This document shows positions 1 through 35,259 of a stretch of DNA of 35,259 bases, one piece after another. Source of the stretch: a virus (lineage: Duplodnaviria > Caudoviricetes). Location of the stretch: positions 1 through 35,259 of the IMG/VR virus record IMGVR_UViG_3300010376_000088; one strand, given 5' to 3'. The position numbers were made by a program, and so were the translations under genes. Each line of letters starts with the position of its first letter. The stretch's first letter is position 1. The notes under the pieces are model-generated. The model made no database searches, was not told where the DNA came from, and worked only from the letters and a program-made list of their open reading frames with translations.

Positions 1-116
1 AGGTCGGCCAGCATCACGAGCGCGGCGTCGATCTCCTTCACCGACGCCATCAGCGCCACCACGGTCGCCGCCCGCCAGTCGTTCTGCGGCGTCGGCTCGA
101 TCACACGGACACTCAC
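1..116 (-). CDS. Hypothetical protein, partial (runs off the window)
   Basis: GTG at 116 overlaps the upstream stop (GTGA); open frame VSVRVIEPTPQNDWRAATVVALMASVKEIDAAL. Confidence 0.5.
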   Translation of the reverse strand, partial: MSVRVIEPTPQNDWRAATVVALMASVKEIDAALVMLAD

Positions 117-340
117 GACGGCACCTCCGGTGTGTCGGTCAGGGCGAGCGCGATCGCGACCAGCGCGTTCGCGACCGCCAGGTCGGCCGTCCACTTCTGG
201 TCGGCGTTGAAGCGCTTGATCCCGCCGCTCACGGCGAGCTGCAGGTGGTCGTCCTCGCTCAGCGCCGACACCCGCTCCTCCGCGTTCGCGACCGCTTCGA
301 GCAGCCGGTCGGCGCGCTCGGCGTGCGCCCGCGCGATCAC
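113..340 (-). CDS. Hypothetical protein
   Basis: 3' part of ORF 113..436 has normal composition; GTG at 340 overlaps the upstream TGA. Confidence 0.6.
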   Translation of the reverse strand: MIARAHAERADRLLEAVANAEERVSALSEDDHLQLAVSGGIKRFNADQKWTADLAVANALVAIALALTDTPEVPS

Positions 341-498
341 GTCAGCCACCAGACGAGCGAGACGACGCCGGCGACGGCGGCCCAGCTCAGGAGGCCGAGC
401 AGCGCCCACACGGCGAGCGTCCCGACGCTGCTCCACGGCTCACGGCGGGCGCCGCAGAGCCCGCAGATCACCCACTCGTCAGGGACCGGGGTGGGCAC
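337..498 (-). CDS. Small putative membrane protein (start uncertain)
   Basis: Hydrophobic C-terminus LAVWALLGLLSWAAVAGVVSLVWW; stop coupled to the next GTG. Confidence 0.4.
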   Translation of the reverse strand: MPTPVPDEWVICGLCGARREPWSSVGTLAVWALLGLLSWAAVAGVVSLVWWLT

Positions 499-578
499 TT
501 CCGTGCGAACACCTTGCGAACACCTTTGCCCGAAACGGGCGTCTACGGCGGAATCAGCGCGTCCACCCCCGACAAGAG

Positions 579-603
579 AAAGCCCTGCGTGTGCAGGGCT
601 TTT
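579..603 (-). terminator. Intrinsic terminator downstream of int (possibly bidirectional)
   Basis: AAAGCCCTGC-gtgt-GCAGGGCTTTT hairpin right after the int stop at 608. Confidence 0.7.
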
Positions 604-607
604 CGTG

Positions 608-1936
608 TCACTCGTGGCCGGGCGTGTACTCCTGTGTCGGGCCTCCTTCTCCATGGTAAGGAGGGGGTCCGGGGTTCGAGTCCCCGAGAGGGCTTTGGCT
701 CTGTGACTGGCTTTGCGCACCATCGTCCGCCTTCCTGGTCGAGAGCGTTGCGAACACCTTGCGAACACCTTCGCGTTCTACGAGGCTCCTGGCGTCCTTG
801 ATCGTCTGCTCGGCGTCGACCGCTCCGACCCCTCGCAGCTCCTCGACGACGTGCAGGTAGCTGCCCTGCACGGTGTCGATCGTGTCGCCGAGCTGCTCGG
901 CCACGTAGGCGACCGTCTCGCCGTGGTGGAGCAGCAGCGACGCGAAGCAGTGCCGTCCGGCGTACGGCTTCGCGCGGGGCAGGCCGATCGCCTTCTGCGT
1001 CGGGAACCAGACGCGGCCGCGCCAGTTCCGGTAGTCGACCTCCGTCCACGGCTTCCCGTCCGGCCGGGCGAACACGAGGCCTCGCCCGTCGGCTGCGGCG
1101 GCGACGGCGAGGTCGGTCTTCAACGGGGCGAGCAACCTGACGGAGCGGTTGCGCCGGTTCTTGGTCGGGCGCAGCTCACCGAGCGACGCGGCCTGGTCGA
1201 TGACCAGCGTGTTCGCCAGGACGCGCTCCCATTCCAGGCCGAGCGCCTCGCCGGGCCTGAGCCCGGCCAGGTGGATCAGCGAGGCGAGCAGCGCGTCCTG
1301 CTCGGCGGTCGGTGCCGGCACCTTGCGGGCGTAGCCGTTCCCGGCCTGCGTGATCTGCCGGTCGAGCAGTGCGCGGCGCATCAGCTCGAACACGAGCGGG
1401 TGGCTTGCCAGCACGGCCCGCTTGCGCGGCGTCGGCTTCGGCACCTCTTTCAGCGGGTTCGTCTCCACGTAGTCCCAGAGCACGGCCTCGCGGAACATGG
1501 CCTGCACGATCCCGAGCAGCTTCGCGATCGTGGCGTCGCCGAGACCGGCCGCCTCGAGGTCGAGCCGCAGGCGCACCCACACGGCGGGCCTGCTGCTCTT
1601 GCCGAACGTCCACGTACCGACGCGCGGGAGCAGGTGCCGGTCCCACTGGTCGGCGTAGTCGCGCTGCGTCTTCGGGGCGAGGCTGCCCTTGGCGAAGTCG
1701 CGGAACCACTCCTGCGCGAACGCGTCGAGCCGCATCTCGGCGGCGGCGATCGGGCCGACGTGGCCGGTCGCCTTCTTCAGCGTGAAGCTGGCGTCGAACT
1801 CGGCGGCCGCGGCCTCGGCGAGCTCCAGGCTGCCGTAGTCGCGGACCGCGAACGTCTTCTGCCTGTTCGGCCCCTTCTTGCCGCCGGGCCTGTACCGGAC
1901 GATCGGAGTCCCGTCGGGACGATGGTGCACGCTCAT
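608..1936 (-). CDS. int: Tyrosine recombinase (phage integrase)
   Basis: GLRPGEALGL (R), TKNRR (K), YAGRH, LGD...SYLH (Y) motifs; N-terminal arm-binding and core-binding regions; SD AGGAGG. Confidence 0.95.
   Translation of the reverse strand: MSVHHRPDGTPIVRYRPGGKKGPNRQKTFAVRDYGSLELAEAAAAEFDASFTLKKATGHVGPIAAAEMRLDAFAQEWFRDFAKGSLAPKTQRDYADQWDRHLLPRVGTWTFGKSSRPAVWVRLRLDLEAAGLGDATIAKLLGIVQAMFREAVLWDYVETNPLKEVPKPTPRKRAVLASHPLVFELMRRALLDRQITQAGNGYARKVPAPTAEQDALLASLIHLAGLRPGEALGLEWERVLANTLVIDQAASLGELRPTKNRRNRSVRLLAPLKTDLAVAAAADGRGLVFARPDGKPWTEVDYRNWRGRVWFPTQKAIGLPRAKPYAGRHCFASLLLHHGETVAYVAEQLGDTIDTVQGSYLHVVEELRGVGAVDAEQTIKDARSLVEREGVRKVFATLSTRKADDGAQSQSQSQSPLGDSNPGPPPYHGEGGPTQEYTPGHE
648..694 (+). 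other. attP core = 3' half of tRNA-Thr(GGT), not a complete tRNA
   Basis: Anticodon arm TCTCC-ATGGTAA-GGAGG (GGT at 655-657), variable loop GGGTC, T arm CGGGG-TTCGAGT-CCCCG, acceptor 3' strand AGAGGGC+T; no D arm or 5' acceptor strand upstream. Confidence 0.9.
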
Positions 1937-1948
1937 GGTCGTAGCCTC

Positions 1949-2236
1949 CTAGTCGCTTCCCTGGTCACCTAGGAGGATACGCAGTCCACGCGGGTCTTTC
2001 AACGACTCCCGCCGCCCGGCGGCGCCGGCCCCAATCGGTTCGTCGGGCGGCGGAACTTGCGACTCGTCGAGCCAGAGCTTGAAGTCGGCGACACGGACGC
2101 GGACGCGGCCGCGCAGCCGGATCGCGTGCAGCTCGCCGGCGCGCACCGCGCGGTACACGGCGGCGTTCGACAGGCGGGCGAGCATGGCGACCTCGGCGAC
2201 GGTGAGCAGGAACTCAGGGTTCGTCAGGTCGATCAC
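1949..2236 (-). CDS. xis: Excisionase-like MerR/HTH_17 DNA-binding protein
   Basis: LLTVAEVAMLARLSNAAVYRAVRAGELHAIRLRGRVRV; immediately upstream of int; GTG at 2236 after GGGGGTG (ATG 2284 is an alternative). Confidence 0.85.
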   Translation of the reverse strand: MIDLTNPEFLLTVAEVAMLARLSNAAVYRAVRAGELHAIRLRGRVRVRVADFKLWLDESQVPPPDEPIGAGAAGRRESLKDPRGLRILLGDQGSD

Positions 2237-2330
2237 ATCGTCACCCCCCGGAGACGTCGTGTTCGTGCTTGGCAACTCACCCATTCAGTCCCTTCCGGTC
2301 GAACGGTTCTAGGGGAGTCGCCGAGGCGAG

Positions 2331-2359
2331 AACGTAGGCGATCGTTTCCCAGCTCGCAA
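2331..2359 (-). promoter_or_regulatory. SigA-like promoter for xis-int
   Basis: TTGCGA-N17-TACGTT on the minus strand, upstream of xis. Confidence 0.6.
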
Positions 2360-2398
2360 CACGATCGTCCGCAAACAGCGACTTTTCCGTCGAGGTCC

Positions 2399-2431
2399 GT
2401 CCACTCGTGTCCACTCGGGACCGTTTATGCT
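2399..2431 (+). promoter_or_regulatory. Tandem GTCCACTCG direct repeat over the -35 region of a putative TATGCT -10
   Basis: GTCCACTCG at 2399 and 2409 (10-bp period); TATGCT at 2426-2431 upstream of the + strand HTH gene. Confidence 0.4.
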
Positions 2432-2485
2432 GCCCCGCTCACGGGGAGCCGTCTCACTGGACGGGGGTCACCCGCAGACCATTAC

Positions 2486-2980
2486 GTGTCGGAAACACGC
2501 CATCAGCCACCAGAGTGGCTGACGCGGGCTGAGGCGGCTGCGGTAGCTCGGGTCAGCCAGAAGACGATCGACAGAGCGATCGCCAGCGGAAGCCTGCGCG
2601 CGACCAAGGTCAACGGCCGCCGCGTCCGCATCCACCGCAGCTGGCTCACCGCCTGGCTGCTCGGCGCCGCCCTCCTCATCTGCTCGCTCTACCACTCCGA
2701 GCGCGTCGACCGCTGGTGCCAGACGGTCAAGCAGGGCCGCTACGGCGCGCGGCTCGCGAAGCTGGCCGCGCTCGTCTTCTCGACGCTTCTGCTTCTGTTC
2801 ATGCTCGGCAACGTCGCGAGCTGGGACCCGGCCGAGCACGTCATGCGGAACCTCGGCATCAGCTGGGGCCCGGGCGTCGACACCGACCACGACGGCGTGA
2901 TCGGCAACGACCACGACGGCGACCACGACCCGACCAGCGACGTCGGCCAGGCGACCGACCGCGATCCGCGGCACCCATAG
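2486..2980 (+). CDS. Xis-like HTH domain fused to hydrophobic helices and an Asp/His-rich tail
   Basis: WLTRAEAAAVARVSQKTIDRAIASGSLRATKVNGRRVRI; hydrophobic segments WLTAWLLGAALLICSLY and LAALVFSTLLLLFMLGNV; DTDHDGVIGNDHDGDHD; start GTG 2486 inferred. Confidence 0.75.
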   Translation: MSETRHQPPEWLTRAEAAAVARVSQKTIDRAIASGSLRATKVNGRRVRIHRSWLTAWLLGAALLICSLYHSERVDRWCQTVKQGRYGARLAKLAALVFSTLLLLFMLGNVASWDPAEHVMRNLGISWGPGVDTDHDGVIGNDHDGDHDPTSDVGQATDRDPRHP

Positions 2981-3027
2981 GTGCTCAGGCTGACGCGGCG
3001 GCGCAGCATGAGCAGGTATGCGCTATG
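2976..3027. repeat. 52-bp cassette, copy 1 (CATAggTGCTCA-N21-TGAGCAggTATG-cgctatg)
   Basis: Near-identical to 24629-24680 and 30568-30619. Confidence 0.9.
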
Positions 3028-3032
3028 GCGGG

Positions 3033-3194
3033 CTAGGCGTCGTCTCGCGGCTCGCGCTCGACGAACACGCCCACCCGCAGCCGCCGCCAGACGGGCCGCG
3101 GGTCGCCCCTGATCAGGGCGAGCACGAACGCGAGCAGCGCGGCGAGGTAGAACAGGCCGACGACGGCCAGGACGATCGCCTCAGTCTGGCTCAC
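3033..3194 (-). CDS. Putative holin (one transmembrane helix)
   Basis: AIVLAVVGLFYLAALLAFVLALI followed by a basic tail; GTGA-coupled to the endolysin. Confidence 0.65.
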   Translation of the reverse strand: MSQTEAIVLAVVGLFYLAALLAFVLALIRGDPRPVWRRLRVGVFVEREPRDDA

Positions 3195-4000
3195 GTCCTC
3201 GCGACGACGTACTCGTTGTCGTCCCACCAGCGGTCCGGGATCGTGTCCGGCACGTCCGGCCGGTGAGCTGGGTCGGCGCCGGCGGCGCGCCAGTCGATCC
3301 ACTGCCGCTCGTCGCCGGTCATGCCCTTGCGGAACGCGATCGCGTCGACCTCCGCGCCGCCGTCCCAGGCCCACTCCGGGATCTTCTCCGGCGCGGCGTC
3401 GGGCCGCTTCTTCGGGTCGCGGTCGGTCGTGTAGTACCAGCGCGCCCAGTCCCAGAACCAGTCGGGGTAGCCCACCTCGTCTTCGCCTCCTCCTCGTGCC
3501 ATCTCGAGTACGTGGTCGATCGGGAACCCGCTGCCGCAATCCCAATGCCCGCCGCCCCACGAGCCGAGGTCGGCGTGCTGGCAGACGCCTCGCCCGGAGC
3601 CCTGCGCCTGCGCCTCGTTCAGCTTCGTCAGCGGCAGCCCGAAGTAGGCGGCCTCCTCGGCCAGCCAGCGGGCGCAATTCTCCAGCATGTGCGGGTGCCG
3701 CATCCACTCGTCGCGGCTCCACTTCGCGAACCCGCACAGCTCGGCCTGCACGGCGACCGGGTTGGCGTTCGCCGCCGTCCACGCCTTGTTCGGGCGCTTC
3801 ACGTACTCGCCGATCGTGCCCGCCTTGTCGTCGATCCCGACGTGCGACGAGACGCCGCTCGACGAGCTGGCGAAGAAGTTGCCGAGCTCCTCGATCGTGC
3901 GCGCGCCCTCGGCCGTGTGCACGACGATCAGGCGCACCTTCGCGCCGCCGCGCGACGAGTAGTTCGGCGACGCGATCCACTTCCGCTTCAGCTGTCCCAC
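3191..4000 (-). CDS. Endolysin, N-acetylmuramoyl-L-alanine amidase (Amidase_2 type)
   Basis: SPNYSSR...LIVVHTAEG...VSSH...AWTA...QAELCG...QHADL...HWDCG; SD GGAGGGAGG before GTG 4000. Confidence 0.9.
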   Translation of the reverse strand: MGQLKRKWIASPNYSSRGGAKVRLIVVHTAEGARTIEELGNFFASSSSGVSSHVGIDDKAGTIGEYVKRPNKAWTAANANPVAVQAELCGFAKWSRDEWMRHPHMLENCARWLAEEAAYFGLPLTKLNEAQAQGSGRGVCQHADLGSWGGGHWDCGSGFPIDHVLEMARGGGEDEVGYPDWFWDWARWYYTTDRDPKKRPDAAPEKIPEWAWDGGAEVDAIAFRKGMTGDERQWIDWRAAGADPAHRPDVPDTIPDRWWDDNEYVVART

Positions 4001-4155
4001 GTCTCGTCCTCCCTCCAGCCCGGCCAGCCGTCGGCCAGCGTCTCCATCCGCGCCCACGGCTCCGCGTTCTCGAACGGCGGGTCCGGCAGCGGCGGCGGCG
4101 ACGTTCGCTCGTACTCGGCCTCCGTGCGGCCGTCCTCCGATTCCTGCGGAATCAC
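3988..4155 (-). CDS. Small hypothetical protein
   Basis: GTGA-coupled start at 4155; fills the gap before the endolysin. Confidence 0.5.
   Translation of the reverse strand: MIPQESEDGRTEAEYERTSPPPLPDPPFENAEPWARMETLADGWPGWREDETWDS
4139..4153. promoter_or_regulatory. Palindrome GATTCC-N3-GGAATC, copy 1 (parS/operator-like)
   Basis: Also at 17273, 25573 and 32500. Confidence 0.7.
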
Positions 4156-4382
4156 GCCGCCGCCGCCTCGGCCTTCGGCTTCCGCGCGCGGCGCTGCTTG
4201 CGGTTGCCGTTCTGCTCGGCGTTCTTCTGCGCGACCTCGACCTCGGCCTGCTCCATGAACGCCTGCATCTGCTCGAGCGAGTAGCACGGCGTCGGCGTCC
4301 CCTCGATCTCGTTCACGACCTTGTCGCCCTCGCGCACCGCGACGACCGACACGCACACCACCTTGACCAGCTCCAGCTCCAT
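4152..4382 (-). CDS. Small hypothetical protein after the tail fibre
   Basis: 76 aa, SD GGAAGGAG. Confidence 0.75.
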   Translation of the reverse strand: MELELVKVVCVSVVAVREGDKVVNEIEGTPTPCYSLEQMQAFMEQAEVEVAQKNAEQNGNRKQRRARKPKAEAAAA

Positions 4383-4395
4383 TCGCGTCTCCTTC

Positions 4396-6408
4396 CTAGT
4401 TCGGGTTCTGGTTCGACCCGGCGAGCTGACACCACTTCGCCTTCGTCGCGTCCCACACGAACCACATCGTGATCGTGTTCCCCGCCGACACCGACAGCCC
4501 CGTGACGCCCCAGAAGATCGCGTTCGGCGCGAGCGTGATCGTGCCCGTCCCCTTGTTCGCGATGATCAGCGTGAGCCAGGTGCTCGTGTTCGCCGGCGGC
4601 GTCGTCGTCCCGTTCGGCGAGCTGATCGTGATCGTGCCGCCCGCACCCGAGGTCGCGTCGTAGTGGAACACGTTGCCCTTCGTCCAGTCGATCGTCCAGG
4701 TCGCCGTCGACGCGCCGGCCACGGTGACGAACCCGGTCATCAGGTTCCCGGTCAGCGAGAGCGACCCGGCCGCGACCCGGGTCAGCGTCGTGTCCCTCGT
4801 CGCGGCGCCCGTCCCCCACAGCAGCGAGCCGTCGCCCAGGATCGAGAAGCGCGCGATCGTGTCCGCGCTGTTGGCGACGCTGCTGGTCAGGATCGAGTTG
4901 CCCGCCGCGCCCGGGTAGAGCGCGAGCAGTCCGCTCGCGGCGAGCGTCGCCGCGGACGTCGACCACGGCCCGGGGCCGGGCGACGTGCCGACCGCGAGCG
5001 CCGACGCGAAGATCTGCGTCGACCCGCTCGCCTTGTCGGCGGCGTTCGTTACCTGCGCGGCCGTGTAGTCGCCCGCCGCTGCGGTGATCGCACCTGCGCG
5101 GCCGAACACGGTGCCGATCGGCGTCCACAGACCCGAGCTCTCCCAGGTCAAGAACATGCCCTGCCCGGGCGCGAGCGTGAACGCCGTGCGGATGCGGGTG
5201 CTGCCCGTCCCGGTCGTCCCGGCCGTGATCGTCGTGCTCGAGACGTTGAACAGGTACAGGAGCTGCGACGGGGCCTGCGCGCCGGTGATGTTGAGCAGCG
5301 TCGAGCCGTCGTTCGTCGTGACCCGGATCGCCTCCACGCCGCCGGCGGGCAGAGCGAGCGTCCCCGACGCGATCGTTCCGGCGCCCCCGAGGGCGCCCGC
5401 GAACACCGTGCCGATCAGCGGCCCCGAGAACGTCTGCGCCGCGGACGCCGACAGGTCGGCGGCGTTCGTGACCATCGCGGCCGTGTAGTCGCCTGCGGTG
5501 GCGACGACTGCGCCGCTGCGCGCAGCACCGGCTGCGCCCTGCCAGCTGGTGACGCCGGTCGTGACCGTCGACCAGGTTCCGTCGCCGCGCAGGAAGACGC
5601 TGTTCGAGGCCGGGTAGCCGGCGAGCTTCGAGATCGCGATCGCGGCGCCCGCGGCGATGTCCGTGTTCGTGACCGACCCGGCCAGGTTCAGCTTCGAGTA
5701 GGCGATCGCCGCGCCTGAGGCGATGTCGCTGTTCGTGACCGAGCCCGTGAGCGCGAGCTTCGTGTACGCGATCGCGGCGGTCGCGCTGACGTCCTCGTTC
5801 AGGATCGCGCGTTCGCGGACCGTCTCGCGCCACTGCGTCCCGTCCCAGACGAACGTCATCGACTCGCGCGGCCCGAGCACGACGTTCGTCGCGTTGCGGG
5901 TGAGCAGCTGCGCACCCGTCCCGCCCGCCACCTGATTGAGCACGGTCACGTTGCCGGAGGCCGTCGCGTTCTCGACGACGAGCACCTGGCCGATCCCGGC
6001 CGGTGGGCCGCCGATCGAGCGCAGCGAGCCGCCCGACGTCGTGATCGAGAGGAACGCCGTCGCGCCCGGGTTGGCCGCCGGCCAGGCCAGGTCGGTGTTC
6101 GCGCCCGAGACGGTCTGCCCCGCCGCGAGCGTGGTCACGTTCGTCCAGTTGCCCGAGCCGTTGAGGTACTTCGTCGCGTCGGCCGGGTAGCCGCTGAGGC
6201 TGGTGATCCCGAGCTTGGTCACGGTCGAGCGCGCCCAGGCGCTGCCGTTCCAGACCTGCGTCTCGCCCGGCTGTATCCCGGTCACCGGCGCGGTGCCGGG
6301 CCCGAGCGCGGTCTCGACGTCGTTCGCGAGGTTCGCTATGTCGCGCGGCACGTCGGCCGAGTCGGTCGAGGCCGGGTAGCGCAGTCCGAACTTCGGGGTC
6401 GCTGGCAT
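4396..6408 (-). CDS. Tail fibre / receptor-binding protein
   Basis: N-terminus MPATPKFGLRYPASTDSADVPRDIANLA typical of actinophage fibres; G/A/T/S-rich with internal repeats (AGDYTAAxVTNAAD x2, AIAYxKL x3); follows the baseplate genes. Confidence 0.85.
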   Translation of the reverse strand: MPATPKFGLRYPASTDSADVPRDIANLANDVETALGPGTAPVTGIQPGETQVWNGSAWARSTVTKLGITSLSGYPADATKYLNGSGNWTNVTTLAAGQTVSGANTDLAWPAANPGATAFLSITTSGGSLRSIGGPPAGIGQVLVVENATASGNVTVLNQVAGGTGAQLLTRNATNVVLGPRESMTFVWDGTQWRETVRERAILNEDVSATAAIAYTKLALTGSVTNSDIASGAAIAYSKLNLAGSVTNTDIAAGAAIAISKLAGYPASNSVFLRGDGTWSTVTTGVTSWQGAAGAARSGAVVATAGDYTAAMVTNAADLSASAAQTFSGPLIGTVFAGALGGAGTIASGTLALPAGGVEAIRVTTNDGSTLLNITGAQAPSQLLYLFNVSSTTITAGTTGTGSTRIRTAFTLAPGQGMFLTWESSGLWTPIGTVFGRAGAITAAAGDYTAAQVTNAADKASGSTQIFASALAVGTSPGPGPWSTSAATLAASGLLALYPGAAGNSILTSSVANSADTIARFSILGDGSLLWGTGAATRDTTLTRVAAGSLSLTGNLMTGFVTVAGASTATWTIDWTKGNVFHYDATSGAGGTITISSPNGTTTPPANTSTWLTLIIANKGTGTITLAPNAIFWGVTGLSVSAGNTITMWFVWDATKAKWCQLAGSNQNPN

Positions 6409-6418
6409 CGTCGCCTCC

Positions 6419-7174
6419 CTAGCCCGCCTTCAGGGCGTTGTAGTCGGTGTACGCCGCCTTCACCGCGGCGTACGTCGCGTAGTTCGCATGCAGCGTTCCG
6501 TACGTCTGGCCGCTCACCGTCGCGTACACGAGCACGATCCCGGCGGGCTTCTGCGCGATCAGCGCCGCCTGCGTCGCGGCCGGGTTCGGCGTCTCGCTCG
6601 CGTAGGTGAACACGCTCAGGTAGTACGCGTAGTCGGGCGAGCTCGTGCCGCCTCCCTCCCGCTCGCCGAGCAGGACGGTCTTCGTGCCGGTCAGGGTGGC
6701 CTGGGCGGCGGCGACGATCGCGGCCGGTGTGCCGCGCCGGAACCCGTCCGTCGAGGCGACCCAGGCTCGCGCGTCGGCGTCGTCGAGGCCGTCCGGGATG
6801 CGCACGCCGGCGAACTGCGCCAGCCAGGCCAGCGAGTCGCTCGGGCAGCGGTTCAGGTCCATGATCTGCGACCAGCCCGGCCCGTCCGGCGTGTCCCTGA
6901 CCCAGCCGTCGACCTCCTGGAACATGACGCCGATCGCGTTGCACAGGATCAGCAGCGACCAGCCGGCGTCCGGGTCGAGCTGCGCGAGCGGCTGCAGCAT
7001 CGAGTAGAGCAGCGCCGCGAACGACTCGGGCAGCAGGTCGGTCGGCGGCGCGGCGTCGCGCGCCCGCCGCCCGGGCGTGTCGGCCAGCGCGCGCAGCGGC
7101 GGGTACGGCGGCGTCCCCGAGAGCTGCCGCTTGGACAGGTTCGGGTACTGGGTGGGCGGCTGCGGCGTGCTCAT
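6419..7174 (-). CDS. Baseplate wedge / P2 gpI-like tail protein
   Basis: DLNRCPSDSLAWLAQFAGV, RRGTPAAI and KPAGI motifs; follows baseplate J. Confidence 0.8.
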   Translation of the reverse strand: MSTPQPPTQYPNLSKRQLSGTPPYPPLRALADTPGRRARDAAPPTDLLPESFAALLYSMLQPLAQLDPDAGWSLLILCNAIGVMFQEVDGWVRDTPDGPGWSQIMDLNRCPSDSLAWLAQFAGVRIPDGLDDADARAWVASTDGFRRGTPAAIVAAAQATLTGTKTVLLGEREGGGTSSPDYAYYLSVFTYASETPNPAATQAALIAQKPAGIVLVYATVSGQTYGTLHANYATYAAVKAAYTDYNALKAG

Positions 7175-8343
7175 GGGTGGCTGATCGTCCCCGCCTCGGT
7201 CAGCGGCGCGACTCCCGGCAGCGTGACGTCGGCCTGGCCGAGCGTCGAGCCGTGCACGCCGAACGCGAGCGAGTTGATGTACCCGACGCCGTCGGCCCGG
7301 TTCACCTGCTCGGCGACCTCGAGGTACCGCACCTTCGTCGTGTTCAGCCAGGACGAGACGCCGCCCGGGTCACCGAACATCGGGATCCCCCACTGGCTCG
7401 GGTCGAGCCAGTTCTGCAGCTGCGCGATCACGTTCGCCTGCACGTCCGCCAGCGCGAAGCCCGGGTACGGCGTCACGTCGAAGGTGACGTCGATCGCCGT
7501 GTAGGTCGGGTCGACGACGAAGACGAGGAAGTTCACCTCGCGCGCCGACTGCAGCAGCGAGAGCGCGGCCGCCTTCACGTCGCTCGAGCAGGCCGTGCCG
7601 TCCGCCTGGCAGACCGCGACCGTGCAGCAGCGCGGGCAGTTCGCGTTCACCGGCGGCCCCGGGTTGTACAGGTCGATCGCGCAGGCCCGGCCGACGCCCT
7701 CGATCTCGTCCTGGGCGAGGATCGCGAAGTCCTGCGGCAGGATCGGCCGCGGCGTGAGCAGCGTCAGCAGCGCCGAGAGCCGGTTCAGGTAGTCCTGGTC
7801 GAGCTCCTCGTCGACGCCGCCGAACGTCGGCTGGTCGAGCGTGACCGACTCCACGAACACGAGCTGGTCGATCACCGCCACGTCGCCGGTGATCCCGCTG
7901 GCCGCGCTGCCCGCGATCACCGCCAGGCTCTCGACCGCCGAGACGACGGTCGTCCCGTTCGGCACCACCACGTCGTCGACGACCTGGAACGCGTACGAGA
8001 CGTCGGAGGCGGACGGCGTGACCGCGATCACCGTGCCGGCCGGGATCGTGTACCCGGCGGCGTCGACCATGACCCAGCTGGTCAGCGCCGTCGCCTGCAC
8101 GGCCGCGTACGGCGGCAGCGCCAGGATCGTCGAGCCGAAGTACTCGAAGATCGTGTCCGGCACGACCGCCGCCAGGGTGCGCAGCTCGCCCGCCGTCTGC
8201 GCCAGCGCCTCGATCAGCCAGGCCTCGAGGTTGCCGGGCGACGGCAGCCAGCCCGGCACCTGGTCGCCGAGGTAGTCGAACGCGTCCTGCGCGATGTCGA
8301 CCGGCTCGACGTCGACCGGGATCGGGATGTACGAGGTCGTCAT
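7171..8343 (-). CDS. Baseplate J-like protein
   Basis: TIPAGTVI, GGVDEELDQDYLNRL, DFAILA...GVGRA motifs; start ATG 8343. Confidence 0.9.
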   Translation of the reverse strand: MTTSYIPIPVDVEPVDIAQDAFDYLGDQVPGWLPSPGNLEAWLIEALAQTAGELRTLAAVVPDTIFEYFGSTILALPPYAAVQATALTSWVMVDAAGYTIPAGTVIAVTPSASDVSYAFQVVDDVVVPNGTTVVSAVESLAVIAGSAASGITGDVAVIDQLVFVESVTLDQPTFGGVDEELDQDYLNRLSALLTLLTPRPILPQDFAILAQDEIEGVGRACAIDLYNPGPPVNANCPRCCTVAVCQADGTACSSDVKAAALSLLQSAREVNFLVFVVDPTYTAIDVTFDVTPYPGFALADVQANVIAQLQNWLDPSQWGIPMFGDPGGVSSWLNTTKVRYLEVAEQVNRADGVGYINSLAFGVHGSTLGQADVTLPGVAPLTEAGTISHP

Positions 8344-8344
8344 C

Positions 8345-8665
8345 TCACACCTCCGTGTCGACTCCGACGAACGCGAGCACATGCGCGATCAGCTCGTCGT
8401 ACGCCTCTGGCTGGGTGGCGAGCGTGACCGCGGCCCGCTCGTCCCACGTCTCGATCGCCGTGCGGATCTCCTCCAGGTCCGGGCCGCCCAGCGAGAACGT
8501 CGGGTCGGGCAGCCCGAAGTCGAGCTGCTCGACCCGGAACCCCTGCGGGCAGACGAGGATCGCGTACACGCAGTCGGCGATCTCCTCGATCGAGTCCTGC
8601 TCGGTCACCGCCGCCTGCGGGTTCACGAACCGGAACGGCAGCGCGAAGTGCGGCACGTCCGTCAC
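8345..8665 (-). CDS. Baseplate wedge gp25/gpW-like protein (sheath initiator)
   Basis: HFALPFRF...ILVCPQGFRVEQLDFG...IETWDER pattern; synteny. Confidence 0.8.
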   Translation of the reverse strand: MTDVPHFALPFRFVNPQAAVTEQDSIEEIADCVYAILVCPQGFRVEQLDFGLPDPTFSLGGPDLEEIRTAIETWDERAAVTLATQPEAYDELIAHVLAFVGVDTEV

Positions 8666-8859
8666 TCGGCAGGCTCCTCGGCGGCCGCGACGACCGGCGG
8701 CGGCCCGGCGTAGCCGGAGCCGACCTGCGCCATCGTCACGTTCACGGTGTCGACGTTCTCGTCGAGGCCGAGCGCGCTCATCACGGCCTGGGCGGCCTCG
8801 CTGCCGGTCATCGAGAGCGTCTCGCTCTCGTCGTGCTGAATGTGCACGTTCACGTCCAT
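8662..8859 (-). CDS. Small hypothetical baseplate-region protein
   Basis: TGATG-coupled start [10 protein letters not shown]; 65 aa. Confidence 0.6.
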   Translation of the reverse strand: MDVNVHIQHDESETLSMTGSEAAQAVMSALGLDENVDTVNVTMAQVGSGYAGPPPVVAAAEEPAE

Positions 8860-9863
8860 CAGGGTCCTCCTGTCAGGTCGGCGTAGGTGGGCTGCAGCGG
8901 GATCGCGCGGGCGAACGCCGTCGACGGCCACGCTCCCGAGGCCTTCGGCCCCCACAGGCGGTCGGTCGCCAGGTCGAGGTAGATCGAGCCGTCGACGCCG
9001 ACGCCGCTCCCTGGTGCGCCCGTGCCGGAGAGGAACGTCGACGCGCCGGACGGGCCTTGCGGGCCGGTCGGGCCTGCCGGGCCGATCGGGCCTTGCGGGC
9101 CGGTCGCGCCGGTCGGGCCGGTCGCGCCGGTCAGGCCGGTCGCGCCGGTGTCGCCCTTCGCTCCCTGCGGCCCGGTCGCGCCGGTCGGGCCTGCCGGGCC
9201 GGTCGGCCCTGCGGGGCCGGGCACGGTCGAGTCGGCGCCGGGCGGCCCGGTCGCGCCGGTGTCGCCCTTCACGCCTTGCGGCCCTGCCGGGCCGGTTGCA
9301 CCTGTCGGGCCGGTCGCGCCGGTCAGGCCGGTGTCGCCCTTGTCGCCCTTCGGGCCGGTCGCGCCGGTCGGCCCGCTCGGGCCTGCCGGGCCGGTCGGGC
9401 CTGCGGGGCCGGGCACGGTCGAGTCGGCGCCGGGCGGCCCCGTGGCTCCGGTCGCGCCGGTGTCGCCCTTCGCGCCGGGCGGGCCGGTCGCTCCCGCAGC
9501 TCCGGGCAGGCCGGTCGGCCCGGGCGGCCCGGTCGGCCCCGCCGGACCTGTCGGCCCTGCTGGCCCGGTCGGCCCGGCGGGTCCTGGCGGCCCGGGCGCG
9601 CCGCTGCCGCTGACGCTCGCGGTCGTGATCACCCACGGCGTCCCGTCGTCCTCGGCGATCAGGAGCAGGCAATCGTCGCCCTCGTGGGGCAGGCCGGTCG
9701 CCGGCACCCAGGCGCACGGCCCCCACATGCGGGCCGACCCGTCGAAGGCGTCGACGACGACGAACAGGTCGTCCTCGGGGGAGCTGGGCGTGTTCGCGAT
9801 CGTCGCGGCGACGGCGGAGACCGGAACCTCGGGCTGCTCCAGGACGTCGACGATCTCTCTCAT
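8859..9863 (-). CDS. Spike-position (gpV-like N-terminus) protein with a collagen triple-helix region
   Basis: [10 protein letters not shown]...PWVI N-terminal motif, then a long Gly-X-Y run with two GADSTVPG interruptions; between hub and gp25-like gene. Confidence 0.8.
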
Positions 9864-11857
9864 GTGCCCGGCCAGTGTCTAGCGGCGAACTGCGCGCGGA
9901 CGTTGTACGGCCAGCCCGCCGCCGAGACGAAGCCCGGCCCGCCGCCCTTGTTCGCGCTGCTGGTCGAGAACACGTGCACACCGCTCGACGTCTTGAACAC
10001 GACGAAGACGTGGTCGGCGTTCGCGTAGATCGTCAGCTCGCGTCCCTTGCCGGCGTTGCCCCACGACTCGAAGCCGCCCTTGCCCGAGCCGGGTACGGAG
10101 CTCTTGCCGAGCTTGAACCCGAGCTCGCCGTCGCCGCCGCCGAGCACCGCCCCCGTCGAGCCGGAGCAGTCGAAGCCGAGCCCGGTGTACAGGTGGCCGG
10201 CCGGGCTGCGCTCGTGCGGGTTGTCGGCCTTGCCGCACACCTTGTGGCCGCCGCCCCACACGTACGGCCAGTTCTTGGCGTCCATGCGCAGCGCGTACGC
10301 GATCGCGTCCGCGACCCGCTTGTCGTTGACCCAGCCGAGCTTCGTCGAGTAGCTCGGCTGCGAGCCGGGCGCCGATCCCGGTGAGCCGGGCGGCGGGCCC
10401 GGCCGCGGCTGCGGCGTCGACGAGTCAGCCGAGTACGGCTCGAGGTACGGGCGCATCGGCCGGGTCAGCGTGATCGTCGCCGCCGGGTCGAACAGGCCAC
10501 GCTGCACGTCGCTCACGATCCAGCGGCCGTCCGCCGGGCCGCAATCCTGCAGCTCGACGATGCTGCCCGGCGCGAAGTCGTAGCGCGTCGTGCGCGCCGT
10601 GACCGTCGCGTCCGAGTGCACCTTGCCCTGGTCGACCTCGAAGTCGATGTTGTCGACGTTCGGGACGAACTCGCTCAGGATCGCGATCGGCATCTGCGTC
10701 AGCAGCGTGTCGTCGGACTCGAAGTAGATCGCGTTCTCGGAGGCGAAGCAGCGCCAGTCGACCTCCTTCGCCAGGCGCACGATCGCGTCCCAGCCCGTCT
10801 CCTTCTTCCCGGCGGTGCCGCCCATCGTGAACTGGAACTGCTTCCTCTTTCCGGTCGTCGGGTCGGTCGGCGTGACGGTCGGCCCCGGCCCCTGGTAGGC
10901 GGCGACCCACTTCATCGCCTCGGCCTGGTACTGGTCGTAGCGGCCGCGGTACTGCTTGGCCGGCATCTCGACGTGCCAGGCGACGGTGCCCGCCGACCAG
11001 TTCGGGTTCTTCGCCGCCAGCGCGATCGCGCCGCCGTACCCGGCGAACCCGCGGGTGAGGAAGACGCGGACGCAGGCGTCGACGTCGGTCTGGCTGATCC
11101 CGAGCCCCTTCGCGGTCGCCTCGGTCACCTGCAGCACGCCGCGCGACTTCGCCCCGTCGGCCTGCTCGGCGATCGACGAGTTGTGCATCGTCGACTCCAC
11201 GATGCAGGCCTCGATCAGGGCCAGCGTCGCGAGCTGCCCCGCCTTCTGCGCGGCCGCGGCGTCGAGCACCCGTGAGCCGAGCGCCTTCTGCGCCTTCGTC
11301 GCCGGCGCGCCCTTCACGGTCAGGTTCGCGTCCGGGCTGATCCCGTGCTTCGTGGTCGAGCGGGCGTTCGCCTGCGCCTGCGCCTGCGGCTGCGACTGCA
11401 CCGGCTGGCGCGTGTCGAGCTGCGGCGACACGAACGGGATCGGGGGCCCGTACTTGACCGAGCGCACGATCGAGAGCGCGAACTCGGCGCGCGTCATCTG
11501 CGAGCGCGGCGCCTTGCGCGGCCCCTTCACCTCGCGCAGCAGCGAGACGACGCGATCCTCGAACGTCAGCTGCAGCTGGTCGACCTGCTTCTGCACCTGC
11601 ACCAGCCGCCACCAGAGGCCGTCCAGGCGGAGGTCGATCGTCGAGCGGAACAGGCCGGAGCGGATCAGCTCGCGGTCGGGGTCCTCGAGCATCAGCGTCA
11701 GCGTCGACGCCTGCGTCATCGAGCGGTCGATCTGCGCGTCGACGACCCGCGACGCGACCCCGGTCCGCGACGTGTTCTTCAGCTTGCGGTTCACCTCGTC
11801 GAGGACGACGGCGGGCAGCTCGACGTCGGGCGCGACCTCGGGGATCTGGATGCTCAC
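9860..11857 (-). CDS. Baseplate hub (gpD/gp27-like) with lysozyme-like insert and C-terminal NlpC/P60 domain
   Basis: Hub-like N-terminus; IVES...SRGVLQV transglycosylase-like motif; PYVWGGG...GFDCSG...HVF. Confidence 0.8.
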
Positions 11858-12633
11858 GGCAGCCTCAGCACCTGTCCGGGCGCGATCGACCTCGGGTCAC
11901 GGATGCCGTTCAGCTGCGCGATCTCGACCCAGCGGGCCGGGTCGCCGAGCTCCGCCGCGGCGATCGTCATCAGGTCCTCGCCCAGCCCGAAGCCCGTCGA
12001 GTCATCCCGGGCGACCGTGCCCAGCTGCGGCTTCTTCGCCTGGGCGGTGTGCCGCTTGCTCGCCGCGCCCCGCTTCGGGTGGTGCGCCCGGTTCAGGTCG
12101 CGCTTCACCTGCGCGGGCGAGCTGTGCACCAGCGTCAGGCCGACCCACTCCATCAGGCCGAGCGTCGCCCCCTGCCGCACCCGGTTCCCCTTGCTGTTCG
12201 CGACCGCGCCGTCCTGCCACTGCAGCGTGTCGATCACCCACACCTTCTCCGTGTGCGGGACGTGGCCGCCTCGCGCCTCGAGCGTGATCGTCGGCGGCCC
12301 GACCGAGCTGGACAGCGGCAGCGCCATCTTCTCCAGCAGCGAGATCGCCGTCTCGGCGCTCGACATCTCCGCCACCGGCGGCCCCGGCCCCGTGCGCGCC
12401 TTGACGTGGTCGAGCAGGATGCCGAGCGTCATCCGCCAGGCCGGCCGTCCCTGCCAGATCGCGAGCGACTTGCGCTGCGGCCGGGCGATCTCCGTCCAGC
12501 CGCCGTACCCGGCGCTCACGTCCGGGCGTTGCTCCGACAGGCGCGCGACCAGCGCGGCGCCCAGGTCGTCACAGTGGATCACCACCCAGCCGAGCGGCAG
12601 CGGCTGCGTCTTCTTCTTCTTCACCACGGCCAT
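11854..12633 (-). CDS. Tail tube initiator with C-terminal LysM-like domain
   Basis: [40 protein letters not shown]; follows the tape measure. Confidence 0.8.
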   Translation of the reverse strand: MAVVKKKKTQPLPLGWVVIHCDDLGAALVARLSEQRPDVSAGYGGWTEIARPQRKSLAIWQGRPAWRMTLGILLDHVKARTGPGPPVAEMSSAETAISLLEKMALPLSSSVGPPTITLEARGGHVPHTEKVWVIDTLQWQDGAVANSKGNRVRQGATLGLMEWVGLTLVHSSPAQVKRDLNRAHHPKRGAASKRHTAQAKKPQLGTVARDDSTGFGLGEDLMTIAAAELGDPARWVEIAQLNGIRDPRSIAPGQVLRLP

Positions 12634-14255
12634 TACTGGCGCGCCTTCTGGTTCGACACGACGTTCGCGACCGCGCGGGCGATCTCGCGGCCGTCGACGA
12701 TCAGCGGGATCGTGATGTGCTGCGGCGTCCCGCTCGGCGTCACCGTCGCCCCGGACGGCAGCATCACGACCTCTGGCCCCTGCTCACCGACCAGGTACGG
12801 CCCCGGCGACCAGGCGGTGCCACCCGACGCGAACGCGCCCTTCACAGCGCTGAAGCCGCTCGACACTGCGCCGCCGACGTCGCCGGCGACGCTGACGGCG
12901 AGGCTGAAGCCGGGGATCTTGTTCAGCCAGCCCCAGACCTTCTTCGCCCAGCCCCACAGCCAGCGTCCGAGCCGCTCGAAGGTGTGCTCGACGCCCTCGG
13001 CCATCATCACGAAGACGTGACCCAGCCAGGCCGCGATGCCGCCGACCCACTTGATGCCGGCGACCATGCCGTGGAACAGGAAGTCGAGGTACGCCTTGAA
13101 CTGCTTCCAGTGCGTGACGGCGATCACGATCGCGGCGACCAGCAGCCCGATGAGCAGGATCACGGCGCCGATCGGGTTCGCATCGAGCGCCGCGTTCAGC
13201 AGCCACTGCGCGCCCTCCCACAGCTTCGTCGCGGCGGTCGCCTCGCCGTTCGCGATCGCGGCCTGGGTCGCCGCCACCTTGAACGCGATCACGGTGCCGA
13301 CCACCAGGCCGAGGACGGTGTACACCTTCCACGACGCGTCGAACAGGTGCCGCAGCACGTCGACGACACCGGAGAGCACATGGACGAGACCGGTCAGGGC
13401 GGGCATCAGCGCGACCCCGGCTTCCACCTTCAACTTCTCCCACTCCCGGCCGAGCTCGCGCTGCGCCATGATGTACTTGTGGGCTGCCGCCATCGCAGCC
13501 GGCGTCAGCTTCGGCTGCTCGCCGAGCAGCTTCTGCACCCCGGCGCGGCCCTGCTCCAGGATCGGTAGCAGCGAGCGGCCCGCGCGGCCGAACAGGATCT
13601 GCGCGTCGGCGGCAGCGGTCGCGTGGTTCTTCATGTTGTGCAGGGCGTCGGCGACGCGCAGGATCACGTCCTCGGTGTTGCCCTTGCGCAGGTCGCTCAT
13701 CGGGACGCCGAGCTGGTGCAGCGCGAGCTGCGTCTTCTGGCTCGAGGCCTGCAGCGTCGCGATCTTGCCCGACAGAGACTGGATCGTCGAGGCGGCCTTC
13801 GGCCCGCCGGCGGCGCTCACCTGGTCGATCTCGCTGCGCAGCTTGCCGATCGCCTGCGCGTCGAGCAGCGTCCCCGAACGCGACTTCTCCATCACCTTCG
13901 ACAGGGTCGTCATCCCCATCTGCAGCGACGTCGTGGCGATCCCGCGCTCCTTGGTCAGCGACACCCACTCCGAGGCCGTCTCGGTGTCCATGTTCGTCGC
14001 GTGCTGCAGCCACAGCGTCCCCTTTGCCAGGTCGGTCGTCGCCGAGGTCGCCGCTTGCGCCGCCTTCGCGACCGCGTACACGCCGACCGCCGCGCCCGCG
14101 TACTTGATCAGCCCCTTCGCGCCGACCGCGGTCGCGGCGGTCGTCTCCTTCGACGCGGCCCCGATCCTCTCGGTCGCGACCGCGGCCTCGTTCGCGCCGG
14201 CGACGAACTGGCCGACGTTGCGCAGGACGAGCCAGACCTCGACGAGGTCAACCAT
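12633..14255 (-). CDS. Tape measure protein
   Basis: Ala-rich helical protein with LFGRAG, LNAALDANPIG and AFASGG...LVGEQGPEVV motifs; 540 aa. Confidence 0.9.
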   Translation of the reverse strand: MVDLVEVWLVLRNVGQFVAGANEAAVATERIGAASKETTAATAVGAKGLIKYAGAAVGVYAVAKAAQAATSATTDLAKGTLWLQHATNMDTETASEWVSLTKERGIATTSLQMGMTTLSKVMEKSRSGTLLDAQAIGKLRSEIDQVSAAGGPKAASTIQSLSGKIATLQASSQKTQLALHQLGVPMSDLRKGNTEDVILRVADALHNMKNHATAAADAQILFGRAGRSLLPILEQGRAGVQKLLGEQPKLTPAAMAAAHKYIMAQRELGREWEKLKVEAGVALMPALTGLVHVLSGVVDVLRHLFDASWKVYTVLGLVVGTVIAFKVAATQAAIANGEATAATKLWEGAQWLLNAALDANPIGAVILLIGLLVAAIVIAVTHWKQFKAYLDFLFHGMVAGIKWVGGIAAWLGHVFVMMAEGVEHTFERLGRWLWGWAKKVWGWLNKIPGFSLAVSVAGDVGGAVSSGFSAVKGAFASGGTAWSPGPYLVGEQGPEVVMLPSGATVTPSGTPQHITIPLIVDGREIARAVANVVSNQKARQ

Positions 14256-14436
14256 GCAGGCGCGCCTTCACGAACGCGTTCGCGATCAGGGTGGCCTGGT
14301 CGCGCTGCAGTCTCTCGATCAGCTTCTTCGCCTCCCAGGCGACGGCGGCGAGCACGACGCGCTCGTCACGGTCGCTCGTCGTCAGGTAGCGCCAGACGGG
14401 CAGCCCGAACACCGCGAGCGCGGCGGCGGTGGTCAC
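14248..14436 (-). CDS. Tail assembly chaperone, frameshifted (gpT-like) segment
   Basis: Lies in the -1 frame of the upstream ORF and is open back to the slippery site. Confidence 0.7.
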   Translation of the reverse strand: MTTAAALAVFGLPVWRYLTTSDRDERVVLAAVAWEAKKLIERLQRDQATLIANAFVKARLHG

Positions 14437-14450
14437 GTCGCCGCCGCCCT

Positions 14451-14984
14451 CTATTCCCCCAGGAACTCCTCGTCGACGTTCTCGTCCTCGTTGCGCGACC
14501 AGCGCATGTAGTCGGCGACGGCGGCCGTGATCGCGATCGGCGGGTTGTTCGCGCCGCCGAACAGCTTCTTCACGACGTCGCGAGCTCGGCCGACCGTGCC
14601 CAGGCCGAGCCGCTCGGCCAGGCGCTCGTCGAGGCCGACCGGGTCGCCGTCCTCGTCGGCGAGCAGCTGCAGCGGCCCGCCCGGCACCGAGCGGCCGAGC
14701 GCCTGCCGGAACGCGGCCACGATCACGTCGGCGTCGTCGGCGCCGCCCGGGCGTTGCACCCGCTCGCTGATCCGCTGCTGCTGCGCCCCGCTGATCGGGC
14801 CGAGCCGCAGCACCAGATGCCCGCGCCAGCCGGGCACCTCGACGTCGAACGTCGACGGCTCGGCCAGGTTGGCCCGCTGCTTGCGCAGCTCCTCGAACAG
14901 GCTGGGCGGCGCGACCTCGAGCTGCTCCTCCTCGTCCGGCTCGTCCGGCTGGAATGGCACCTCCTGCAGGCCGCCCTCGCTCAT
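14451..14984 (-). CDS. Tail assembly chaperone (gpG-like)
   Basis: Between tube and tape measure; ATGA-coupled start at 14984; ends at a slippery site. Confidence 0.8.
   Translation of the reverse strand: MSEGGLQEVPFQPDEPDEEEQLEVAPPSLFEELRKQRANLAEPSTFDVEVPGWRGHLVLRLGPISGAQQQRISERVQRPGGADDADVIVAAFRQALGRSVPGGPLQLLADEDGDPVGLDERLAERLGLGTVGRARDVVKKLFGGANNPPIAITAAVADYMRWSRNEDENVDEEFLGE
14454..14460 (-). other. Programmed -1 frameshift site GGGGGAA
   Basis: CTG GGG GAA TAG; the -1 frame reads GGA ATA GAG GGC GGC GGC GAC GTG into 14248..14436; canonical position before the tape measure. Confidence 0.75.
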
Positions 14985-15406
14985 GTGATCGTCCCGGCCG
15001 GCGTGACCTCCAGCTCGAGGATCGCCGCGTCGGGCGTGTTCGAGTCGACCGGCGGCGGCGTGACCCGCTTCAGCGTGCCGCCGTAGGTCAGCGGCTTGCC
15101 GTACGCGTTGCCGTCGACGTCGAGCGGCTGCTTCGTGATCACGACGTTGCCCTTGCCGACCCGCGACAGCAGCCACGGCATGTTGTCGTGGTCGCGGGCC
15201 AGGTCGTACAGCCGCGAGAGCACGACCTGCGCGATCGTGACGATCCCGCCCAGGCTGATCTGCGGCACCATCCCGCCCGGCTTGTAGACGACCTCGGTCG
15301 TGTCGGCGTCGCCGCCGGTCATCACGTCGAACACGCCGAGCTTGGTGCCGTCGACGCTGACGTTCACGGCGTACTGGTCCTTGCGGTTCGTGGTTGGCTC
15401 AGCCAT
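14981..15406 (-). CDS. Tail tube protein
   Basis: 141 aa, gp19-like pattern (EVVYKPGG, VVLSRLYD, AAILELEV); follows the sheath. Confidence 0.85.
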   Translation of the reverse strand: MAEPTTNRKDQYAVNVSVDGTKLGVFDVMTGGDADTTEVVYKPGGMVPQISLGGIVTIAQVVLSRLYDLARDHDNMPWLLSRVGKGNVVITKQPLDVDGNAYGKPLTYGGTLKRVTPPPVDSNTPDAAILELEVTPAGTIT

Positions 15407-15418
15407 CTCTCCTCCTTC

Positions 15419-16642
15419 CTACGCTGCGATCGCCGCCGGCGCGGTGCCGGGCAGCGACTGGTTCGACGCGACCTTCACGATCTCGATCTCGACCCACTCC
15501 GACATGCCGGACATGCGCACCGAGAGGACGGCGTGCAGCTCGCCGTTCGCGATCGTCGCGTCCGTGTTCACCGACACGCCGACGTCGACGGCGTAGGCCT
15601 TCAGCGGGTCGGTGCCGTACAGAGCTCCCGACGCCCAGAACGGGTTCAGCATCGCGGCCAGCTCGCCGCCGAAGTTGCTGATCGTGCGCCGCTGCCCGTC
15701 GAGCTGCGAGAACACGAACGCCTGGCCGATCGCCTCCGCCTCCGCGGTGATCGCCATGTTCAGGCGCGCCCAGCCGAAGTCGAGCCAGGTCGGCGCGGCG
15801 ACCGGGTCGACGAGCGCGCGGTACCCGTAGGTGCGCACGCCGCCGTAGATGATCCGGGCCATGTTCACGCCCGCGTTGTTCAGGTTCTCGTAGTCGAGGT
15901 CCGAGAAGCGACCGTTGACGTCGATCGCGTACAACGTCTGCCCGAGCACACCGGCCGCCGCCTGGTTCGGGTTGTACGCCAGGTCGTTGCGGGCGATGAT
16001 CCCGGCCTCGACCGCCGAGTACGGCACCGTGCGCGTCGTCCCGGCCACCACACCGGGCACCACAGCGGACGGGGCGAACAGCGCGCCGTAGCGGCCGTTC
16101 GCGTCCTGCTGCAAGGCCTGCCCTGCCGACTGCAGCTGCGCCGCCGTGCCGTCCGCGCAGGTCAGCAACGCGACCCGGTTGCAGGCGGCGGCGTGGGCGA
16201 GCAGCGCCGACTGGTTCGCCTGCACCGCGGCCAGCGTCGCGTCGGCGATCAGGATCTGGCCCGGCCCCAGGTCGGCGGTCAGCCCGGCCAGCGCGTTCGC
16301 GATCCCGGCGTCGACGACCAGCGCCTCCGGCGCGTCCTTGCCCTTCTTCGCCGGCGCCTCCTCCTCGTCGGCGCGGCCGAACACGGCCGTCGAGGTCGTC
16401 GAGCCGACGATGCACTGCGAGCCGCCCTCGCGGAAGTACACGTCGACGGCGTCGTAGGTGGCCTGGCTAGCACCGCTGCCGCGGTCGCCGAACGTGTCGA
16501 CGAACTCGGTCAGCGAGTGGACGAGCGCGTACGGCGTGTCCGTGTTCGTGGTCGCGCCGACGATGAAGCAGACGCCCGTGTCGGTCGGTGCCGACGCAGG
16601 CGGTGGAAGCGCGCGGGAGATTACGTCGACTCCGGGCCTCAC
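15419..16642 (-). CDS. Contractile tail sheath protein
   Basis: RPGVDV N-terminus, SLTEFVDTFG, YFREGG, LNNAGVN, VRTYGYR, NTDATIANGELHAVLSV; GTG 16642 after GAAGGAGG. Confidence 0.92.
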   Translation of the reverse strand: MRPGVDVISRALPPPASAPTDTGVCFIVGATTNTDTPYALVHSLTEFVDTFGDRGSGASQATYDAVDVYFREGGSQCIVGSTTSTAVFGRADEEEAPAKKGKDAPEALVVDAGIANALAGLTADLGPGQILIADATLAAVQANQSALLAHAAACNRVALLTCADGTAAQLQSAGQALQQDANGRYGALFAPSAVVPGVVAGTTRTVPYSAVEAGIIARNDLAYNPNQAAAGVLGQTLYAIDVNGRFSDLDYENLNNAGVNMARIIYGGVRTYGYRALVDPVAAPTWLDFGWARLNMAITAEAEAIGQAFVFSQLDGQRRTISNFGGELAAMLNPFWASGALYGTDPLKAYAVDVGVSVNTDATIANGELHAVLSVRMSGMSEWVEIEIVKVASNQSLPGTAPAAIAA

Positions 16643-17295
16643 AGTGAGCCTCCTTCGGGTAGCGGTTCCTTGTCGATCTCGATCTCGACCGTCTCGACCT
16701 CCGGCCACGGCGGCCAGTCGGCGCACGGGTCCTCGGGCGGGTCGGGCTGCGTCGGGCCGGTCGCCGCCGTGCGCACGTCCGGCACCTCGATCGCGAACGT
16801 CGCCGTGCCCGTGTACAGCGAGCGCGTGTCGTCGTACACGAGCTGGTCGTACTGCTCGTCGAGCCAGGCGACACCGGTCGCGTGGCCGCCCAGCGACGGC
16901 TTGCCGATCACGATCTCGGCGTGCGCCGCCAGGAACAGCATCGCCAGCGAGTGCGAGTCAGCCTGCGTCCGCGCCGAGCAGATCACGCCGACGTCGACCG
17001 CCCACTTCGCCCGGTACTTCCCGTCGCCCGACTTCAGCGGCGGCGGCACCAGGCCGCGGCAAACGACGAGCACGCCCGGCAGCTGATCCTCCGGCCACTT
17101 GTCGAACGTCGGCGCCAGCGACCAGCCGCGCACCCGCTGCAGCGAGCAGGCCTCGATCCCATGCTGCCGCTCGACCTCGGCCAGGTACGTCGACGACCAC
17201 GCCTTCAGCTGGTCGACGACCCAGCCCTCGACGTCGTACCCGGTCACGATCGGCCCGAAGATCGACGGCGGCGATTCCTGCGGAATCACGCTCAC
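16639..17295 (-). CDS. Tail terminator / head-tail connector
   Basis: Position before the sheath; DQLPGVLVV motif. Confidence 0.7.
   Translation of the reverse strand: MSVIPQESPPSIFGPIVTGYDVEGWVVDQLKAWSSTYLAEVERQHGIEACSLQRVRGWSLAPTFDKWPEDQLPGVLVVCRGLVPPPLKSGDGKYRAKWAVDVGVICSARTQADSHSLAMLFLAAHAEIVIGKPSLGGHATGVAWLDEQYDQLVYDDTRSLYTGTATFAIEVPDVRTAATGPTQPDPPEDPCADWPPWPEVETVEIEIDKEPLPEGGSL
17273..17287. promoter_or_regulatory. Palindrome GATTCC-N3-GGAATC, copy 2
   Basis: GATTCCTGCGGAATC, identical to 4139. Confidence 0.7.
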
Positions 17296-17738
17296 AGGTG
17301 CAGCCCTCGCACGTAGGCGCTGATCAGCTTGCTCACCGCGCGCCGCTCCACGATCGTCAGGTTCATCAGCTGCCGCTTCGGCTGGTGCTTCGTGCCCTCC
17401 TGGAAGCGGGCGTACGGCACCGACGTCCCGAACTTGACCGCCTGCGGCGTCGCCGCCTTGACCTCGAGGCCGCTGGTCAGCCCCTGGCGCAGCGCGCCGG
17501 TCGCGACCTCCGGGTCGGACCCCTGGCCGAGACTGGCCCGGTTCGCGAGCGTCGAGTCGGCCAGCGCAGGCCAGCCCGGGCCGTGGCTCGCGAAGATGCG
17601 CTCCTCCGAGGCGACGACGATCTCGCGGATCGCCGGGATCAGCGGCATCACGTCGGCGCCGCGAGCTCCGACCGCGCGCAGGTGCAGCGCCGCCTTCTCC
17701 GCTCCCGTCTCGACGACCTCGACGGCGAGCCCGGGCAT
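17292..17738 (-). CDS. Virion morphogenesis / tail completion protein (Mu gpG, P2 gpS-like)
   Basis: WPALADST...TGALRQGL...FGTSVPYARFQEGT...PKR motif; ATG 17738. Confidence 0.8.
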   Translation of the reverse strand: MPGLAVEVVETGAEKAALHLRAVGARGADVMPLIPAIREIVVASEERIFASHGPGWPALADSTLANRASLGQGSDPEVATGALRQGLTSGLEVKAATPQAVKFGTSVPYARFQEGTKHQPKRQLMNLTIVERRAVSKLISAYVRGLHL

Positions 17739-18238
17739 CAGCGCGCCACCGGCAGCGTGTCGACCTCCGGGTCCCAGCCCGCCGGCCAGATCCAGCTGTA
17801 CGGGATGCTCGTCCACGACCCGACCGGGATCATCGCCATGTCGTAGTCCGGGAACTCGCTCCCGGCGCCGCCGCCGGCGACCGACGTCTCCAGAGCGGCC
17901 AGGTCGTCGAGGTACTCCTCGCGCAGCTGCGTGTACGCGGAGCGGTCGCTGCGCACCTGCTCCGGGAAGTACGACTTCTCGACGCGCAGCGCCGCCCGGT
18001 AGGCGACGAGCCCAGCGAACGCGGTCACCTGCTCGGTCGTCAGCTTGTCCATCGCCGGGAAGCGGACACCGACCAGGCCCATCGCGACGTCGATGTGCGC
18101 GTCCACCTGGTCGCCGGTCGGCCGCGTGTCGTCGTCGAACGTGCCGACCTCGTTGCCCTGCGAGTCCTTCGTGCGCGCCCGCAGCAGCAGCGCCACGTCG
18201 TCGACGGTCGGCCGCCCCGGCGTCGTAGGCGTGCTCAC
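17738..18238 (-). CDS. Head-to-tail adaptor
   Basis: PTVDDVALLLRART...GTFDDDTRPT; position after the capsid genes. Confidence 0.7.
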   Translation of the reverse strand: MSTPTTPGRPTVDDVALLLRARTKDSQGNEVGTFDDDTRPTGDQVDAHIDVAMGLVGVRFPAMDKLTTEQVTAFAGLVAYRAALRVEKSYFPEQVRSDRSAYTQLREEYLDDLAALETSVAGGGAGSEFPDYDMAMIPVGSWTSIPYSWIWPAGWDPEVDTLPVAR

Positions 18239-18468
18239 GGCGTCACCTCCGGGTACGGGAACCCGGGCACCTGCAGCATCCGCTCAGTCACGGGCCAGGT
18301 GCCGGGCGCGTTGTACTCGAACAGCAGGTCGTAGTTGCGCTGCCACCAGTCGGCCGGCCAGTCCGGCATCGCGAACCGGTGCCAGCGCTGCAGCAACTCG
18401 CCGCGCAGCCCGACCCCCGCCCCCACTGGGGCGCTCACGATCGGGGACGTGGGGTCGGGCAGCGGCAT
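18235..18468 (-). CDS. Hypothetical protein
   Basis: 77 aa ORF tiling the head operon. Confidence 0.6.
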   Translation of the reverse strand: MPLPDPTSPIVSAPVGAGVGLRGELLQRWHRFAMPDWPADWWQRNYDLLFEYNAPGTWPVTERMLQVPGFPYPEVTP

Positions 18469-18472
18469 TCGC

Positions 18473-18682
18473 TCAGCTCGACGAGCTGCTCGCCTTCTCG
18501 GACGAGCTGCTCTTCTTCGCGGACTTCGCGCCCGAGCCGGGCTTGCCGAGCGTCTGCACGGTGTGCGGGCCGTCCGGCGGGTTCTGCTCGGGCACGTCGG
18601 TCGCCTCCGCGTAGGTCGAGTCCTCGGCCAGCGTCGAGAGCGTCGGGTCCGGCGCCTCGAGCTCGGTGACTTCCTCGGTCAC
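18473..18682 (-). CDS. Hypothetical protein after the major capsid gene
   Basis: SD GAGGAGGAG; 69 aa. Confidence 0.65.
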   Translation of the reverse strand: MTEEVTELEAPDPTLSTLAEDSTYAEATDVPEQNPPDGPHTVQTLGKPGSGAKSAKKSSSSEKASSSSS

Positions 18683-18693
18683 GTTGCTCCTCC

Positions 18694-19629
18694 TCAGGTC
18701 GCGTTCTTGATCGCCACGACCGAGCGGCCCAGGTCGTGGACCATGAACCCGAGCCGCGTCTCGTAGCGGATCGCGGTCAGGTTCTCCTGGAACAGCTTGC
18801 GGTCGACGACGCCGTCGTTGACGGTCGCCTCGCTCGACGTGGACAGGGTCACGTCCTTGCGGACGCGGACGTGCAGGTTCGGCCGGTAGGCGACGAAGCC
18901 GAGCACGTCGCCGGCGCCCGGCGCGGCCGCGGCCAGCGTCAGGTTCGTCGAGACGAACCCCGGCAGGCCGTACAGCGGGTCGCGCCCGGTGCCCGGCCCG
19001 TAGATCGGCATCGACGGGTCGAGCGTCGACCGTGCGTCGCGCAGCACCTGCGCGAAGCCGAAGCCCAGCTCGACACCCATCTGCGACGGGTCGCCGTAGC
19101 CGTTCGACTCGAGCACGCCCATCGCCGCCGAGATCGCCTTCTGCAGGCCGTCCGGCTTCGACTGGTCGTACTCGACCGAGGCCGTCGTGCCGCTCAGCCA
19201 GGAGTCGAACACGCTCGTGATCGACGTGCCCTTCGACAGGCCGTTGCCGTGCGCGTCGATCGCGTCGTTGATCGCCGTCCGCACACCCGAGTCGACCAGC
19301 ACGTTCAGGTCGCCCGACTGCACGTCCTCGAGCATCTCGTCCGTGAACAGGACGATCGTCGCGAACTTCTTCACGTTGATGTACGTGATCCCGAAGCTCG
19401 CCCCGGTCACGGGCTTGTCCGCTCCCTCGCCGACCGGCCCGGCGGTCGGCTGACCGAGCCAGATCGGGAACTGCGTCTTGACTGCGCCGGTGGCGCGCTT
19501 GTCGCCGGCGAGCGCGATCGCGCCCGACTCGACGAGGATCGCCTGCGTGAGGATTTCTCCCTGCTCGGGTGGCAAGAGGTAACCACCCGCAATCGGGGGA
19601 TTCTCAGCAAACGGGATCTGGTTCGCCAT
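18694..19629 (-). CDS. Major capsid protein (HK97 fold)
   Basis: GGYLLP, VGEGADKP, KKFATIVLFTDEMLED, LFQENLTAIRYETRLG motifs. Confidence 0.93.
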   Translation of the reverse strand: MANQIPFAENPPIAGGYLLPPEQGEILTQAILVESGAIALAGDKRATGAVKTQFPIWLGQPTAGPVGEGADKPVTGASFGITYINVKKFATIVLFTDEMLEDVQSGDLNVLVDSGVRTAINDAIDAHGNGLSKGTSITSVFDSWLSGTTASVEYDQSKPDGLQKAISAAMGVLESNGYGDPSQMGVELGFGFAQVLRDARSTLDPSMPIYGPGTGRDPLYGLPGFVSTNLTLAAAAPGAGDVLGFVAYRPNLHVRVRKDVTLSTSSEATVNDGVVDRKLFQENLTAIRYETRLGFMVHDLGRSVVAIKNAT

Positions 19630-19655
19630 GCTGCGTCCCTTTCGCTAGAGCCCGG

Positions 19656-20198
19656 TCAGGCCGGGCGATGCCCGAGCGAGCGGAGCAAGAGGTCGTTGTG
19701 CGCCTCCTCCGGTGTCTTCGTCTCGGGCACGGGCTGCCGCGCGCCGCCGTCGTAGCTGGCGCCGCCTGGACGTCCCTTGTCAGCGAGCAGCTCGCCCAGC
19801 TCCTCGGCGCGAAGCTCGATCTCCTCGCGCGTCGAGCCGGTCAGGAACTTCGCGGCTGAGAGGTCGAGGCCTCGCTCGGCCGCGATCTCGTAGCGGAGCA
19901 GCCGCGTCTCGGCGTCGACAGCGCGTCGCTCCGAGGTGCCGGCCTTCTCCGTCAGCCGTTCCATCTCCGTCTTGTCGCGGTCACGGAACTCCTGGAGCGA
20001 CTCCTCCAGCTCCGTGCCGCGGTTGCGGAGACCGGCGTTCTCACGCCGCAGCTGCTTGACGTAGGACTCGGAGTAGGTGCGGCCGCCCTCGGGCTCCTGG
20101 CCCTCCGGCTGCTGCTCTGCTCCTGCTGCGGGCTCCTGGCCCTCCGGCGCTGCGGGCTCCTGGCCCTCCGGCGCGGTCTCGGGCGATGGATCAGCCAT
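19656..20198 (-). CDS. Scaffolding protein
   Basis: YVKQLRRENA, DKTEMERL, FLTGSTREEI motifs; three PEGQEP repeats; upstream of the capsid gene. Confidence 0.85.
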   Translation of the reverse strand: MADPSPETAPEGQEPAAPEGQEPAAGAEQQPEGQEPEGGRTYSESYVKQLRRENAGLRNRGTELEESLQEFRDRDKTEMERLTEKAGTSERRAVDAETRLLRYEIAAERGLDLSAAKFLTGSTREEIELRAEELGELLADKGRPGGASYDGGARQPVPETKTPEEAHNDLLLRSLGHRPA

Positions 20199-20210
20199 CT
20201 AATGCCCTCC

Positions 20211-21752
20211 TCATGCGTTCGGTGGTCGTGGTGCAGGTGCTTGCCCGCCGGCGGCGGGCGGCGCGGGCGCGGCGCTCGGCTCGCTCTCGGCCGCGGCCGC
20301 GGCCTCGCTCGGCGGCGTCGCGGTCAGCTGCTCGCGGGCGATCGCGGCCTCGGCCTGCGCGGCCGCCTCCAGGCGCGCCTCCTCGGCTGCCTCGGCCAGC
20401 GCCTCCATCTCCTTGATCTCCTCCGGCGTGTAGCCGAGCTCGAGCCAGATCACCGGCAGCGGGATGCCGAGCGACTTCTTCTTCGTCGCCGCGTCGACGA
20501 GCTGCGACTGCGACAGCCGCTCCGGGTTCGCCCAGATCGCGGTCAGGTCGGTGCCCGAGGCCTTCTCGTCGCCGGCGGCCTGCAGGGCGAGGCCGAGCGC
20601 CTCCTCCCACGAGTCGCTGAAGAACAGCGTCTTCTGGCGGCACTTGGAGACCAGCCCGGCCTCGGCGACCGAGAGCGCGTCGCCCGACATGTTGACGAGC
20701 TTCGCCAGCAGGTAGTGCGGCGGCGTCCTGGTCTGCGCCGCCAGGTGCTGCACGAACATCTCGATCGCGTTGACGAAGTTGACCAGGTCGGTCGCGGGCA
20801 GCGAGAACGCCTTCGCGTCGGGCGGCTTGAACGTCCACAGGCGGCTCATCGCCGCCTTCATCTCCGCGTTCGCCAGCGGCTGCCCCGTCTCCGGGTCCTT
20901 CGGCACCTCGACGCCGGTCACGACGCGCTGCGGGAACGCGCCGTACTCGGAGGCGACGATCAGGTCGGTGCACAGCTTGTTCACCGCGTTCTGCAAGGGC
21001 AGCGCAGGCTCGAGGTCGGAGTGCGCCACCCCGAGGCCGGGCCGTCCCTGCGGCGCCATCAGGCCGCGCTTGTTGATCAGCGGGATCACCGGCACCACGC
21101 CGAGCGGGTTGTCGACCTCCGCGTCGCCGTCCGTGCGCGCGACCCACTCGATCCCGTTGGCGCGCGTGTTCGGCGCGCTCAGCGCCTCCTCCGACTCGAA
21201 GCGGAGCACGACGTCGGGCAGGTACAGCGTCGCGTAGCCGTAGCCGTCGTCGCCCTGCCAGCGCTTCAGCGCCGCCAGGCGCTTGCGCCGGTCGCCCGGG
21301 TCGCAGGCGACGACGACCTGCGAGGCGTGCTCGACCGTGATCAGCGGCTCGCCGTCGTTCGGGTCGACGAGCAGGAACGCCTGCCCCGACTTGCCCGCCT
21401 CCGTGTGCGCGATCACGCTCTCCGAGTCGAGCTGGTTCTGCTGCCAGATCTCCCAGGCCGGGTCGCTGACCTGGCCGTCGCCGCCGAAGCCGGTGATCCG
21501 CAGCCGCTCCACGGCGGCGTCGACGACGATCTGGCACCAGTTGTCGGCGAACGCGCCGAACAGCGTGCCGAACGCCTCCCGGAACTTCGACGTCGCGAAC
21601 TGCAGCGGGTGCATCCCGTTGTAGTACGACTCGTACACGTCGACCTCGACCGCCTGCATGTTCAGGCAGGCCTGCAGCCAGGCCAGCCAGTCGAGCGGCG
21701 TCCGGTCGGCCAGGCGCGGCAGCACGTTCTGGCGGGTGGCCGGGACGCTCAC
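20211..21752 (-). CDS. Portal protein (SPP1 gp6-like)
   Basis: YYNGMH, NWCQIVVDAAVERL, NPLGVVPV, AFPQRVVTG, SGDAL motifs; GTG 21752 overlaps the terL stop. Confidence 0.93.
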   Translation of the reverse strand: MSVPATRQNVLPRLADRTPLDWLAWLQACLNMQAVEVDVYESYYNGMHPLQFATSKFREAFGTLFGAFADNWCQIVVDAAVERLRITGFGGDGQVSDPAWEIWQQNQLDSESVIAHTEAGKSGQAFLLVDPNDGEPLITVEHASQVVVACDPGDRRKRLAALKRWQGDDGYGYATLYLPDVVLRFESEEALSAPNTRANGIEWVARTDGDAEVDNPLGVVPVIPLINKRGLMAPQGRPGLGVAHSDLEPALPLQNAVNKLCTDLIVASEYGAFPQRVVTGVEVPKDPETGQPLANAEMKAAMSRLWTFKPPDAKAFSLPATDLVNFVNAIEMFVQHLAAQTRTPPHYLLAKLVNMSGDALSVAEAGLVSKCRQKTLFFSDSWEEALGLALQAAGDEKASGTDLTAIWANPERLSQSQLVDAATKKKSLGIPLPVIWLELGYTPEEIKEMEALAEAAEEARLEAAAQAEAAIAREQLTATPPSEAAAAAESEPSAAPAPPAAGGQAPAPRPPNA

Positions 21753-23194
21753 AGGAACGCGTACTCCCTGCGGTCGGCGTCGTTCGCGGTCAGCAGGTCG
21801 CAGCGCGCCTCGTAGGCGAGCACGCTGGCGATCGCCGCGTCGTTCGCCTCCATCTCGCCGCGGCCCTTCGTCAACAGGTAGCCGCCGCGCACCTCGCGCA
21901 GCTGCGTGTTCGTGACGTGCCGGGTCAGGTCCTCGTCGCCGGTGTGCTCGATCTTGCCGTCGACCAGGTCGGTGCGGAACCGCTCCGCCGCCTGCATCAT
22001 CCGGCTGCGGTTCGTCCAGAAGCGCAGCACGACCTTCTCGCCCCACTCGTGCGCCCAGGCGTCGATCTCCGACTGCCACAGCGGCGGGTCGAAGTAGCCG
22101 CGCACCACGTCGTAGGTCTCCATCACTTCGCTCAGGCGGGCGTCGACCTCGCCGGCCGGGACCTCCCACTCCTTCGCGCCGCGCGGCGACTCCCACAGGC
22201 CGAGCAGCTCGAGCTGGCCGTCCTCGATCCGGCAGCCGACGATCGCGGTCGCGTCGTGGAAACGCGACCCGTCGAAGCCGAGCGTGATCCGGTCGCCGGC
22301 GGCCAGCGGCTCCAGCGCCTCGTGCTCCGTCCACACGGCCGGGCTGAGCCACCACTGGTCGGCGGCCATCCAGATCCCGCAGGCGAAGCGCGCCCACTGC
22401 CAGGGCAGCGTCGACGGCGAGTCGTGCCGCTGCCGCAGCTTCGCCAGCGTGTTCGACTCGAGCGGGTTCACCGTCTTGACCAGCTTCAGGTCGTGCACGT
22501 CGTCGTCGTCTCCGAGCGACCACTCGTGCAGCGCGAAGATGCCCTCCGGGTGCCGCGAGTACGAGTAGTGCCCCTCCTGCTTGGTCGGCAGCTTGCGCGC
22601 CTCGGCGCGCACCAGGCCGAGCGGCGTGCCCGGGTGCTCGCCGGCGGTCGTGATCGTCAGCATCTGGCCGTCGCGGGCGCCGAGCCCGTCGCGGAACACG
22701 CCGTACAGGTCCGGCTTCTTGTGCCGGCCGAGCTCGTCGACCAGGGCCAGCGTCGGCAGCACGCCGTCGGCGGTGTCCGAGTCGGAGGCCAGCACCCGGA
22801 TGCGTCCGGCGTCGTTCTCGTCGGTCGTGAAGATCGCCCGGTAGCCGCCGCGCGGCACGAAGCGCTTCGACAGCTCGGCGCTGCGGCGCACGAACCCGAC
22901 CGCCTGCTCATACATGATCGCGGCCTGCTCGCGCGACGAGGCGCCGATCACGCAGTCGGCGTCGTCGGTGAACAGGAGGTGGAACAGCGCCAGCGCCGCC
23001 AGCAGCGTCGTCTTGCCGTTCTTCTTCGACAGCAGCACCAGCGTCTCGATCACGCCGTCGAAGTAGTCGGCCAGGATCGTGCGCTGGAACGGCTCGAGCA
23101 CGAGCGGCCCGGCGTTGTCGGCCAGGCGCAGCCCGAGGCAGAAGCGCTCGAACGTCTCCAGGTCAGCGCCGTCGCTTCCGCCTCTCCTGGGCAA
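21749..23194 (-). CDS. terL: Terminase large subunit
   Basis: Walker A KKNGKT, Walker B LVDELG, ITTAG, nuclease LGFDGS...DATA; start uncertain. Confidence 0.95.
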   Translation of the reverse strand: MPRRGGSDGADLETFERFCLGLRLADNAGPLVLEPFQRTILADYFDGVIETLVLLSKKNGKTTLLAALALFHLLFTDDADCVIGASSREQAAIMYEQAVGFVRRSAELSKRFVPRGGYRAIFTTDENDAGRIRVLASDSDTADGVLPTLALVDELGRHKKPDLYGVFRDGLGARDGQMLTITTAGEHPGTPLGLVRAEARKLPTKQEGHYSYSRHPEGIFALHEWSLGDDDDVHDLKLVKTVNPLESNTLAKLRQRHDSPSTLPWQWARFACGIWMAADQWWLSPAVWTEHEALEPLAAGDRITLGFDGSRFHDATAIVGCRIEDGQLELLGLWESPRGAKEWEVPAGEVDARLSEVMETYDVVRGYFDPPLWQSEIDAWAHEWGEKVVLRFWTNRSRMMQAAERFRTDLVDGKIEHTGDEDLTRHVTNTQLREVRGGYLLTKGRGEMEANDAAIASVLAYEARCDLLTANDADRREYAFL

Positions 23195-23684
23195 GCTCGA
23201 TCACCTCCCTCAACGGGTCCTCCTCCGGCTGCACGTCTTCGGTCTCCGGCTCGACCAGCGCCCGCTGCGAGGCGCGCGCCCAGCGCTCCGGGTACTGGCG
23301 CTCCAGCATCCAGGCCGCCCAGGCCGGGTCGTGGCGGCCGGCGGCGGCGATCGTCATCCCCAGGAAGATCTCGCCCTGCGCCCGCGCCCGTTCGACCTGC
23401 TCCCGGAACTCGCGGAACTGCTGATCCTCGGCGCGGTGCCGGTCCGGCCGTCCGCGCTCGCGCCAGTCGTAGAACGTCGAGCGGCCGACGCCGTTCGCGG
23501 CCAGCACCGTCGACAGGTGCATCCCGCCCTGCAGCTGCCCGATGATCGTCGTCTGCAGCTGCGGCGTCAGCGTCGTCTTGTGCACCAGCCGCAGGTGCGC
23601 GACGCAGCGCTCCGATCCCTCCACCGCCCGGTTGCGGCAGCGCTTGCCCTTCGCGGTCTTCTGCGAGCACTGCGGCTGCTTCAC
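23163..23684 (-). CDS. terS: Terminase small subunit (probable) with N-terminal CCCH zinc finger
   Basis: CSQKTAKGKRC...CVAH; HTH GVGRSTFYDW; AAWMLERQYPERW; directly upstream of terL. Confidence 0.75.
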   Translation of the reverse strand: MKQPQCSQKTAKGKRCRNRAVEGSERCVAHLRLVHKTTLTPQLQTTIIGQLQGGMHLSTVLAANGVGRSTFYDWRERGRPDRHRAEDQQFREFREQVERARAQGEIFLGMTIAAAGRHDPAWAAWMLERQYPERWARASQRALVEPETEDVQPEEDPLREVIELAQERRKRRR

Positions 23685-23971
23685 GGCTCACCGAACGGGT
23701 CGTCGTCCAGGTGGCAGTCGTCGCACACGACCTCCAGCCGGTCGAGCTGGGCGACGGGCGCGCCGCCGTGCTCGATCCGGTCGACGTGGTGCACCGTGCG
23801 CGTCGGGCGGCCGCAGCGCTCGCAGCGGTAGCGCGCCCGCTCCAGCGCGGCGGCGCGAACTCTGCGCGACGGCCCGCTGTCGTGACGGCGGGTGTGCTCT
23901 CCGCAGCCAGCCCGGCCGGGGACCGCCGGACGTAGACACCCGGGCACGGAGCAGGCCGTCGCGGCTCTCAC
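23681..23971 (-). CDS. HNH endonuclease (packaging-associated)
   Basis: CERCG...VHHV...HGG...LEVVCDDCH; coupled to terS. Confidence 0.85.
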   Translation of the reverse strand: MRAATACSVPGCLRPAVPGRAGCGEHTRRHDSGPSRRVRAAALERARYRCERCGRPTRTVHHVDRIEHGGAPVAQLDRLEVVCDDCHLDDDPFGEP

Positions 23972-23974
23972 GCC

Positions 23975-24127
23975 TCAGGCGACCTCGTCCTCGCCTTCGG
24001 GCTCGACCTCTGATCCCTCGCCGGCGGGATCGGCGGGGTCGACGGGCGCGCCCTCGACACCTTCCTCCGCAGCAGCGCCTTCCGTCTCAGCGCCCTCCTC
24101 ACCGGGCAGCTCTGTCTCTTCCGACAC
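23975..24127 (-). CDS. Small highly acidic protein
   Basis: SD GAAGGAGG before GTG 24127; E/G/A-rich, 50 aa. Confidence 0.6.
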   Translation of the reverse strand: MSEETELPGEEGAETEGAAAEEGVEGAPVDPADPAGEGSEVEPEGEDEVA

Positions 24128-24256
24128 GAGTCCTCCTTCGCATGTGTTCCGACCGGACCCGAGGCGCACGAACTCATGCGCCAGGTCTGCAACCAGCAGG
24201 CCGCGAGGGCCGACAGTCGGGCTCGCGCAACAGGCTACACCCGTCCCGCGCGATCG

Positions 24257-24547
24257 TCAGGCAGCGAGCTTGCGTTCCAGCCGGTCGATCGTGCGGCGCA
24301 GCTCGCGCAGCTCGTTCGACACCTCCGGCCCGAAGCGCGTCTTCAGCGCGTCCGCCTGCTCCTCGAGGCAGCCACGGATCGCCTGCCACTCCCGCCGGCG
24401 GCGGCGCGATCCGGCGACGTGTGCTTGGCGGGTCAGGTGCGCTTGCTCCTCGGCGGACACGGCTTCCGGCTCGTCGACCAGGGCGCGCCGCGTCGAGTCG
24501 ACGTACCCGACCTCGCTTCGACTCGCGAGCAGCCGCGGACGATCCAC
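24257..24547 (-). CDS. Hypothetical protein (start uncertain)
   Basis: Coiled-coil-like C-terminus ELRELRRTIDRLERKLAA; the longer ORF start would cross the terminator. Confidence 0.55.
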   Translation of the reverse strand: MDRPRLLASRSEVGYVDSTRRALVDEPEAVSAEEQAHLTRQAHVAGSRRRRREWQAIRGCLEEQADALKTRFGPEVSNELRELRRTIDRLERKLAA

Positions 24548-24579
24548 GCCACCCAGGGTACGTCGCCGCGCGGCGGCAC

Positions 24580-24609
24580 AAAAAAACGGCCCCGCCCGAA
24601 GGCGGGGCC
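24580..24609 (-). terminator. Intrinsic terminator between early and late arms
   Basis: GGCCCCGCC-TTCG-GGCGGGGCC-G-TTTTTTT on the minus strand. Confidence 0.9.
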
Positions 24610-24628
24610 ATCTCTCCGACACATACCG

Positions 24629-24680
24629 CATAGGTGATCAGGCTGCGGCGGCGTGTCGTGGTGAGCAGGTATGCGCTAGG
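24629..24680. repeat. 52-bp cassette, copy 2
   Basis: CATAGGTGATCA-N21-TGAGCAGGTATGCGCTAGG. Confidence 0.9.
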
Positions 24681-26025
24681 CGTTCGGCCTCCCTGCCAGC
24701 CGCTGCTTCTCGTCCTCGACGAGCTTGTACCCGCGGGCCTGCAGCCACACGAAGTACTGCTCCTCGTCGAGCCACGAGCCGTAGCTCGTCAGCATCCGCT
24801 CGAACTGCGCGGCCGCGAGAGCGAACGTCACGCGCAGCCGAGCAGCCGCCGACTTCTCGGCCTCCTGCTCGATCAGGTACGTGACCTCGACCTCGTCGAC
24901 CTTCAGCTTCGCGGCCGCGGCCTCCGCCGTCTTCTCGACGTCGATCCCGAGCAGGTCGAGCGTGAGCATCGCCGCGTCCTCGTCGTTGCCGTAGTAGCGG
25001 CTGCCGTCGTAGATGAGCACGGCGAACACGAGCTCGAGCACGGCGTCCTTGTCGGGCCGGGCGGCGATCAGCTCGCGCACGAACTGCCGTCGCCGCTCCG
25101 TCAGCTTGTCGAACGCCTCCTCCCTCTGCTTCGCCTCGGCCTGGCGCTTCTGCTCCTCGGCCTTCAGCTGGTCGGCCCGCGACGGGTGGGCCTTCGGGTT
25201 CGTGCACACGGCGATCTCCTTCAGCGAGTGCGGGTTCACCGCGATCGCGTGACAGTCGAGCTTCGCGTGCTTCTTCGGGTCCATCTCGACGTCGTTCTTG
25301 TTGTACGTCTGCGCCTTGACCTCGGCCATCCCGTCGGGCAGCTGCACGCTGTACCCGTAGGCGTCGGTCTTGGCGTCGACGACGTTGACGCCCTGCTTCT
25401 TCAGCTCGGCGACCCTCGCCGCGCGCTCCTTGTCCTTCTGGCGCTTGGCGACCTCCTCGCCGACCTTCTGGCTGATCGAGCGGCCGTACCCGTTCGGGTT
25501 CGACTTCGCCAGCTTCGCGACGAGCTTCGGGTCGTCCTTCAGCTTCGCCAGCTCCGCTGCGTCGGGCAGGGTGATTCCGCCGGAATCAACCTCCTTCTGC
25601 ACCTTCTCCGGCAACGCCAGCAGCGCGAGCCGCTTGGCGATCGTGCCCTGCGCGCGGCCGACGCGGGTGGCGATCTCCCGCTGCGTCAGCCCGAGGTCGA
25701 CGAGCCGCTTGTACGCGTTCGCCTCCTCGATCGGCGTCAGGTCTTCCCGCTGGGCGTTCTCGACGATCATCGTCTCGAGCCGCTCCTGCTCGGTGAACTG
25801 ACGCGCGATCACCGGCACGACCTTCAGGCCGGCCATCTTCGCGGCCGCCAAGCGGCGGGCGCCGGCGACGACCAGGTAGTCGCCCTCACGGACGATCAGC
25901 GGCTGCAACACGCCGCCGCTCTTGATCGACTGCGCCAACTCGCCGACGTCGCCGACCTCCATGCGGACGTTGTCCTCGGCCACCTTCAAGCGGCCGACCG
26001 CGACCTCTTCGATCGCTACTGCCAT
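24676..26025 (-). CDS. parB: ParB/Spo0J-family protein (orphan; no parA)
   Basis: LAQSIKSGGVLQPLIV, VAGARRLAAA, ENAQREDLTPIEEA, HTH LTQREIATRVGRAQGTI; ATG 26025 after GAAGGAGG. Confidence 0.92.
   Translation of the reverse strand: MAVAIEEVAVGRLKVAEDNVRMEVGDVGELAQSIKSGGVLQPLIVREGDYLVVAGARRLAAAKMAGLKVVPVIARQFTEQERLETMIVENAQREDLTPIEEANAYKRLVDLGLTQREIATRVGRAQGTIAKRLALLALPEKVQKEVDSGGITLPDAAELAKLKDDPKLVAKLAKSNPNGYGRSISQKVGEEVAKRQKDKERAARVAELKKQGVNVVDAKTDAYGYSVQLPDGMAEVKAQTYNKNDVEMDPKKHAKLDCHAIAVNPHSLKEIAVCTNPKAHPSRADQLKAEEQKRQAEAKQREEAFDKLTERRRQFVRELIAARPDKDAVLELVFAVLIYDGSRYYGNDEDAAMLTLDLLGIDVEKTAEAAAAKLKVDEVEVTYLIEQEAEKSAAARLRVTFALAAAQFERMLTSYGSWLDEEQYFVWLQARGYKLVEDEKQRLAGRPNA
25573..25587. promoter_or_regulatory. 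Palindrome GATTCC-N3-GGAATC, copy 3 (inside parB)
   Basis: TGATTCCGCCGGAATCA. Confidence 0.7.
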
Positions 26026-26031
26026 CGTGTC

Positions 26032-26098
26032 CTCCTTCGGACTCGGATCACGGTGCACCGGCTGGTGCACCCGCCCCCGCCATCGCGGGCGGGAGCGG
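26032..26098 (-). promoter_or_regulatory. Conserved structured leader A (before parB)
   Basis: CCGC[hairpin]GCGG-GUGCACC-N4-GGUGCAC-CGU-GAUCCGAGUC-CGAAGGAG. Confidence 0.85.
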
Positions 26099-26103
26099 GA
26101 ACA

Positions 26104-26304
26104 TCAGGCAGCCTTCGCCTTCTCGTCGGCGACCTGGACGGTCACGAGCAGGCTCTTGCCCTGCTCGAACGCCATCTCGCCGAGCGCCGTCTTGCGCACG
26201 TACAGCGAACCGATCTTCGCCTCTGCCATGCCCTCGACGACCTCCTCGAACTTGAACGTGCCCTTCGTCTCCTTCACGGGCTCGAACGTCAGCGTGAGGA
26301 TCAC
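26104..26304 (-). CDS. Small hypothetical protein
   Basis: 66 aa, SD AGGAGGT, GTGA-coupled. Confidence 0.75.
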   Translation of the reverse strand: MILTLTFEPVKETKGTFKFEEVVEGMAEAKIGSLYVRKTALGEMAFEQGKSLLVTVQVADEKAKAA

Positions 26305-26969
26305 TTGCTCACCTCCTTCTCCATCTCGGCCTCGACCAGCCCGCGCAGATGACTCAGCGCCTTGTCGAGGTTCAACTGCGCCGTGTTACGGCGGCCGCGA
26401 GCAGCCTCGACCGCACGCGCGGCCTCGGCGAGCTCGCCGTCGGGCCGCTCCGGCTCGACCTCCGACGCCCGGATCAGGTGCAACGGACCGCGCGGCTCAC
26501 CGCGCTTGTTCAGCCCGTTCCCGTTCCCGTCGCCGTTGCGCCGCTCGTGGAACTCGGCCTTCTTCTCGGCGGCGTGCTCCTCGCACAGCCGCCCGTACAT
26601 GCCCTTCTGCGTCAGCCACGGCTCGCCGCAGCCTTCGATCTTGCAGACGCGCCGCTGCTCGAGCGGGCGCGTCAACTCCTCCATCAGGTCACTCACGAGG
26701 TCCTTCCTCTCTTCGATGACGTCGGCGACCGGGAAGCCCCGGGCCACCATCCGAACGTCCGCCTCGCAGTCCTGCCAGGCGGTCGGTACCCACTCGCCGC
26801 GAGCGATCGCGTCGAGCTCCTCGCTGTCGCCGGACCACAGCGTTCGCAGCACGGCGATCTCCCGCACGACCGGCGGCTCCAACGGCAGCTCGACCAGGTG
26901 CGCGGGCAGCAGCACGTCGCCGAGGCGGCGGCCGAAGATCGGCTCGCCGCCCCTCGGCAACCGGTTCAC
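26301..26969 (-). CDS. Hypothetical protein with a CxxxGC...CxxH zinc-finger-like motif
   Basis: CKIEGCGEP...GRLCEEH; GTG 26969 overlaps the upstream stop. Confidence 0.65.
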   Translation of the reverse strand: MNRLPRGGEPIFGRRLGDVLLPAHLVELPLEPPVVREIAVLRTLWSGDSEELDAIARGEWVPTAWQDCEADVRMVARGFPVADVIEERKDLVSDLMEELTRPLEQRRVCKIEGCGEPWLTQKGMYGRLCEEHAAEKKAEFHERRNGDGNGNGLNKRGEPRGPLHLIRASEVEPERPDGELAEAARAVEAARGRRNTAQLNLDKALSHLRGLVEAEMEKEVSK

Positions 26970-27322
26970 GACCAGGCGAACAGCGCGTAGCCCTGGTCGG
27001 CGCAGCGCCGGAACCAGGCGGCGACGTTCGGCGCCCACTCCTGGGTCACGCCGATCTGCACGGCCGCGTCGAGCCCGGCCGCGATCTTCGCGACGTCGTC
27101 GGCGTCGTGGCTCTCGTACAGCGAGTAGCCCGTCATCTGCTCGACCCAGCTCGCATAGACGCCGCCGCGGATCCCGCTGCCCTTCTCGCCCGTGTCGGGC
27201 ACGCCGAGCGTGAAGATCCCGCGTGCCACGTCGATCTTCTCCAGCTCCTCGTCGTGCACGACCGGCACGAACGAGTCGCCCTTCTTCGGCAGCCTCTCGA
27301 CCGCCAGCACGTCGAGGCCCAT
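26966..27322 (-). CDS. Hypothetical protein
   Basis: TGATG-coupled start MGLDVLAVE. Confidence 0.7.
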   Translation of the reverse strand: MGLDVLAVERLPKKGDSFVPVVHDEELEKIDVARGIFTLGVPDTGEKGSGIRGGVYASWVEQMTGYSLYESHDADDVAKIAAGLDAAVQIGVTQEWAPNVAAWFRRCADQGYALFAWS

Positions 27323-27684
27323 CAGAACGACGAGCCCGAGACGGTCGCGATGCCGTACGCGGCCGACGTCTGCGCCTGGTCGACGACCGTCGTTCCGTCG
27401 AGCAGCGTCAGGTGGAGCGGCTCGCTCCCGCCGTCCTGCTTCTGCACGTCGGCGGCGGTGATCGCCAGGTCGTGGAAGCGGATCACGCGGCGGCCGCTCC
27501 CGTCGTAGGTCGACCCTCCGACGGCGCCCGACCACGAGCACGCGCAGTCGACCTCGAGCGCGTAGTCGTGCGTCTTCTTCGTCGCGTCGGTCGCGGCCTT
27601 GCTGGCGACCGCGACGAGCGCGACGCCCATGACGATGACGAGGGCGACGAACGCGCCGCCCCCGACTATGAGTGCGTTTCTCAC
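27322..27684 (-). CDS. Membrane-anchored exported protein (MmpS-like architecture)
   Basis: N-terminal TM helix LIVGGGAFVALVIVMGVALVAVA followed by a small beta-rich domain; SD GAAGGAGG. Confidence 0.75.
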   Translation of the reverse strand: MRNALIVGGGAFVALVIVMGVALVAVASKAATDATKKTHDYALEVDCACSWSGAVGGSTYDGSGRRVIRFHDLAITAADVQKQDGGSEPLHLTLLDGTTVVDQAQTSAAYGIATVSGSSF

Positions 27685-27689
27685 TTGTC

Positions 27690-27755
27690 CTCCTTCGGAC
27701 GTTTGACTCGGATCGGAGCGGGTGCTCCCGCCCCCGGCCAGGTGGCCGGGAGCGG
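27690..27755 (-). promoter_or_regulatory. Conserved structured leader B
   Basis: CCGC[hairpin]GCGG-GAGC-ACCC-GCUC-C-GAUCCGAGUC-N7-CGAAGGAG. Confidence 0.85.
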
Positions 27756-27761
27756 CACGCA

Positions 27762-28340
27762 TCAGCTCGACGACTTCCAGGCTCGCGCGCCTTCCTCGTA
27801 GTACGGGTTCGGCAGCGTCTCGCCCACTCGCTTGCCGGACTCGTCGAGGAAGAACTGCTTGCCCTCCGCGCCCTTGCGGCCCATCCGCCGGCCGCGCGCC
27901 GTGAACATGTCGAGCGCGTGGTCCGGGATCTCCATCTCCATCCCGGCCCGGTCGCCCATCCAGAACGCGAACACCGCGCTCAGGACGAGGCCGCTCTTCT
28001 TCGCTCGCACGAGCACGATGACGGCGTGCGCGAGGAACAGCGGCATCGCGTCCTCGTTCTTCGCCTTCTTCGCCTCGAGCCAGTTGTCGTTCAGCACGCG
28101 GACGAGGCGCACCGCGTCGGGGTCGGCCAGGCCGACGTCCTCGGACGCCATGATCCGCAGCCGCTTCCAGACGTAGTTCCCGTACCCGGCCAGGTCGAGC
28201 TCCGACGCCCAGAACAGCGCCTCGCGTTCGTCGCCGCGCCGCACCGCCTTCTGCAACGCGGACGCGACCTCGCCGTTCAGGAACCCGCCCGGCGTGTGCA
28301 GCTCGCTGAACGGCACGATCCGCTTACGCGGTTCAGCCAT
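27762..28340 (-). CDS. RarA/MgsA C-terminal-domain protein lacking the AAA+ ATPase
   Basis: SALQKAVRRGD...ALFW...WKRLRIMASEDVGLADP...LAHAVI...AKKS...IPDHALD; no Walker A. Confidence 0.8.
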   Translation of the reverse strand: MAEPRKRIVPFSELHTPGGFLNGEVASALQKAVRRGDEREALFWASELDLAGYGNYVWKRLRIMASEDVGLADPDAVRLVRVLNDNWLEAKKAKNEDAMPLFLAHAVIVLVRAKKSGLVLSAVFAFWMGDRAGMEMEIPDHALDMFTARGRRMGRKGAEGKQFFLDESGKRVGETLPNPYYEEGARAWKSSS

Positions 28341-28683
28341 CACTCTCCTCTCTCAGGAGCCAGCGGCCGACCGCCAGCTCGTCCTCGATCAACAACTCGT
28401 CGGCCTCGGTGTCGTACTGCCCGACGTACACGAGCTTGTCCCGGTCGACGTGCATCTGCGCGATCGTCGGGTAGCGCTCGACCATCCGGCCCGCCGCCTG
28501 GCGCACCTTCGCGTGGTACGAGCCGAGCCCGGGCGCCCCGTACAGGTTGCCTTCGAAGTACACCCGCATCAGCCCCTCGTGCTGCGTCGACGGCTCGCCG
28601 ACGATGCCCGACCCGGGCTTGATCACGGTCATCGCGTGGTTCGGCTCCACGTCGTCCGCCGGCACGTACACGTTCACCTTCAC
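28333..28683 (-). CDS. Hypothetical protein
   Basis: GTG 28683 coupled to the ligase stop; SD AGGGAGGG. Confidence 0.7.
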   Translation of the reverse strand: MKVNVYVPADDVEPNHAMTVIKPGSGIVGEPSTQHEGLMRVYFEGNLYGAPGLGSYHAKVRQAAGRMVERYPTIAQMHVDRDKLVYVGQYDTEADELLIEDELAVGRWLLREESDG

Positions 28684-29582
28684 GGTTCCCTCCCTACGTC
28701 CTTCGGGTTCTTGTCGTCGCGTACCCGCTTCAGCGCCGGGTGCAGGAGGCGCTCGTCCTCCGTCCACCGCTGGTACGCGACCTGGACGACGACCTCGGGC
28801 GCGATCCACGTCACGTCACGCGGCGCGTCCTTCGGCGTCTCGGCGAGCGGCGAGCGCTCGACGTTCTGGAAGCGCGACTCGAACTCGCGGTCGAGCTTCT
28901 CGTCTTGCCCGGCCCGCCCCGCGTACACGAGGTTCGGGCCGTCGTAGTACGCGAGCACCAGCCCGCCGATCCGGCCCGTGCGCCCGTTCTTGCCGGGCGT
29001 CCAGCCGACGACGACGAACTCCTGCTCCTGGCGCACCTTCACCTTCAGCCACAGCTCGCCGCGGTAGCCCTCGATGTAGCGGCTGCCCTTGCGCTTCGCG
29101 ACGATGCCCTCCAGGCCGCGGTCGACCACCCACGCCTGCAGCGCCTCCCCGTCGTCGAACGACGGCGAGAACTGCAGCGCCGTGTCGCCGGACCCGGCGA
29201 CGATCGCCTCGGCGAGGCCTCGCCGCTGCTCCAGCGGGTACGGACGGCAGTCGACCTCGCCGAGCTCGAGCACGTCGAACACGACGAAGCACGCGGCCCG
29301 TGCGCTTCCGGCGCCGGCGGCAAGCCCGAACGTGTTCCCGGCCTCGTCCGGCGTCACGATCTCGCCGTCGATCACGCAGTCGGGCAGCTCGGCGAGCGCT
29401 CGCGCGATCGCCGGGAACTGCACCTTCCACTCCGTCTTCGACGAGCGCGACTGCATCGTCACCTCGCCGTCGACGATCGTCGCGGTGCAGCGAACGCCGT
29501 CCCACTTGATCTCGTACAGCCAGCCGTCGCCGACCGGCAGCTCGCCCGCCTTCGCGAGCATCGGCTTGACGGTGGCGGCCAT
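28680..29582 (-). CDS. ligD: ATP-dependent DNA ligase (LigD ligase-domain type)
   Basis: KPMLA, YEIKWDGVR, IDGEIV, VFDVL, LEGIVAKR...SRY, WLKVK, LLHP motifs; TGATG-coupled to ku. Confidence 0.92.
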   Translation of the reverse strand: MAATVKPMLAKAGELPVGDGWLYEIKWDGVRCTATIVDGEVTMQSRSSKTEWKVQFPAIARALAELPDCVIDGEIVTPDEAGNTFGLAAGAGSARAACFVVFDVLELGEVDCRPYPLEQRRGLAEAIVAGSGDTALQFSPSFDDGEALQAWVVDRGLEGIVAKRKGSRYIEGYRGELWLKVKVRQEQEFVVVGWTPGKNGRTGRIGGLVLAYYDGPNLVYAGRAGQDEKLDREFESRFQNVERSPLAETPKDAPRDVTWIAPEVVVQVAYQRWTEDERLLHPALKRVRDDKNPKDVGREP

Positions 29583-30484
29583 CAGGCCGCCACCTTCTTC
29601 GCCCGCTTCGCCGCGGGCTTCTTCGCCGCGGCCTTCTTCGGCTTCGACTCGGCGACCGACGCCTGCAGCGCGGCCATCAGGTCGATCACCGGCGCGGCCT
29701 CGGGCGCGGCCGGGGCGACGAACGTCTCGCCCTTGTCGGCGGCCCGGATCGCGTCGTGCATCAGCGGCGTCCAGGTGTCCTGGGCCTCCGACGCGTCGAA
29801 CACGCCCTCGAGCGCGGCCAGCAGCGGCTGCGCCGCCTCGATCATCCGGTCGTCGACGGCCGGGCGCGCGGCCGCGGCCACGCGGATCAGCTCGGCGTCC
29901 GAGTGGCGGATCTTCTGCTCGAAGCGGATCGTCTCCGCGACGAGCACGCCGAGCTCCTCGTGCCAGCGGACGGCGAGCGTCTCCGTCTGCTTGTACAGCA
30001 CGACGTCGACCAGCGCCGCCCTCGCGGGCCGCGACCCGTCGACCGCCGGGCGCAGGAGCGCGACCAGGAGGTCGAACGCCTGCTCGTGCCCGGCCTGCGG
30101 GTACACCATGAACGCCTTCTCGGTGTACGCCGAGTCGATCTCGCCGGCCTCGACGATCCGCGTGATCACGCCTTGCCCGTCCGACGCCTCGCTCAGCGCC
30201 TTCACCGTCTCCGGGTCGACGACGACCATCCGGCCGGCGTCGTCGGGGTGCGGGTACGCGGTCAGCTTCTCCGCGTTCGGGACGACGTGCTCGTCCGGCG
30301 TCCCCTGCGAGCACAGGCTCACGCTCGCGAGGGCCGGGCCGTGCGTCGGGCACATGCCCTTGCCCGGCACCGGCCGGGCGTTGTCGGTCAGCGACTTGAT
30401 CGCCACCGACACGTTCACTAGGCCGAACCCGATCGTCAGCTTCTTGCCGTGCGACGGGGTCGGCAGCGTGGCGTCCTTCGCCAT
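29582..30484 (-). CDS. ku: Ku DNA end-binding protein
   Basis: IGFGLVNVSV N-terminal motif, FD...DTW, VIDLMAALQASV, basic KKxAAK tail. Confidence 0.88.
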   Translation of the reverse strand: MAKDATLPTPSHGKKLTIGFGLVNVSVAIKSLTDNARPVPGKGMCPTHGPALASVSLCSQGTPDEHVVPNAEKLTAYPHPDDAGRMVVVDPETVKALSEASDGQGVITRIVEAGEIDSAYTEKAFMVYPQAGHEQAFDLLVALLRPAVDGSRPARAALVDVVLYKQTETLAVRWHEELGVLVAETIRFEQKIRHSDAELIRVAAAARPAVDDRMIEAAQPLLAALEGVFDASEAQDTWTPLMHDAIRAADKGETFVAPAAPEAAPVIDLMAALQASVAESKPKKAAAKKPAAKRAKKVAA

Positions 30485-30490
30485 CACTTC

Positions 30491-30554
30491 CTCCTTCGGT
30501 TGACTCGGATCGGAGCGAACGCTCCCGCCGCCTCGTCCTCACGGGCGAGGGCGG
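30491..30554 (-). promoter_or_regulatory. Conserved structured leader C (before ku)
   Basis: CCGC[hairpin, GUGA loop]GCGG-GAGC-GUUC-GCUC-C-GAUCCGAGUC-AAC-CGAAGGAG. Confidence 0.85.
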
Positions 30555-30567
30555 CAACGCTCTCTCT

Positions 30568-30619
30568 CATAGGTGCTCAGGCTGGCGCGGCGGCGCATCA
30601 TGAGCAGGTATGCGCTATG
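30568..30619. repeat. 52-bp cassette, copy 3
   Basis: CATAGGTGCTCA-N21-TGAGCAGGTATGCGCTATG. Confidence 0.9.
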
Positions 30620-30633
30620 CGCTGGTGCCCGCG

Positions 30634-30756
30634 CTAGGCGGGCACCTTCTCCGGCTCGACGCGCTCGGGCGTCGGCGCCTCGATCGGCGCGGGCGCCTCG
30701 AACGGGTCTTCGATCGGCTCGACGATGATCGTCTTCTCGGGTTCTCCGATTTCCAT
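30634..30756 (-). CDS. 40-aa E/P-rich peptide (absent from the ORF track)
   Basis: SD GAGGAGGT; MEIGEPEKTIIVEPIEDPFEAPAPIEAPTPERVEPEKVPA. Confidence 0.65.
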   Translation of the reverse strand: MEIGEPEKTIIVEPIEDPFEAPAPIEAPTPERVEPEKVPA

Positions 30757-31251
30757 CTAGCTCACCTCCTCGGGGAACGTCGGCGTTGCGTTCAGCACGT
30801 TGTCGGGCAGGGCGGGCACGTCGTACAGCGCCTCGAGCGGCTCGATCCACTCCCACTGGTGGAACGGCACGAACAGCCGCACCACCCGTCCCTTCTCCGC
30901 GCGGTAGCCCTGCGACCCGGGGATCACCTTGCCGACGAGGCCGACCTCGCCGATCACGACCGGGTTCGGGCGCGACGCGCTCTCCTTGTTGTAGCCCATG
31001 CCCGACAGGTGCCTGCGGTCGCGGGCGGCGTACAGCCCGCAGGTGCAGCCCTCGCCGGGCACGCGCTTGTCCACGCACTTCCAGCAGTGCGTCTTGCCGT
31101 TGCACGTCGCGACCGTCCAGCGGTCGGGATGCCAGACGGTGCCGCCGTGGGTCACCGACCCGAGCAGCGGCATCCGCTTCGTCCCGATCACCTTCCAGGC
31201 GCGGTAGGCGACGATCTCGCCTACGACGTCGGGGACGACGATCTCACTCAT
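30757..31251 (-). CDS. Cys-rich hypothetical phage protein
   Basis: AYRAW...ATC...CTCGLYA...VIGEV...GKVI...GYRAE pattern. Confidence 0.75.
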   Translation of the reverse strand: MSEIVVPDVVGEIVAYRAWKVIGTKRMPLLGSVTHGGTVWHPDRWTVATCNGKTHCWKCVDKRVPGEGCTCGLYAARDRRHLSGMGYNKESASRPNPVVIGEVGLVGKVIPGSQGYRAEKGRVVRLFVPFHQWEWIEPLEALYDVPALPDNVLNATPTFPEEVS

Positions 31252-32425
31252 CGCCATCGCCGTCCTTCGCGTCTTCGAGGATCTGGCGCAGCACCTCGTC
31301 GACGTCCATCTGTTCGTCGGCCATCTCGACGTTGCCGTTCGGCTTCGCCTTCTTGCCCCGGCCCGCCTTCTTGTTCTCGTCCTTCGGGCCGAGCGAGCGG
31401 AGCAGCGGGTGGTCTTCGGGCAGCTCCCACACGAGGTACGAGCCCGGCCCGAAGCCGATCCGCCGCTTGACGACCTTCAGCTCGTCCGCCGCGCGGCGGA
31501 CGGTCATCTTCGACACGCCATGCTCGGCGGCCTTGTCGAACACGTCCTTCGCCGGGCACGGACCCTTCAGCAGCAGCAGCGCCAGGAACTCGGACGCGAC
31601 CGCCTTCTTCTCCGGGTTCTCGGCCTGGTAGCCGCTGCCCTTCCACTGCACGATCTCGGCGGCGGGCACCGGCGCCTCGTCGTTCACGTACACGAGGCGG
31701 GCCGTCTCCGACACCGTCCCGTCGGGCAGGTCGACCTCGACCGTGTCCATGTAGAACTCGACCGACGGCGTCTGGTCGTCGGCGTTGTTCGCCTTCGCGA
31801 CACCGAGGAACCGGCTCTCCGGCTCGCCCGGCCCCGCCGGTCCCAGGACGTGCGCGAAGCGCACGGTGCCGAGCCACCCACCGGATGCGCCACCGAACGC
31901 CTCCTGCGGATGCGCGTCCTTCGGCAGCCGCTTGTTCAGGTGGTGCACGCCGACGATCGCGACACCCGTCCGCTCGGCCATCGCGGCCAGCGGCTCCAGC
32001 GCCGTGTTCGGGTCCGACCCGCCGACGTGCTTCGCGATCGGGTCGATCGTCACCAGCTCGACGCCGTGGAACAGCACCAGCTCCTCGAGCATCTCGACGT
32101 CTTGCGGCAGCCGGAGCTTGCCCGGCCAGAAGTGCACGAGCCGCGTGTCGCACTCGGCCGCGAGCAGCCGCGGCACCTTCACGGCCGCCAGCTGATCCTC
32201 CGGGTTCGACATGATCACCGCGCCGCCGCGCTTCGTGACCTCGGCGGCCATCCAGCTCGTGAGCAGCGACTTGCCCTGGCCCGGGCGGCCACCGACGAGC
32301 GTGATCCCGCCCTTCAGGAACCGCTCGCCACCCGGCAGCTCGAGGAACGAGAGCTTCTCCGGCTTCACATCTGCCGCGCGGACGAGCTTCGTCGCCGGCG
32401 ACGTCTTCTTGCTAACTGCACCCAT
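31244..32425 (-). CDS. AAA_25 / RepA-like (RecA-fold) helicase
   Basis: Walker A GRPGQGKS, Walker B VTIDP, VHHLNK, AKAN motifs; ATG 32425 after GAAGGAGG. Confidence 0.85.
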   Translation of the reverse strand: MGAVSKKTSPATKLVRAADVKPEKLSFLELPGGERFLKGGITLVGGRPGQGKSLLTSWMAAEVTKRGGAVIMSNPEDQLAAVKVPRLLAAECDTRLVHFWPGKLRLPQDVEMLEELVLFHGVELVTIDPIAKHVGGSDPNTALEPLAAMAERTGVAIVGVHHLNKRLPKDAHPQEAFGGASGGWLGTVRFAHVLGPAGPGEPESRFLGVAKANNADDQTPSVEFYMDTVEVDLPDGTVSETARLVYVNDEAPVPAAEIVQWKGSGYQAENPEKKAVASEFLALLLLKGPCPAKDVFDKAAEHGVSKMTVRRAADELKVVKRRIGFGPGSYLVWELPEDHPLLRSLGPKDENKKAGRGKKAKPNGNVEMADEQMDVDEVLRQILEDAKDGDGDE

Positions 32426-32432
32426 TCTGGGC

Positions 32433-32521
32433 CTCCTTCGTGAACGGCCTCGCGGCCGCGTTGCGTTGACTCGGATCACGGAGCGGATGCTCCCGCACTG
32501 ATTCCGGCGGAATCAGCGCGG
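32433..32521 (-). promoter_or_regulatory. Conserved structured leader D (before the helicase); its first hairpin is palindrome copy 4 (32500-32514)
   Basis: CCGC-G-CUGAUUCC-GCC-GGAAUCAG-U-GCGG-GAGC-AUCC-GCUC-CGU-GAUCCGAGUCAA...GUUCACGAAGGAG. Confidence 0.85.
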
Positions 32522-32527
32522 CAACGT

Positions 32528-32842
32528 CTACGCCTTGCGACTGGCGACCGGCTCGTCGACGACCTCGACGCCGATCCCTTCGCCGAGCAGCCGGTCCCAC
32601 ATCGACTTCTCGGTCTCGGCCGCGGTGAACGCGGCGAACACGGCCTCGGCCTGCAGCCCGTGGACGATGCCCACCCGCTGCTCGGTCGCGCCACCGGCGA
32701 CCGCGCGCAGCGCGGCCTCGATCTGGTCAAGCTCTGCGCGCGCTGACCAGATCGCGTTCAGCGCCGCCTCCATCTTCTCGTCGGCGTCCGCGGACAGGCG
32801 GTGAAGCATCTCCACGGCGACGTCGATCTGTGCTGCGTCCAT
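32528..32842 (-). CDS. Hypothetical protein
   Basis: 104 aa, SD GAAGGAG. Confidence 0.75.
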   Translation of the reverse strand: MDAAQIDVAVEMLHRLSADADEKMEAALNAIWSARAELDQIEAALRAVAGGATEQRVGIVHGLQAEAVFAAFTAAETEKSMWDRLLGEGIGVEVVDEPVASRKA

Positions 32843-32848
32843 CTCGTT

Positions 32849-32915
32849 CTCCTTCGTTCGACTCGGATCGTTCGGAGCAGGCGCTCCCGCCAGCCGCCCT
32901 CGCGGGCGGCGGCGG
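32849..32915 (-). promoter_or_regulatory. Conserved structured leader E
   Basis: CCGC[hairpin, GCGA loop]GCGG-GAGC-GCCU-GCUC-CGAAC-GAUCCGAGUC-GAA-CGAAGGAG. Confidence 0.85.
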
Positions 32916-32917
32916 CA

Positions 32918-33154
32918 TCACCAGCCAACGTCGACGAACAGGCGCACGAGCCAGCGCGCCTTCTTCAGCGCGCCCTCGCGCGTCGTCACCTGGCCGAGCA
33001 TCTCGCGGATCTGGTCGTCGTCGTACGCCTCGACGATCACGTCCCACCCACCGTCGTTGTAGTGGTCGAGCGCGTACGCCTTGACGTACTCGACCAGCTC
33101 GTCGGTCGTGTACTGCGGGTTCACGTACCCCTTCGTCGTGTCGGGCGCGGTCAT
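32918..33154 (-). CDS. Hypothetical protein
   Basis: TGATG-coupled start MTAPDTTKGY; 78 aa. Confidence 0.75.
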   Translation of the reverse strand: MTAPDTTKGYVNPQYTTDELVEYVKAYALDHYNDGGWDVIVEAYDDDQIREMLGQVTTREGALKKARWLVRLFVDVGW

Positions 33155-33435
33155 CAGACGAGCTCCTCGAGCTGCTCGCGCAGCTCGATCAGCGCGTCGA
33201 CGGCCGCGCGCTGCTCCTCGATCACGGAGCCGAGGTCGCGATCGCCGATCGGCAGCGTCTTCGCGAACTCGATCAGCGCGCTCAGCTCGCGCGCCTTCGT
33301 GCGGATCGTGTTGTTCGTCCGCGTCGCGACCACGTCGGTCGTCGACTCGAACGACAAGCCCTGGTCGGCGACGCCGCGGACGGCGACGCCCGCGCGGCTG
33401 GCCGCGTCGAGCATGTTCAGCGTGTTCGTGTGCAT
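33154..33435 (-). CDS. Hypothetical protein, first gene of the early arm
   Basis: 93 aa, SD GAAGGAG. Confidence 0.75.
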   Translation of the reverse strand: MHTNTLNMLDAASRAGVAVRGVADQGLSFESTTDVVATRTNNTIRTKARELSALIEFAKTLPIGDRDLGSVIEEQRAAVDALIELREQLEELV

Positions 33436-33449
33436 CTCTTTCTCCTTCG

Positions 33450-34086
33450 TTCGTTGTCTTCACGTACAACGGGCGGCCATTCGGCCGCCCGTGAATCGCC
33501 GCTACGGAATCGAACCGTCCACGGCGACAGGCGCGATCTACCACTCGCGCCTTGCTCTGATCGAATCTGCTCGCTGTCCCTCTCGCGTCCGTGCGTGCGA
33601 CGCGGTGTGTCCTGGCGAGCCACCCATGCGGATCGAGGGCGACCACGCCCTCGTACTCGGCGAGCGTCCGGCGCGACTCGATCGCGAACGCCTACTCCCT
33701 CTCGTCGTGTCCTACCGACGAGCCTTTCGACTCGCGGCGACGGCTCGTTCGTTACCGGCCGTCGTCGCTCACGCGATCGTCGTCGTGCCTTTCACTCGCT
33801 TTCACCCGCTCGATCTGGGTGCCGGGGACCGCTGACTGGCGCTGACGCCTAACCCGGTTCTCGTGCCCGTTGCCGATCGCGAAGTTCCTCCTCGCTTCCT
33901 TCCTCGCTGCCTGAGCTTGCGCTCTCCCACTTCCGGTCGTCTTACGAGCACCGGTCGGGCGGGCAGGCGTTTCACCGGGGGCTTTCGCAATCCCGGATCG
34001 GAAGCTGTGTTCTGGCTCCGCTGGGCCGCTCGGAGAAGACAGGGCGCGCTCGCTGGTGACTGTCGCGGTGTCTTTCTCTCTGGTCT
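33450..34086 (-). ncRNA. Putative large structured RNA / 5' leader of the early transcript
   Basis: No credible ORF; dense hairpins, GAAA and GCAA tetraloops, nested multibranch pairing, D-loop-like and T-loop-like hairpins. Confidence 0.65.
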
Positions 34087-34092
34087 ACTTTA

Positions 34093-34121
34093 AGCATAGC
34101 ACATAGGCGCTCACGGGCGAA
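34093..34121 (-). promoter_or_regulatory. Leftward early promoter
   Basis: TTCGCC-N17-TATGCT with extended TGn; a TGAGCnnnTATG half-site lies in the spacer. Confidence 0.55.
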
Positions 34122-34183
34122 GCGAAAACCCCTGCAAACGGGCACATTTGAGCCACTATGCTGTCGCCCGCGAGGGCAACGGC

Positions 34184-34212
34184 TTGGCCCGTCCGGCGCA
34201 CCCGGCTACACT
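34184..34212 (+). promoter_or_regulatory. Rightward SigA-like promoter
   Basis: TTGGCC-N17-TACACT; predicted start ~34218. Confidence 0.65.
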
Positions 34213-34217
34213 CCACC

Positions 34218-34346
34218 ATGCCGTCCGAGTCGGGTCGCTTTCTCTCTGGTCAGAGCTGGTTGCCTCCTCGGACGGCGCTGCTCGGGGCTCCGCCATCTCC
34301 TTCGTGAACCTTGACTCGGATCGCGTAGCGGCGGAGCCCGGGCAGC
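34218..34346 (+). ncRNA. Putative trans-acting antisense RNA with two stem-loops
   Basis: Stem 1 34220-34229/34267-34276 (10 bp); stem 2 34277-34294/34330-34346 (17 bp, one bulge, one U-G); loops complementary to early-transcript elements. Confidence 0.65.
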
Positions 34347-35173
34347 TCGAGCATCTGGCGATCGACCTGCCCGCCGGCACCGTGACCGTGCGCGAGGTCG
34401 GCGACGTCTGGCAGTCGGAGCAGACGTTCGACCTCGACGACCCGCGGGCCTTCGAGGCGATCTCGATCGCCTGGCTGCGCTGCGCCTGGGACGTCAAGCA
34501 CCAGTGGTCGTACAGCTGGTTCGGCCGCCCGATCATCCAGCTGCCCGAGGACATGTTCCGCGTCCAGGAGCTCGTCTGGCGGCTGCGCCCGGACGTCATC
34601 CTCGAGACGGGCGTCGCCCACGGCGGCTCGCTCGTCTTCTACGCCTCGCTCTGCAAGGCGCTCGGCCACGGCCGCGTCATCGGCGTCGAGCTGCCGCGCA
34701 GCCCGGACCTCGACCACCGCGACGCGATCATGCAGCACCCGCTCGCCGACTACATCACGCTCATCCACGGCGACTCGATCGCGGCCGACGTCGTCGACCG
34801 CGTCTACGACGACATCGGCGTCCCGCGCATAGGTGCTCAACCGCACGCGCCGCCGACCGTGCTGCTGCTGCTCGACTCCGACCACAGCCGCTCGCACGTC
34901 ATCTCCGAACTCGTCGCCTACGGCCCGCTCGTCACGCCGGGCTCGTACGCGATCGTGCAGGACGGCTTCATCCAGTCACTCGTCGCCCGCACGCACGGCC
35001 CACGCGCGAACCCGGACTGGGCGACGAACAATGCGCTCGTCGGCGCCCGCGCCTTCGTCGCCGCCAACGCCGACGACTGGGCGATCGGCCCGCCCGACCC
35101 GCCCTTCGACGAGGGCGTCGCGCCCCACTCGGCGACCCACTTCACCGGCGGCTGGCTGCGCCGCCTCCGCTGA
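34304..35173 (+). CDS. CmcI-family (cephalosporin hydroxylase / rhamnosyl O-methyltransferase-like) SAM-dependent methyltransferase; start uncertain
   Basis: YSWFGRPIIQLPEDM...QELVWRLRPDVILETGVAHGGSL...GDS...LDSDHSRSHV...ELVAYGPLVTPGSYAIVQD. Confidence 0.88.
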   Translation: MNLDSDRVAAEPGQLEHLAIDLPAGTVTVREVGDVWQSEQTFDLDDPRAFEAISIAWLRCAWDVKHQWSYSWFGRPIIQLPEDMFRVQELVWRLRPDVILETGVAHGGSLVFYASLCKALGHGRVIGVELPRSPDLDHRDAIMQHPLADYITLIHGDSIAADVVDRVYDDIGVPRIGAQPHAPPTVLLLLDSDHSRSHVISELVAYGPLVTPGSYAIVQDGFIQSLVARTHGPRANPDWATNNALVGARAFVAANADDWAIGPPDPPFDEGVAPHSATHFTGGWLRRLR

Positions 35174-35259
35174 CAGCGCACACGCCCGAGCGCTCGCCGG
35201 ACACACCGCTCGCCCGCGGTTTTTCCAGTTTTTTTCGCGGGGCGCGGGGTTGTGGGTCA

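What the first reader, a model, noticed from the sequence alone, without database searches (positions are those of the whole stretch)
26032..32915. Five copies of an apparently unnamed cis-RNA motif in the early-arm intergenic gaps
Seen at 26032-26098, 27690-27755, 30491-30554, 32433-32521 and 32849-32915 (minus strand). Pattern: CCGC-[hairpin of different sequence each time]-GCGG, directly abutting GAGC-N4-GCUC, then invariant GAUCCGAGUC, then CGAAGGAG and the start codon. Copy A has GUGC/GCAC in place of GAGC/GCUC, a compensatory change. Structure is conserved while sequence varies. Inference: the abutting stems could be a processing or stability signal, a protein-binding platform, or an antitermination element (HK022 put RNA is a two-stem precedent). 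Mycobacteriophage start-associated sequences are a looser analogue.
Basis: seen in the sequence. Interest (0 to 1): 0.85.

Follow-up and report, generated by a model that had tools for sequence, protein, structure and literature searches.

The report
Two-loop phage RNA targets early genes
Five early genes of an uncultured soil phage start with the same short tag behind a folded RNA signal, and the phage also encodes a predicted small RNA whose two loops match that tag and the predicted start of the early message; tag and loops change together in related phages, so one RNA likely switches the early programme off.

Summary
The five copies are real. It lies in a predicted 130-nt two-hairpin RNA on the opposite strand (34218-34347). 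Loop 2 is complementary to the box and Shine-Dalgarno of the five genes; loop 1 to 14 nt at the predicted 5' end of the early transcript.

Four related phages carry the element. Three different boxes each match their own loop. Three different transcript heads match their own loop 1 in four of five phages; the most distant has no such loop. In one relative the RNA gene is inverted and the loops still read antisense (prediction noted before looking).

The hairpins are a separate module. It has two competing folds and also occurs in an unrelated 88-kb phage with no antisense copy found; it is possibly an RNase III-type cut site.

Most likely mechanism: a trans-acting antisense repressor of early genes. 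It works like P1 C4 or P4 CI but is not a member (no Rfam match). No RNA data exist; whether it acts in lysogeny or in lytic timing is open. Earlier scan notes report similar layouts in other phages.

The parts
34218..34347 (+). Predicted two-hairpin antisense RNA. Both ends are inferred; its 3' half overlaps the called start (GTG 34304) of a CmcI-family methyltransferase gene
   Evidence: Fold z -5.9; homologues in L032, L023, L068; CmcI start
34238..34251 (+). Loop 1: 14-nt perfect complement of the predicted early-transcript 5' end
34296..34322 (+). Loop 2: anti-SD (CUCCUUCG) plus anti-box (GACUCGGAUC)
34184..34212 (+). Promoter-like TTGGCC-N17-TACACT for the antisense RNA, read by eye; below the scanner's threshold
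   Evidence: L032 TTGACC-N16-TACACT, L023 TAGACG-N18-TATGCT; one search found 0 sites
34093..34121 (-). Promoter-like TTCGCC-N17-TATGCT of the early arm, read by eye, with an operator-like half-site in its spacer
   Evidence: TTGACG-N17-TATGCT in L032 and L023
34072..34085 (-). Head of the predicted early transcript, target of loop 1
33436..34087 (-). About 650-nt structured early leader with a T-arm-like end; its first helix uses the loop-1 target
   Evidence: z -5.05, 20 shuffles
32849..32915 (-). Copy E: hairpin module + box + SD before ORF 32842
32433..32521 (-). Copy D: before the AAA_25 ATPase gene (32425)
30491..30554 (-). Copy C: before the Ku gene (30487)
27690..27755 (-). Copy B: before ORF 27684
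26032..26098 (-). Copy A: before the ParB-like gene (26025); U-A swap in the second stem

Best explanation
The five repeats are likely the binding sites of a predicted phage small RNA (34218-34347, + strand) whose second loop would cover the box and ribosome-binding site of five early genes and whose first loop would pair with the predicted first 14 bases of the early transcript, so that one RNA likely shuts the early programme down. Shown: the complementarity, its co-change across phages, and the loop positions in predicted folds. Inferred: transcription from a promoter facing away from the early promoter; block of translation initiation at the ATPase, Ku (with the ligase gene behind it) and ParB-like genes; and disruption of the leader's first helix, leading to termination or decay. 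Most likely role (about 0.5): holding the prophage quiet and blocking kin phages. The upstream hairpins are a separate module. Likeliest (about 0.4) it is an RNase III-type stem of about one helical turn; after a cut near the junction, GGAGC..GCUCC would refold as a protective 5' hairpin just ahead of the box.
For: BOX AND LOOP 2: three box types each match only their own phage's loop: GAUCCGAGUC (window, L023, L032), CAGCUGAGUC (L068) and UUCCAGGGACUC (L086). In G002 and G003 the only copy beyond the three gene-start copies lies in the hairpin loop (4 of 4 matches accounted for in each). Duplex energies for GAUCC-box targets are -28 to -48 kcal/mol with own-class loops vs -15 to -26 with the L068 loop; L068 targets are -29 to -38 cognate vs -19 to -27. 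The five box genes rank 1-5 of 45 gene starts. LOOP 1: perfect matches of 14, 13, 10 (15 with one mismatch) and 12 nt in window, L032, L023, L068; shuffles reaching this: 0, 1, 0, 0 of 1000. ORIENTATION: in L068 the gene is inverted yet reads antisense; this prediction was noted. The antisense strand folds better in 4 of 5 and has more G-U pairs in 4 of 5, tied in one. NO CONSERVED REPRESSOR: an XRE-family protein over the cut-off only in G001, apart from the ParB helix-turn-helix in G002. MODULE: second stem fully paired in 16 of 16 boxed copies with three compensatory changes (one spurious row dropped); loop-to-junction length 8-13 nt in 28 of 32; E. coli RNase III needs an 11-bp helix (PMC1540722).
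Against: Expression, ends and effect are not shown. Both promoters are read by eye; the scanner found none. In L032 the opposite strand folds better (-80.4 vs -71.1), and in the window the opposite strand has a similar z (-6.4 vs -5.9). The loops are partly self-paired in the predicted fold. L086 has no head-matching loop (5 nt; 590 of 1000 shuffles as good), has anti-box and anti-SD in swapped order, and one of its three targets pairs as well with the window's loop (-28.6 vs -27.9). By energy the L023 head is not among the five best non-self sites for its loop 1, and in the window the head leads the next site by only 0.2 kcal/mol. A box-less start (26304) scores nearly as well as the weakest target. 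G002 has no integrase of three families tested, which weakens the lysogeny role. An operator-like repeat in the early promoter implies a protein regulator too. The hairpins raise box accessibility in only 5 of 15 copies and barely change SD accessibility. G-C pairs next to the cut suppress E. coli RNase III. Only five genomes.
Confidence: 0.72

Rival explanations
1. Same pairing, but the RNA is a lytic-cycle timer that turns early genes off as infection proceeds, not a lysogeny or immunity factor.
For: G002 keeps the whole system without a detectable integrase. Dispersed operator-like sites and an XRE protein in G001 could provide protein repression.
Against: Three of the four genomes tested have a tyrosine integrase. 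G002 has a ParB-like gene and a replication-initiator-like frame with short repeats, so it could persist as a plasmid. In four of five phages the RNA's promoter faces away from the early promoter, the place a repressor gene usually takes (recalled lambda layout).
Confidence: 0.3
2. The box is a DNA site for a phage protein (stoperator-like), and the sixth copy is just another operator.
For: Short asymmetric sites, all in one orientation in the window, near gene starts.
Against: The extra copy also carries the SD complement inside a long hairpin. It flips orientation in L068 together with the strand bearing G-U pairs. Loop 1 follows transcript heads, which a DNA operator does not explain. No conserved repressor was found.
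Confidence: 0.07
3. The RNA is a two-loop adaptor: loop 1 holds the large structured leader RNA and loop 2 docks it on each early gene start, for cleavage or activation.
For: The loops sit on separate hairpins and could bind two RNAs at once. The leader is 400-650 nt, strongly folded, and shares short blocks in four phages.
Against: L086 lacks loop 1. The L068 leader lacks the shared blocks. Covering the SD already explains repression. The leader has no Rfam match.
Confidence: 0.07
4. For the hairpin module only: a translational-coupling switch. A ribosome ending the upstream gene melts the 5' extension so that the second hairpin forms and the downstream start opens.
For: A stop triplet (any frame) lies 4-13 nt before the first stem in 13 of 16 copies, and it is the upstream gene's real stop for window copies A, B, D, E. 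Blocking the 5' side makes the second stem's 5' strand pair downstream at 0.74 or more in 13 of 16.
Against: Predicted SD accessibility hardly changes between the two states. Three copies follow an operator-like pair, not a stop codon.
Confidence: 0.2
5. The repeats are DNA recombination or gene-shuffling sites.
For: They flank variable small genes.
Against: Frequent U-G pairs on the mRNA strand point to RNA. Near-identical contigs (0-2 other letters) run collinearly across the copies they cover (table 8; contigs show presence only).
Confidence: 0.03

Closest known systems
C4 antisense RNA of phages P1 and P7 (Rfam C4 family; passages of PMC5320573)
   Same: Trans-acting phage RNA with exposed loops. 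One segment covers the ribosome-binding site and a second gives phage-specific recognition; few changes separate immunity groups.
   Different: C4 is about 77 nt, has three stem-loops, is cut out by RNase P and (recalled) targets the icd-ant operon in Proteobacteria. Here: about 130 nt, two hairpins, a divergent promoter-like site, five dispersed gene starts plus the transcript head, and no Rfam match.
CI RNA of satellite phage P4 (passage of PMC4825925)
   Same: RNA that pairs with sites in the early leader to stop replication-gene expression.
   Different: CI is processed from the same transcript and pairs with seqA and seqC flanking it to cause termination. Here the RNA is a separate gene and also targets distant ribosome-binding sites.
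Start-associated sequences (SAS) of cluster K mycobacteriophages (PMC3203893 section 15 part 1; PMC11373665 passages)
   Same: A private tag at starts of non-structural genes after long gaps, one orientation, function open ('RNA or protein'), plus one reverse copy not at a start. In Angelica that copy sits in a 10-nt loop of a long hairpin, in a stretch kept in 138 phage records.
   Different: Different sequence. SAS overlaps the SD, while here the box is upstream of it. ESAS repeats are DNA-like promoter elements; here the upstream part is a covarying RNA hairpin. No head-matching loop was looked for in cluster K.
RNase III sites of the T7 early transcript (R1.1; PMC1540722 abstract and passages; the T7 role is recalled)
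   Same: Hairpins of about one helical turn between early genes.
   Different: Stems here are GC-rich, lack the UA/UG distal box and carry a conserved G-G mismatch; cleavage is untested.

Membership tests
C4 antisense RNA | Match to the Rfam covariance model | tested here: not met
   No match at gathering score in the window or six related loci; none at E<=5 in 32400-34400
C4 antisense RNA | Three stem-loops, about 77 nt | tested here: not met
   Two hairpins, about 130 nt
C4 antisense RNA | Bipartite pairing: RBS segment plus specificity segment | tested here: met
   anti-SD plus anti-box in loop 2, cognate-specific
C4 antisense RNA | RNase P processing | not testable with these tools
   no RNA reads to lay
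P4 CI RNA | RNA lies inside the regulated transcript between its two targets | tested here: not met
   Separate gene upstream of the early promoter
P4 CI RNA | Pairing causes premature termination | not testable with these tools
   needs transcript mapping
Cluster K SAS | 13-nt consensus GGGATAGGAGCCC at gene starts | tested here: not met
   The repeated tags here are different
Cluster K SAS | Asymmetric tag at non-structural gene starts with one lone non-start copy | tested here: met
RNase III substrate | At least 11 bp of helix between cut and loop | tested here: inconclusive
   8-13 nt to the junction in 28 of 32; cut position unknown
RNase III substrate | Cleavage by RNase III | not testable with these tools
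   needs in vitro cleavage or 5'-end mapping
HK022 put RNA | Cis-acting suppression of downstream termination | not testable with these tools
   No Rfam match of any family; function untested

The most novel reading that the evidence does not exclude
An RNA-only master switch. A two-loop RNA takes the place of the protein repressor, reading the first bases of the early transcript with one loop and a private tag on processed early mRNAs with the other. The loops drift in step with their targets and so define immunity groups. At the boldest, the RNA splints the 650-nt structured leader onto each tagged start as an RNA machine. The same logic would explain the unexplained SAS of cluster K mycobacteriophages.
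Probability: 0.25. Interest if true: 0.88.

Novelty: new variant of a known kind. Interest (0 to 1): 0.7.

Why it matters
The characterised phage antisense repressors met in the papers read (C4, CI, OOP) act on one operon or overlap their target. A single RNA that controls a dispersed set of early genes and the transcript head, with targets built into the genome and co-evolving with it, would be a distinct way to run a phage life-cycle switch. The loop-swap pattern gives ready specificity tests. The same layout at Angelica's lone reverse SAS makes a question open since 2011 testable in a laboratory host. The hairpin module, shared with an unrelated phage, may be a general processing signal in GC-rich phages. 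The score is held down because earlier notes of this scan report the general layout in many other genomes and no RNA evidence exists.

Tried and rejected
- Rfam scans of the window and relatives: nothing at gathering; E-value hits were weak and unrelated. ARAGORN found no tRNA or tmRNA.
- A strict motif pattern found 0 viral contigs; it was too narrow. The box+SD pattern gave 22 stretches, of which 3 were one true relative.
- L033 (36% ATPase identity) shows no such element in the 3.9 kb held upstream (by eye). L087 and L088 were not family members.
- Annotated phages: no DNA match above chance and only proteins under 60% identity (best listed 24-30%).
- No RNA holder listed; three DNA runs were laid.
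- The covariance model of four RNAs found only its own members, not the L086 hairpin (21 sources).
- The idea that hairpins simply keep the box open got weak support.
- The 29-codon frame in the RNA is not kept in L032, so it is rejected as the function.
- The Atlas search did not name the host.
- G004: no exact reverse copy of its 10-nt tag.
- Earlier-finding look-ups by place and sequence were empty.
- No structure or complex prediction was run; none bears on the claim.
Full report
CONTEXT. The window is a linear virus record estimated 80% complete, held by soil DNA runs. It encodes a tyrosine integrase, excisionase, a contractile tail, terminase, portal and capsid. Its leftward early arm carries an AAA_25 ATPase, Ku, an ATP-dependent ligase, an MgsA_C protein and a ParB-like protein; a CmcI-family methyltransferase gene faces the other way (50 hand-picked frames scanned). 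The host is not determined; an actinobacterium is my inference from the GC-rich sequence, the gene content and distant hits to Mycobacterium and Microbacterium phages.

OBSERVATION. All five copies exist as described. The exact 10-nt box occurs six times, all on the minus strand, against at most 3 in 300 approximate shuffles. With one mismatch it is not enriched. The sixth copy, at 34313-34322, is not at a gene start.

THE SIXTH COPY. On the plus strand, 34218-34347 folds into two long hairpins (-76.6 kcal/mol, z -5.9). Loop 2 holds the complement of the SD and of the box. Loop 1 holds a 14-nt perfect complement of 34085-34072, the longest such match in the window, starting 7 nt after a TATGCT hexamer. 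Promoter-like sites for both directions are visible by eye and keep their position in relatives, but the strict scanner found none. The five box genes rank first to fifth among 45 gene starts for pairing with loop 2; the sixth, a box-less start, is close behind.

RELATIVES. Four were found: L023/G001, L032, L068/G002 and L086/G003, with ATPase identity of 76, 87 (first 76 residues), 65 and 36%. L023 and L032 share the box; their RNA homologues lie at the same place. G001 has one more exact box inside its integrase frame, without an SD. L068 uses CAGCUGAGUC at three starts. I wrote down the predicted loop before reading on. The only other match in that genome is a reverse copy in the loop of a two-hairpin element whose gene is inverted, and whose first loop matches that phage's own transcript head. 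L086 uses UUCCAGGGACUC at three starts; its fourth copy is in the loop of a single divergent hairpin.

SPECIFICITY. Loop 1 pairs with its own head at -26.1, -27.9, -27.5 and -23.8 kcal/mol. Window and L032 share a head and cross-react; other non-cognate pairs give -5 to -17. Perfect match lengths of 14, 13, 10 and 12 were reached by 0, 1, 0 and 0 of 1000 shuffles. L086 has none (5 nt). The window-type RNAs also have a 9-nt match to the L068 head through loop 2. Loop 2 prefers its own box class by about 8-27 kcal/mol among window, L032, L023 and L068; for L086 two of three targets prefer their own loop.

STRAND. The antisense strand folds better in 4 of 5 phages and has more G-U pairs in 4 of 5, with one tie. 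L032 is the exception for energy. The RNA is independent of the methyltransferase gene, which was found beside it only in window, L023 and L032.

HAIRPIN MODULE. In 16 boxed copies from five phages the second stem is GG(A/U)G(C/U) paired with its complement, with A-U to U-A twice, C-G to U-A once and one G-U. It abuts the first stem with a gap of 0-1 nt (one row that was the RNA's own stem dropped). Box-less copies exist in L023 and L068. A scan for second stem plus SD gave 72 stretches; besides G001, one had several copies. That phage (G004, 88 kb) has no protein shared with my query set, and has the module before 13 of its 18 tagged starts with no exact reverse tag. Across 32 copies the first stem can extend over the 5' strand of the second in a fixed register: paired (28), G-G mismatch (23), U-A or A-U (27) (about five rows were mis-registered by the script and kept in the counts). 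Loop-to-junction length is 8-13 nt in 28 of 32. Removing the 5' side lets the second stem's 5' strand pair downstream in 13 of 16. This fits a cut-then-refold signal. E. coli RNase III needs 11 bp but dislikes G-C pairs beside the cut (PMC1540722), so the enzyme is an inference. Ribosome-driven switching is the rival.

MECHANISM. Shown: complementarity, co-change, predicted loop display. Inferred: the RNA is made from the divergent promoter; loop 2 blocks initiation at the ATPase, Ku and ParB-like genes and two small frames; loop 1 invades the leader's first helix (head paired in window, L032, L023; unpaired in L068). Lysogeny or immunity is the likeliest role. Integrases are present in G000, G001 and G003. 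An XRE protein passes the cut-off only in G001; the G002 match is its ParB helix-turn-helix and the G003 match is below cut-off. Against this: G002 has no integrase of three families, the window lacks about a fifth of the genome, and an operator-like inverted pair brackets the early promoter.

COMPARISON WITH WHAT IS KNOWN. It works like C4 (PMC5320573 passages) and P4 CI (PMC4825925 passage) but fails their structural and positional tests and has no Rfam match. The SAS paper (PMC3203893 passages and section 15 part 1) leaves function open and notes a lone reverse site; a 2024 paper still calls the role ill-defined (PMC11373665 passages). In Angelica the reverse site lies in a hairpin loop inside an annotated hypothetical gene, and the stretch is kept in 138 records. 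Ten literature searches and passages of PMC7067206, PMC13501541 and bioRxiv 2024.10.31.621285 showed no description of this system. Subscription papers are mostly absent. Altuvia 2018 and Sprenger 2024 were seen only as references. No supplements were read; Fig. S3 of the SAS paper may bear on the reverse site. Earlier notes of this scan describe the same kind of layout in other phages; they are not independent evidence.

VERDICT. Real feature; new variant of a known kind; antisense control 0.72; interest 0.7.

Noticed in passing
window minus 34160/34113, 30613/30579, 24674/24640, 3021/2987; also G001 and G002: Operator-like inverted pair (CATA..CTCA, about 22-nt spacer, TGAGCACCTATG), four to five times per genome, one pair bracketing the early promoter with a longer spacer; G002 has a variant sequence. 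A ParB-like protein as binder, as with KorB or N15 SopB, is a recalled lead.
   Followed up: partly
window 33436-34087 (-): Large structured early leader (z -5.05) with a conserved AGAUCGAGC block in four phages and a T-arm-like end in three; no Rfam match.
   Followed up: partly
L089 18560-18690 (Angelica 58554-58689): The lone reverse SAS of a cluster K mycobacteriophage lies in a 10-nt loop of a long hairpin; the stretch is kept in 138 phage records.
   Followed up: partly
G004:C1:66700-86600 (L128, L164-L181): Unrelated 88-kb phage with 18 copies of the tag AGGAGGGTAC, all one strand, most behind the same hairpin module; no exact reverse copy.
   Followed up: partly
window about 650-690: A tRNA-like 3' half inside the end of the integrase gene, a possible attP core (by eye).
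   Followed up: no
window 27762-30487 (-): Ku, an ATP-dependent ligase and a stand-alone MgsA C-terminal domain protein are kept in window, L023 and L068: a phage end-joining kit.
   Followed up: no
window 34304-35173 (+): The called start of the CmcI-family methyltransferase lies inside loop 2, so the antisense RNA may double as an mRNA leader.
   Followed up: partly
L082 290-1140 (-), G002: Replication-initiator-like frame with short tandem repeats in a genome with no detectable integrase; possible plasmid prophage.
   Followed up: no
L068 13000-13700: Low-complexity repeated tract between the antisense RNA gene and the early promoter.
   Followed up: no

Follow-up and report, generated by a model that had tools for sequence, protein, structure and literature searches.

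Genomic setting of the control region

The window is the full record IMGVR_UViG_3300010376_000088 (35,259 nt; genome G000), which comes from an uncultured soil phage of the Caudoviricetes, is 80% complete and has a G+C content of 71%. Nearly all its genes are on the - strand; a gene for a CmcI-family methyltransferase is on the + strand, at the right end. According to Pfam and PHROG scans, the gene products include a tyrosine integrase, two HTH_17 proteins, portal, capsid, sheath and baseplate proteins, as well as ParB, Ku, a ligase and an AAA_25 primase/helicase-like protein. The control region (Table 1) consists of a predicted leftward early promoter with a long non-coding leader and, on the other strand, a candidate RNA of two hairpins that overlaps the likely start of the CmcI-like gene. 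Five ribosome-binding regions farther to the left match the second hairpin of this RNA.

Table 1. Features of the control region and regions matched by the candidate RNA in the window.
Feature	Position	Strand	Remarks
Predicted loop-2 target before the ParB gene	26031..26049	-	From tiling of the RNA against the genome
Predicted loop-2 target before gene 27325-27684	27689..27715	-	From tiling of the RNA against the genome
Predicted loop-2 target before the Ku gene	30490..30512	-	From tiling of the RNA against the genome
Predicted loop-2 target before the AAA_25 primase/helicase-like gene	32432..32477	-	13-nt and 12-nt matches around a small hairpin
Predicted loop-2 target before gene 32531-32842	32848..32870	-	Tag and SD; from tiling of the RNA against the genome
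Early-operon leader, structured and non-coding	33436..34086	-	651 nt; 471-667 nt in three relatives
Predicted hairpin-1 target	34062..34085	-	Bases +2..+15 (34085-34072) of the predicted early transcript; continues, with a bulge, to about +25
Predicted early promoter	34093..34121	-	Weak -35 34121-34116, 17-bp spacer, extended TGn-TATGCT (34098-34093)
B box (12 bp)	34102..34113		In the early promoter spacer; same place in 4/4 near loci, not in L149
Predicted RNA promoter	34184..34212	+	-35 34184-34189, 17-bp spacer, -10 TACACT 34207-34212
Candidate two-hairpin antisense RNA	34219..34346	+	About 128 nt; 3' end may run into the CmcI-like gene
Hairpin 1	34220..34276	+	10-bp basal stem, bulged upper stem, apical loop CUGGUC 34246-34251, antisense segment 34232-34251
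Hairpin 2	34277..34346	+	Anti-SD segment 34296-34304, anti-tag segment 34311-34323, apical loop UUGACUC
CmcI-family methyltransferase gene	34304..35173	+	PF04989, E 5e-49; likely GTG start in loop 2, without a preceding SD

Five of the best 120 matches to the integrase have names (Conexibacter, Solirubrobacterales and Baekduia, about 35% identity), and on this basis the host is probably a soil member of the Thermoleophilia, which is a weak inference. At the integrase end of the window, an attP-like arrangement is seen at 504-529, 640-700 and 749-774, where the integrase ORF has a partial tRNA-like sequence at its end, between tandem 11-bp repeats. Two divergent HTH_17 genes adjoin the integrase (2483-2977 on the + strand and 1952-2284 on the - strand), and the product of the rightward one has a hydrophobic C-terminal part. 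The palindrome GATTCC-N3-GGAATC occurs at 4139, 17273, 25573 and 32500; its copies, which are partly intragenic, resemble parS or an operator, and there are four of them in G001 and none in G002.

The control region was compared in five loci, the window and four relatives, which represent about three independent lineages. L003 belongs to a complete genome of 43.7 kb (G001) that is about 73% identical to the window. L057 and L101, the latter a piece of 628 nt, were found in a scan of metagenomes which returned 121 loci from 23 of 64 parts; five of these have translated similarity to the window, two with the control region and two with the tags only, the fifth being L082. The most distant relative, L149, lies in a genome of 44.9 kb (G002) which is 100% complete by CheckV and whose primase is 65% identical. 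Contigs X1-X3 are either identical across the control region or do not cover it. L149 and L057 also contain non-coding AC-rich sequence and tandem repeats (L149:2860-3700, L057:2200-2460), adjoining conserved consecutive T-tracts, which are likewise found at the end of the window; this stretch is probably a genome end or origin. Genes for a sugar epimerase, an aminotransferase, a methyltransferase, a sulfotransferase-like and a TAGT-like protein lie near a ParB-like gene at L144:9672-13588, L152:776-1894 and L149:281-1956, a possible cluster for DNA or surface modification.

Other searches gave little. The collection of cultured phages contained no relative of the control region (four short chance matches, and ParB matches below 45%). 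Scans of GTDB genomes gave either no match or a single unrelated one (L142). A viral scan with hairpin 1 gave 15 loci, of which the only real one was a relative already known, and two of the three loci from a scan with the B-box promoter were unrelated. Rfam gave no match at E<=10 in positions 33300-35259 of the window, and none at E<=1 in the region of L057, L101 and L149. A covariance model built on the four near loci (window, L003, L057 and L101) did not find the L149 RNA at E<=1, and MAFFT misaligned it; the changed tags led to it, and it was recognised by eye from its fold and its two complementarities. No description of this RNA was found in the literature, where supplements with large tables of candidate RNAs, or subscription papers, could hold the motif.

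The early promoter and the repeated 14-mer

The 14-mer CTTTCTCTCTGGTC is present in exactly two copies in the 35,259 nt, at 34072-34085 and 34238-34251, each on the + strand, and no further site is found within two mismatches on either strand of the whole record. Matching GTCGC extensions lie at 34062 and 34234. The repeat is thus placed as the earlier note had claimed. When the 330-nt region is shuffled with its dinucleotides preserved, only 3 of 5000 versions contain an exact repeat of at least 14 nt, but 8 of 100 native 350-nt tiles of the window genome also hold one. For this reason the repeat by itself is modest evidence, and the question is settled by the relatives.

The first copy had been placed about 7 nt downstream of a leftward -10. 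Indeed, the predicted early start, A34086, is the seventh base past this -10 and the complement of loop 1 begins at +2. The promoter scan tool detected no promoter, and the promoter calls rest on inspection by eye and on conservation. The early promoters of L003, L057 and L101, in the same position, have the near-consensus form TTGAC(G/T)-17-TATGCT, and the weaker promoter of the window is therefore backed by its relatives. In L003 (1786-1807), L057 (3583-3609) and the L101 promoter, a 9-10-bp inverted repeat links the early -10..-1 segment to the loop-1 target. This repeat co-varies with the target in these three of the five loci, and its length in the other two is 3 bp (window) and 5 bp (L149); it would mask the target in a read-through transcript, or fold in the open promoter.

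The leader has conserved islands and precedes the first early gene. No SD-led ORF is present in the window copy and no U-tract terminator was found in the leaders. The predicted +1..+8 of the window leader are mostly unpaired, while the 5' end of the predicted leader is largely paired in L003 and L149. Partners within the leader are predicted for the 3' half of the loop-1 target in three loci (window, L057 and L101). A second pairing site in the leader for the 3' arm of hairpin 1 was considered and rejected as a general feature: the fit is good in L057 only (0.4% of random windows do as well, compared to 6%, 15%, 34% and 87% in the other loci). Towards its 3' end (window 33495-33560, - strand) the leader has a hairpin with a tRNA-like T-loop, which is conserved in L003 and L057, and the leader may itself function as a structured RNA.

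The candidate two-hairpin RNA

The RNA is predicted to start at about 34219, at the base of hairpin 1. In all five loci a -10-like hexamer lies 6-7 nt ahead of this hairpin, which suggests that the 5' end of the RNA is primary. The fold of the window RNA has a z score of -5.9, with none of 200 shuffles equally stable, and z ranges from -4.2 (L149) to -6.6 across the five loci; in L057 the opposite strand folds more stably than the RNA strand. Compensatory changes affect 8 of 36 pairs in the four near loci, a number that none of 500 column shuffles reaches (kinship being ignored). All ten guide loops open with YUNR, compared to 15 of 529 random loops. YUNR loops are described as a known feature in RNA-RNA recognition (PMC4737173).

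The 14-mer had been assigned to loop 1 as a whole. Only six of its nucleotides (34246-34251), complementary to bases +2..+7 of the predicted leftward transcript, lie in the predicted apical loop, and the others belong to the bulged upper stem.

In the four near loci the likely start codon of the CmcI-like gene is within loop 2. The N-terminus M(N/D)LDSD is found in the three aligned proteins, and the gene is absent from G002. The GTG at 34304 is preceded by the anti-SD segment, and the hairpin arm encodes an N-terminal extension that is present in the homologues from these phages; translation of the CmcI-like gene could depend on loop-2 pairing. A leftward ORF across the RNA was rejected, since its SD-start spacing would be 0-1 nt and is not conserved.

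Loop 1 and the 5' end of the early transcript

In every locus hairpin 1 matches the first bases (+1..+25) of its own predicted early transcript: the perfect match is 14 nt long in the window, 10 in L003 (15 of 16 with one mismatch allowed), 13 in L057, 17 in L101 and 12 in L149, and it starts at +2 in four loci and at +4 in one. The pairs of loop 1 and target fall into three sequence classes (window and L057; L003 and L101; L149), with cross-matches of 10-17 nt within a class and 4-6 nt between classes. The net two-strand energies give the same pattern among the four near loci. Conservation of the 14-mer as a pair in relatives, which had been proposed as a check, is thus observed, as a complementarity in trans that co-varies in five of five loci, and the refuting conditions named in the earlier note do not overturn the pairing.

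The two predicted transcripts had been described as divergent and non-overlapping, which is the case in the window, where their starts are about 133 nt apart, and the distance is 133-166 nt in the loci with this arrangement. Divergence is, however, not a required part of it. The L149 RNA gene lies about 1 kb upstream, past the putative genome-end region, on the same strand as the early transcript; an extended -10 of its own immediately precedes hairpin 1, and a CmcI gene is lacking. The RNA gene has been moved and inverted, so that the DNA repeat is inverted rather than direct, and the antisense polarity is kept. A protein-bound direct repeat or a local duplication would not predict this, which argues for loop 1 and the early 5' end acting by RNA pairing. 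The view that the repeats are DNA sites of a protein (operators, or stoperator- or SAS-like sites) or due to chance, the hairpins being a mere leader of the CmcI-like gene, could appeal to the start codon in loop 2 of the near loci and to the frequency of 14-nt repeats in native tiles, but it is largely refuted by L149. G002 keeps the RNA without a CmcI gene and inverted, both matches fall on U-turn loops of a compensated fold, and on the - strand the anti-SD copy of the RNA is not followed by a start at a usable SD spacing; this view is very improbable.

Loop 2 and the tagged ribosome-binding sites

When the RNA was tiled against the genome, loop 2 was seen to contain an anti-SD segment and a segment of 10-13 nt matching a tag that immediately precedes the SD in five leftward genes. 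The earlier account of the RNA, which is sustained for the complementarity of loop 1, was therefore incomplete, as it missed loop 2 and its five early-gene ribosome-binding regions. The tagged genes, which encode the primase/helicase-like protein, Ku, ParB and unknowns, occupy a stretch of about 7 kb. In the window, no tag is present at the first early gene (33157-33435).

The tag is strand-specific. The tag 10-mer occurs six times on the + strand of the window and never on the - strand (0.09 expected), and seven times against none in G001 (0.12 expected), one of the seven having no SD. Apart from the copies in the RNA itself, an SD follows the tag in 5/5 cases in the window, 5/6 in G001 and 3/3 in G002, at a distance of 0-28 nt in these 13 of 14 copies. 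The tag is mostly preceded by a GC-rich mRNA hairpin, and five more copies were found in L043, L057 and L067. It was also considered as a -35 element, a reading rejected since no -10 lies downstream.

When 39 gene starts are ranked by duplex energy with the RNA, the five tagged genes are in positions 1, 2, 3, 5 and 6. In G002 the tag and loop 2 have changed together: the cognate duplexes have energies of -34 to -39 kcal/mol, compared to -19 to -28 kcal/mol for the non-cognate ones. Similarly, small indels next to the SD are common to the RNA and the primase-gene target in the window and L003. Co-folding with the whole RNA has a favourable net energy (-6 to -9) for three of the five tagged leaders and 0 for the other two. 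Pairing of loop 2 with ribosome-binding regions is probably the main output of the RNA.

Possible protein regulators near the early promoter

The 12-bp B box of the early promoter recurs elsewhere. In the window it forms imperfect inverted pairs, 21 bp apart, at 2976-3026, 24629-24680 and 30568-30620, and single boxes at 34102, 34149 and 34828; some B boxes overlap a start codon. G001 has four such pairs and in G002 the consensus is changed. The B box is likely the operator of a protein regulator. LexA-like boxes were rejected: no perfect site is present in the three genomes and none lies near the promoters.

It had been proposed that the pair of RNAs sits where a cI/cro pair normally would. 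The position fits, and no HTH_3 gene flanks the early promoter in any of the three genomes (G000 being 80% complete); G000, at that completeness, has no HTH_3 match at all. On the other hand, the idea that RNA stands in for cI/cro is weakened by the B box, which suggests a protein regulator, by an Xre-type gene elsewhere in G001, about 7 kb from the early promoter around the circle, and by G002, which has no match to a tyrosine or serine integrase, while the window and G001 have integrases. In the cI/Cro test, the only HTH found at G002 is that of ParB; an HTH_36 protein was also matched in this genome. Among HTH families, that of ParB is alone in being common to all three genomes.

Proposed mechanism and alternatives

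On balance, the two-loop RNA is likely to be a trans-acting antisense repressor of the early operon, which may be mutually titrated by the 5' end of the early transcript. It would be a primary transcript from a host-type promoter, and its 5' end would be paired. Pairing of hairpin 2 would begin with its U-turn loop on the tag, extend over the SD and block ribosome loading on replication, repair and ParB genes; this step is quite probable. The U-turn loop of hairpin 1 would capture the free first bases of the early transcript, a pairing which is held with high confidence. Pairing at loop 1 would then remove or inactivate both RNAs one-for-one. In such a double-negative loop, an excess of RNA would turn the early genes off and an excess of early transcript would release them, which makes a threshold switch; in members that have an integrase, early genes off would mean lysogeny and immunity.

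The physiological role is less certain. It is conceivable, and on present evidence rather doubtful, that this RNA toggle runs the lysis-lysogeny decision and superinfection immunity, the sequence of loop 1 and of the early 5' end defining immunity groups which would be the three classes given above. Alternatively, the RNA could be an early-to-late timer of the lytic cycle, which accumulates and then shuts the early genes off, and not a factor of lysogeny or immunity. This alternative has an appreciable chance, if well short of even. It is favoured by G002, where the RNA, both pairings and three tags are kept in spite of the lack of an integrase match, but the integrases of the window and G001 speak against it, as does the back-to-back arrangement of the RNA and the early promoter in four of five loci, with no HTH_3 gene there. 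Moreover, a rapid split into classes that do not cross-pair is typical of immunity determinants such as c4 (PMC5320573), and G002, with its ParB and HTH_36 protein, could be a plasmid prophage. Since G002 has no integrase match, the role shared by these phages could be either the shut-off of early genes or a plasmid-type lysogeny.

As to the outcome of loop-1 pairing, loop 1 cannot block a ribosome, because the first gene is 471-667 nt downstream; with no ribosome-binding site at the target, one-for-one removal or inactivation of both RNAs would be the likely consequence. In the five dimer folds the predicted duplex reaches at least 20 bp into the 5' arm of the basal stem of the RNA, an opening which is partly forced as the program cannot put a duplex within a closed loop. 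Such a duplex would expose both RNAs to nucleases, and mutual titration is therefore preferred, tentatively and with real doubt.

Close behind it ranks a one-way silencing of the leader, in which loop 1 would cause premature termination or decay of the early leader, like P4 CI, the RNA itself not being inactivated. The existence of a long structured leader with conserved islands before the first gene supports it, and binding would remodel the leader where the 3' half of the target is paired within it (window, L057, L101); P4 CI works in this way (PMC4825925). However, the leaders have no U-tract terminator, blocking of their 5' end in silico reveals no common new structure, and the second site for the 3' arm is good only in L057. 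With neither a terminator nor a shared refolding of the leader, the attenuation that had been suggested finds no positive support, and one-way silencing is rather unlikely.

An action of the RNA on DNA, loop 1 invading the open early promoter or guiding a protein there, is improbable. A third co-varying copy in L003, L057 and L101, which makes loop 1 complementary to the bubble's template strand as well, would fit it, but the repeat between -10..-1 and the target is short in the other two loci (window, 3 bp; L149, 5 bp), every target is antisense to an mRNA and includes the SD, and the Pfam and PHROG scans of the predicted genes submitted show no Cas, TnpB or IS110-like family.

Comparison with known systems

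The candidate RNA would work like c4, P4 CI and RNA-OUT, and yet it is a member of none of these families. The c4 RNA of P1 and P7 (RF01695) is likewise a trans-acting phage RNA which displays segments in loops, combining occlusion of the ribosome-binding site with specificity (PMC5320573, PMC12197685), and changes in its loops split immunity groups (PMC5320573). The corresponding feature here is seen at the level of sequence, in a loop 2 that carries anti-SD plus anti-tag segments. The RNA differs from c4 by its architecture (two adjacent long hairpins and about 130 nt, compared to three stem-loops and about 77 nt), by the absence of a match to the Rfam covariance model RF01695, and by its origin, since it is a predicted primary transcript whereas c4 is a product of RNase P. 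The targets are also different: replication, repair and ParB genes and the 5' end of a transcript here, an antirepressor operon for c4. Motifs of the c4 type are listed in Proteobacteria and phages (PMC2864571).

P4 CI resembles the present RNA in that, through pairing in a leader, it silences replication genes of its own phage (PMC4825925). However, CI is cut from the leader that it controls and causes termination, whereas the RNA described here would be a separate gene with its own promoter and no overlap, and has an anti-SD loop.

The pairing of an apical loop with a free 5' end recalls RNA-OUT and RNA-IN of IS10; here the complementarity is predicted from +2 or +4 in five of five loci, with YUNR loops. 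RNA-OUT overlaps its target in cis and forms a duplex that covers the ribosome-binding site, whereas the present complementarity is in trans, as indicated by co-variation, without overlap, and the first ribosome-binding site is 471-667 nt away.

To our knowledge, RNA-based phage immunity (c4, CI) is limited to a small number of enterobacterial phages, with a single operon leader as its target in each. The RNA described here would be an unrelated one whose two guide loops are separable: loop 2 would serve a regulon of tagged ribosome-binding sites, and loop 1 the first bases of a transcript. Its natural cognate and non-cognate pairs make swap tests possible, and could provide orthogonal repressor parts for actinobacteria.

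The tags themselves are reminiscent of the start-associated sequences (SAS) of Cluster K mycobacteriophages, asymmetric repeats in one orientation at the ribosome-binding sites of non-structural genes, for which PMC3203893 leaves open whether the reader is an RNA or a protein. Like SAS, the tags are asymmetric, in a single orientation, and adjoin the starts of non-structural genes, but they differ from the 13-bp Cluster K consensus quoted in that paper. A further difference is that a matching structured RNA, which co-varies with the tags, has been identified here, and the upstream inverted repeat supports hairpin pairing. This RNA is thus a worked candidate for the reader of start-associated repeats in actinophages.

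What the first reader, a model, noticed from the sequence alone, without database searches (positions are those of the whole stretch)
33450..34086. ~640-nt ornate non-coding RNA heading the early operon
Seen: the longest gap in a gene-dense genome, purine-rich on the minus strand. It has nested pairing: CCGAUC/GAUCGG encloses CCGGG..GCGAAAGC..CCCGG, GCCU/AGGC, CCCGC/GUGGG and GAGC-GCAA-GCUC. Further hairpins are CUCGUCG/CGACGAG, CGAGGGCG/CGCCCUCG and ACGGGCGGCC-GAAU-GGCCGCCCGU. Large phage-associated ncRNAs (GOLLD, ROOL) are known, but I cannot assign this one to a family. It may be a new large RNA, an antiterminator or an attenuator.
Basis: partly seen in the sequence, partly recalled or inferred. 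Interest (0 to 1): 0.8.

Follow-up and report, generated by a model that had tools for sequence, protein, structure and literature searches.

The report
Phage leader RNA with antisense partner
An uncultured soil phage has, ahead of its early genes, a 640-base non-coding stretch whose predicted base-paired fold is kept by related phages, and beside it a predicted small RNA complementary both to the first bases of that stretch and to the ribosome sites of five early genes, so the two RNAs likely form an RNA-only off switch for the early genes.

Summary
Confirmed and extended. 33450-34086 (minus) is the non-coding 5' part of the early transcript of a high-GC soil phage, behind a conserved promoter; no Rfam match. 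Three syntenic homologues (410-670 nt) share 12 hand-aligned helices, one a likely pseudoknot: 210 of 213 cells pair, 24 of 60 columns show compensatory change; a fifth, distant phage has an unalignable leader in the same place. The 3' end is marked in all five: a tRNA-like D-loop/T-loop module (three, including the window), a canonical type II hammerhead (one), a terminator (one). A divergent promoter would make a ~130-nt two-hairpin RNA (34218-34346, plus): loop 1 is complementary to leader bases 2-15, loop 2 to a box plus Shine-Dalgarno repeated before five early genes. Guide and target change together between phages, and in the distant phage the cassette is inverted yet stays antisense. 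Best reading (0.5): antisense-controlled, 3'-processed leader switch, in the manner of P4 CI or P1 C4 RNA but with new architecture. Rivals: released RNA as sponge of the small RNA (0.22), independent GOLLD/ROOL-like RNA (0.12). No transcript was seen; only five sequences; no R-scape test.

The parts
34093..34121 (-). Early promoter (predicted): -35 TTCGCC, 17-nt spacer containing a conserved TGAGCRCCTATG element, TG-extended -10 TATGCT; start site about 34086
   Evidence: same -35/17 nt/TANNNT layout in G028, L320, L326
33450..34086 (-). Large structured non-coding leader RNA (637 nt), the finding itself
34072..34085 (-). 5' tail of the leader, 14 nt exactly complementary to loop 1 of the small RNA; its 3' part overlaps helix P1 (leader nt 9-54)
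33872..34002 (-). 5' multibranch domain closed by helix Pu; the 3' strand of Pu (33877-33872) can alternatively pair with 33832-33828 (helix PKalt)
   Evidence: hand-set registers in 4 phages
33822..33857 (-). Helix S with inner hairpin; compensatory change in 3 of 5 columns, 20 of 20 cells paired
33559..33821 (-). Central domain: helices A, B, C and helix X, which crosses A (predicted pseudoknot in W, G028, L320; nested in L326); a variable insert of about 25-170 nt lies inside B
33495..33552 (-). tRNA-like 3' module: hairpin with D-loop-like GUGGUAGA loop, then a 7-bp acceptor-like stem carrying a T-stem and UUCGAUU T-loop; candidate RNase P-type cut site at about 33529/33528 (inferred)
   Evidence: (8 of 19 pairs compensatory, 96% of cells paired)
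33469..33492 (-). Terminal 10-bp hairpin with a short U run, just before the first Shine-Dalgarno; possible weak terminator; not conserved in sequence
   Evidence: not flagged by the terminator scan
34207..34212 (+). -10 element TACACT of the divergent promoter (predicted); a TANNNT lies at this place in 4 of 4 close homologues
34218..34346 (+). Predicted two-hairpin antisense RNA. Hairpin 1 (34220-34277): loop 34238-34251 complementary to the leader 5' tail. Hairpin 2 (34278-34346): loop 34297-34322 complementary to the box plus Shine-Dalgarno; overlaps the start of the CmcI-like gene
   Evidence: (z -4.67)
32860..32869 (-). Start-associated box GATCCGAGTC before an early gene (target 1)
32468..32477 (-). 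Box before the AAA_25 helicase-like gene (target 2)
30502..30511 (-). Box before the Ku gene (target 3)
27705..27714 (-). Box before a small early gene (target 4)
26040..26049 (-). Box before the ParB-domain gene (target 5)
33154..33435 (-). First early ORF (93 aa, no Pfam match, no relative found in viral contigs); it has a Shine-Dalgarno but no box
34304..35173 (+). CmcI-like methyltransferase gene (Pfam PF04989), phage-borne, downstream of and overlapping the antisense RNA; GTG start inferred

Best explanation
The 637-nt stretch is a non-coding, predicted highly folded 5' leader of the phage's early transcript that likely serves as the target half of an RNA-only off switch: a predicted 130-nt RNA from the neighbouring divergent promoter would grip the leader's first bases with one loop and cover the ribosome sites of five early genes with the other. 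Shown in sequence: promoter-like elements, non-coding character, covarying helices, exact complementarity of both loops to their own phage's targets, and a 3'-end-defining element in every lineage. Inferred: (1) the early promoter fires and the leader folds; (2) its 3' end is cut or terminated just before the first gene (tRNA-like module, likely read by RNase P, in the window, G028 and L320; hammerhead in L326; terminator in L324); (3) loop 1 of the small RNA pairs with the nascent 5' tail next to helix P1 and shifts the leader between mutually exclusive helices (Pu against PKalt), so that the 3' element stops or destabilises the downstream message; (4) loop 2 blocks translation at the boxed starts (helicase, Ku, ParB and two small genes). 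Whether this acts as lysogenic immunity or as a timer in lytic growth is open; co-transcription with a probable DNA-modification operon points to the timer.
For: Leader plus small RNA are present in 5 of 5 members of this helicase family with enough upstream DNA (window, G028, L320, L326, L324; four further close contigs among the 80 loci are too short upstream). Leader helices: 210 of 213 cells paired, cross-phage pairing 436 of 558, 24 of 60 columns with double change, 0 of 5000 column shuffles as high, G-U cells 9 against A-C cells 1 on the minus strand. 3' module on a MAFFT alignment: 8 of 19 pairs compensatory, 1 of 500 shuffles as high, slid controls 38-46% paired. Guide and 5' tail match within each phage (14, 10+, 13, 17 nt exact) while differing between phages; a 14-nt match was reached by 1 of 2000 random 18-mers. 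The consensus fold of the small RNA puts the complement of the leader's first bases in the apical loop; 11 of 44 predicted pairs show double change. The extra box copy has no usable start behind it on its own strand (start codon 0-1 nt from the Shine-Dalgarno in 4 of 4). In L324 the cassette is inverted relative to the early operon, stands free of CmcI, has its own -10 and terminator, and is again complementary to that phage's different 5' tail and different box; a model built from the other four ranks it first in L324 (E 0.003, next 0.052). L326 has a hammerhead with a complete catalytic core where the others have the tRNA-like module (1 pattern hit, 0 in 1.3 million nt of other phage DNA). 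Precedent: P4 CI RNA causes premature termination by pairing with two sites (PMC4825925, passage); CI and C4 RNAs are RNase P substrates (PMC5499578, passage); a hammerhead precedes the first ORF of an early halovirus transcript (PMC3088659, passage).
Against: No transcript, start site, cleavage or pairing was observed. Only four alignable leaders; the helix registers were set by eye, so the paired fraction is inflated by construction, and MAFFT does not align the window's core with the others. Helices A, B, C have probability 0.89-0.98 with a 350-nt span limit but 0.10 or less without it, X 0.00. Energy models separate cognate from non-cognate pairs poorly: cognate best in 3 of 4 duplexes and 2 of 4 co-folds. 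Box duplexes (-36 to -46 kcal/mol) only reach about the top 1-2% of background (median -22, first percentile -39). Blocking the 5' tail in silico gives no consistent switch (base-pair distance 12-188). The small-RNA region folds as well on the other strand (z -5.44). The L324 small RNA was missed with default filters and its leader cannot be aligned with the others. The hammerhead scores below Rfam's gathering cut-off (28.4 against 37 bits). L326 lacks the tRNA-like module (no hit), and the acceptor-like stem has no CCA. G028 encodes an XRE-type HTH protein, so a protein repressor is not excluded. 400-670 nt of conserved structure is more than a simple antisense target needs.
Confidence: 0.5

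Rival explanations
1. The leader is cut off as a stable, abundant RNA that soaks up the small antisense RNA through its 5' tail: an RNA antirepressor that frees the boxed early genes and commits the phage to lysis.
For: Three different 3'-end-defining elements occupy the same place, as expected if the upstream RNA itself is the product; the 5' tail matches loop 1 while the repressing loop 2 matches the genes; it would be the first RNA made from the early promoter.
Against: A sponge needs little more than the 14-17-nt tail, and only one copy of the site is present; no expression data; terminator, hammerhead and RNase P site are equally usable as off signals for the downstream message.
Confidence: 0.22
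2. The RNA is an independent large structural RNA in the manner of GOLLD or ROOL (for instance an oligomeric scaffold or a decoy for a host factor), and the small RNA only controls its level.
For: Size 410-670 nt, conserved pseudoknot-type core with variable inserts, GAAA 10.8 per kb against 0.6 in the genome, defined 3' ends; GOLLD and ROOL are phage RNAs of 650-830 nt with variable linkers that form cages (PMC12286853, parts 1-2 of 9).
Against: No match to any Rfam model at E 10 or E 1; no tRNA gene nearby; it travels with one early-gene regulatory module and was not found in the other capsid relatives examined; fast sequence turnover.
Confidence: 0.12
3. The leader is a ColE1 RNA II-like replication primer precursor and the small RNA its RNA I-like inhibitor.
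For: Similar sizes and 5'-end targeting (RNA II about 550 nt, RNA I about 110 nt; sizes recalled); RNA-based origins exist in actinophage prophages (PMC7157519, passages); the phage helicase lacks the Prim-Pol domain seen in distant relatives.
Against: A hammerhead leaves a 2',3'-cyclic phosphate that cannot prime (established chemistry); the window and G028 encode integrases; no GC-skew inversion at the locus; complementarity is short and from a separate locus, not overlapping.
Confidence: 0.07
4. The repeats are DNA sites for a phage protein (operators or stoperators); the gap is a control region whose hairpins are incidental.
For: Asymmetric, oriented repeats are known as stoperators in cluster A mycobacteriophages (search listing and abstract start); G028 has an HTH_3 protein; local folding is not exceptional; inverted TGAGC/GCTCA elements flank the promoter.
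Against: Box to Shine-Dalgarno spacing varies from 0 to about 26 nt; the extra copies lie in loops of covarying hairpins; G-U bias picks a strand; inversion in L324 keeps the antisense sense; hammerhead and T-loop are RNA-level features.
Confidence: 0.06

Closest known systems
P4 CI RNA with seqA/seqC, and P1/P7 C4 antisense RNA
   Same: Small phage RNA with two short guide segments that pair with a leader or ribosome site and shut off lytic functions; RNase P processing in the system (PMC4825925, PMC5499578, PMC8198154; passages).
   Different: CI and C4 are cut from the very transcript they control; here the small RNA has its own promoter elsewhere, two hairpins with separate jobs, five to seven gene targets, and the target leader is a 410-670-nt covarying RNA. 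No Rfam match.
GOLLD and ROOL large phage RNAs
   Same: Phage-borne, hundreds of bases, many helices, predicted pseudoknots, variable inserts.
   Different: No model match, no tRNA island, sits as leader of the early operon, has a cognate antisense RNA; oligomer formation untested.
Start-associated sequences (SAS/ESAS) of cluster K mycobacteriophages
   Same: Asymmetric repeat just before starts of non-structural genes, about half with an upstream inverted repeat, and a single copy on the other strand (PMC3203893, passages); role called unclear in 2024 and 2025 (PMC11373665, PMC12699233; passages).
   Different: Different sequence; here the odd copy lies in the loop of a two-hairpin RNA that also targets a long leader.
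Bacterial tRNA mimics (YrlA Y RNA, skipping-rope, DUF2693-FD, salivarius-1)
   Same: [quoted passage not shown]
   Different: Here the module is the last 60 nt of a long leader, the D-like hairpin lies outside and 5' of the acceptor-like stem, it is replaced by a hammerhead in L326, and no Ro60 gene was identified among the proteins scanned.
ColE1 RNA II / RNA I
   Same: Long folded RNA whose 5' end is bound by a short multi-hairpin antisense RNA that redirects folding (PMC7157519 passage for the primer role; folding detail recalled).
   Different: RNA I overlaps RNA II and is fully complementary; RNA II primes replication; here there is no origin evidence and a second guide for ribosome sites.
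Type II hammerhead before the first early ORF of haloviruses HF1/HF2
   Same: Self-cleaving ribozyme just before the first ORF of an early polycistronic transcript (PMC3088659, passage), as in L326.
   Different: The window itself has no hammerhead core; no long ornate leader with antisense partner is described in the passages seen.

Membership tests
GOLLD RNA | Match to the Rfam model, with its conserved 3' domain | tested here: not met
   No hit at gathering score or at E up to 10 in 33300-34300, in G028, or at E up to 1 in L320, L324, L326
GOLLD RNA | Often beside tRNA islands | tested here: not met
   0 tRNA or tmRNA genes in the window
ROOL RNA | Match to the Rfam model | tested here: not met
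GOLLD/ROOL-like large ornate RNA (works-like) | Several hundred nt, many covarying helices, pseudoknots, variable linker | tested here: met
   (hand alignment, 4 sequences)
GOLLD/ROOL-like large ornate RNA (works-like) | Abundant discrete transcript forming an RNA-only oligomer | not testable with these tools
   needs RNA data and cryo-EM or mass photometry
P4 CI / P1 C4 antisense systems | Match to Rfam C4-type models | tested here: not met
   one search covered the small RNA only up to 34300
P4 CI / P1 C4 antisense systems | Two short guides complementary to leader and ribosome-site targets, phage-specific | tested here: met
P4 CI / P1 C4 antisense systems | Small RNA processed out of the same transcript it controls | tested here: not met
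   separate predicted promoter, divergent in four phages and 1 kb upstream in L324
P4 CI / P1 C4 antisense systems | Confers immunity by premature termination or translational block | not testable with these tools
   uncultured phage, host unknown
tRNA | Cloverleaf with anticodon arm and CCA end | tested here: not met
   ARAGORN 0 genes; stem is followed by UC/UUC, no anticodon arm
RNase P minihelix substrate | About 12 stacked pairs from T-loop to cut site | tested here: inconclusive
   7 + 4 pairs with a 3x2 internal loop in 3 of 3, no CCA; cleavage untested
Y RNA and skipping-rope-type tRNA mimics | Match to Rfam model; D/T-loop elbow | tested here: not met
   no model match; D-like and T loops present in 2-3 of 5, elbow contact not testable
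Hammerhead ribozyme type II | CUGANGA and GAAA cores, NUH triplet, three stems | tested here: not met
   absent from the window; met in homologue L326 4662-4717, though 28.4 bits is under the gathering score of 37
Cluster K SAS | 13-bp consensus GGGATAGGAGCCC before starts | tested here: not met
   the repeat found before early starts here is a different 10-mer plus Shine-Dalgarno; works-like features (oriented, start-associated, one odd copy) are met
ColE1 RNA II primer | Forms a hybrid at an origin and yields a 3'-OH primer; overlapping RNA I | tested here: inconclusive
   no overlap of the two RNAs, no skew inversion; priming not testable
HK022 put-type RNA antiterminator | Leader RNA that modifies RNA polymerase for read-through | not testable with these tools
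   only search listings seen; no Rfam match
c-di-GMP-II-GCG riboswitch | Model match with kink-turn and pseudoknot | tested here: not met
   weak hit in G028 only (26.9 bits against 47.9, central part unmatched); none in the window

The most novel reading that the evidence does not exclude
These phages run their early-gene decision on two RNAs alone: a two-armed guide RNA that represses a whole set of early genes, and a 400-670-nt pseudoknotted RNA that frees itself from the message by interchangeable means (tRNA mimicry, hammerhead self-cleavage or termination) and acts as its antirepressor, making a bistable RNA-only switch and giving start-associated sequences a defined partner.
Probability: 0.22. 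Interest if true: 0.87.

Novelty: new variant of a known kind. Interest (0 to 1): 0.72.

Why it matters
It adds a large structured phage RNA family outside Rfam and, unlike GOLLD and ROOL, comes with a concrete partner and testable mechanism. The swap of a tRNA-like module for a hammerhead or a terminator at the same position is a natural experiment showing that the 3' end matters. The two-loop guide RNA offers a mechanism for start-associated repeats, which papers from 2011, 2024 and 2025 call unexplained in cluster K mycobacteriophages. All key steps can be tested in vitro with synthetic RNA or in reporter strains without culturing the phage. The anti-ribosome-site hairpin by itself has been noted in other phages by earlier agents of this scan, so the new element is its coupling to the 5' end of an ornate, 3'-processed leader.

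Tried and rejected
Rfam: no family for the window at gathering or E up to 10. BLAST of the leader against 50,697 phage records: two 35-nt chance hits; against 36 capsid relatives: best E 0.001 over 34 nt, none meaningful, and G028 was recognised only by synteny. T-loop 16-mer scan of viral contigs: 120 loci, none a homologue. 3'-module pattern: only G028. Box pattern: 65 loci, repeated copies only in G028. First-ORF and CmcI queries found no viral relatives; 24 loci of the 79-aa ORF family gave only G028. Genome collection: 18 loci, best 38% identity, no close prophage, so the host is unknown; high-GC soil actinobacterium is an inference. Models of the 3' module and of the small RNA over 94 sources (1.12 million nt) found only their training sequences. 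Repeat screen of 17 other phage records found no comparable box. Sequencing runs: no RNA holder listed; DNA contigs of two other studies match parts of the region with no differing letter; laying on G028 gave no new variants. Considered by eye and dropped for lack of the catalytic registers (recalled consensus, not a tool test): RNase P RNA, group I and II intron cores, HDV-like, glmS, SRP, tmRNA. My first reading of CmcI as a flanking host gene was wrong (syntenic in three phages). One search's helix table had four off-register entries and was redone. Cluster K side test: guide-target covariation was not seen. Literature searches that showed no description of this RNA or of an antisense partner for start-associated sequences; the library lacks most subscription papers, and no supplements were read.

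Full report
Setting. The window is a whole IMG/VR virus record of 35,259 nt, estimated 80% complete, about 70% GC. Pfam marks terminase, capsid, amidase, integrase, Ku, MgsA_C, ParB, HNH and an AAA_25 helicase-like gene on the minus strand, and a CmcI-like methyltransferase on plus. The finding lies in the 868-nt gap between the first early ORF and CmcI, the largest gap in the record.

Observation. The stretch is non-coding by codon bias and by lack of a conserved frame. It folds better than shuffles as a whole (z -3.1 and -4.0) but not in 150-nt windows, so folding energy alone is weak evidence. Rfam and ARAGORN give nothing. A TG-extended -10 lies 7 nt before 34086, with a -35-like hexamer 17 nt upstream; the consensus scan did not list it.

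Homologues. BLAST found none. Mapping window proteins onto 18 related records showed one complete phage, G028, with the same gene order around the gap. A helicase alignment searched against metagenomes returned 80 loci, nine at 60% identity or more including the window; four of the eight others have enough upstream DNA: G028, L320, L326, L324. G028, L320 and L326 carry the same promoter layout followed by 410-670 non-coding bases with shared motifs. L324, more distant, has a leader of about 650 nt that I could not align.

Structure of the leader. With registers set by eye from flanking conserved motifs, 12 helices are shared by three or four phages: 210 of 213 cells pair, strands swapped between phages pair in 436 of 558, 24 of 60 columns change on both sides, and G-U outnumbers A-C 9 to 1 on the minus strand. 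This count is favoured by construction, and MAFFT misplaces the window's core. Helix X crosses helix A in three phages, a predicted pseudoknot; one strand can pair either upstream (Pu, 18 of 20 cells) or downstream (PKalt, 19 of 20), which suggests alternative folds. The single-sequence ensemble supports A, B and C only with a span limit. The 3' module was counted on an automatic alignment: a hairpin with a D-loop-like loop, then a 7-bp stem bearing a T-stem and T-loop, 8 of 19 pairs compensatory, 1 of 500 shuffles as high. L326 lacks it and has instead a type II hammerhead with a full core, ending just before the Shine-Dalgarno (under the gathering score; 0 pattern hits in 1.3 million nt of control DNA). 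L324 ends in an 8-bp hairpin with four U. So each lineage has some way to fix the 3' end.

The partner. A 10-nt box, usually after a small hairpin and before the Shine-Dalgarno, precedes five early genes in the window and five in G028. One more copy lies at the CmcI start with no usable start codon on its own strand. On the other strand a TANNNT lies at the same distance in 4 of 4 phages, before two hairpins. The first (10-bp stem, 2 compensatory pairs) shows in its loop the complement of that phage's own leader start (14 nt exact in the window). The second (14-bp stem) shows the complement of box plus Shine-Dalgarno. The RNA folds with z -4.67, and about as well on the opposite strand. Energy models only partly favour cognate pairs. 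The best test is L324: the cassette is inverted relative to the early operon, free of CmcI, has its own extended -10 and terminator, and its transcript is again complementary to a different 5' tail and a different box, found three times before starts. A covariance model from the four close small RNAs ranks it first in L324 with filters off (E 0.003) and misses it with default filters.

Mechanism. Shown: sequence features, covariation, complementarity. Inferred: transcription, folding, cleavage or termination at the 3' end, pairing, repression. I commit to an antisense-controlled leader switch that turns the early genes off (0.5), by analogy with P4 CI RNA, which ends transcription early by pairing at two sites (PMC4825925, passage), and with RNase P action on hairpin-like phage RNAs (PMC5499578, passage). 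The genes following the small RNA look like a DNA-modification cassette (CmcI, a weak TAGT glycosyltransferase match below cut-off in L326; epimerase and aminotransferase nearby in G028), which suggests lytic timing; integrases leave immunity open, and G028 has an HTH_3 protein. Rivals: released RNA as sponge (0.22), independent GOLLD/ROOL-like RNA (0.12), ColE1-like primer (0.07), DNA operators (0.06).

Comparison. Not GOLLD, ROOL, C4, Y RNA or a listed tRNA mimic by Rfam. It resembles GOLLD and ROOL in size and complexity (PMC12286853, parts 1-2 of 9 read) and works, by inference, like CI or C4. The box behaves like cluster K start-associated sequences, which also have one copy on the other strand (PMC3203893, passages) and remain unexplained (PMC11373665, passages and section 19; PMC12699233, passages). 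In Anaya that copy lies in a hairpin loop of a conserved gap where late transcription starts in Adephagia, but in two of seven phages the loop has drifted while the repeat has not and in a third it is unrecognisable, so that side lead is mixed. Ten literature searches showed no description of this RNA; subscription papers and supplements were not seen. Earlier agents of this scan noted anti-ribosome-site hairpins in other phages (unchecked notes, not evidence); none matched this sequence or the leader-plus-hammerhead combination.

Verdict. Real, structured and outside known families; a new variant of antisense control of phage lytic genes with an unusually large target. Interest 0.72, limited by five sequences, hand alignment and no RNA data.

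Noticed in passing
L417:31690-32060 (Mycobacterium phage Anaya, gene 96-97 gap): The single inverted SAS copy is the loop of a hairpin in a strongly folded (z -6.35), conserved (182 records) gap after a TAGACT -10; consensus fold in 7 phages has 10 of 38 pairs with double change. Loop matches the SAS in 4 of 7, has drifted in Amgine and Krueger while their SAS has not.
   Followed up: partly
L326:4662-4717: Type II hammerhead with a complete catalytic core right before the first early Shine-Dalgarno; below Rfam's gathering score, so missed by standard annotation.
   Followed up: yes
L324:5814-6463: About 650-nt leader rich in GUGUGUGAG repeats, the same motif that precedes start codons of its first early genes (6453, 6889, 7194), and in UGARA loops (10.8 per kb); could be a sponge for a translation regulator.
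   Followed up: partly
window 34113-34102 (minus), 34153-34149 and about 34839-34828: TGAGCRCCTATG in the promoter spacer of 4 of 4 phages, an inverted GCTCA upstream, and another copy inside the CmcI gene of the window: candidate operator for a DNA-binding protein.
   Followed up: no
window 34157-34162 (plus): A second TATGCT pointing away from the early promoter, also at the same place in L320: possible further divergent promoter.
   Followed up: no
window 34218-34307 (plus): The small RNA starts with ATG or GTG at the predicted start site in 4 of 4; the short leaderless frame overlaps the CmcI start (fused in frame in L326) but its peptide is not conserved: possible translational coupling for a gene without a Shine-Dalgarno.
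   Followed up: partly
window 35200-35259; L320:6340-6400; L324:5640-5690: Shared run of the type GCG-A6-7-C..AAAA in non-coding DNA, near an HNH gene in L320: candidate packaging (cos) site; the early promoter lies about 150 nt from it in L320 and L324.
   Followed up: no
G028 39171-43654 and 572-1525; L326:60-3870; L320:140-5900: Cassette of NAD epimerase, DegT aminotransferase, TAGT-like glycosyltransferase, ParB-like protein and CmcI methyltransferase: probable sugar modification of phage DNA.
   Followed up: partly
window 29582-30487 and 27762-28343 (minus): Phage-borne Ku and stand-alone MgsA C-terminal domain genes in the early operon, also in G028, L322, L324.
   Followed up: no
window 8662-9981 (GC 0.84 at 9001-9600): Low-complexity, very GC-rich stretch among tail genes, probably a collagen-like repeat protein.
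   Followed up: no

What the first reader, a model, noticed from the sequence alone, without database searches (positions are those of the whole stretch)
34218..34346. Candidate multi-target antisense RNA: repressor-free, RNA-based control of the early arm
Seen: behind a TTGGCC-N17-TACACT promoter, a + strand RNA can fold into two strong GC stems with ~35-nt loops. Loop 2 (34295-34329) carries CUCCUUCGUGAAC and UUGACUCGGAUC. These are the complements of the SD (CGAAGGAG) and the GAUCCGAGUC box in five minus-strand leaders (before parB, the 27684 membrane gene, ku, the helicase and the 32842 gene). The helicase leader matches both boxes fully (13 + 12 nt). A U-G pair in stem 2 works only on the + strand, while G-U pairs in the leaders work only on the - strand. 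Read on the minus strand this sixth copy lacks the leader hairpins and has no SD-ATG spacing, so it is not a sixth leader. Most other early genes are coupled to these five by overlapping stop/start codons, and no CI-like repressor is in the window. Known precedent: P1/P7 C4 RNA and P4 CI RNA act on one locus. Inference: one RNA blocks the head ribosome-binding site of each early gene block and provides lysogenic immunity.
Basis: partly seen in the sequence, partly recalled or inferred. Interest (0 to 1): 0.95.

Follow-up and report, generated by a model that had tools for sequence, protein, structure and literature searches.

The report
Two-loop phage antisense repressor RNA
An uncultured, integrase-carrying phage has a 130-base stretch predicted to fold into two hairpins whose loops mirror the predicted start of its early message and the ribosome-binding sites of five early genes; the matches change in step in three related phages, so it likely works as an RNA that keeps the early genes silent.

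Summary
Observation confirmed and extended. Window 34219-34346 (+) follows a promoter-like site and is predicted to fold into two GC stems. Loop 2 is complementary to the SD and GATCCGAGTC box of five early leaders, which rank 1-5 of 48 gene starts. All three relatives found with this helicase carry the element. Stems show compensatory changes, loop 1 has three unrelated sequences that each match their own early 5' end, and in the distant relative box and loop 2 changed together while the element flipped strand. RNA-RNA pairing is about 85% likely. 'Repressor-free immunity' is unproven: the contig is 80% complete, an operator-like motif sits in the early promoter, one relative encodes an HTH_3 protein, another has no detectable integrase, and the first early gene lacks the box. 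No RNA data. No Rfam match; it would work like P1 c4 or P4 CI RNA but is not a member. The scan noted similar anti-leader RNAs on other phage DNA (38 unchecked notes).

The parts
34184..34212 (+). Predicted host-type promoter of the RNA (TTGGCC-N17-TACACT)
   Evidence: same position in L016 (TTGACC-N16-TACACT), G001 (TAGACG-N18-TATGCT) and G002 (extended -10 TGTTATCGT)
34219..34346 (+). Predicted two-hairpin antisense RNA; ends inferred, no U-tract after stem 2, so read-through into the CmcI-like gene is possible
   Evidence: copies at L012:1483-1634(-), L016:3301-3432(-), L015:about 4727-4857(+)
34220..34276 (+). Stem 1 (34220-34229 with 34267-34276) closing the 37-nt loop 1, which begins UCG and ends GCCUC in 4 of 4 copies
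34238..34251 (+). Loop 1 guide, exact complement of 34072-34085 on the early transcript
   Evidence: best exact match in the window 14 nt, next best 9 nt
34277..34346 (+). Stem 2 (34277-34294 with 34330-34346) closing loop 2 (34295-34329)
34297..34322 (+). Loop 2 guides: anti-SD segment 34297-34309 and anti-box segment 34311-34322
34093..34121 (-). Predicted early promoter (TTCGCC-N17-TATGCT with TG extension)
   Evidence: G001 has TTGACG-N17-TATGCT and L016 TTGACG..TATGCT at the same place
34072..34085 (-). Target of loop 1: begins 8 nt after the early -10 hexamer, about +1/+2 of the predicted transcript
34102..34113 (-). Operator-like TGAGCNNNTATG site in the early-promoter spacer
34149..34160 (+). 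Second operator-like site, 23 nt upstream of the RNA promoter
   Evidence: paired site also in L016, degenerate in G001
33436..34086 (-). 651-nt structured early leader with no SD-led ORF
   Evidence: z -3.7, 25 shuffles
32843..32917 (-). Boxed leader of the 32842 gene (box 32860-32869)
32426..32527 (-). Boxed leader of the AAA_25 helicase (box 32466-32477, SD side 32433-32445, hairpin between them); strongest target
30485..30560 (-). Boxed leader of ku, coupled to an ATP-dependent ligase (box 30502-30511)
27685..27761 (-). Boxed leader of the 27684 gene with a hydrophobic N-terminus (box 27705-27714)
26026..26103 (-). Boxed leader of parB (box 26040-26049)
34304..35173 (+). CmcI-like methyltransferase ORF whose GTG lies inside loop 2, with no SD upstream
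   Evidence: Pfam PF04989 E 5e-49; frame open from the same GTG in 3 of 3 phages that have the gene

Best explanation
The element is a conserved 130-base sequence, predicted to be transcribed from its own promoter and to fold into two hairpins, that likely acts as a trans-acting antisense RNA holding the phage's early arm off, probably in the dormant state. Shown from sequence: loop 2 is complementary to the SD plus a private box in five early leaders; loop 1 is complementary to the 14 bases after the early -10 site; both matches change with their targets across four phages. Inferred: loop 2 blocks ribosome loading at the head of the helicase, Ku-ligase, ParB and two other gene blocks, and coupled downstream genes fall silent with them. 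Loop 1 catches the free 5' end of the nascent early transcript and either disturbs folding of its 650-nt leader, so that transcription stops early, or tethers the RNA to the message that loop 2 then silences. The variable loop 1 guide would set immunity specificity. A protein acting at TGAGCNNNTATG, possibly the phage ParB, probably adds a DNA-level layer, so control is RNA-led rather than shown to be protein-free. Odds: pairing as RNA about 0.85; dormancy as its main setting about 0.45 overall.
For: Element found in 3 of 3 relatives with this helicase at 65% identity or more. Stem changes keep pairing: 4 two-sided changes in stem 2 of L016, 1 each in stems 1 and 2 of G001, and all 10 inner stem-1 pairs differ yet pair in G002. 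Loop 1: window 14 exact nt (next best 9), G001 15 of 16 (next 12), G002 14 of 15 (next 13), L016 13 exact nt; each target begins 5-10 nt after the -10 hexamer. In G002 the early promoter was picked first, and its 5' end and the helicase box both pointed to one locus, which then folded as two hairpins. There the box is GCTGAGTCCA in 3 leaders and its complement is in loop 2 on the opposite DNA strand, so RNA complementarity is kept while DNA orientation is not. G001 has a 2-nt insertion in loop 2 mirrored in 2 leaders. Boxed leaders rank 1-5 of 48 starts (window), 1, 2, 4, 5, 6 of 66 (G001) and 1-3 of 29 (G002, only the L015 stretch tested). Box-to-SD spacing runs from 0 to 29 nt, which suits RNA pairing with a looped-out hairpin. 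Window and G001 carry tyrosine integrases.
Against: No transcript evidence. Only 4 copies, 3 of them close kin. L016 folds better on the opposite strand (-80.4 against -71.1). Guides were defined by their match, so the diagonal energy matrix is partly circular; by energy the G001 and G002 targets lead by only 0.1 and 0.4 kcal/mol among 6704 and 6886 windows, the whole-loop scan did not put the 5' end in its top 14, and with no mismatch allowed the G001 target is not among the 8 best. After opening costs a single helix gives only -6.9 to -10.5 kcal/mol for the five leaders, and control leaders reached -9.3 (integrase), -6.1 and -6.0. The first early gene lacks the box in the window; mgsA and one more block head lack it in G001 and most upstream genes lack it in G002. 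G001 has a seventh box copy at 34342, inside the integrase gene and not beside an SD. G002 has no integrase match. No U-tract terminator lies in the early leader, and blocking its first 17 nt produced no terminator-like refold in 160 nt.
Confidence: 0.45

Rival explanations
1. Same RNA-RNA pairing, but it is a lytic timer: the RNA builds up during infection and shuts early replication and repair genes off, while a protein handles dormancy.
For: G002 (100% complete by CheckV) has the RNA and no integrase match; G001 encodes an HTH_3 protein; operator-like sites in the early promoter; in G001 the RNA heads an operon of a methyltransferase, a ParB-N-like gene and a likely glycosyltransferase that could be lytic functions (function inferred).
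Against: Host-type promoter in 4 of 4 copies would fire in a lysogen unless repressed (inference); divergent, CI-like position in 3 of 4; loop 1 targets transcript position +1, which suits stopping the programme before it starts.
Confidence: 0.25
2. Loop 1 is an input, not an output: the abundant early leader binds loop 1 and titrates or destabilises the RNA, freeing the ribosome-binding sites, so the two RNAs form a toggle.
For: The leader is long (472-651 nt), structured (z -1.6 to -3.7) and almost ORF-free in 4 of 4 phages; no terminator is evident in it; a second loop-1 segment ending GCCUC can pair with a leader site in 3 of 4 phages (3, 7 and 13 of 300 shuffles as good, segments chosen after the fact).
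Against: That second pairing fails in the window itself (219 of 300 shuffles). Direction cannot be read from sequence.
Confidence: 0.15
3. The box and the loop 1 repeat are double-stranded DNA sites for a protein, as with stoperators, and the hairpins are incidental.
For: Asymmetric repeats on one DNA strand in window, G001 and L016; one G001 copy inside a gene.
Against: In G002 the odd copy is on the other strand; it lies in a loop closed by compensated stems in 4 of 4; box-SD spacing varies 0-29 nt; two unrelated repeats would both have to fall in the loops.
Confidence: 0.07
4. It is only a cis-acting 5' leader of the CmcI-like gene, or a decayed sixth leader copy.
For: The GTG in loop 2 opens the CmcI frame in 3 of 3 phages that have the gene, with a frame-keeping insertion in G001.
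Against: G002 has the element with no cmcI gene and flipped against its neighbours; the - strand ATG abuts the SD and its frame is not conserved.
Confidence: 0.05

Closest known systems
c4 antisense RNA of phages P1 and P7 (PMC12197685, passages)
   Same: Phage RNA with complementary segments in loops that pair around a ribosome-binding site; sequence differences underlie P1/P7 heteroimmunity.
   Different: c4 acts on antirepressor (ant) mRNA under a protein repressor. Here the predicted targets are 3-5 separate replication and repair leaders up to 8 kb away plus the transcript 5' end. No Rfam match.
CI RNA of satellite phage P4 (PMC10111431, passages)
   Same: An RNA serves as immunity repressor of early expression by pairing with the early transcript.
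   Different: CI is processed from the transcript it controls and causes termination at nearby seqA. This RNA has its own promoter, lies outside the early transcript, has a second loop for ribosome-binding sites, and no termination is shown.
Start-Associated Sequences (SAS/ESAS) of cluster K mycobacteriophages (PMC3203893, passages and section 15 part 1 of 2)
   Same: A private SD-containing box before non-structural genes, in one orientation, function unknown; the four K1 phages have a single opposite copy away from gene starts. In Anaya that copy is predicted to be the apical loop of a hairpin.
   Different: Unrelated sequence; 11-19 copies; these phages have a protein repressor. The hairpin-borne anti-SAS was seen in 1 of 7 genome right ends examined.
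Multi-target anti-SD sRNAs such as Staphylococcus RNAIII (recalled, no call)
   Same: Several C/U-rich loops pair with SD regions of several mRNAs.
   Different: Host regulators with unrelated targets; here the phage has built one shared box into its own leaders and it co-evolves with the loop.

Membership tests
C4 / P4 CI antisense RNAs | Match to the Rfam C4 or isrK models (named as detecting CI relatives) | tested here: not met
   7 weak hits at E up to 5 in the window, none in this region; 0 hits at E up to 1 in L015 and L016
C4 / P4 CI antisense RNAs | Two short complementary segments exposed in loops | tested here: met
   Loop 2 has two segments, loop 1 at least one; opening costs 1.2-7.5 kcal/mol
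C4 / P4 CI antisense RNAs | Targets lie in the same locus (icd-ant or seqA) and the RNA is cut from that transcript | tested here: not met
   Targets lie 0.15-8.3 kb away on a different transcript; no antirepressor family among called genes
C4 / P4 CI antisense RNAs | Expressed in lysogens and confers immunity | not testable with these tools
   No RNA holder listed
SAS/ESAS of cluster K | 13-bp consensus GGGATAGGAGCCC before start codons | tested here: not met
   Leader boxes read GATCCGAGTC..GAAGGAG or GCTGAGTCCA
SAS/ESAS of cluster K | Private SD-linked repeat before non-structural genes, one orientation, one odd copy | tested here: met
   5 leader copies plus 1 loop copy, none in the structural arm of the window
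Stoperators (L5 type) | Asymmetric repressor-bound DNA sites in one orientation to transcription (detail recalled) | tested here: inconclusive
   Orientation rule broken by the G002 loop copy; protein binding not testable
RNA-guided protein systems (bridge RNA, TnpB-type repressors; recalled) | A cognate recombinase or Cas12/TnpB-like protein encoded nearby | tested here: not met
   No such Pfam or PHROG family among the non-structural genes scanned in window, G001 and G002; the window is 80% complete

The most novel reading that the evidence does not exclude
A family of phages in which one small RNA has replaced CI as master repressor: loop 1 reads the first bases of the early transcript and sets immunity groups, loop 2 reads a box the phage has written into its own ribosome-binding sites. 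The same logic may explain the unexplained SAS boxes of K1 mycobacteriophages.
Probability: 0.33. Interest if true: 0.9.

Novelty: new variant of a known kind. Interest (0 to 1): 0.74.

Why it matters
Known phage immunity RNAs act on one locus. A two-loop RNA predicted to hit both the 5' end of a polycistronic early message and several distant ribosome-binding sites would be a compact, re-programmable repressor that needs no known phage protein, with natural guide-target swaps ready for testing. It also suggests a direct test for SAS boxes, whose role papers from 2011, 2024 and 2025 still call unknown: express the opposite-strand copy and assay SAS-led reporters in M. smegmatis.

Tried and rejected
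No RNA holder listed for 33400-35200; this is no evidence either way. Ku and helicase-motif scans returned only G001 and G002. Of 35 records picked from 80 terminase relatives, 1 had a distant helicase; 17 were fetched (G014 and G020 in part) and 0 of 17 had either box beside an SD or more than one TGAKCNNNTATG site. A generic anti-SD loop detector recovered the 4 positives but gave many unranked hits elsewhere, and its output was cut, so I drew nothing from it. A covariance model from the 3 close copies found only those 3 in 82 sources and missed the G002 copy; MAFFT misaligned that copy. A loop 1 match upstream of the window's integrase SD ranked 3 of 48 and was not reproduced in G001: unconfirmed. 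Host not identified: the attP-like piece hit 3 unannotated records, cluster look-ups gave no organism, and best cultured helicase matches are 25-30%. Relaxed ARAGORN calls in the leader were inconsistent. Literature searches listed no paper on this element; subscription papers are largely outside the library.

Full report
Setting. The window is a whole 35,259-nt virus record, 71% G+C, linear and 80% complete by CheckV, with no terminal repeat. It encodes a tyrosine integrase, two HTH_17 proteins, terminase, portal and capsid genes, and a leftward early arm with an AAA_25 helicase, Ku, ATP-dependent ligase, MgsA_C and ParB. The host is unknown; an actinobacterium is my inference from G+C, Ku plus ligase and transglycosylase-like genes in relatives.

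Observation. The promoter-like site, two stems, loop contents and five boxed leaders are as described. Six exact box copies stand against about 0.13 expected per strand. All 5 spaced junctions of the early arm carry the box and the other 9 of 14 are coupled. The first early gene has no box. Against loop 2, the boxed leaders rank 1, 2, 3, 6 and 10 in a scan of 4694 overlapping windows and 1-5 of 48 gene-start regions.

What was missed. Loop 1 holds CTTTCTCTCTGGTC, which recurs at 34072-34085 and is therefore complementary to the leftward transcript 8 nt after a TG-extended TATGCT. It is the best exact match in the genome, 14 nt against 9. A second motif, TGAGCNNNTATG, occurs 9 times with up to one mismatch (0 of 100 shuffles reach 9), mostly as outward-facing pairs; one site lies in the early-promoter spacer. 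Loop 2 also contains a GTG that opens a CmcI-like ORF.

Relatives. Three were found: G001 (43.7 kb, complete, 71-82% DNA identity over the long matches), L016 (4.7-kb metagenome contig) and G002 (44.9 kb, helicase 65%). All three carry the element. L016 and G001 keep position and promoter spacing with different promoter sequences and show two-sided stem changes; G001 adds a cUUCGg hairpin on the proposed strand. In G001 loop 1 reads CCTGTCGCTTTGGCCA and its early 5' end TGGCCAAAGCAACAGG (15 of 16); a 2-nt insertion in loop 2 recurs in two leaders. G002 served as a prediction test: the 5' end of its presumed early promoter and its helicase leader both matched one locus about 1 kb upstream. That locus folds into two hairpins, better on the strand complementary to the targets (-74.5 against -60.1), has its own extended -10, a third loop 1 sequence and the complement of a different box found in its helicase, ku and parB leaders. 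The element is flipped there, so direct DNA repeats in three phages become inverted repeats in the fourth while RNA complementarity holds. Duplex energies follow: G002 loop 2 gives -30.0 to -38.5 on its own 3 leaders and -17.5 to -28.2 on the 12 others; the other three loops give -18.5 to -26.8 on G002 leaders. Helicase is boxed in 4 of 4, ku and parB in 3 of 3 phages where they are visible.

Limits. Four copies, three close. Guides were defined by their matches. L016 folds better on the other strand. Energy margins for loop 1 are thin in G001 and G002. Accessibility-corrected single helices overlap with some controls. One G001 box copy lies inside the integrase gene. No expression data.

Mechanism. 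Shown: complementarity, conservation, covariation. Inferred: transcription, folding, pairing, repression. Loop 2 would cover the SD directly. The box, 0-29 nt upstream and just after a GGAG..CTCC hairpin in 4 of 5 window leaders, 3 of 5 in G001, 1 of 2 in L016 and 3 of 3 in G002, would give specificity over host SDs. Loop 1 would pair with a free 5' end, which avoids the topological limit on loop pairing (own knowledge); in the window and L016 part of that target also pairs in cis in the first leader hairpin. The outcome is open: attenuation, tethering or titration. No U-tract terminator was found in the leader, so any termination would be Rho-dependent or come from loss of an antiterminator fold; this is inference. 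Two leader blocks invariant in 3 phages pair at long range in the consensus fold, without covariation.

Immunity claim. For: CI-like divergent position in 3 of 4, host-type promoter, integrases in window and G001, variable loop 1, and no HTH_3 outside ParB in complete G002. Against: missing sequence in the window, an HTH_3 gene in G001 far from the early promoter, the operator-like motif, and no integrase in G002. ParB is the only DNA-binding family I found in all three long records, so it is my candidate for the motif; repression by a ParB-family protein has precedent in KorB (recalled).

Known systems. It would work like c4 and P4 CI RNA but fails their membership tests. Cluster K SAS boxes are the closest unexplained parallel; in Anaya 16 copies face forward and 1 backward, and the backward copy is predicted to form a hairpin loop, but 6 other genomes showed none in their last 5-8 kb. 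Papers seen: PMC12197685, PMC11373665, PMC12699233, PMC10111431 and PMC5415839 as passages only; PMC3203893 as passages and part 1 of section 15; no supplements. Eight searches listed no description of this element. The scan's index holds 38 unchecked notes with the same key words on other genomes, 8 shown, and none by sequence or place; I did not test them.

Verdict. A real, conserved element; very probably a multi-target antisense RNA; its role in dormancy is plausible but unproven. New variant of a known kind, interest 0.74.

Noticed in passing
window 2976-3020, 24629-24673, 30568-30612, 34102-34160, 34828-34839: TGAKCNNNTATG sites, mostly outward-facing pairs 21 nt apart; 9 each in window, G001 and G002, at most 1 in 17 terminase-only relatives. 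Candidate ParB (parS-like) or repressor sites.
   Followed up: partly
window 33436-34086 (-); L012:1796-2406; L016:3593-4064; L015:about 5830-6475: Long structured, nearly ORF-free early leader with invariant blocks that can pair at long range and a T-loop-like hairpin near its 3' end in 3 of 4 phages; no Rfam hit. Possible large non-coding RNA or antiterminator.
   Followed up: partly
window 649-688 within 608-1936 (-): A tRNA-like 3' half (attP-like, anticodon GGT by eye) lies inside the 3' end of the integrase ORF, flanked by a 21-nt repeat at 505-525 and 750-770; integration would change the integrase C-terminus.
   Followed up: partly
window 34304-35173 (+): The CmcI-like gene has its only full-length start inside loop 2 with no SD, conserved in 3 of 3 phages. 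How it is translated is unexplained.
   Followed up: partly
five boxed leaders; also L012:5427-5495: Each leader is a repeated cassette of a long hairpin plus a short GGAG..CTCC hairpin; some copies in G001 and G002 lack the box. Possible processing or stabilising sites.
   Followed up: partly
L230 (Anaya, JF704106:59870-59882): The single opposite-orientation SAS is predicted to be the apical loop of a long hairpin in an intergenic region near the right end; seen in 1 of 7 cluster K right ends.
   Followed up: partly
window 1945-1961 (-): Sequence just upstream of the integrase SD can pair with loop 1; ranks 3 of 48 and is not seen in G001.
   Followed up: yes
window 2486-2980 (+); L072:2872-3288: HTH_17 domain fused to hydrophobic segments, next to a second HTH_17 gene and the integrase in both phages, although the two integrases show no tblastn match.
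   Followed up: no
L072:8994-12784; L015:706-4653: Relatives carry sugar-modification genes (epimerase, DegT aminotransferase, methyltransferase, TAGT-like glycosyltransferase, sulfotransferase-like) beside the RNA locus.
   Followed up: no
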